Positions 1 to 64,000 of a stretch of 64,000 nt of DNA are shown here, piece by piece. The notes beneath the pieces are model-generated. The model saw only the letters and a list, made by a program, of their open reading frames with translations. It had not been told where the DNA came from and did not search any database. The position numbers and the translations under genes were made by a program. Source of the stretch: Perkinsus olseni (Eukaryota); assembly GCA_013115125.1 (NCBI GenBank), contig JABANN010000104.1, positions 1-64,000 of the forward strand, written 5' to 3'. Position 1 is the stretch's first letter. Each line of letters begins with the position of its first letter.

Positions 1-50
1 ACTGAGCGGCGCCCGTTCGCTCATTCCGGTACGTTGCTGACTCCGTACTT

Positions 51-125
51 ACCGATGCCGGGGATTGAACCTGGGTCTACCACATGTTAGCTGTGCATGG
101 CGTGAAGCTTAACCATTGCATTGCA
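51..125 (-). pseudogene. Degenerate tRNA-like sequence (tRNA pseudogene or tRNA-derived SINE head), possibly Val(AAC)-derived
   Basis: Minus strand reads TGCAATGGTTAAG (A-box-like) ... GCCAT gcacag CTAACAT GTGGT agac CCAGG TTCAATC CCCGG CATCGGT. The B-box/T-loop GGTTCAATCC is clear. The T stem has a mismatch, the anticodon arm has a 6-nt insertion, and no matching 5' acceptor strand is found. Confidence 0.3.
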
Positions 126-810
126 GCAATGTAATGCCATTGCTTTTCATGATCGCCGCGTACGGCAGCAGGATAATGAGTGCTCAATTGTGCCAGGCCA
201 TAGTATAACGCCACTGAGTCGGCAGAGTGACGACAACATCCCGTATGACCCTCAAACGTCAACCCGTCTGCACTACGTCAACAAAAGTAATCACGTCTGA
301 AGCGAAGATACCTTTACGATGTCACGAGAACGGGAACGAGAAACAACAGGAGAACAAGGAGCCACGTTATGCGTGGTGGTACCATACAGCGTCATAATGA
401 CAGGTTTCCGAACTTCGGAAATGGGTACTATCTTGCAAAAGCGCTACTGGGAATTCAACAAGTAGCGGATTGTAGTCGCAAGAATTGTCAGTACAGCTTC
501 CGAGAACAAATGCTTCAATGTCTGTACACCTCGACATAGGAAATAATGAATGGCGCAGAAAACGAGATGAACAGTAGCATGTCAGGGAAATGTCACTATA
601 CGCGAGAGTGAACTAGATCTCCATTCCCTTCAAGGAGACAGGAAGCGGAAATAGCGAGTTTGACCAATCATCAGACTGATGGATTGGCGCACCTCGGGTA
701 TCTTCTATGAAGATGGCTTTGGGGGACTGAATCCCCGGGATTCAGAGAAGTAAGAGGAACTATAACCATAAGCCAGCCGACGCTAGACTGGCATGCCGAA
801 AGCAGCCTGC

Positions 811-3069
811 TTAAACGAACATGCCCATGACGGAAAAGACAGTGCCCACGATGGCAAAGGCAACCGCTAGAACTACACCGATCCAGGAAAGCATACGCTT
901 ATAACCCTTCGGCTGCTCGATAGTCAAGTAGAACCAGAGTGGAAAGAGGAAGAGATCACCTAAGAATATGAACAAATTGGAACTCTCAGGGTTCAGAATT
1001 AGCGACCCGATGACATTTCGAAAAGAGTGCTCACGATATTTCCAATCCCCAACAGTTCGATGCTTACATGAGCAGAGCAGAGTGCCGGCTATGGCCTGGA
1101 TGTAAGCTATCTCTGCCTGAGCGGCGATCGAGATAACGGCAATAGCGGCGACAATGACGACTCTCCAAGTGAACCTCCACGCGTTGTGCTTCAGCATACC
1201 CGGACCCCAGCTGAATCTTTGCTGAAACGGAGGGCGACCAAGTTGCGAGCGGGTTTCAATTTAACCCTGTCGAAGAAGCGCTCTGAGACCTACCATAGCC
1301 GACGAGATCATCCCTTCGGTACTGACCATAATAGGGACAAGCAACACCGGGCTCATGGCGAAGATACGGATAAGCTGAACTATCACGATCCAATACATGA
1401 ACCAACTCGGTATGACGCTGCTCGGATAGTCTGACAAAAGGAGGCGTCGATCCGCGTTCCGAGATGCTGATAAAGTCAATCGAATACGGCGAGCCTTCCT
1501 ACCGAGGAGGTCCACAAGGTAGAATTGCTCACAGGATCCATCACATATTTGCATACCGGCGATACCGAGCATGAACACGTAGAGCACAGAAACTATCTGG
1601 GCTAGGAGAATACATAGATCAATCTTCTTGGGAGAAGCATCTGACATTCACATCAGTCAAGCAGCAGCCCTTGTTCCGTGAGGTCGCCGAAGGTGTGTTA
1701 ATACTACTTTTGACAACACCATAGAAAGGTGGCAGTGATGGTGCCGCTCCAGAAGAGAACACTGCTATTCCGAGTGCAGTGATAAGATTAGAGGGGTAAG
1801 GAGCTTTGGGAACGAGATTAGCCTCGATGTTGGTATCAGGCAATATCATGATTGAAGATGCAACCTGAAAAACGTTCTGTGACACATTCATCTACACTAG
1901 TGCTAAGTGAATTGAAATGCGAACCAAGCTTCTCCACAGGACTAATGATACGATGAGCCGCCCAACTTTTACCCAAAGTGCCGCTCCGAGAACTGCTCCA
2001 AAGGCTCCAACGATACCCATTACATGGGATATTTCGTTGAACCAAGGTAGGAGGACGAAGGACAACGATAGGGCGGCGAAGATGATGATCCACACCTCGA
2101 CTGAACGAGGGATCGGCAGTGCTATGAAAAACTCTGCACCTACTGCTAAGCTCCTTTACTAACATATTAGCACATGTACCGATGGCGATTATATTAGCAG
2201 CCAAAGTGAAGAAGAACTCGAGAGAGACGACCTGAAACAACGATCGCATGAGGGCAACAAGTGAGTCACTCATACAACACTGCAGAAGCTACATGTCTAA
2301 TGAGTTGAAAGCATCATCCAGTCAATGCCGTCACATCGAATCGATGATCTCGATCAGCATCCTACCGTTGTGACGGCAGCTCGACCGGCTTTCCCTCCGC
2401 AGTATCCGGCCAGGAAAGCATACTCTCTCTCGAAGACAGGTACATGATGCTCTTCGCCGTACTTCTTTATCTAACACAAGCGGGTGAGCTTTCCAAAATG
2501 AGCACGGACCACTGTATCGTTGGTAGCCGCTTCCTTCACTACCTTCGGGTCGTCGAGGCAAGCTCTGACGAGTAACACGCAGAGGAAGATTGCCGAAGCG
2601 GCGATTATTTGGAATAATATTGATAGCCAACCAGCTGTCGTGAACATGAATGGGACGGAGAGACCAATCGTAATCATCGCATTCAAAGCCGTCATGAAGA
2701 AGGACCTGGAGAAAGAAGAAATATCAACACTTGTCGCATCGATGTGCAGACACAAGTCGGGAACCGGTCACAGGCAGACGAATCCTGGCCAAGAAGAGTC
2801 GGCATGAGTATAGAAATACGCCACAGTTTACTGAGCTTCGTTGATCAGCACCACGCAGCTGACAGGACGTTTTCATGAGCATGCATGTCCTACCCTAAAC
2901 CGATGCCCTTCTCCATTGCATTATATCCTCCACCTCCGCCAGCAATAACAGAACTAGCGGCAGTAGTCGCGACAGATCCAGTTGGGCTACTCGGTTCACT
3001 GACAACATCGGCTTTATCGACAACAGCATCGGAAGAGTCAATAGCGCGGGAAGGAGAAGAGTGGGACAT
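811..3069 (-). CDS. Amino acid/auxin permease (AAAP, Aa_trans) family transporter, copy 1 (multi-exon)
   Basis: Exon 1 MSHSSPSRA...GGGGYNAMEKGIGLG splices in phase 2 to SFFMTALNAMITIGLSVPFMFTTAGW. Later exons are hydrophobic (ALGIAVFSSGAAPSLPPFY, WRFTWRVVIVAAIAVISIAAQAEIAYIQAIAG, LFLFPLWFY). Stop at 811. Confidence 0.8.
1501..1876. repeat. Near-identical tract shared with 7258-7633 (AAAP paralogs)
   Basis: 376 bp at offset 5757. One difference seen by eye (1645 C vs 7402 T). The tract spans an intron. Confidence 0.9.
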
Positions 3070-3510
3070 GGCTGCAAAGTGGGTGAATCACGTGTATGTG
3101 ATCACACCTTTCGGAAAAGGCATGCCAAACTGACAGATGAGCCATCCGACAAAGCCCTGAAGCCTCGCAAGCTGCGCCAGGAGGGGAACGAGCGGATCCG
3201 AAACACTCACTGTCGCTGACCCGCAAGGCTTGGTACTCCTCTTGAAGGCTCCTTGGTGGATTTGCTTATGACTCTAGCAAGACAGTCCACAGGCAAACGC
3301 AATACTCCCCGTGCTTAATGCGACCGGATGAAGTATGCTAACTGTTCTGGACGGAGTTGAGCACTGCCCAGCCGATAGTTAGACGGGAAGCATGCAGCGG
3401 GCACCGCCCACTAATACCTATTCAGCCCTGGCGGGTACATACCTCGGGAGTACTTCAAGAGCGAATCAGGACCAACCCCGCGAATGCGTCCCAACGCAAC
3501 ACAAGAAGGA

Positions 3511-4380
3511 TCATCGTATATTGTCTTTGACATTCTCAGCCCTTTGGTGCTCTAAACGTTCTCGCTCCAAACGCTTGGCCCGAAGCTCCTCACGACTAAC
3601 GGTCCGAGGCCGATGCTTTCGTTTATGCCCCGATTTCCTAACAGAAAATCACTGATAATATTGAGCAGTACGCTTCGAAACATCTCGGCGGAGCTACTCA
3701 CCCCAGCGACTCTTCGACCTTCGAGATAGTCCCGATATCTCTCGAGAGCTTGCCCCCTCGTTCAAGAGCTCCTTCGCCTTCGAGGCCCTCCGACGAATGA
3801 CTTGACCGCGTCGATGCTCTAGGTTGTAGATACCAAGGCTTCAGAGAGGCCATTTCGTCGAACTCCGACATCGGCCGCTTCCTGCGGAGGATGGAGCGGT
3901 GCACTCAAAAGTCCGTCGCTAGAGAGGCCCACTTGCTCTTGCCAGCCAGTTGATTGTTTATTTCCTGTCCCCGGATATGCTTGTTGTGGTCCTTAACGAC
4001 AGCTTCCCATTCCTTTTCCTCCGCCGAGAATAAGTTTATATTTGACCCACGAGATATCGGTGAATCGCCATCGTCATCTGAACTGGCACCGGAGTTTCCC
4101 GCAAACGCGGCCTCGCTATTAGTTTTCTCACGTCGCTTGCTGGAGGACGCAGATCGGAGACCTTCCACTTTCCGACGTAGCCGAGATCGGCGCTCCGTTC
4201 GAGCTTCTGCTGCCGCCTGCTCTCTCGCATTTCGCTCATCCCTCTCCACCTAAATCTGTACCCTAGGGACCGGAACTTAGCGAAATGACAGAGGTCCTTC
4301 AGTACCCGAATACGGTTGGATGTGTTATACGTATGCCACTTCTTCTCATGAAGAATATTGATACCACCGTGCCCACCCAT
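3511..4380 (-). CDS. LENG1-like protein with N-terminal CIR_N motif (spliceosome-associated)
   Basis: N-terminus MGGHGGINILHEKKWHTYNTSNRIR|VERDE..., internal INLFS and KPWY motifs, C-terminus SREELRAKRLERERLEHQRAENVKDNIR* with TGA at 3511-3513. Confidence 0.7.
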
Positions 4381-4564
4381 GGTATGAAAAACGGACAGAA
4401 AACGGCTGTGCAAAACATAATATGCTTCTCAAGCCGGATGATGATGATGCTACCTATCACATCGAAACAACCAGGAGCCGAACATCTAGCTCCCACAACG
4501 CAACTTCAGTACTCATGATTGAATGAGATAGGTCTATTCTTTGAAACTGACAGTGGTGCCGCCT

Positions 4565-5907
<1,343 letters not shown>

Positions 5908-6548
5908 GCTGGCTTTAGATAGTACAGGAGTATAACAAGTAGAGGAACAGAAACTGATCGCTGGAATGATACGAAGCTGCATGTCCACTGATCCTGGAGG
6001 CGCTCACAAGAAAAGTCATCAGAGAGCTTGGTTGGCTTCCACCAGGACAGGTACGGATATCAACCCAAATAAGAGGCTTGCGAACAAGTGGACAGGAGCA
6101 AACGTTGTGGACTGCTCTGTACGGGTCGGATCCCCCAGCGTCAACTCGACACCCCGAGCAGGTTGGAAACGAATTGCTCGATACCCTTTCTAAGAGAACC
6201 ACACAGAAGTGCCTGTGACTTATATTAATCTGTTAGGACGAGTTGTGCAAATATGTTCAACTTCATAAACCCAGGAGAAGAGTACATCATAAAAACCCCG
6301 GAGAGGTTGAACAAAAAACTCGTAGAATGGGGGAGGTCGGCTACGAAAGCCCTCCACTTAACAATCTCGCCATACTGCGTATAGTACACTCAGTGCTGTT
6401 CGCCGTGAACGTGACATCGAAACACGAGCGACAATCGGAAACCGCGGCACTTGAATCAGCAGACGCTATCTGGACGCATGTCGGACACACGAGGTGACCA
6501 CGTGAATGATATGGTCCAGAGAACGACATGGGGACACTAGGAATAACA

Positions 6549-9106
6549 TTAACGACTATCCTGTGGATGTGGGGTATTAGCAAGCATACCCGAAAGAGAG
6601 AAGAAAGTTCCCACAATCGCGAAAGCTACGGCTAGAGCAATGCCTGTCCAAACGAACAAGTACTTCGTGCCCTGGGGATGCTCGATAACGAGATAAAACC
6701 AGAGTGGGAAAAGGAAAAGATTACCTGAATACAGGGCGGAATAATCCCGGGAGCGGTGCACATCGGAACCACACTAGTGCCCCTCAGATTACATGAACAG
6801 AGTAGTGTGCCGACGATGGCCTGAATGTAAGCTAGCTCCGCCTGAGCCACTATCGAGATGACGACGAGGGCGGTGACTACGATGACTCTCCAAGTGAATC
6901 TCCACGCGCCATACTTCAACATACTCCGACCCCAGCAGAAATTTCGCTGAAACACAAGGCGCAGATTCCTGATCATACAGAATCGTGATCCGCCAGCGGC
7001 TCCATCCAAGGGGCCGATCATGGAAGAGCTGCTCGTCAGGACCACCGAGTCGCCCAGAGGCCTACCATAACTAATGAGATCATACTCTCGGTGCTAACTA
7101 CAATTGGCACGAGGAATACCGGACTGACCGCGAAAATGCGGATCAGCTGGACCGTCACGATCCAGTACATGAACCAACTTGGTATAACACTGGCCGGATA
7201 GTCTGAAGAGAGTCGATATGCATCCTACAGAGGGTGATGTGAATGATCATCCTTCTCACCGAGGAGGTCCACAAGGTAGAATTGCTCACAGGATCCATCA
7301 CATATTTGCATACCGGCGATACCGAGCATGAACACGTAGAGCACAGAAACTATCTGGGCTAGGAGAATACATAGATCAATCTTCTTGGGAGAAGCATCTG
7401 ATATTCACATCAGTCAAGCAGCAGCCCTTGTTCCGTGAGGTCGCCGAAGGTGTGTTAATACTACTTTTGACAACACCATAGAAAGGTGGCAGTGATGGTG
7501 CCGCTCCAGAAGAGAACACTGCTATTCCGAGTGCAGTGATAAGATTAGAGGGGTAAGGAGCTTTGGGAACGAGATTAGCCTCGATGTTGGTATCAGGCAA
7601 TATCATGATTGAAGATGCAACCTGAAAAACGTTTTATGACACACTCATCTACACTAGTGCTAAGTGAATTGATATGCGGTTCGCAGAATGCGAACCAAGC
7701 TTCTCCGCATGATAGAGGCAGGATGTGATAGGAAACGGACGGCATGTTACTTCCCTTCGGTAGTAGGGCACGGGAACGTAGCACGCCAAGCACCTCACCC
7801 CAATCAGACGATCGCGAGCAGCCCAGCTTTTACCCAAAGTGCGGCCCCGAGAACTGCTCCAAAGGCTCCTACAATACCCATTACATGGGATATTTTATTG
7901 AACCAAGGTAGGAGGACGAAGGACAACGATAAGGCGGCGAAAATGATGATCCACACCTCGACTGAATGGAACGGAATCGGCAGCGTCATGATCAACTCTC
8001 CACCTACTGCTAAGCTCCCTAACTAAGATATTAGCACATGTACCGATGGCGATTATATTAGCAGCCAATGTCAGGAAAAACTCGAGAGAGACGACCTGAC
8101 AAACCCATAAACACGCGGAGCAGGTGTATTATGCGAACGAGGACCGTCGTGAAGCATGTGCAAGTCTTGAAGGGAATCGCAATAGCAACAAACTCAGGGC
8201 CGATTTCGATGATGCAACGATACAAGCAGTGTGAACTATCCGCCACATCAACCAGCAGCATAGACTCACCGTTGTGACGGCAGCTCGACCGGCTTTCCCA
8301 CCGCAATATCCTGCTAGGAAAGCATACTCTCTCTCGAAGACAGGTACATTATGCTCTTCACCATACTTCTTTATCTGACGCAAAGCCCGGCATATTCGTT
8401 GAGAACAGTCTCGAGCTCTAAAATTTACTCCGTACCTTAGGGTTATCCAGACAAACCCTGACGAGTAGCACGCAGGAGAATATCGCTGAAGCGGTTGTGA
8501 CTTGAAACACCATTCCAAGCCAACCAGCTGTCGTGAACATATATGGGATAGACAGGCCAATGGTGATCATCGCATTCAAAGCCGTCATGAAGAAGGACCT
8601 GAGAAGTAGAAGGTAACAGCAGACGATCAAAGAGGGAAGATTCGTGCAGGTACTGTACATTCAGGACAGGGGTCATCTAAGATGACTCATCTTCGAATAG
8701 AGGCCTTAGGAACCATAGCCCAGCGCGCAAACCCTAGATAACCCTCGGAACAAACGCATGGGCCCTCATTTCTTCCTATGATATATACTTCCGATTCAAT
8801 TCCCTCACACTAGTCACATGGCAGGACAGAGATACATGTACGTAAGCGTTCGGGGCCTCCATAAGGAACGCACAATCAGACGCTAGCATGAAGCTACAGT
8901 GCCTACCACAGTGTAATCCCCTGCTCCATGACACTATATCCAGCAGCCCCTCCAGCAGCCATCGAGCTGACAGCTGTGAGGTCCTCTGAGCTAGAATCTC
9001 TGCGTGCTTCTCCGAGATTGTCCGATTTGCTCTCGACGGTCGAGAGATTATCGAGAGCGACCGCGCCAGAGCAGCACGGCTGAGTTGAAGCTGCATGTAT
9101 GACCAT
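6549..9106 (-). CDS. AAAP (Aa_trans) family transporter, copy 2 (multi-exon)
   Basis: Paralog of 811-3069 with matching exons. Exon 1 ...GGAAGYSVMEQGITLW splices in phase 2 to SFFMTALNAMITIGLSIPYMFTTAGW. Ends ...VGTFFSLSGMLANTPHPQDSR*. Start codon uncertain. Confidence 0.8.
7258..7633. repeat. Near-identical tract shared with 1501-1876
   Basis: Direct sequence comparison. The flanking exons and introns are clearly diverged. Confidence 0.9.
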
Positions 9107-9323
9107 GACGGGAGGGCTACGACAACTCAGACACTGAATAAGGTGCAAGGTCCTAGATGCATCGAGCGTCGAAAGGTCGCGCTTCGATGCTATGACACCA
9201 CTGCTGTGCTTAAAAAATTGGATACTGCGATATAAAATATGACACAGGAGACCAAAAACCTAGATCTCGTGGACAGGCTAGCGAATATCCAGGTGCCAAC
9301 ACAACATACACACGACTACCGAA

Positions 9324-10662
9324 TTATGGAGGCAAATCCGATGGTTCATCAACTATGGTCCCAACATCGACGATTTGGGGGAGATCGACACCTTTAACAA
9401 AAAACTCAGGTGCCCAGCGGAAAATAACACCCGCTGCTTCGGCGGTATCCTTATCAGACTGCATGTCGCCAACCATTAGAGTGCCCAATCTGAGATAGGT
9501 GACTTATGTCACAATGAGATCCCGTACGAGCTCCTGCCCACCGGGAAGCGCCTGCCCACTCCATGGCGGACTGAAGCATCCCTGGGTTCGGCTTTCTCCA
9601 CTCCTTGCTCCACCTCTCGTCTGACTCGGTTCCGCTGGGACACGGACCCCAGTTGGCGGCCTTACCGCTACTCGGGTCGGCCTTGCTCTGAGGAACCGAC
9701 AATGACGAGGCAATAATAGACATCGCTTGCACACAAAAAGCCGTAAGGATTTCTCACTTGATATCTGAATGCAACAAAAACCCTAATCGGCAAACTCGGA
9801 GCAATCTCTAGGAGCTCATCCCTAACCTTCGACAATCTTGCTTGGACCTCGAATTGAGAAGTAATTTGAATGGTATCACCATCAAAGTGCATACTTTTGC
9901 TTCATCAGGTAGCTTATCAGGCTTCCCAAAATGGCCGGATTCCATCCAGTGGCGCAACCCAACTCCTCCCTGATTAGTAACCAGTGCGATCCGCGTTCCG
10001 GCACGTAGATGAGAGAAGAAGTCCTTTACACCAGTGGCCAGCGTAGCACTCGTATTCGACGGCGTTATGGTGCCATCAACATCGAAGCAGAGCAGATCGA
10101 ATCCTTGAGCATGCACCCACTCCCAAGAAGGCTGATAGGAAGTGGTATTCTCTCCAAGCTGCATATCCTCTGCCGCTCGGAGATTACTGTATTCTTCCTG
10201 TATGCCCCGTAAAGACTCAACTTGTAAGATGTCACCCTCTCCACATGCCCTCTTCACAATATTTCCCTCCTTGTCGAGGATCAAGAGAGCCGGCAAATGC
10301 TTGAGATGATAGAAGCATCTCACATGCTCAACATGCCAATGGGAGCAGCTGGCATCCAGCGCCAAAACCAGGGGTTCAAGCGAGTTCGCCTCAGCCGTGC
10401 TAGAATGAAGCAGGGTGTTGCACACATACTCGGTCGATATGCATGTACTAGATGGTTCGAGTGAAGGAACGACGAAGACCTGTCGAAACAAGTGCTGTTA
10501 CTTCATCATCGTACCAGAGGAATGGATGCTCACGTTACTCACCACGAGCAACCCGGAATCAGGCAAGGAGGCGAGGCAATCACCTAGAGGTTGTGGGCGC
10601 TCTGCAACATGCAGCCCTCGAGATGATGCCCATTTGTGCGCCGGTAGCAGAGACCTACGCAT
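9324..10662 (-). CDS. HAD-superfamily class IIIA phosphatase (PNKP 3'-phosphatase/GmhB-like) preceded by a degenerate thioredoxin-like segment; may be the 3' part of the TDP1 gene
   Basis: HAD motifs LLCFDVDGT, IALVTNQGGVG, WRKPNPGML and MVGDMQSDKDTAEAAGVIFRWAPEFF. Upstream segment YHLKHLPALLILDKEGNIVKR resembles a Trx-fold C-terminus without CxxC. Candidate ATG at 10662 (MRRSLLPAHKWASSRGLHV), TAA at 9324-9326. Confidence 0.8.
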
Positions 10663-10759
10663 GACGGAAAGGGGTCGGTGTGTATGAACCGCTCAAGGAG
10701 AAAGCGGGGGTAAGACAACACGAGGACCGGCGACTACGGAATTCAATCAGCCCGATCCG

Positions 10760-12594
10760 CTACCTCGAGAGTAGCTCGTGACCCTCAGCGTCTGGAGTAC
10801 TTGTGAGAAACACACGATCACAGAACAGGCCCGGCAACCATGGCAGCTCTCCACTCGGCCAAGGCTTGCATCGCTGCTGTCCCGATGGTGGAACCTAAAC
10901 CATTTACCGATACACGGGTGCAATGCAAAGTCCCCCCCTCTTACAAATGGCAATGTAAGCCGGTGGTGTTCATCCTTCGGTTGAGCGATGAACACACCTA
11001 ACTCGTAGCTACTTATCTGCAATGCTGCGCCATTCGATACCTGAGGGTCCCCTGTCGGTGTCTTGGGCACTCAGGTAGTCGTTGTTCTTACTAGTCTGCC
11101 CCATGCACTCTGCGATAAGTTATGTGAGCCCATGTAAATCCAGCCGTTGTTTGGAAGGCTGACCATGGTTTTGCTATGGCACAAATACTTCTTACGAGAT
11201 GATGGGAGCCACAGAGGCGTGAGGACCTGAAGAGGGAGCAGCCTTAGCGCGAACTAGGCGCTTTGATTCTCCTTTACTTTCAGAGGAAATTGTCCGTCTT
11301 CAAAATGCTTGCTCGGGAAGCGGAGGAAGTTGCTCCCTTTCTTCCACATGGCAACATCATACAGCGGCCACGCCACCCTGATATGGTCTCTAACATTCAC
11401 GGACTTAGAGAGATCGCTCAGAAAGCTGCCCGGTAGGAAACCAATAGAGCTGCACTGGAATAGAACTTCCTCAGAGGAAACATCCGCTAATAGATCTCTC
11501 AGCCTCATATGGCCCCAGTTGTCTCGGTCGGGACCCTTCCAGTAACCAGGTGCTGAAGCGACAAGCTGTATTCCAGGCGGCAGATTCACGATAAACCGAG
11601 GGCCAGTGAGGACCTCGACCCAGTGGTCCACTATCGCAGAACAGTCGGGAATGGAGCGGAAGAAGGTCTCCACGAACCGTGCCAACTGGTGCCCGAAAGC
11701 AGGTGAACCACTAGATTTGACTCTCTTTCTGCTGGGAGACTCAGAGCGACTAGCAGCAGCAAAGTCAGCGACCCAGATGCACTGGCTCACACCCTCCCAG
11801 TCTTGAGGCGTCAAGTTGCTACTACTGATGCATATCCTCAGAGTTTGGTCTCGTTCGATGATAATTAGCTTTGCATGCATGGTACCACTATCATAAAGGC
11901 CACCAGTCTCAAAGTATGGATGCACAACCCTAAATTGAGGCCACACCTCTCCGAAGGGTTGCTGTATCTCTGCCGTCGCACCTCGCTTCCTATCATAATC
12001 ATCAATAAGTATGATCGGTGTGGCGAAGGCGAAGTGCTCCAAGAGCCACTCGATATCAGAACCAAAGCTGCTCAGGAGTACCGCGTTGATGGTAGACTTA
12101 TCACCAATGACATCTGCGAAGCTCAGCTCATTAGCTTCATTGGTCTCGCTCTGCCCAAGTTTATTCAAGTAAATCCTGGACCCATCGAACTCAAACCCTT
12201 CGCCGATAATCCCATTCTCAGTAGGCTTCTTTCTACAGGATGAATCGCTATCCGGCGTTCGGGGACCGTAGGAGTCATGTTGCCGCAAGACCCGGCGCAC
12301 CGGTCGTACACGACCGGTACGGGTGTTACGTTGTTGAAGCGAAGTGAAGTCAACCACTCTATCAGAAGCTATATTCACCTTCTTCTGGTCTGTAAATGCC
12401 GCCTCTATGATGGTGTTGTCAGCACGATGGAAAGGTATCCATTCTCCCGACCCTGTCATCCACTCCCACACTGCCTCTAATGCACCATCAGATGACGAGG
12501 TCATAGAAGCACCACCTCGATAGACGTCACTTCCTGCCCGATACCGCTTCTTCGACGAATTCAGGAGAGTGGACGGCGTAGAAGAGGAGGCCAT
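10760..12594 (-). CDS. TDP1: Tyrosyl-DNA phosphodiesterase 1 with N-terminal WWE domain
   Basis: First catalytic motif GTMHAKLIII...ISSSNLTPQDW; second motif CHSKTM...WIYMGSHNLSQSAWG; then LQISSYELGV and LPW...TPDAEG. WWE domain VWEWMTGSGEWIPF...IEAAF...VDFTSLQQRNTRTGRVRPVRR. The start could be an upstream ATG (up to 12681). Confidence 0.92.
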
Positions 12595-12690
12595 GGATAA
12601 GGCTAATGTACTGCAGTAGACATCGCATGGCATTGGTCGAGTTTTTGAACAACAATACCAGTTAGCCACCGAAACGGTCATGCAGAAACA

Positions 12691-24500: not shown

Positions 24501-25745
24501 ATTTGCGATAAACATGCCGATGCCTGAGACCACAGGCCAGCATCTCGGACGGAGGGATCGATGCTGATACACTTGACATACCATTTGGTAATCGTAATGC
24601 TCTTCCATGAACGCCGTCACCGTGTCTAACCGTTGGAAGAGGTCCTGTAGACCCTCGGCAACATCCACACCCGGAGGGAATAGCTTGGACACATCGTCAG
24701 TAGTCCCAGAGCTGAGCAAGCTCATCTGCCTGATAAGACAAACAAGACACCCCTTCAGCAGGAGGCCTACCCTCCGCAAACGAATGCTGTGTGGACGTTC
24801 ATATTCATTAGCCGCTCCCCCTGCCTCTGATAGCAGACCTCACCGTGTAATCTTATTAACGTCCTCGAAAACTGCAAGCTTAGAAGAAATACTCTCAGCA
24901 GTCGCTTCTAGGCTATTGTGGTCCTAAAAAAATTTGATGAACTTTTCCTCACGCCTCTGGCGAAAGGCCCTTTCTCTACGGGGCATCGCGCTACATGTGC
25001 ATGCGTGCAAGGTCCCCTGGAGGGTCAGCTGTCCTCGTAGGGTGTCACACACTGTCACACCCAACATTACCCTCATCATTGTCTCGCAACGTTTATGTAA
25101 CTGTGTAGTCTTCTCGACGACTTGTTCACGCTCAGAGTCAACTTCGTCCAATAGCGCAACACTATCTCGCAAACTATCGTTGATATTGTCGCATGCATCC
25201 CTAATGTCCATAGCCCATTTCCATCGCTCCCGGACTGAGCAACAGAGCATTGTCAGAACAGCCCCCACAGCTGTCCCCCTTGCTACTACCCGCGGAATCC
25301 TCCTTGGATTCCTGCTGCGTCTCTAGGTGTGCATAGATCTCATAAAACTTGCCATACACGTCACGTGGGGTGGCAACGTTTTCATCATCATCATCATCAT
25401 CCTGAGGGCGCGACATGTAGAGATGTAGGACACAGGTTGAAGCGAAGAGCGCTAACGCGATTCTCAGCTTCGTTTACTACTTCGGTGCGAGCCAATCGCT
25501 TCCGATGGTCGTCGGTCATCCAATAGTTACAACGGCTAATGTCATCAGCATGACGCTCAGCCCAATGGGCTGTTATATCGTCCAAGACACGCTGCTGGTC
25601 CGAGGACAGTTTCTGACGGGGGGGGAAGGGTACTGGGTATTCGCAGTAGATGATGCTCAACGCTCACTGAATAATCTTCCTTTGGGCGCTGTCCTTTCCC
25701 AAGCTGGTGTCCCTTCGATGCTCCTTGGTCGTCAAGAGCAGCCAT
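21586..25745 (-). CDS. COG3: Conserved oligomeric Golgi complex subunit 3 (Sec34), many introns
   Basis: [12 protein letters not shown] (Sec34 domain), [51 protein letters not shown] and [14 protein letters not shown]. Ends approximate. Confidence 0.88.
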
Positions 25746-26061
25746 CAGGCATAAAACCCATACAAAAAACTACCGGCTCGAAGATACGTACGAGCCATGC
25801 TCCAGTGACGCATGAGACGATGATGGTCGAAGGCTACGACGCGAAGATAAATCATCCCCCACGCAATTGGACTCAGCCGGTGATACTGAAATGTAAGTGG
25901 TCGTATTTTATAAAGAGTTTATAAGTTATCAGTTGAGCATTCGTTAACATTTAGCAAGCCTCATCACGCGTAAGCATGCTCTCCCATCCTGCAGAGGAAG
26001 CCGTGGGAGCATCTTATGAACAATTACGATGTCTGATATACAGTGACCATGATGTCACTCA

Positions 26062-28776
26062 TCATTTAGACGGGTGCCTTCGGGTGGGTTGGATCGATAA
26101 GTTGAAGGATGGTGATGATCTTGTACTCGACATCGTCCTGATGAGACGAGGCTCCCCAATATCAGTTGATAGACGAATCATCTCACAGGGCCTCTGGCGA
26201 CCAATCAGCTCTGACTCTAGGTCTGTCCAAAACTCAGAGAAAACTGACAATGCGTAAACCAGATGATAAACGCGGAAGCCTCCGCCGTTAGTGACCCTAA
26301 TTGCCCGGTCGGAGCCACTGAGAGCGTCCTTGACCAGTTGTCGTCGAGCAGCTAGGAACGCATCCACACACTTCTGCATGGTTACATTGATATCATCTAA
26401 TGGAGGAGGGCTACCTCTCGATGCATCAGGCTTCACCATCTCCTCAACCAGACGAGATCGAGATGCCTCCAATGCTTGACTGAACTCCTTCAATGAAGGT
26501 AACAAAGGGTCCAGTATCTCCACTGCGCATCCACTGACGCGTAATGTAGTAGATACCAAAGAGTTGTGCAGTACTAGAGAATACCGGGTTAAGCGGAAGA
26601 GGTCGCTACTGTTCCTAAACACCCGCTTGGACATATCCGATATCAGCATCATACGGCCGAAAACGGCAATCTCCGCAGAAGCGTCACTTCTGCAGGGCAT
26701 GACGCTCCGTATATCTTCAAATATATGACTTCCAAACTCTTGTCGAACGTCTTGTATATCAGCAGTGCCATCTTCTGATTCCCTTGAAGCTACTAGCTGG
26801 TCCATAGCCTCCCTCACTCCCTTGCCTGCCCTCGATAAGGCATGGGCGGAGCGAAGCCTCATTTGATCTGATGCGAAGTCTGGAAAGAACATACCAGAAA
26901 CGAGAGTGCAGTAGAGTATACCACAGGTGGTCAGCCCAAGTCGCCAAGCTGCTGCTATGACCATCTCCCTTTTAGAGTCCATAGTAGACAAGGCTAGATC
27001 GAGGCATACAACATACCAAGTGTTCATGAACTGCCGACCAGCATACTCAATAGGATGATACAGACTCGCTAGTTTACCAACATAACCAACAACCATGGCC
27101 TCTACGAACACAGCAGCACGATCATGAGCATTAGCAAGCACACAGACCATACCAAGAGCAGCCCCTGCCATGGTACCAAGGACCCTCCGAGTACCTCTGA
27201 GTAGAGAAGATCCCACTGTAGGCATGAAGCACACGTAGAGGGGTACTATAGCCCATCTAGCATGATGATATACACCATCACTATACCAGCCACCAATGAT
27301 GAGGACAACCGATGCCACAACGATAGCCGCTGTAAAACGAACGGCGAACATCAATTGTGGTTGTATGCTCCGCTGCTCTTCAGTTCGATTGAAGAAAGGT
27401 TTCTTCCACCACACCTTCCAGAAGTCAGCGAAGTTTTCGAAGAGGCGATAAACGCCATGGGACTGAATGAGAAAAAGGTTGAGTAGAACAGTTGATAAGG
27501 GAGGAAACCTCATCCTTCCTCCACCTAACTACCTCCTCACTCTTCCCGAGTTTCCCCTGTCTCAGTTTCAACACTGCTTCCTTGAACTCCTCCGTCCTCA
27601 CAGCAAAGAACATGATGGAGCCAATCATGAACTGGAACCTCATGAATTCGTAGCTCTTCGGTGGTTCGAATTTCCCTTCCATGTATCCCCGCTCAGCTGC
27701 ATTATCAACGGTGAGGAGCCCAGACTCGAGACGCCTAGCTCTTGTACGGAGGTCAATATTGAGAACCTCTGGATCAGCGTCAGTGTCAAAGAGGTTACGC
27801 AGCACCGCTCCAACATCAGATCGTAGTTTGAAAATCTTACTGGCCAATGGATCCCAGTAGTGCTCCATGATGAAGTCAGAGTAACATCCTCGTAATCCAA
27901 CTTGCCGCAATGAGAACAGGAAGCCGGCCATCTGCCAAGCAGGACCATAGAGCTCCTTGGGCCCTCCTCCGCCAGTTATACCGATACAGGCTTCCACGAA
28001 ATCCTCGCAGGTGGACTCGACAATCTTATGCTGTTTTTTACCGGAGTTGGCGTAGGATGTGAGCACGTCATAGAAGTCTGCAGCTTGGTAGCTGAACTCC
28101 TCGAAGGGAGGCAAGCCTGGACTCGGAAGCCAATGCAGGAGCTTCAGCAGTGTAATCAATATGAATGAGACTAATATACCCACAGTACCAGATACAGCAT
28201 ACACTATGTCCTCACCGTAGGGACTGACAGTGAAGAATTCAGTAGGTATCGAAGAGACGATCAGAGCGTGTTGACCGAGGAACACGTCACTCAACTTGCA
28301 TCCAGCTTGCCCGCGTGCCATACAGAACATGAAAGTGCATGGCAGTTGTAGGAACACTGCCCATAACCTGGGGTACTCTTCAGGTTTGCCGACAGTACCG
28401 CTCATGACCGATATCAGGTAATGTACCAGAGCCCCTGTGGTAGCACCGATCCATACCCCTGTGATAGCCCTCCGTGAGAAGCTCTTGCAGAATTGATAAT
28501 TGAAGTCCGATGCGACCGCTGCCCAGATTGGTCCCAGAATCTAACAAGAATACCGATACCAGCTCTGCACCCAAATCAACGCGACGCGAGACAAACGTAT
28601 CACTGGTCACGATCGAGGGCAGCAGTAGAAAGCATTACCATGTGAGGTATGTACCAAGCGCCCCTTGGTGCTACATACATGGGTATCAGACAGATAGCCA
28701 CGGGTAATAAGGTGAATAGGGCCAGCAGCAACTTATACCGGGACACAACGTATTGAGATTTCCGCGGGTAGGACAT
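26062..28776 (-). CDS. Aromatic acid exporter / ALMT / FUSC-like membrane transporter
   Basis: Two TM bundles each followed by a helical soluble domain. Motif FAVRFTAAIVVA...RWAIVPLYVCFMPTVGSSLLRGTRRVLGTMAGA. The two long ORFs join through a phase-0 46-nt intron near 27465-27510. Confidence 0.75.
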
Positions 28777-28971
28777 GTTTGTTGATAAGGTTGGTGAAAG
28801 GAGTAGCAATCATAGAAATACTGTAGGTAGCTGAAATGGCACTCACCCATCACAAGCATTTCTAGCTACCACGATTATGAATACTAACATGATGGCAAGT
28901 TGCCATTGGCAACAATGATGGCCTTAACGCAATACAACTCTGTCTTTAAGAAACTGTCACGGAACTCGCTG

Positions 28972-31137
28972 CTAGAAACCAGATGAGGCAGAGTTGTCAG
29001 TACCACCACCGCCGCCGCGGCTTCCCCCGTCCCATATGGGGATTTGGGTATCCAAAAATATGAAATCCTCAGCCGATTTCACCCACTGGTATGCATGAGT
29101 AATTACACTCGTTGGTGTCCCTCGGGGTACCGTCAAGTACATATGGAAATCTTCTGTCCACCAAACCAAGAAGCATTCATACGTTGTGCAGAGACAAACC
29201 TGGCAATAATGCTCATCTTCGTTGGTTACGTTGTGACCTCACCTGCTGTGGGAGTAGCATGCTCTGTCCAGCCGCCATCCTACCACTAGTTTTCTCCCTT
29301 GATCGCATTACTTCAACACACTGTGCGTAGCGAGTATGTATCTACCTCATGTATTGATAGAGTAGCACCTGAGCAGTAATAGTAGTAGTACCTCTTTGAC
29401 TAAGTGCCCACGGGATATCCCATCGACATTGTAATCCACCTTCGATGAGAATAGTTGAGACGATGCAGGGAGGTACATTGCCACATGTATCACCTAAATA
29501 TAACCAGCAGTACTGGCCACTCGACAGATAGACCCGACCAACCTTCTCTAGTATCTTAATCCCTTCAGGTGCCGGAGTGTATCGCCTTGACTCCAATGGT
29601 TGATCTCCCAACGTCTGCAGGAGCGCGGGGTCGTTAGCGATACTGATCGGGGCCGCATCCGAGGCTGCTTGGACTTCGTTCACGATACCAACAGGAGTAA
29701 GCATACGCGACACATGATCTGCAGCCCGTTGACAGGAGTAGAAGGCATCCTGGTCAGGACTCGCACATAGGAATACAATAAATACATCACCACACAATCT
29801 CTGGACATAAGAGTACACGAACACTTCCCGGTCAAGACCAGCGGGTAAACAAACAGGAGACCTGACAGAAAGTGCGTCACATGCCACGGGAAGTGGAGGT
29901 AGTAAGACCTCACCAACAGGATCCTGATCTCAGAGACCCAGATGCGATGGTTAGGTTGATGAATGTCGGCATATCACAGGGCTTCAATAACTTAGACGGG
30001 CCAGATACCATAGCTGAGAGCGGGACAGATATGGGGACACCAGTAGGTGAATGGACCGAGGTCCATTGGGGATGTAGATGGCAATACTCACCTGCCACTC
30101 GATGACCCCCCAGTATCATAGCAGCAAAACAATGGGGCGTGAGTGATCCATTAGGTCTTAGCCCCAGCAATGTGTTAATAAGCTTATCTCTCGTCTCTCG
30201 GTGCAGTGGCAGAGGCTCGAAGCAGGATAGGTCTGAGGAGCGCTCTCCAGTGCGGAATGTCGACGCTGAGGCTCGCTGCTACTACCTTCACAGAGAGTTA
30301 TCACATCACGCTCGCTCCATCGAATGATATTCGCCAGTACACTCTCTGTGCCACCGAGCAGTGCTCGCACATCGTAGCTGGGCCGCTCCAACAGCATGGT
30401 TTCAACACGAGAAGTTAACACTGTTATCAACTACAGAAGGGAGGCAAATTGGCCATAAGTAAGTAGAACACCTCTATCATACCTACCTGCCTGTATACAG
30501 CATTCAGCATTGACCTTAACTGTGCTAGAGGTACTACTGGCAAAGGGGCCTGCTTCTTATTACCAGCCGTGCGGCCCTTACAGATTGCTACCAGCCATAG
30601 GGGCGTTCGATCTAGGAACACGAACCTATGCCACACCTTCTTCGTGCCCTATGAATAAGCTCTCATCTCACCGTGTGCCACCAGAGGTCGTTATGCACCG
30701 CAAAGAGTCGTCACTAGCACCTCCCGACATCTGATAAAACTGCCCAAACTTGGAGACTATGGCTGCCAATGCACCGCAGAAGGCGGACACCCCATCCGGT
30801 GAGCCATACCGTGTGTAAACGGGCTTTCCTGAGGAATCCAGCATGACCATAGCGGACATGCTCGATCTACTGCCTTACCACTGTATGTAAAGACGATCAC
30901 ATGCATTCGATGTTTCCGGAACCAACTCCCAAGTGGGCCATCGTCAGCGCTTTCATTCACGTATCGCTTAGTCTTAACAGATAGCGTAGTTTGCTCCTCT
31001 GAGCTCGCCAACAACGGCCCTTGGGCTTTGTCGACCACAACGGGCGCTGCTCTGGGCGACGCAGACGGTGAGGACAGAGGCTCCCTTGCGCCATCCAGTA
31101 CCTCCCCCTGCTGTTGCTGGGAGTCGAGTGGTGACAT
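28972..31137 (-). CDS. MON1: Vacuolar fusion protein Mon1/SAND (Rab7 GEF subunit)
   Basis: WFRKHRMHVIVFTYS|GKPVYTRYG, FVFLDRTPLWLVAI, PSYDVRALLGGTE and SPVCLP...VYSYV motifs of the Mon1 longin domains. Confidence 0.88.
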
Positions 31138-31499
31138 AACAAGAGTGTGAACAAAAACGTGCCGGAGAGAGTAGCATACGAGGTGTCATAGTGAAATGAA
31201 CAGATGAGGGTAACCGATGCTGCATACCCTATTGTCCGGTACGATACAGATGGTTGATGATGAGCATCACTTAACTCAACAGCAGGAAAGTCGACGAACA
31301 TCAAAGTGGGAGGTTAACATGGTGAGCGATGGAAGTACCCGACATGATAACCAAGATGATAATGACGATCGTGCATGGGCTACCACAAACATCGATAGTA
31401 TGAATAAACATAGCCATAGTAGTGATATAGTATTACAGAACTTCTCAAGTACTTATCATTACAAGTTATGATCAATAGTTACACCCGTCGTAGTCTATT

Positions 31500-33542
31500 T
31501 AAACTTAGACAGTAGTGGTGCTCTAAGGAGGTCCGCGATGTAGTGCACGGTCCACCCTAGCCTCTTCGTTACGATCCAACATGTCCATTATACGACGCTC
31601 CCTGAAGGTGATGTGTACTATTCCACAGCATTTGGGATCATGACCTACTTCTCATTCAGTTCTCTCATGCCATCACCGCTATCATGAGTCCCTTTAGATG
31701 CTGGCTTCAGCAGATGGAGGGGCCAGCGACCTGATAAGGTAGTACTCGGAGTGTGTGTGTGGCCATGGACGATAGTACCATCAGCCAGTCGGGATCGATT
31801 GCCACCCTTCTGCGGTTGGAGCAAGCGTAACTATAGAGGCAGCCTGAGCGAGGCAGCGAGTACATCTTACTACCCTTCCAGCATTAACCAGGACTGGTTT
31901 TTTGCTAGTCGGTAATGTAACGGGGTTAGCCTTGCTGTGCCGAATACCACCAGCAAGTGGCCGCCTCTTCCTCCCTGACAACATGGTCCGAGCAACAGCC
32001 TAATTCTGGAATCCCGCTCACCTTTCCGAGCAGTCGCCCCTGCTGATGGCGGAGGGGGAGCAACATTCTCCCCAAATCGTCGCATCCTCTGCGGGCCATC
32101 CACGAGATATCGTCTGAAGTAGGCACGGGATTGAATTTACCACGACATGGCTGTTGCGTACCGGCATAGCTCCTTCATAGTATCCTCTATTGGCACGTTA
32201 TGTGGAGGCCTGCTCAAGCCCATCCGTGCCACATTACATAAGAACGTTCGGAACTGTTGCTCAGCGAGACATCTAGCCCCTTTACATGCATGCCGGAAGC
32301 ACTCCAACACCTCTTCTCGATTCACCTGAGGTGGGACCAGTGAGCTGGTGGTTACTCAAAACCACACTACCAAGTGAGGCACTAGAGCTAAGTCCTTCGA
32401 CATCTTCCATACTCCAGCGAATGGTAGTTGATGCTTAGCTGCCTCGATGACTTCGAAGGTCCCTATTGATAGTGTGACCCTCTTGTGCAAACGGAAGCTT
32501 GTTGTACTACCCTCAACGGTGTTGTGTGGTATATATACATTCTTCAAAGCATAGAAATGGAAGGTGTCAGCTATGGCTCTATTATACTTCAGTTCATCCA
32601 CTGTAGGTGGGGCAGCAGCCAACGGTAGCATAGACGCCAGAACGAGGGCAGAGGAAGATTGATCCTGGCAGCCGAAGGATCAATGGGGGTGAGAATAAGC
32701 GACTGCTACTACCATATACATATTGCTTTCAGGTCGCATGCCGAGCTCACCCGCCGCTCTATGCAACGTATTCAACACTGCACGGGTCTGAGAACAACGA
32801 GCATCACGCACGGTGACGCTGGCTCCTCCTCGACCTCACATGGCCAGCAGTTCTTGTATCACTGGGATACTCAGTCAGGATACTTTGATAATTATCAATC
32901 GCTTCACGTACTACTGCAGCGATGTCCGCATTATCGCTCGGATCGTCTCCGTTCTCCCTCTGAGTGTAGGAAATCGCGAGGATTCGATGAGCCTTCTGAC
33001 TACATCAGCAGCGACTAAAGCTCCCCGATAGCTGTTAGGTGGTGATCCAGTGCGAGAGGAGCCGTTCGCAGCTTTATTACGATTCTCATTCGATCGCCCA
33101 ATACCAGCCTGTGAGAGACGCATGGCTGACGGAAAGATCTCTTCACTTACTGCACTGTCGGGCTTATCCCGGGCTGATGTTAGAGGAGAAGACTTGATAG
33201 AGGGTACAACCGGTGCAGAGTGGTCTGAAGGTCATCGTATGAAATTGTTGGTGATGGAAAACTCCATTGAACAGCTCGACCAGATAACAGGACAAAAGTG
33301 CCTCAGTTAGAGCTTCACTAAGGCACCCAATTAGCACCAACTATCTTACCCCCCGCAGCCGCCACTTCAACGTCTGTGGCAGCCTCTTGGGAAGCCTCTC
33401 CACCCCCAACATGCGTCTCCTCTATTTGTTTCTCATCCAGTGTAGCGTCACTATCATCGGTCCCGTTAGCAGTCTGTGATGGGTCATCCTCTTCTTGTTG
33501 CAGTTGTGGCTTATCGCCGTCGTCGTCCTCTTCTGCTGACAT
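31500..33542 (-). CDS. Hypothetical protein (acidic N-terminus, degenerate EF-hand-like helical region)
   Basis: Spliceable minus-strand fragments such as IADTFHFYALKN, FAGVWKMSKDLALVP and QFRTFLCNVARMG. Boundaries uncertain; may join the upstream model. Confidence 0.35.
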
Positions 33543-33765
33543 GACTACTGCCTACTCAGGATAACTACAATACAGGAGAACCCTTCAGCTCATCTCATGT
33601 CAACACAAAGCAAGAGGCATGAGAGTAAAATACACCTGATGTGACAGCGGCATGTTAAACATGTAGGACAACTGCTAACGACCAAGAGGACGGAAGGACG
33701 AAGCCAAGTATTGCACTGGTACGAGAGTTTAACACGACAGCAACAAGGAGAGGGTGGACGGATGG

Positions 33766-35065
33766 TTAACCCAGATTGATATGTGCATCATCCGGGCGGA
33801 TCGACTGGTGAACCATGTAGAGCATCAACCTAGCGATTCTTGCACGGACATAGCCAAAGAACCACTTCTCGAGGAAGGAGGGCTGAAACGGATGGAACCA
33901 GGCTCCTGACAAGCTGCACTTCAAGGAGCAATACCTGTCTCTATCTTCTGGGCTATACCCTGCAATACTCCGCCGGATAATATCTGCTACTAAATCATGT
34001 GCTACAACCCCTTGGGAAGAAGCCGACGTATCGGCTATGGACACCATCAAGGCATCCACGGCCGCCACAGCTATTTCCCTATTATCCTCGCATACTCCAG
34101 CGCTGCCACAGTCAAATGTATTCTGCCCCGGCTGCTGGTTGAGGTGAGGAGTACAACCTACGTTGGGTACGCTACCGGCGGCTCCTGAGCTCCTCGATGG
34201 CCCTACTACTCTCAATAGACTTCACATCTGATGCATTGTCACTGTCGCCGGACGACGGTGCGAAGTTGCATATAATCTCTATCTTAGGTGATATTGTAAC
34301 CTCTTCATGGGTCGATCTCTCCAATTCGCTGACAAATCTCCAAGCATCAAAGCGACACTAGCTGGGCCACGGAGTATTACCAAGTGAGGTTATCAACGAG
34401 TGACTTAAGCCGCTTTTGTTCCTCCAAGGCCACACGCAGCTGCTCTCTCAAATCTGCCTCAACTCGACTGACGTCATTCTCGATAGACCTACTGGCCGTA
34501 TCAGCCACAGCCTTCAACAACTACTCCCATCCCGATAATACCTCGCGTGCTCTAGCCTCTGCCTCATGGAAGATGATAACGATTGCTGAGAAGCATTTCC
34601 CCCTGCAGCATCATCTCGTAGCGTATCATCATCATCATCATCTTCACAACGTGATGCGGCCTCGAGCGCTTCTTCAATCTTGTTGGAAGCTTGCTGTTCA
34701 CTCTGCACGCACGATAACGATGACAAGCCAGTTAACTATGATACCTCCGAGACAGCTGATAATAACACGGCTTGAGGGCTCTCCTGGTCCGTCGAGTCTA
34801 TGCAGTGCGATGGATCAGCGAGCGTTTCCTGCAGTTAGCACGTTCCATGATATGCGAAATGTGGACACAGCCCAACTACTCGGTTTTGCTGCTGCTGCTG
34901 CTGCCACAGTGATTTCTTGCCGGCTGCGGTCTTGATGAGGGAAATAAGGCCCGACACTCCAAGCTAGATCAAGGCCAGGTGACTATGGTATCACGATTGT
35001 TATCGCTGTCCCACCTTGATCCGTAAATTACCATCGGACGCTTCACCATCGGGGATATTCGCCAT
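33766..35065 (-). CDS. Hypothetical coiled-coil protein
   Basis: Minus-strand ORF fragments with GT-AG introns and low-complexity acidic or Gln runs. No family recognised. Confidence 0.3.
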
Positions 35066-35139
35066 CTTTTTCCGCACGTGCGTTTCCCTAGTAGCACACA
35101 AAAACCCCTCCCTCCCCCCTCCTTCATGAACCCTCTACA

Positions 35140-37503
35140 CTACAATGTTTCACTGACAGCTGCAATGAAGATATCAATCTCCTTTCCAAGTTCCAGCTTG
35201 GCCATGTCCGGTACAATGAACCTGCGCCTCCAGGCTATCTAAAAGCTAGTGATGCATCATGTACGATGTCCTACCTCAGACCGTCTGTGAATCGAGGCTC
35301 CCGTGCTAGAGGTGGATCGGGTGCGAATCCCAGCAGGTGCCGTATAAAGACCCCCTGATACCTAACTTCCGATCCCTATCCTTGTAGGACACCATATCAC
35401 ACTACCTTCGGAACGCGGCCTCTGGTACAGTAGAAAAGACCGAGTCGGCATTGCTACGTAGCTTTTCGTATCTGGTGATGGCAATAGGCGCCTCCGCCTC
35501 ACGCCTCTACGGCTAGGCCCTACATCTGTAGAATGAAGGAAGCCAGACGAGGATCTGAGCTGCTCCGGAACTTGAGCTGTTCGTACAATGGTGGTGACCT
35601 CGACGGTGTCTTGAACCGCCCAACAGGGTCGAGGTAAAAACTGTAGAATGGTGGATATGTGACGTAACAGGGAGCGCCAAGAGCAACGGGGTATCCCAGC
35701 ACATTCATGAGAGGTCGTCAATGATGCTGCTACGAGCTCAAACGAGTGGCCCCATGGTACTCTCTCATCCCCCTCTTTTGCAGCTTTATCTCCAACCCCT
35801 CATCCATCACTTTCGACGGAGGCGAAACTGCCCGCGACAGACCCACTCTACCCAATGCTTTGCTCCCTGGGACCCTGTTCGCCAGCTGATCGAGGATTGG
35901 TAATTCATCAACTCCAAGGCAGTGTTCTTATCCCCACCCCCATTCCATTGCCGTATGCCTCTCTCGAAGATCCAGTGGCGCTCTTCACCCTATCCCTCCG
36001 CTTCTCTCCATCCCTCATAGCCTTCAGCTTCATTCGGTGTTTCATATATGCTCCCTCCAATTCATACTCCTGATGAGCACGCCCGTTGATGATGTTGATT
36101 CCATAGTAACTGCTCACCTTCAGACTGAACGGAAAGTTAAAGGCATCCGGGTAGCGCTGGGCTATCACCAGGGGCGAGCTCCCCGATAGTGATACATTCC
36201 GTGAGGGTCGTTGGAAAAACTCCTTACGCCTAGGAGCAGAGTGCGGATGACAAGTGCCAATGATTGTCAATGTTGCATAACCCACTCTACTACTTCGCTC
36301 TGTAGTCACTAAAAGCATTCCAGTAGCCTGCCTCGTCAAGATTGCATAGTATGGGCCGAGATGCATCGATGCTATCTAACCCTCCCTTCTTTGATGTACC
36401 TCCATACCATGCAATACTCGGCAGACGCTAAGCAACACCTACGGTGGTTACCAGCTCGGCCGTCCAATTGCAGAGCCGTCCTCCAGTAGTTCATCATTGT
36501 GAACAAAGGAGGAACTGACACCAACCTCCTTACTCAACCAAAGACTCATGACGCGCCCACTTTCATGATAACACAACACCCTCTCCGAGGAATAATGCAA
36601 ACTACCGTGCATGTAGTTTTCCACGGTACGCAATTATATCCTTCACTGACGAAGAAACTAGAACGCCTCATCTTCGAAGAACTCTCTATTGAACCTAACC
36701 AAATACACTAGCAGCGACTCCCTCTTAAGAGACTGGATACCTCTCTTGGAGAGGTGTGCTGCTCCTACTAGACCGGAATGAGGACCTTCTAGACTCATCA
36801 TAGAGGCCCATGTCTTTGATAACTGCCTTCAGTTCATCATCCACAATTATGTCATTATAATCATGTATAACAACCTCCTTACGACAGAGTGGGCACTTGA
36901 AGCCGTTACTCTGATTATGAGTAACCATATCGATAACATGCTTACGGCATACATGATGACCACAATGGCAAACATCCACGGGCCGTACCAATACCTGCAC
37001 CCGTCCTACCAACCAACGTCAATCACAGCAGAACAGCTCACCTCGCAACATACTGGACAATTGAAATCCTCCTTGGTGGACTCTTGAGTAGGCAGTAGAG
37101 GTACTGATGAGCCTCTGGATGACATAGTACTCACTGGAGAGCCGTCATCCTGCAACACACCATGCCGTCTCGTTGAGGAGACGGATCTATCTACCTTCGC
37201 ATCAACGCCAACAGTCAAGTCGATGGGTGCCTCGTCCAAAGGCTTGGTATACAGCACCAGGGAAGCAGGTGACGATACATTATCATCGTTATCATCGTCA
37301 CTGATATCTTCCACCACACCATGCTTGGACATCTTACGAGTGGCGTCTCTCTGTCGTTCTATCGTGTTGGGCGTAATAGCCGCAGAACGCACCCTTTTGC
37401 CGCGTACCGCTGGTGATAGGGCACCGTCAGCAGCCGAAGGCACATCGTCCGCATAGGACGCCACAGCAGGAGACCGAGGAATGGCAGGAGAATCAGCACC
37501 CAT
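35140..37503 (-). CDS. RING finger protein (multi-exon)
   Basis: EDFNCPVCCE|VLVRPVDVCHCGHHVCRKHV...FKCPLCR, a RING-type ligand pattern after a disordered N-terminus MGADSPAIPRSP. The 3' extent is uncertain. Confidence 0.6.
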
Positions 37504-37577
37504 AGCAAAACAACAAGTTCTGACCAAGATCGACGGCTGTCTCACGGCTGTTCTTCTGATGCGCCGTAGAGCAGAAG

Positions 37578-37592
37578 AAATCTCGCTCGCCC
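37578..37592. promoter_or_regulatory. Candidate promoter motif AAATCTCGCTCGCCC (copy 1)
   Basis: The exact 15-mer is repeated at 40136-40150. This copy lies about 75 bp upstream of the RING gene ATG. Confidence 0.4.
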
Positions 37593-37721
37593 TAAAATAG
37601 GACGTTTCCCGCGAACGGTCCGCCCTTTTAATCCAAATTAATTCAAGTCTGAGATCTACGACGCTGAGAAACATGAATTAAGGTTGGCGATGAATGTAAT
37701 TGGACTGATTTTGGAAGGTGA

Positions 37722-38894
37722 TCAAGTATCCGCTTTAATGAAGAGCTTTCGATACCAATTCGTAACGGCTTCAGGTGGGCCATGGTATAGGGCGAGTGCT
37801 GTCTCAAAGGCAATAAGGATTATGATAATCTTCTCTAATCTATTAGAGTGCCTGATCATCGACAAGACAATCTGTCGTAACGCTTGTACCGTTGGAGCTG
37901 ACCTGTGGCGCACATGCTCCCCAAAAGCAGCCATGAAATCGGAATGATATGATAGTCTTAGGTTTAGCAACCCAATACGCCGCTTCAGGTCGAAGTTGTT
38001 CACAACTTGCTCGAACAATCTCTCGGAGCTAAAGCAGTGGAAGCGATCGGAAATGTATCACGTAGCGTGTACCGCTGCTACCTACCCATCAAACTCCCAT
38101 AGTATCTCCGGGACGTCTAGTAAATCAGCCTCACCTAAATTGAGTTGGTACCTGGGAGTAGTCACAGTTCCATCTTAACCCATCATTAGCATTTGCGCGG
38201 TACCGTAGTGAATGGAGGACTCTCTCCGATTTGAAGATCTCATCCGATACCGAATTGAGATGCCAGCTGCGTAGATTAGCAGCTAAGGTGTTCATCTCGG
38301 AATGCTTTGCCTGAGGTAGCTTCGAGTAATTCACATCATGCCGTCGGCGGCCTCCTCACTTTCAGAAAGCGTTCGATCTTCGCCTCGACTACATTAAGTC
38401 TACTTGCCGAGGCCAAGGCGAGGGACGCGACCAGCATCTCACTCGATCGCTGAGTGTCTTGTGGTGTGATGTAGAGTACCTGTACATCATGTAGGACCAC
38501 TCTTGTAGACCCCATCCACCTACACCATCCACAACTTTGCTCTCTATTTTCACTGGTAGATGCCGCCGTGTGGCCGCTTTCTTGAGGCTCGACTTCCTCA
38601 GTAAATGGGGGGAAGCAGCCGTCGTTGTCATCACACTACTCTGTGCACCCCTCCCGTCAATGGACGCGTCTCTTGCATCCATCTGCTCGACTGCCATCAC
38701 CTCCTCGCTCAAACCTGCACTTCAACTACTACATTTACTCCCCAAGATTCCCAACATTCCATGCGTTGATTGATCATTTTTTCAACGGTACTAACCACAA
38801 TCGTATCACTACCTCTGGCCGAGGATAGGGACGGGTCAGGACGGGTGACGTCGGTGGGCTGCAAGTCGTCCTCCTCCTCCCGTCGCCTGAGCAT
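37722..38894 (-). CDS. Hypothetical protein
   Basis: Spliceable minus-strand ORF fragments ending ...WYRKLFIKADT*. Confidence 0.35.
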
Positions 38895-38918
38895 GATGAT
38901 CACTTCTCATGGGTGTCT

Positions 38919-40096
38919 TCAAACGGCATACCAAAACCCCTGAGCAACTGAAGCGAGCCCATCATCCTCCTCTGGTGAAGTACACCACGTGACTAAGGCA
39001 TTGTCACGAAAGAAGACTGCGGTCCCTGATAGGAAGCTTCGTGCTACTACAGCGCACAGTAGTACTACGAGACTGTTCATCATCGAACCGTGGAGAGGCG
39101 AGCTTGGCATAGAGCCATCCTCCTTGCCCTGACACGCATGTATCGGCCCCCCGTGCCTGCAGTACTACATAGACACAGCAGCAGTCGATGATGATGAAGC
39201 TGCTTGCTATCACCACCTTCATCTCATCATTCAGCCTCTTCAAGTCTAATGTGCCATTGTCCCAGAGAACTCGTACTCTTACTCTGCTCGAGTACGGCAA
39301 TGGATTGGTGGTAAGGCCCACTAGAGGTTTACGAGCTAATGCGCTATGGCGAGCATTCAATGCAGCTGAAAGGGGCGAACCTCTCCCCGGCTCCTGTCCG
39401 AACAACACTCCTACCTGTGGATGCGAGAGCTCGGATAGATGATGACTTCGAGATGAAGTTGAGCGATGTTGTTTGATTCACCCAAGCGACCGATAACATC
39501 ATCACTGACTGAAGGACGTTCAGCAACGCCTCTCAATTACTGTTCAACACAACAATGGTCGCAATGAAGTCCTAGACTTATTAGTATCGGCATGGTATGG
39601 AGTAGCGAGAGGCGCCACTCCGCTGGAACCACTCCGCTTGGAATGGCCATTGGTCTTCATACCCCTTGGGCATGCCCATACAATTCTAGTTGTCCATTCA
39701 TTACTGTTCGTATGATCAGTGCGTCTACTACTATGATGAGAGGCCCCGTGAGCCTTCTCACTACAGATCTGGTCGCAACAGTAACGACCTCATGATCACT
39801 GAGTATTACCAATACTTGATAGCTACAGCATACATCGATCAAGTGTCCTCCAGGCCCAGATCAAAACGCAGTAGCAGCCAGCATGAGAGACCTGGACTAG
39901 AGTGAGCTGCTCACCATCACAGTCTACCCTCTATCCCATAAGCGCTGTAGATCAATCCGTGATAATAGCCGTCAACCATCTTTGAAACCTTCGCTACCTC
40001 AAAGTTCCTAATTTCCAAGGTTGCACCAGAGAGTGTCCGAGTCACTAAAACAGTCGGCTTCCATATCCGCAACCCTGGACGCGCACCAACAGCCAT
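38919..40096 (-). CDS. Hypothetical protein, possibly with a mitochondrial-type leader
   Basis: Start MAVGARPGLRIWKPTVLVTRTLSG, followed by spliceable fragments ending ...GFWYAV*. Confidence 0.35.
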
Positions 40097-40135
40097 CGGG
40101 CTTGGCGGGAGGCACGATTCACCAGGTAGCGCTGA

Positions 40136-40150
40136 AAATCTCGCTCGCCC
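40136..40150. promoter_or_regulatory. Candidate promoter motif AAATCTCGCTCGCCC (copy 2) in a divergent intergenic region
   Basis: Lies between the divergent ATGs at 40096 (-) and 40212 (+). Confidence 0.4.
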
Positions 40151-40211
40151 AGATGATCGATGCCCGCTGTAGCTGGCCTCTTTTTCACCTTGTTTGAACC
40201 GTGACCTAAAG

Positions 40212-40760
40212 ATGGCGAAGGGTAATAGGGGAACAGGGGTGGTATGTACGTGGATGGCCGAATCGGGTACAGCTGTGATAGCAGAGTGGTGCTGTCGGTC
40301 GACGGCTTTAAATTGACCGCCTAGTCGCTTGGATTCGGTGGGGAGGTGGTGTTTTATTGTCGCTGTTTTTAGGAGACTCTGGCAACAAGATCATGCAGCC
40401 CTTGACTGTTGATCACACGATTCACGTCCACAAGATCGTGCACAAGCAGACCTTCAAGAAGCGCGCTCCTAAGGTCGTTCGTGCCATTAAGGCCTTCGCC
40501 CAGAAGCAGATGAAGACCGAGGATGTCCGCATCGATACCAAGCTTAACAAGTACTATCCCCGTCATCTCGTCCGTCATTGACCATTCATTGGTACCCTGT
40601 TAGGTTCATCTGGTCTAAGGGTATCCGCAACATCCCCCGCAGGGTCCGCGTCCGTCTGTCCCGTCGTCAGGCTGAGGAGGGTGAGGAGATGTACACTCTT
40701 GTGCAGTACCTTCCCGTCCAGAGCTTCGAGGGCCTCCAGACCGAGGTCGTGAGCGCTTAA
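40212..40760 (+). CDS. RPL31: 60S ribosomal protein L31 (eL31), 3 exons
   Basis: MAK|GDSG...TIHVHKIVHKQTFKKRAPKVVRAIKAFAQKQMKTEDVRIDTKLNK|FIWSKGIRNIPRRVRVRLSR, with strong codon bias. Confidence 0.97.
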
Positions 40761-41145
40761 GTTTCCTACTATCGGCAAGCGTCGTCGTTAAGATCAGCAG
40801 CAGCCAGTTTTCATTCTCATCATCACGTAGTCAACAGTCTACACCTACCTGATGCTCAGTAGGGTTACTATTGTTGCTGCAAATGTTGTTGGATGATGAA
40901 GACGAGGGACTGTCGATTAGCGTCGGTATCTGTCGCCTGTGATGACTAAAAGCTCCACCATCTATCGGTTCCGGGATTATCGTGGCCTTTTGTTTATGAG
41001 ATGACCTCTGTCACTGGTATACACCGGGGGGTGGGTTCGGGGACGGCGGTGGGGATTCGTTAAATGATGGAATGATGGTAGTCCTATAATTGCCCTCGTG
41101 ATCGGCAAGTGAAGGGCCTTGTTCCTGTTTACCACTCATATTACA

Positions 41146-41641
41146 ATGTCCGACGCTGAAGTTAACCCTAAGGCTTACCCTCTCGCCTCCGCGGATCTCA
41201 CCGCCACCATTATGGATTTAGTGCAGCAGGTAATCATCATCAGCAACTTGACATTCCTTTCTATTGACTTGTGATTGTTGTTCAGTCCTGCAACTATAAG
41301 CAGCTCCGCAAGGGTGCTAACGAGGCCACCAAGACCCTTAACCGTGGTACCGCCGAGGTCATCGTCTTGGCTGCTGATACCGAGCCTTTGGAGATCATTC
41401 TCCATCTTCCTCTGGTCTGTGAGGACAAGAACGTTCCGTAAGTTCTCAGCATACTTCTTAGCTTCGGTAATAAGGGTCGATTTTTCTCAGTTATGTGTTC
41501 GTGAAGTCCAAGACTGCTCTGGGACGTGCCTGTGGTGTGTCCCGTCCTGTGGTCGCTTGCAGCATCACCAGCAAGGAGGGCTCTCAGCTCATGACCCAGA
41601 TTCAGGACTTGAAGGATTCCATTGAGCAGATCCTCATCTAA
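41146..41641 (+). CDS. SNU13: Snu13/15.5K (L7Ae family K-turn binding protein), 3 exons
   Basis: [14 protein letters not shown]...[24 protein letters not shown]...[43 protein letters not shown]...IEQILI*. Confidence 0.97.
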
Positions 41642-41877
41642 GGATGTATGCCGAGGTTTCAGTCGTCTACTACAACTACTACAACCCAACGTTGACACTT
41701 GGCACCAAAGGCTTTGTGTTCATAGTCTGTGAGTATGATGCACTGCATTCGTGTCGTCGGCAATCATCTCTATCGGCCGAAAAAACGACAGTTATGCAGA
41801 TATGCAGATCAGTGGAAGTGCGTACCAATTCGACCGATCAATAAATACCGATCGATAAATCAACATGATCATACATG

Positions 41878-42855
41878 CTAAGATGAGGAACGAGCCCGCA
41901 TGCACCAAGGGAGTATGTGAGTTAGAACAATTGCAGCAACACACGCTACTAAACTTCTCAAGAGTATTCCTACGTCGAAATGGGAAGAGATAGCGGTTGC
42001 AACAAACATCCCCGTTACAATTATAAAGTCCAATAGAGTCACAGTGCTATAACCCATCGTCCAAAGTGGAGATTGTTCTACGATAAAACTCTTCGGCCAC
42101 GGTGAACTGATAAGGCAGGGATTGAGAAGGGGGGTTTGAGGGGAGAACCTTATAATAGCGTTTCTGTCGACAACGCCGTCAAGGGCCAGGCTGGTCACGC
42201 GTCCTGCTGGCTCTTAAATTGTACGGGGGTATACAGACAAGTCTAGGCGCTGTCCTGGCACCTACCGTCAGGAGAGAAGGGCATCGTTAGTGGCCTCGTG
42301 CAGGAAGCTGACACGTCTTCAAGCACGCCCTCGGATGCTCACATTCCCTGTCGCCAGGCCCGTCCTATTGAAGCACTTATCGAACACGTACTTGGGATCA
42401 TCACTAGCCCGCTCACGTTGTGGTATACGTATCAGTTATCAATAACCTCTATGCATCCATACAAGTAGATTTCACCCGTTGTCGTCTCAACACCGGAGCG
42501 CGAGTCGTAGCCACCCTGTTTTCAGCAGCAATTTCATCACGGAGACAATTACCCTTCACCTGCACATCTGTAGTGCAGGTCCTGACTTTCGCCGCACGTC
42601 GGGACCTGCACCGTAGATGCACATAACACGTGCATGGCAGTGTCGTCTGCACCTATACGACTGTGCAGCGGTTGCCGATCTACTTGGATCAGATTGGAAG
42701 CCAATGCACACGATACACGCTAGTGCTTAAACTCGCAGAGGCAAACCTGCTGCCCAATAGGTTGAAATAACGTGCGAGTTCAACAGGACGCCACAGCCGG
42801 CACGATCCTTCGCCCTCAGTTGTGATGAAGTTGGCAGACCCAGCCAACTACCCAT
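41878..42855 (-). CDS. Hypothetical protein with Cys-containing N-terminal part and two C-terminal TM segments
   Basis: The last exon has two hydrophobic helices (LLDFIIVTGMFVATAI, LVACVAAIVLTHILPW). Upstream exon structure unresolved. Confidence 0.3.
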
Positions 42856-43150
42856 CTTAACTAGAGGGTCGGCAAAGCACAACACAGTTTCGCGTCGATA
42901 CATGTGAATTTGCAGCCTTCAGATTGTCGACCATTAACAACCCAAGAAGCAGTGATCTTCTAGCTGAACAATGCTAACGCTTCCACTACAGCCGAATTCT
43001 CGGAGAAACTTGTGTACAAGGGCGAAGAATAGTAAGCGTGATGGGTGGCGGCGGCCGCCTAGGACGGCAGTCAATACACTAATATACGCCTAACAACAAT
43101 ATTCATCTTGTTGTAGTATGACGTGCACTCTTTTGCTTCCTCTGTGGTAA

Positions 43151-44637
43151 TCACCATCGATTGAGGTTATCCAGAATAAATGGAGCGAAGTAGGTAATAA
43201 TAACCTAACAGCGAAGGCTTCACAAAAGTCGACAAGTGCAACAGAACTCACTGTAGCCCCAGCCCTGAGTAGCGAGATATGGGCTTCTCGAACAACTGCG
43301 TTCATATCCCCCGTTGCCTGGCCGTAGTCGTAGAGCATTTTATACCTACAAGTTGTAGGCTACAACCGAGTGTAATGAGAGGAAAATAGACTGCGTGACT
43401 ACAGCCTTACTCTCCACTAACTACATAGGCCACAATGGGGATGTTACAGGATTCCTTGAACTGGCGTATGATGTCCCCGTAAAACAGGCACGGCTTGACA
43501 ATTGCCATGTCAGCACCTAGGCATGACGGATAGTCTTGCCAATAGGACACACCGAAAGCAGCGGAACCCAAGGTACTACCTTCAGCAAGATCACGCTCCA
43601 ACGATCGCATAGCAATGGACGATGAGCCAACTGGGTGCTGATAGCGCTTGCGGTCACCCTTGAAGGTCGAGTCAACAGCATCACGGAAAGGGGCATACCT
43701 AGGGGATTGATACAGTGAAAGCTCTAGAGCAGCTTGTCTCTTAGCGCTTACATGACACTGGCCTTTTTACTCGTATAAGACATGATCTGCACATGCTCAT
43801 AGCCGTGGGAATCAAGGCTATCGCGAATAGTCGCCACGCGGGAGTCCATCATATCCGATGGGCAAACAACATCCGCGCCAGCCATGGCATACTTCAATGC
43901 GATATCCGCAAGCCGACAAACCGTGCGCTTATTGTCGATACCTGTGGGAGTCTATGATGGTAAGTCTACGACTAATGTATTACATTCCTCTCCATTCACG
44001 GTCCTCAGGATACCACAGTGCCCATGCGACGTATATTCGCACATGCATACGTCTGCTAAAACACACATACTCGATAGCTCTCGGTGTGACCTGACCAGGG
44101 AACTCTAAGTAATAACCATCAATGATACTGACATTTTTACTTGATGACTTTGATACACTCAACAACTGGGCATGTATCAGCATCAGCCATACCAGCACGA
44201 GGGTCCTTATCCTCTACCACGCCAAATAACCTACACATACAATCTCGTATACCCAATAATGATCTACACAATGTGCTGATAATACTACATGACATGCCTC
44301 AAACCCTTCTTCTCCAGCTCCCTGAGCTCATCAATAAGCCCAGGGTAGCTTCCATCAGCACCTCGGCCATATTGCATATTGGGACTAAATAGAACAGCCA
44401 CTGAACGTCGGAATAATTATAACGATGACGACGACCCCATTATTACCTAAAACCTGGTATCTCCTTATCTTCAACCTTGAGTGTTACAAAAACAGGCCAT
44501 ATGAGCTGAGACGAGTGAATATGAGGTTCTAGCCATTCCCGACATGCAGGATGGAATAGTGATGCATGTAGTTTGGTGCGAGGTAAGGCGGCCACAGCAG
44601 GGGCAGTAGCAGTAGATGAGGAATTGGGGCAAGACAT
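43151..44637 (-). CDS. ALAD: Porphobilinogen synthase (delta-aminolevulinic acid dehydratase), Zn-binding type
   Basis: KLHASLFHPACREW...LIWPVFV, LADVCMCEYTSHGHCG, PSDMMDSRV, MSYTSKKAS.MYAPFRDA, DRKRYQ, GADMAIVKP, VAYVVSGEY and RAGATVIITYF. Confidence 0.95.
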
Positions 44638-44746
44638 GATATCGCAGGGACAACAAGGAATCCACAAAACTGTAAGGAATAAATTGATCGTAGAACGGCT
44701 AAGCAGAACGCGTGTTTAATAGTAGATCTCTCATGAGTTTCAAGAA

Positions 44747-44809
44747 CGCTCCCAGGATCGTATTATACACGTTAAATCCAATCCTGGGAGCGCTCCTGAT
44801 TTCCAGGAG
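44747..44809. other. Inverted repeat pair / tandem hairpins in the ALAD-snoRNA divergent region
   Basis: CGCTCCCAGGAT (44747-44758) and ATCCTGGGAGCG (44781-44792) form a perfect 12-bp inverted repeat, followed directly by CTCCTG-atttc-CAGGAG. Confidence 0.6.
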
Positions 44810-44979
44810 AGACAGTCTATTCAACACCCCCAGATTATCGTAGGCTGAGTGCGGAGCTAGAAAATAGTGATATCTTTATGCGCATCGCTCCGCCCGATCG
44901 TCGGTTTTGCACGCATGCGCATACTTAATCGATTGCACTGTAGCTTGGAATTGATGAAACCCCATTCGAAATGATGTCA

Positions 44980-45062
44980 AGTGATAATGATGATAACAAT
45001 AATTATACTTAGACATGCATCCGAAGTCTAATGTGGAAAACATACCTAACGTCTGAATTACT
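44980..45062 (+). ncRNA. Box C/D snoRNA with an 18-nt antisense element to the 5' region of 18S rRNA
   Basis: Box C ATGATGA at 44987-44993. Guide TTATACTTAGACATGCAT (45003-45020) is the exact complement of conserved 18S AUGCAUGUCUAAGUAUAA. D' CCGA 45021-45024, degenerate C' ATGTGGA, box D CTGA 45053-45056, terminal stem AGTGAT/ATTACT. Confidence 0.88.
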
Positions 45063-45092
45063 GCTTTTGCTTAGTATTATCATCTGTACTGC

Positions 45093-45191
45093 TGCTAATG
45101 ATGAGAAACGGTATCATCCTTGCCCTGACTACTACCCTAAGGGTGGGCCATTTGATGATAAAATCCTTGTCATGCATCACCATCTGAAGCA
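45093..45191 (+). ncRNA. Box C/D snoRNA, snR55/SNORD33-like 18S Um1269 guide with a second guide matching U6 snRNA
   Basis: Terminal stem TGCT/AGCA, C ATGATGA 45098-45104, D' CTGA 45125-45128, C' TTGATGA 45152-45158, D CTGA 45184-45187. D guide GTCATGCATCACCA pairs 14 bp (2 GU) with 18S UGGUGGUGCAUGGC. D' guide TCATCCTTGC pairs with U6 GCAAGGAUGA. Confidence 0.92.
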
Positions 45192-45246
45192 ATCATTGAA
45201 TTCTTTCTAACGATTTGTACGTCAAGTTGACAGGACGCTGTCTAAC

Positions 45247-45470
45247 AGGGAACGTCGGTGGAGCATCGACCTATCGGTGTTGTGCTGGTTTTAGCCTATC
45301 GAGGCCGGAACATATTAGAGCACCGATTAGATCCCTTCTCAGCTCTGCTGTAGGCATGGTTAGCAATAGTGTAAATCACTGTTTACATAGCTCAAAAGCG
45401 AGGTGAACGGATTGGTAACCGTGCCTAGTATCCCAGCAGGGCCCGGGGTGACTAAGGCAGCCCCCCTCTC
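45247..45470 (+). ncRNA. Unassigned highly structured RNA candidate
   Basis: Several long stems with G-U pairs that work only on the + strand (detailed in findings). No family recognised. Confidence 0.45.
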
Positions 45471-45954
45471 AAGCATCATGGGTATCACTCTCAATGAACT
45501 ATCGACTGAGAGTCCGTGATCTGCGGGTCAACAACCTTCGATAAATTCCCGACAACTCCAACAGTTCAACGCGACAACGCAGTGACCATGGAAAGGATGA
45601 GAAGGCACAACACGCACAACTAAAATCGTGCTTTCCTTCATCTAACAGTCGGTCAGCAGTGGTGACAAGAGCGATACTCAAGTCAAACAAGATAAACGGT
45701 CGCCGCCGTGACTACTGGTAGGAGCAATAAAGCGGGCCGGCGTTTACATACCGTCCTTGAAATACTGCATACCAACGACGTATCAAGGACACCAATGGAC
45801 TACACCAGATGGGTAGCAAGAGGAACAATGATAGATGTGTTAACAACCTGAAGCTATCATCCAGAAAACTGAAGTGTACTATTATCATCACAGAAATCGG
45901 AAAATAGAGAAACGTGAATATAAATCTGATCCAGCATATGAATGAATCTTCTTT

Positions 45955-47983
<2,029 letters not shown>

Positions 47984-48106
47984 GATGATAAATTATGATG
48001 TGATAATAACAACAATCAACGGTAGCAAGAACACTAGATTGCCACTACTGTTTAACAGAACAACGGCGGCCGTTGAGAAACGTGATATGCATGATAATAC
48101 AGTAAA

Positions 48107-51100
48107 TTACGGTGGTGAGCAGAGAGAAGGAGCCGGCACACCAGCATCCCGCAGCAGCTCGATGGCCTTCGGACCCAGCATCGCCAGCTCTTCTGATGTG
48201 AGGATAGAGGAGCCGTCGGCGGAGATCTCATCTAGCAGTTTGCCCAGACCAAGTCGTAACTCCTCAAACTCAGGTAGATTATCTGGCATGGACTGGAACT
48301 TGCTGCGTGAGCTATACATACACTTACCTGCTAGGCCTGGCTCCACTTCGAAGACATCAGCACCAGAGCTACTACTCCCGCTGCTGCTTTCGGGCATTGG
48401 AACATCACGGTCAGCGGGAGGAACCTTATTAGCCTCTCCCGGTGAGTTCTCATTATCATTATCATCGTCATTGTCATTTTCATTATCATCGTCCGCATCC
48501 TCATCGTCACTGAACCCGACGGCATCATCCTCACTATCTTCCTCTCGACGACCAGAATGATGAAGATTTCTGATCCTATCAATATCGAATCCGTCCTCAT
48601 CGTCATCGTCCTCGTCATCCTCTGCCTCCCGATCGGAGCAGCCATTCTCGTCCTCCTCCTCGTGAGCTTCCCTTCCATCATCACCTTTGATGTGCACATG
48701 TCGTCTATGATGACCGGCAATGCACTCACCCTCTTCCTCTCCACCCTCATCATCATCCTGCCCTTCCTGCCGCGTGGCGATACCGATCTCCGCGAGTCTA
48801 CTCTTAACGTCCGATGCTAGGCGTTCGTATCCATCACTGATGACCGACGAAGAATAACCAAGGATGGCGGGTGATTCTGGATCCTCACTCGTGTACTGGT
48901 AGATTGATGGCAATAATGCCGTATCTATCCGGAGCATGTTTATAGTCCTCCCATAACCTCCCCAAGAGCTCGTCCTCCTCCTCTGACCAAGGTGGGCCAG
49001 AGGATACCTCTTCTAGCACCTTACCACTAGCTGCGGCCTTCATAGTCTCGTAACTATGACATGTACCACCGTGATGACCACCATGATAATCGACACGATT
49101 CTTATGGAGGTGGCTTTATTGTAATGAACACTACGAGTGGAATCATTCATGAGGAGGTATGCGAGGAGTGTCATCGACAGGACCGTTGAAAAGCGGTTCA
49201 ATTGCGAAGTCCGGCATTACTATTATCAATTTGGTGCAGGGTTGGTCAGTTCAACGAAAACGCAGTATCACGCGGAATATGGAACGCCCGCATGGGGAAT
49301 CCGAGACGGTTATTTATTGAAGCTAACCAAATTGAGAACGGCCCGAATATGGTCCTCTTGGCTTGTTCCGACTCCTCTAGGTTGCCAACATGCAGCCTTG
49401 CTTACGCTTCGCCCTCATGCATGCGCTCGAGTATATCCTTACTATCATCATCTTGATAATCAGTTAGTATACCAGTAAACTCAGCCTCCATAGACATCAG
49501 CTGACCTCCTCTGATACACAATGATAATGGAGAAGATACCCCAAGATGAATTCCCACCTTCCTCCCCGTAACTTAGGAAAAATAGCCTCTAGATAGAGAC
49601 AGCTAGTCTTCATAGCGTTTTGGAGGAACCTCTTGGCCACCGCGAGACAAAACTCTAAGCATGAGCCATAGTATAATATCACGATAATGATGACAATACC
49701 CTACTTATCACATCGCTATGTTGTTGAGGGTTCACGTGGACTTTAGGATCCGTCAGTATTTTATGTAGTACTATTAAATGAGATAGTTGGAAAAAGAATG
49801 CTATGTTGCATGGCTAAGACAGAGAGGAAAAAGATACATCGAAGGACCGGTGTAGATAGTACTACTACCCTAAGGGTTATCATCTGTGTGAGTAGATAGA
49901 CACAGTCCCTATTGATTGATGGTCCATTGGTTAGGTACCCGTCACCTAGCATATACATCAGGTTATTAATAGTATCAGTATGTGCTAAGTCCATTAGTAT
50001 CTGATGGTGAAAACTAATCGTGATACCACTCCATTCGCATCACTTCCTTACCGCTTCCTTTGAGGTATCAGTAGCTCGTATATTATCATAGTCATCCACA
50101 CCACCACTTTCCTCTTCCTCCTCGTCGTCACTATCCATTTCCCGTCCTGCGCCATGACCTCATAACACCAACTACCAACTATCCCTACTACCATCCTCCC
50201 CTTCCATGTGCTCAACACCAGCGGACTTCTTGGATTTCCCTCGTCTTCCTTTCCGTCCCCCTTTTCGTCGACGCCTCCGCTTCCCCGCGGCAAACTTATA
50301 TTTCTTATCTGTCTGCCGTACCACCTTATCCATAGCTTTGAGTAGTTCAGCCAGGCATTGGACACCTACGGTTCGAGCAGTGGTGTGCGGGATATCGAGA
50401 CCCATCACTACTGAGTGTGAGGACTCTAGGATCAGCTACAGTACTCTTAAAGCCAGTTTTGCATAGCCATACCAACTGGGTCTGTACGTCCTCATACAAC
50501 ACATTGCTCAATAACATATCAGCAACATGGGCAGTCTCCTTGTCAGGTGAGCGCAGACATGTACGTATCTGTTCACAGGAAGGTAACCATCATCACAATA
50601 ACCGCTTGTCCCCATACTAACCATTCTTATCTGCTCCAATAGTGCTCTCAATACCACAACATTCCTAGCGCCTCCCTTCTTCAAGCTCTTAGCCTCCTTA
50701 GAATGCACCCTCAGTTGCCTAGCTACTAACTCTGTAGCTTCAACATTCAGGGCAGGCTCCACGGAGGTGATGTCGATGACCATCTAACAACATGCGCCCC
50801 TTCATCACAATAGCTAGGACTGAGCACACCTCGGTCAGCTCCACTGGCGGTGGTAAGGGTGTTCCTGCTTGATTGGCTCTCGCCACAGCAGCCGCCCTAT
50901 CACGGTTGATGGCTGCTACATGGTACTCATGACTCTGCCTTTGAAAATCAAGGGCCCATGCTATGAAGTTGAGAGCCCTCACCTACTCCGAGGACATGGC
51001 GACTTAAGGTGGTCGTAGGCCCTGGCATTACCACATCATATTCCTGCTCTACCTCACTATCAGTGATCGCCTTGATCACAGCAGCCGTGATACCGGCAAA

Positions 51101-64000: not shown

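What the first reader, a model, noticed from the sequence alone, without database searches (positions are those of the whole stretch)
45093..45191. Dual-target C/D snoRNA predicted to methylate both 18S rRNA U1269 and U6 snRNA A70
Seen: canonical C, D', C' and D boxes with a terminal stem. The D guide pairs over 14 bp with the conserved 18S segment, and the +5 rule places the target on U1269 (yeast numbering). That is the established snR55/SNORD33 site, which argues the RNA is real. The D' guide TCATCCTTGC pairs over 10 contiguous bp with U6 G67-A76 (human numbering), plus 2 more bp after one mismatch. The +5 rule lands on A70, an established 2'-O-methylated position in the internal stem-loop of vertebrate U6. 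Inference: one RNA couples ribosome and spliceosome modification. Dual rRNA/U6 guides have precedent (SNORD10), but I do not know this particular pairing. Target sequences are recalled conserved sequences, not this organism's own.
Basis: partly seen in the sequence, partly recalled or inferred. Interest (0 to 1): 0.8.

Follow-up and report, generated by a model that had tools for sequence, protein, structure and literature searches.

The report
snR55-type snoRNA with extra U6-matching guide
This is a real, abundantly expressed small nucleolar RNA of the ancient snR55/SNORD33 family that guides a methyl mark on 18S ribosomal RNA, and unlike its sampled relatives it carries a second, well-formed guide that matches the catalytic stem-loop of U6 spliceosomal RNA, though that second target could not be tested against this organism's own U6.

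Summary
At 45093-45191 (+) there are exact C, D', C' and D boxes, a 4-bp terminal stem and an internal hairpin. This four-box layout occurs once in the window and in 4 of 200 shuffles.

The D guide with its D box is identical over 17 nt to the Rfam snR55/Z10 consensus. It pairs over 14 bp with the published conserved 18S region 1266-1290, with the +5 position on T1269.

RNA-type contigs cover 45116-45189 at depth 3715-5980 against about 160 beside it. One runs straight into a sequencing adapter after 45189, which marks a 3' end 2 nt past the D box.

The D' guide pairs over 10 contiguous bp, plus 2 after one mismatch, with mammalian U6 66-85 (-18.7 kcal/mol). The +5 position falls on the A70 equivalent, a known human Nm site (PMC5855946).

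None of 88 distinct metagenomic snR55-type homologues has this guide or an exact C-D'-C' layout. It is therefore a lineage-specific addition at most.

This organism's U6 and rRNAs, and close relatives, could not be obtained. The U6 target remains a prediction, at about 50%. Fungal snoRNAs that guide both rRNA and U6 are already described, so this is a new variant of a known kind.

The parts
45093..45189 (+). Mature box C/D snoRNA, snR55/Z10/SNORD33 orthologue. The 5' end is inferred from the terminal stem; the 3' end was observed.
   Evidence: Rfam snosnR55 match at 45094-45189 (21 bits, below the gathering score of 50, E 2.4). RNA-type contigs cover 45116-45169 (depth 3715) and 45140-45189 (depth 5980). 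Adapter letters follow directly after 45189.
45093..45096 (+). 5' half of the terminal stem (TGCT)
   Evidence: Pairs with AGCA 45188-45191.
45099..45104 (+). C box TGATGA
45110..45124 (+). D' antisense element. The core TCATCCTTGC at 45114-45123 is antisense to the U6 motif GCAAGGAUGA. Position 5 is T45120.
   Evidence: 10 contiguous bp plus 2 bp with mouse U6 66-85, -18.7 kcal/mol. Absent from 104 homologous matches.
45125..45128 (+). D' box CTGA
45134..45144 (+). Internal hairpin ACCC-TAA-GGGT between D' and C'
45153..45158 (+). C' box TGATGA
45169..45183 (+). D antisense element to 18S. Position 5 is A45179, opposite T1269.
   Evidence: Identical to the Rfam snR55 consensus. 14 bp with the published 18S region 1266-1290, -24.2 kcal/mol.
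45184..45187 (+). D box CTGA
45188..45191 (+). 3' half of the terminal stem (AGCA). Only 45188-45189 are retained in the mature RNA.
   Evidence: The adapter junction after 45189 is.

Best explanation
The locus encodes an abundant box C/D snoRNA of about 96 nt, the orthologue of yeast snR55, plant Z10/snoR34 and human SNORD33.

Shown:
- The box anatomy.
- Identity of the D guide to the family consensus.
- Expression, with a defined 3' end.
- Complementarity of the D' element to a mammalian U6 segment.

Inferred:
- With fibrillarin/Nop1 bound at the C/D motif, the D guide pairs with 18S rRNA and directs 2'-O-methylation of the U1269 equivalent.
- In this lineage the RNA has gained exact D' and C' boxes, brought together by a small hairpin, and a new D' guide.
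- That guide pairs with the 3' side of the U6 internal stem-loop (GCAAGGAUGA) and directs 2'-O-methylation of the A70 equivalent while U6 passes through the nucleolus.
- So one RNA serves both the ribosome and the spliceosome.
- The sequence of this organism's U6, and actual methylation at either site.
For: 1. Anatomy beyond chance: one match in the window, against 4 of 200 shuffles with any match.
2. Family identity: the 17-nt D guide plus D box equals the Rfam snR55 consensus. It forms 14 bp with 18S 1266-1279, with +5 on T1269. The N. crassa homologue CD34 is listed with the single target 18S-Um1265 and the homologues snR55/snoR34/U33 (PMC2780460, Table 1).
3. Expression: in run X7, contigs over 45116-45189 have depth 3715-5980 against about 160 for the flank. 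Illumina adapter letters start right after 45189.
4. D' guide:
- The D' and C' boxes are exact.
- Guide positions 2-11 form 10 contiguous Watson-Crick bp, with 2 more after one mismatch, giving -18.7 kcal/mol with mouse U6 66-85.
- That energy lies in the range reported for accepted fungal U6 guides, mean -13.8 and -18.1 kcal/mol (PMC5824354).
- +5 falls on the A70 equivalent, one of eight Nm sites of human U6 (PMC5855946).
5. Empirical null: in 88 distinct homologous snoRNAs the longest stretch shared with the U6 antisense is 7 nt (once) and 6 nt (10 times), against 10 here.
6. Precedent: fungal C/D RNAs predicted to guide both rRNA and U6, namely CD11/snR53 and CD_54 (PMC2780460, PMC5824354).
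Against: - This organism's U6 and rRNAs were never seen. The target sequence used is mammalian.
- S. cerevisiae U6 has no 2'-O-methyl groups (PMC5855946).
- An A. fumigatus screen of 27 C/D snoRNAs found none targeting U6, though it lists no snR55 homologue (PMC2377427).
- 0 of 104 homologous matches (88 distinct) carry the D' guide.
- The Rfam score is below the gathering threshold (21 against 50 bits), and the whole-window gathering scan found nothing.
- The 5' 20 nt of the RNA, and therefore most of the D' guide, is not covered by the RNA contigs.
- Run X7 is labelled RNA only by a guess.
Confidence: 0.5

Rival explanations
1. It is an snR55 orthologue whose D' guide is functional but aimed at another RNA. 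Candidates are a lineage-specific site in 26S or 18S rRNA, or another small RNA. The U6 match would then be a by-product of the short, common motif AAGGAUGA.
For: - The exact D'/C' boxes argue for a working second guide but do not name its target.
- Lineage-specific second rRNA targets are common in fungal C/D families: 14 of 68 families, according to PMC5824354.
- From memory only, both yeast 18S and 25S contain CAAGGAUG, an 8-bp match in the same register.
- GCAAGGATGA itself occurs twice more in the window by chance.
Against: - The recalled rRNA matches are only 8 bp with mismatches on both sides, and they lie at sites not known to be methylated.
- A 10-bp match in a fixed register to about 6 kb of canonical targets has a chance of roughly 0.6% (my estimate).
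- The U6 site hit is a known Nm site in vertebrates (PMC5855946).
Confidence: 0.2
2. It is an snR55 orthologue that guides only 18S Um1269. The D' element would then be non-catalytic: a structural spacer, an accessory or chaperone pairing, or a young guide-like sequence that directs no methylation.
For: - The family is a single-guide family elsewhere. N. crassa CD34 has one target (PMC2780460).
- 0 of 88 homologues have an exact C-D'-C' layout.
- The 5' part of the D' element (UAUCAUC) is complementary to the C' box region (GAUGAUA) in the predicted fold.
- No methylation data exist.
Against: - Exact D' and C' boxes with 20- and 25-nt spacers and a bridging hairpin are what a working second guide needs. 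They would not be kept without selection.
- The fold is not better than shuffles (z = -0.79), so the internal pairing has no statistical support.
Confidence: 0.26
3. It is not a functional RNA, only a chance arrangement of box-like motifs or a decaying pseudogene.
For: - The Rfam score is below threshold.
- There is no significant fold.
Against: - The D guide is identical to the family consensus.
- The box layout is expected 0.02 times per window.
- The contigs are very deep, with a precise adapter-joined 3' end 2 nt after the D box.
Confidence: 0.03

Closest known systems
snR55 (S. cerevisiae) / Z10-snoR34 (plants) / SNORD33-U33 (human) / N. crassa CD34; Rfam RF00472, clan CL00054
   Same: - Box C/D RNA whose D guide CAUGCAUCACCAU plus CUGA is identical to the family consensus.
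- Same 18S site: U1269 in yeast numbering, Um1265 in N. crassa (PMC2780460).
   Different: - It is about 96 nt, against about 69 nt for N. crassa CD34 and about 70 nt for most metagenomic homologues.
- It has exact D' and C' boxes, a bridging hairpin and a second antisense element, which 0 of 88 sampled homologues have.
- It lies between genes next to another candidate snoRNA, not in an intron as in N. crassa.
- It scores below the Rfam gathering threshold.
N. crassa CD11 / snR53 family (CD_11)
   Same: A fungal C/D snoRNA predicted to guide both rRNA and U6 methylation (18S-Am793, 26S-Am356, U6-Am47; PMC2780460). The U6 interaction is reported as conserved outside Saccharomycetaceae (PMC5824354).
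   Different: - It is a different family and targets a different U6 site, near the ACAGAGA box rather than the internal stem-loop.
- In CD11 the same D' element is proposed to serve both 18S and U6. Here the two targets use separate guides.
Pezizomycotina family CD_54 (Nc_CD_54)
   Same: A D' guide with conserved pairing to U6 across Pezizomycotina, mean -18.1 kcal/mol (PMC5824354).
   Different: Its target, written 'U6-70', is an alignment column equal to N. crassa U6-55. By my count that is the last A of ACAGAGA (human A47), not human A70. The family is unrelated.
Mammalian U6 guides: mgU6-77/SNORD10 and Snord23
   Same: - SNORD10 is recalled, not checked here, as guiding both U6 C77 and a 28S site.
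- Mouse Snord23 was proposed from chimeric eCLIP as the guide for U6-A70, with high methylation at that site (PMC11863803).
   Different: - The RNA families are unrelated.
- The Snord23-U6 interaction fell below that study's significance cut-off.
- Nothing links either to the snR55/SNORD33 family.

Membership tests
Box C/D snoRNA | C box (RUGAUGA) near the 5' end and D box (CUGA) near the 3' end, flanked by a short terminal stem | tested here: met
   ATGATGA 45098-45104, CTGA 45184-45187, and TGCT/AGCA 4-bp stem. The layout occurs once in the window, against a shuffle mean of 0.02.
Box C/D snoRNA | Stable small RNA of about 70-120 nt with ends a few nt outside the boxes | tested here: met
   Contigs of depth 3715-5980 over 45116-45189, against about 160 in the flank. 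The adapter junction after 45189 lies 2 nt past the D box. The 5' end was not observed, and the run's RNA label is a guess.
Box C/D snoRNA | Assembly with Snu13, Nop56, Nop58 and fibrillarin | not testable with these tools
   Needs immunoprecipitation or CLIP.
snR55/Z10/SNORD33 (RF00472) | Guide next to the D box that is antisense to 18S around U1269, with +5 on that U | tested here: met
   17 of 17 identity to the consensus. 14 bp with the published 18S region 1266-1290, +5 on T1269. This organism's own 18S was not available.
snR55/Z10/SNORD33 (RF00472) | Score at or above the Rfam gathering threshold | tested here: not met
   21.0 bits against 50. Nothing was found in the gathering scan. The shortfall comes from the divergent, longer C-to-C' interior.
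U6 methylation-guide snoRNA (mgU6 type) | At least about 10 bp antisense to U6 directly upstream of D or D', with a known or demonstrable Nm at +5 | tested here: inconclusive
   10 bp plus 2 bp against mouse U6 66-85, taken from a printed primer. +5 falls on the A70 equivalent, which is Nm in human (PMC5855946). This organism's own U6 sequence and its methylation were not available.
U6 methylation-guide snoRNA (mgU6 type) | Guide conserved among related species | tested here: inconclusive
   0 of 104 homologous matches carry it, but none is a close relative. Scans of genome contigs and viral contigs gave no relatives.

The most novel reading that the evidence does not exclude
An ancient single-guide snoRNA family (snR55/SNORD33) has, in one fungal lineage, evolved a complete second C'/D' module from scratch. 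That module installs the Am70-equivalent mark in the catalytic stem-loop of U6. It would be the first identified guide for this U6 site outside mammals, and it would have arisen independently of the mammalian candidate Snord23. This would imply that the U6 stem-loop methylation is old while its guides turn over.
Probability: 0.4. Interest if true: 0.55.

Novelty: new variant of a known kind. Interest (0 to 1): 0.4.

Why it matters
U6 forms the catalytic centre of the spliceosome. Its stem-loop methylations affect splicing fidelity in mammals, yet the guide for A70 has only recently and tentatively been assigned, to Snord23.

A fungal guide for the same position, grafted onto a conserved rRNA guide, would matter in three ways:
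- It would give a genetically tractable way to remove this one mark and test what it does.
- It would show how snoRNAs gain new targets, by creating an exact C'/D' pair.
- It would add evidence that fungi other than budding yeast methylate U6.

If the D' element turns out to be inactive or aimed at rRNA, the locus is simply an unusually long snR55 orthologue.

Tried and rejected
**No route to this organism's own RNAs**
- No whole genome is held for the window.
- Metagenome loci cannot be extended through the genome search.
- The U6 family search on a handle, with its 14 control genomes, found nothing anywhere. This says nothing about absence.

**Search for a U6 gene**
- A motif screen of all held loci found none.
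- A viral-contig scan for ACAGAGA-N15-25-GCAAGGATGA gave 56 loci, all ordinary chance matches by eye.

**Search for close relatives**
- The genome-contig scan gave one hit, inside a Bacillaceae coding region and not a snoRNA.
- The viral-contig scan gave none.
- The metagenome pattern allowed at most 66 nt between a TGATGA and the D guide. This RNA has 65, so slightly longer relatives would have been missed.

**Leads dropped**
- L097 looked architecturally similar, but it starts with C4A4 telomere repeats. It is a ciliate nanochromosome, not a relative.
- L020 and L060 carry TCATCACCTTGCCCTG just after an intron 5' splice site upstream of their snR55 homologue. I found no functional reading and treat it as chance.
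- I considered synteny with the A. fumigatus pair Afu-34/Afu-438 (PMC2377427). I dropped it because the upstream RNA here does not carry the snR61 guide.
- I considered 'extra base-pairing' of the C-D' spacer with 18S next to the U1269 target. Only 5 bp pair, and they overlap the main duplex.

**Uninformative results**
- RNA contigs leave 44836-45103 uncovered in all four runs. No conclusion is drawn, including for the upstream candidate snoRNA.
- The loose-end letters after 44671 are not in the window.
- A protein search for a taxon gave a single hit, labelled Perkinsus, at 69% identity. No taxon was assigned.
- The promoter/terminator scan is of bacterial type and uninformative here.
- Literature searches for a printed fungal U6 sequence failed, and PMC100344 is not held.

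- Supplements were closed. Supplemental Table S14 of PMC5824354, on lineage-specific targets per family, could already list this interaction.

Full report
**What is there**

The window behaves like a eukaryote, probably a filamentous ascomycete. That taxon is an inference from three things: no prokaryotic genome is held for it, GC is 45-53%, and RNA contigs show GT..AG introns of about 62 nt in the neighbouring genes.

At 45093-45191 on the + strand the sequence reads, in order (coordinates recounted):
- TGCT, the 5' half of the stem
- AA
- TGATGA, the C box, 45099-45104
- a 20-nt spacer
- CTGA, the D' box, 45125-45128
- the hairpin ACCC-TAA-GGGT
- TGATGA, the C' box, 45153-45158
- a 25-nt spacer
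- CTGA, the D box, 45184-45187
- AGCA, the 3' half of the stem

The four-box layout occurs once in both strands of the 64-kb window. It appeared in only 4 of 200 dinucleotide shuffles, mean 0.02. The single-strand fold is unremarkable (z = -0.79), as expected for this RNA class.

**Family**

The whole-window Rfam scan at gathering thresholds found nothing. A permissive scan of 43500-47000 gave 8 weak matches. Among them was snosnR55 (snR55/Z10) at 45094-45189, with 21.0 bits against a gathering score of 50 and E = 2.4. The score is low because the interior differs. The 17 nt CAUGCAUCACCAUCUGA, which is the D guide plus the D box, are identical to the family consensus.

I laid this guide on the conserved 18S region 1266-1290 printed in Table 1 of PMC3940700. 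It forms 14 pairs, 12 Watson-Crick and 2 G-U, at -24.2 kcal/mol, with guide position 5 opposite T1269. The N. crassa survey lists its homologue CD34 (69 nt) with the single target 18S-Um1265 and the homologues snR55, snoR34 and U33 (PMC2780460, Table 1 seen through passages). I therefore file the RNA as an snR55/SNORD33 orthologue, noting that the Rfam threshold is not met.

**Expression**

One search found 20 public runs holding part of 44300-46300. I laid four of the 20 runs, X7, X10, X19 and X20.

In X7 (labelled RNA by a guess, same organism code as the likely source) two short contigs cover the RNA:
- 45116-45169, at depth 3715
- 45140-45189, at depth 5980

The contig that runs on into the flank has depth about 160. 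One record continues directly after 45189 with the letters AGATCGGAAGAGCGTCGTGTAG, which I recognise as an Illumina adapter. Many molecules therefore ended exactly 2 nt after the D box, as for a mature C/D snoRNA.

The other three runs show only the neighbouring mRNAs. The first 20 nt or so of the RNA are not covered, and contigs cannot show the strand.

**The second guide**

Counting back from the D' box, positions 1-15 are 45124 down to 45110. I took a U6 segment from a source I could cite: the reverse complement of the mouse U6 qPCR primer printed in PMC11863803, which corresponds to U6 66-85. The pairing is as follows:
- Positions 2-11 form 10 contiguous Watson-Crick pairs, -16.3 kcal/mol for the 10-mer alone.
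- After one A-C mismatch, positions 13-14 pair again, giving -18.7 kcal/mol in all.
- Position 5 lies opposite the second A of GCAAGG. By my recalled count of the U6 sequence this is A70 in human numbering.

The U6 review (passages of PMC5855946) lists A70 among the eight ribose-methylated positions of human U6. The same review says S. cerevisiae U6 is not 2'-O-methylated, and that many of the marks are conserved in plants and S. pombe. The energy lies within the range reported for accepted fungal U6 interactions, means of -13.78 and -18.10 kcal/mol (PMC5824354, section 25 read in full).

**Is the match more than chance, and is it conserved?**

One metagenome scan used the pattern TGATGA-N36-66-CATGCATCACCATCTGA. 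It returned 101 loci with 104 matches, of which 88 are distinct. They come from fungi and many other eukaryotes.
- None of the 104 carries ATCATCCTTGCC, even allowing two mismatches, within the snoRNA.
- None of the 88 has an exact C-D'-C' arrangement.
- The longest exact stretch their interiors share with the U6-antisense primer is 3 nt (1 sequence), 4 (44), 5 (32), 6 (10) and 7 (1), against 10 in the window's RNA.

So the match is not what snR55-type interiors give by chance. Equally, the guide is not an ancestral feature of the family. Close relatives were not found, and the scan's gap limit may have excluded slightly longer versions. Short-range conservation is therefore untested.

**What could not be tested**

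This organism's U6 and rRNAs were unobtainable. That leaves three open points:
- Whether the native U6 carries GCAAGGAUGA. From memory, S. pombe, plants and animals keep CAAGGAUGA and budding yeast has UAAGGAUGA. A 2026 paper warns that the snoRNA-pairing parts of the stem-loop vary between higher and lower eukaryotes (PMC13109388).
- Whether an rRNA site fits better. From memory only, yeast 18S and 25S each contain CAAGGAUG, 8 bp in register, at sites not known to be modified.
- Whether any methylation occurs.

**Known context**

RNAs that guide both rRNA and U6 are described in filamentous fungi:
- N. crassa CD11/snR53 is predicted to guide 18S-Am793, 26S-Am356 and a U6 site.
- Family CD_54 has a conserved D' guide to 'U6-70'. 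That is an alignment column equal to N. crassa U6-55, which by my count is the human A47 equivalent and not A70 (PMC2780460; PMC5824354).

An A. fumigatus screen found no U6-directed C/D RNA among 27, but it lists no snR55 homologue either (PMC2377427). In mouse, Snord23 was proposed as the U6-A70 guide (PMC11863803).

My searches and the passages read turned up no paper that links the snR55/SNORD33 family with U6. The supplementary tables of PMC5824354 were closed and could hold such a prediction.

**Verdict**

The U6 A70-equivalent target is the best available reading of a well-formed, lineage-specific second guide. It is still a prediction against a foreign U6, which I put at about 0.5. The rivals are another target (0.2), a non-catalytic element (0.26) and an artefact (0.03). 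This is a new variant of a known kind, of moderate interest.

Noticed in passing
window 44982-45059 (+): A second candidate box C/D snoRNA lies 34 nt upstream. It has C box TGATGA 44988-44993, D box CTGA 45053-45056 and a possible D' box CCGA 45021-45024. Rfam gives only weak matches: snR61/Z1/Z11 at 26.9 bits (E 0.34) and snoR26 at 18.8 bits. Its guide is not the snR61 guide. The spacer 45003-45020 is antisense to the 18-mer ATGCATGTCTAAGTATAA, which 44 papers print together with '18S' (search listing only). I recall that 18-mer as 18S nt ~51-68. N. crassa CD4 targets nearby 18S-Cm49 (PMC2780460). No RNA contig covers the candidate, so its expression is unknown.
   Followed up: partly
window 44712-44827: A palindromic element with 53-nt arms that are 74% complementary and 10 nt apart. 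It gave a weak mir-1784-like hairpin match. RNA contigs from two runs match its core with 4-5 differences and continue with unrelated letters on both sides. That suggests a dispersed MITE-like repeat with copies elsewhere in the genome.
   Followed up: partly
window 44300-44671 (-): A very highly expressed spliced gene on the minus strand, with intron 44385-44446. Its contig depth is 3891 in X7, and it is present in all four runs laid. The open frame is Cys-rich. It diverges from the snoRNA pair, so the roughly 300-bp interval may hold a shared promoter region.
   Followed up: no
window 45631-46700 (-): A spliced minus-strand gene with intron 46178-46238, encoding EF-hand motifs. It converges on the snoRNA. 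In X7 one contig runs from 45160 through this gene, so either snoRNA read-through or a long 3' UTR covers 45190-45630.
   Followed up: no
L020 8458-8480 and L060 (minus strand), metagenome loci: In two related fungal contigs the host intron of the snR55 homologue begins GTATTT/GTATGT and continues CATCACCTTGCCCTG. This resembles the window's D' guide plus D' box with one inserted base, but it lies about 45 nt upstream of the C box. I have no explanation; it may be chance.
   Followed up: partly
L097 1-260: A metagenome contig that starts with C4A4 telomere repeats, which is ciliate nanochromosome style. It carries an snR55-type snoRNA with an exact D' box and internal hairpin, followed by further C/D-like units.
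   Followed up: no
window 45813-45896 (-): A weak snR61-like match at 19.6 bits, E 8.8, with a GTGATGA box but no clear D box. It lies inside the transcribed region of the EF-hand gene and is probably chance.
   Followed up: no
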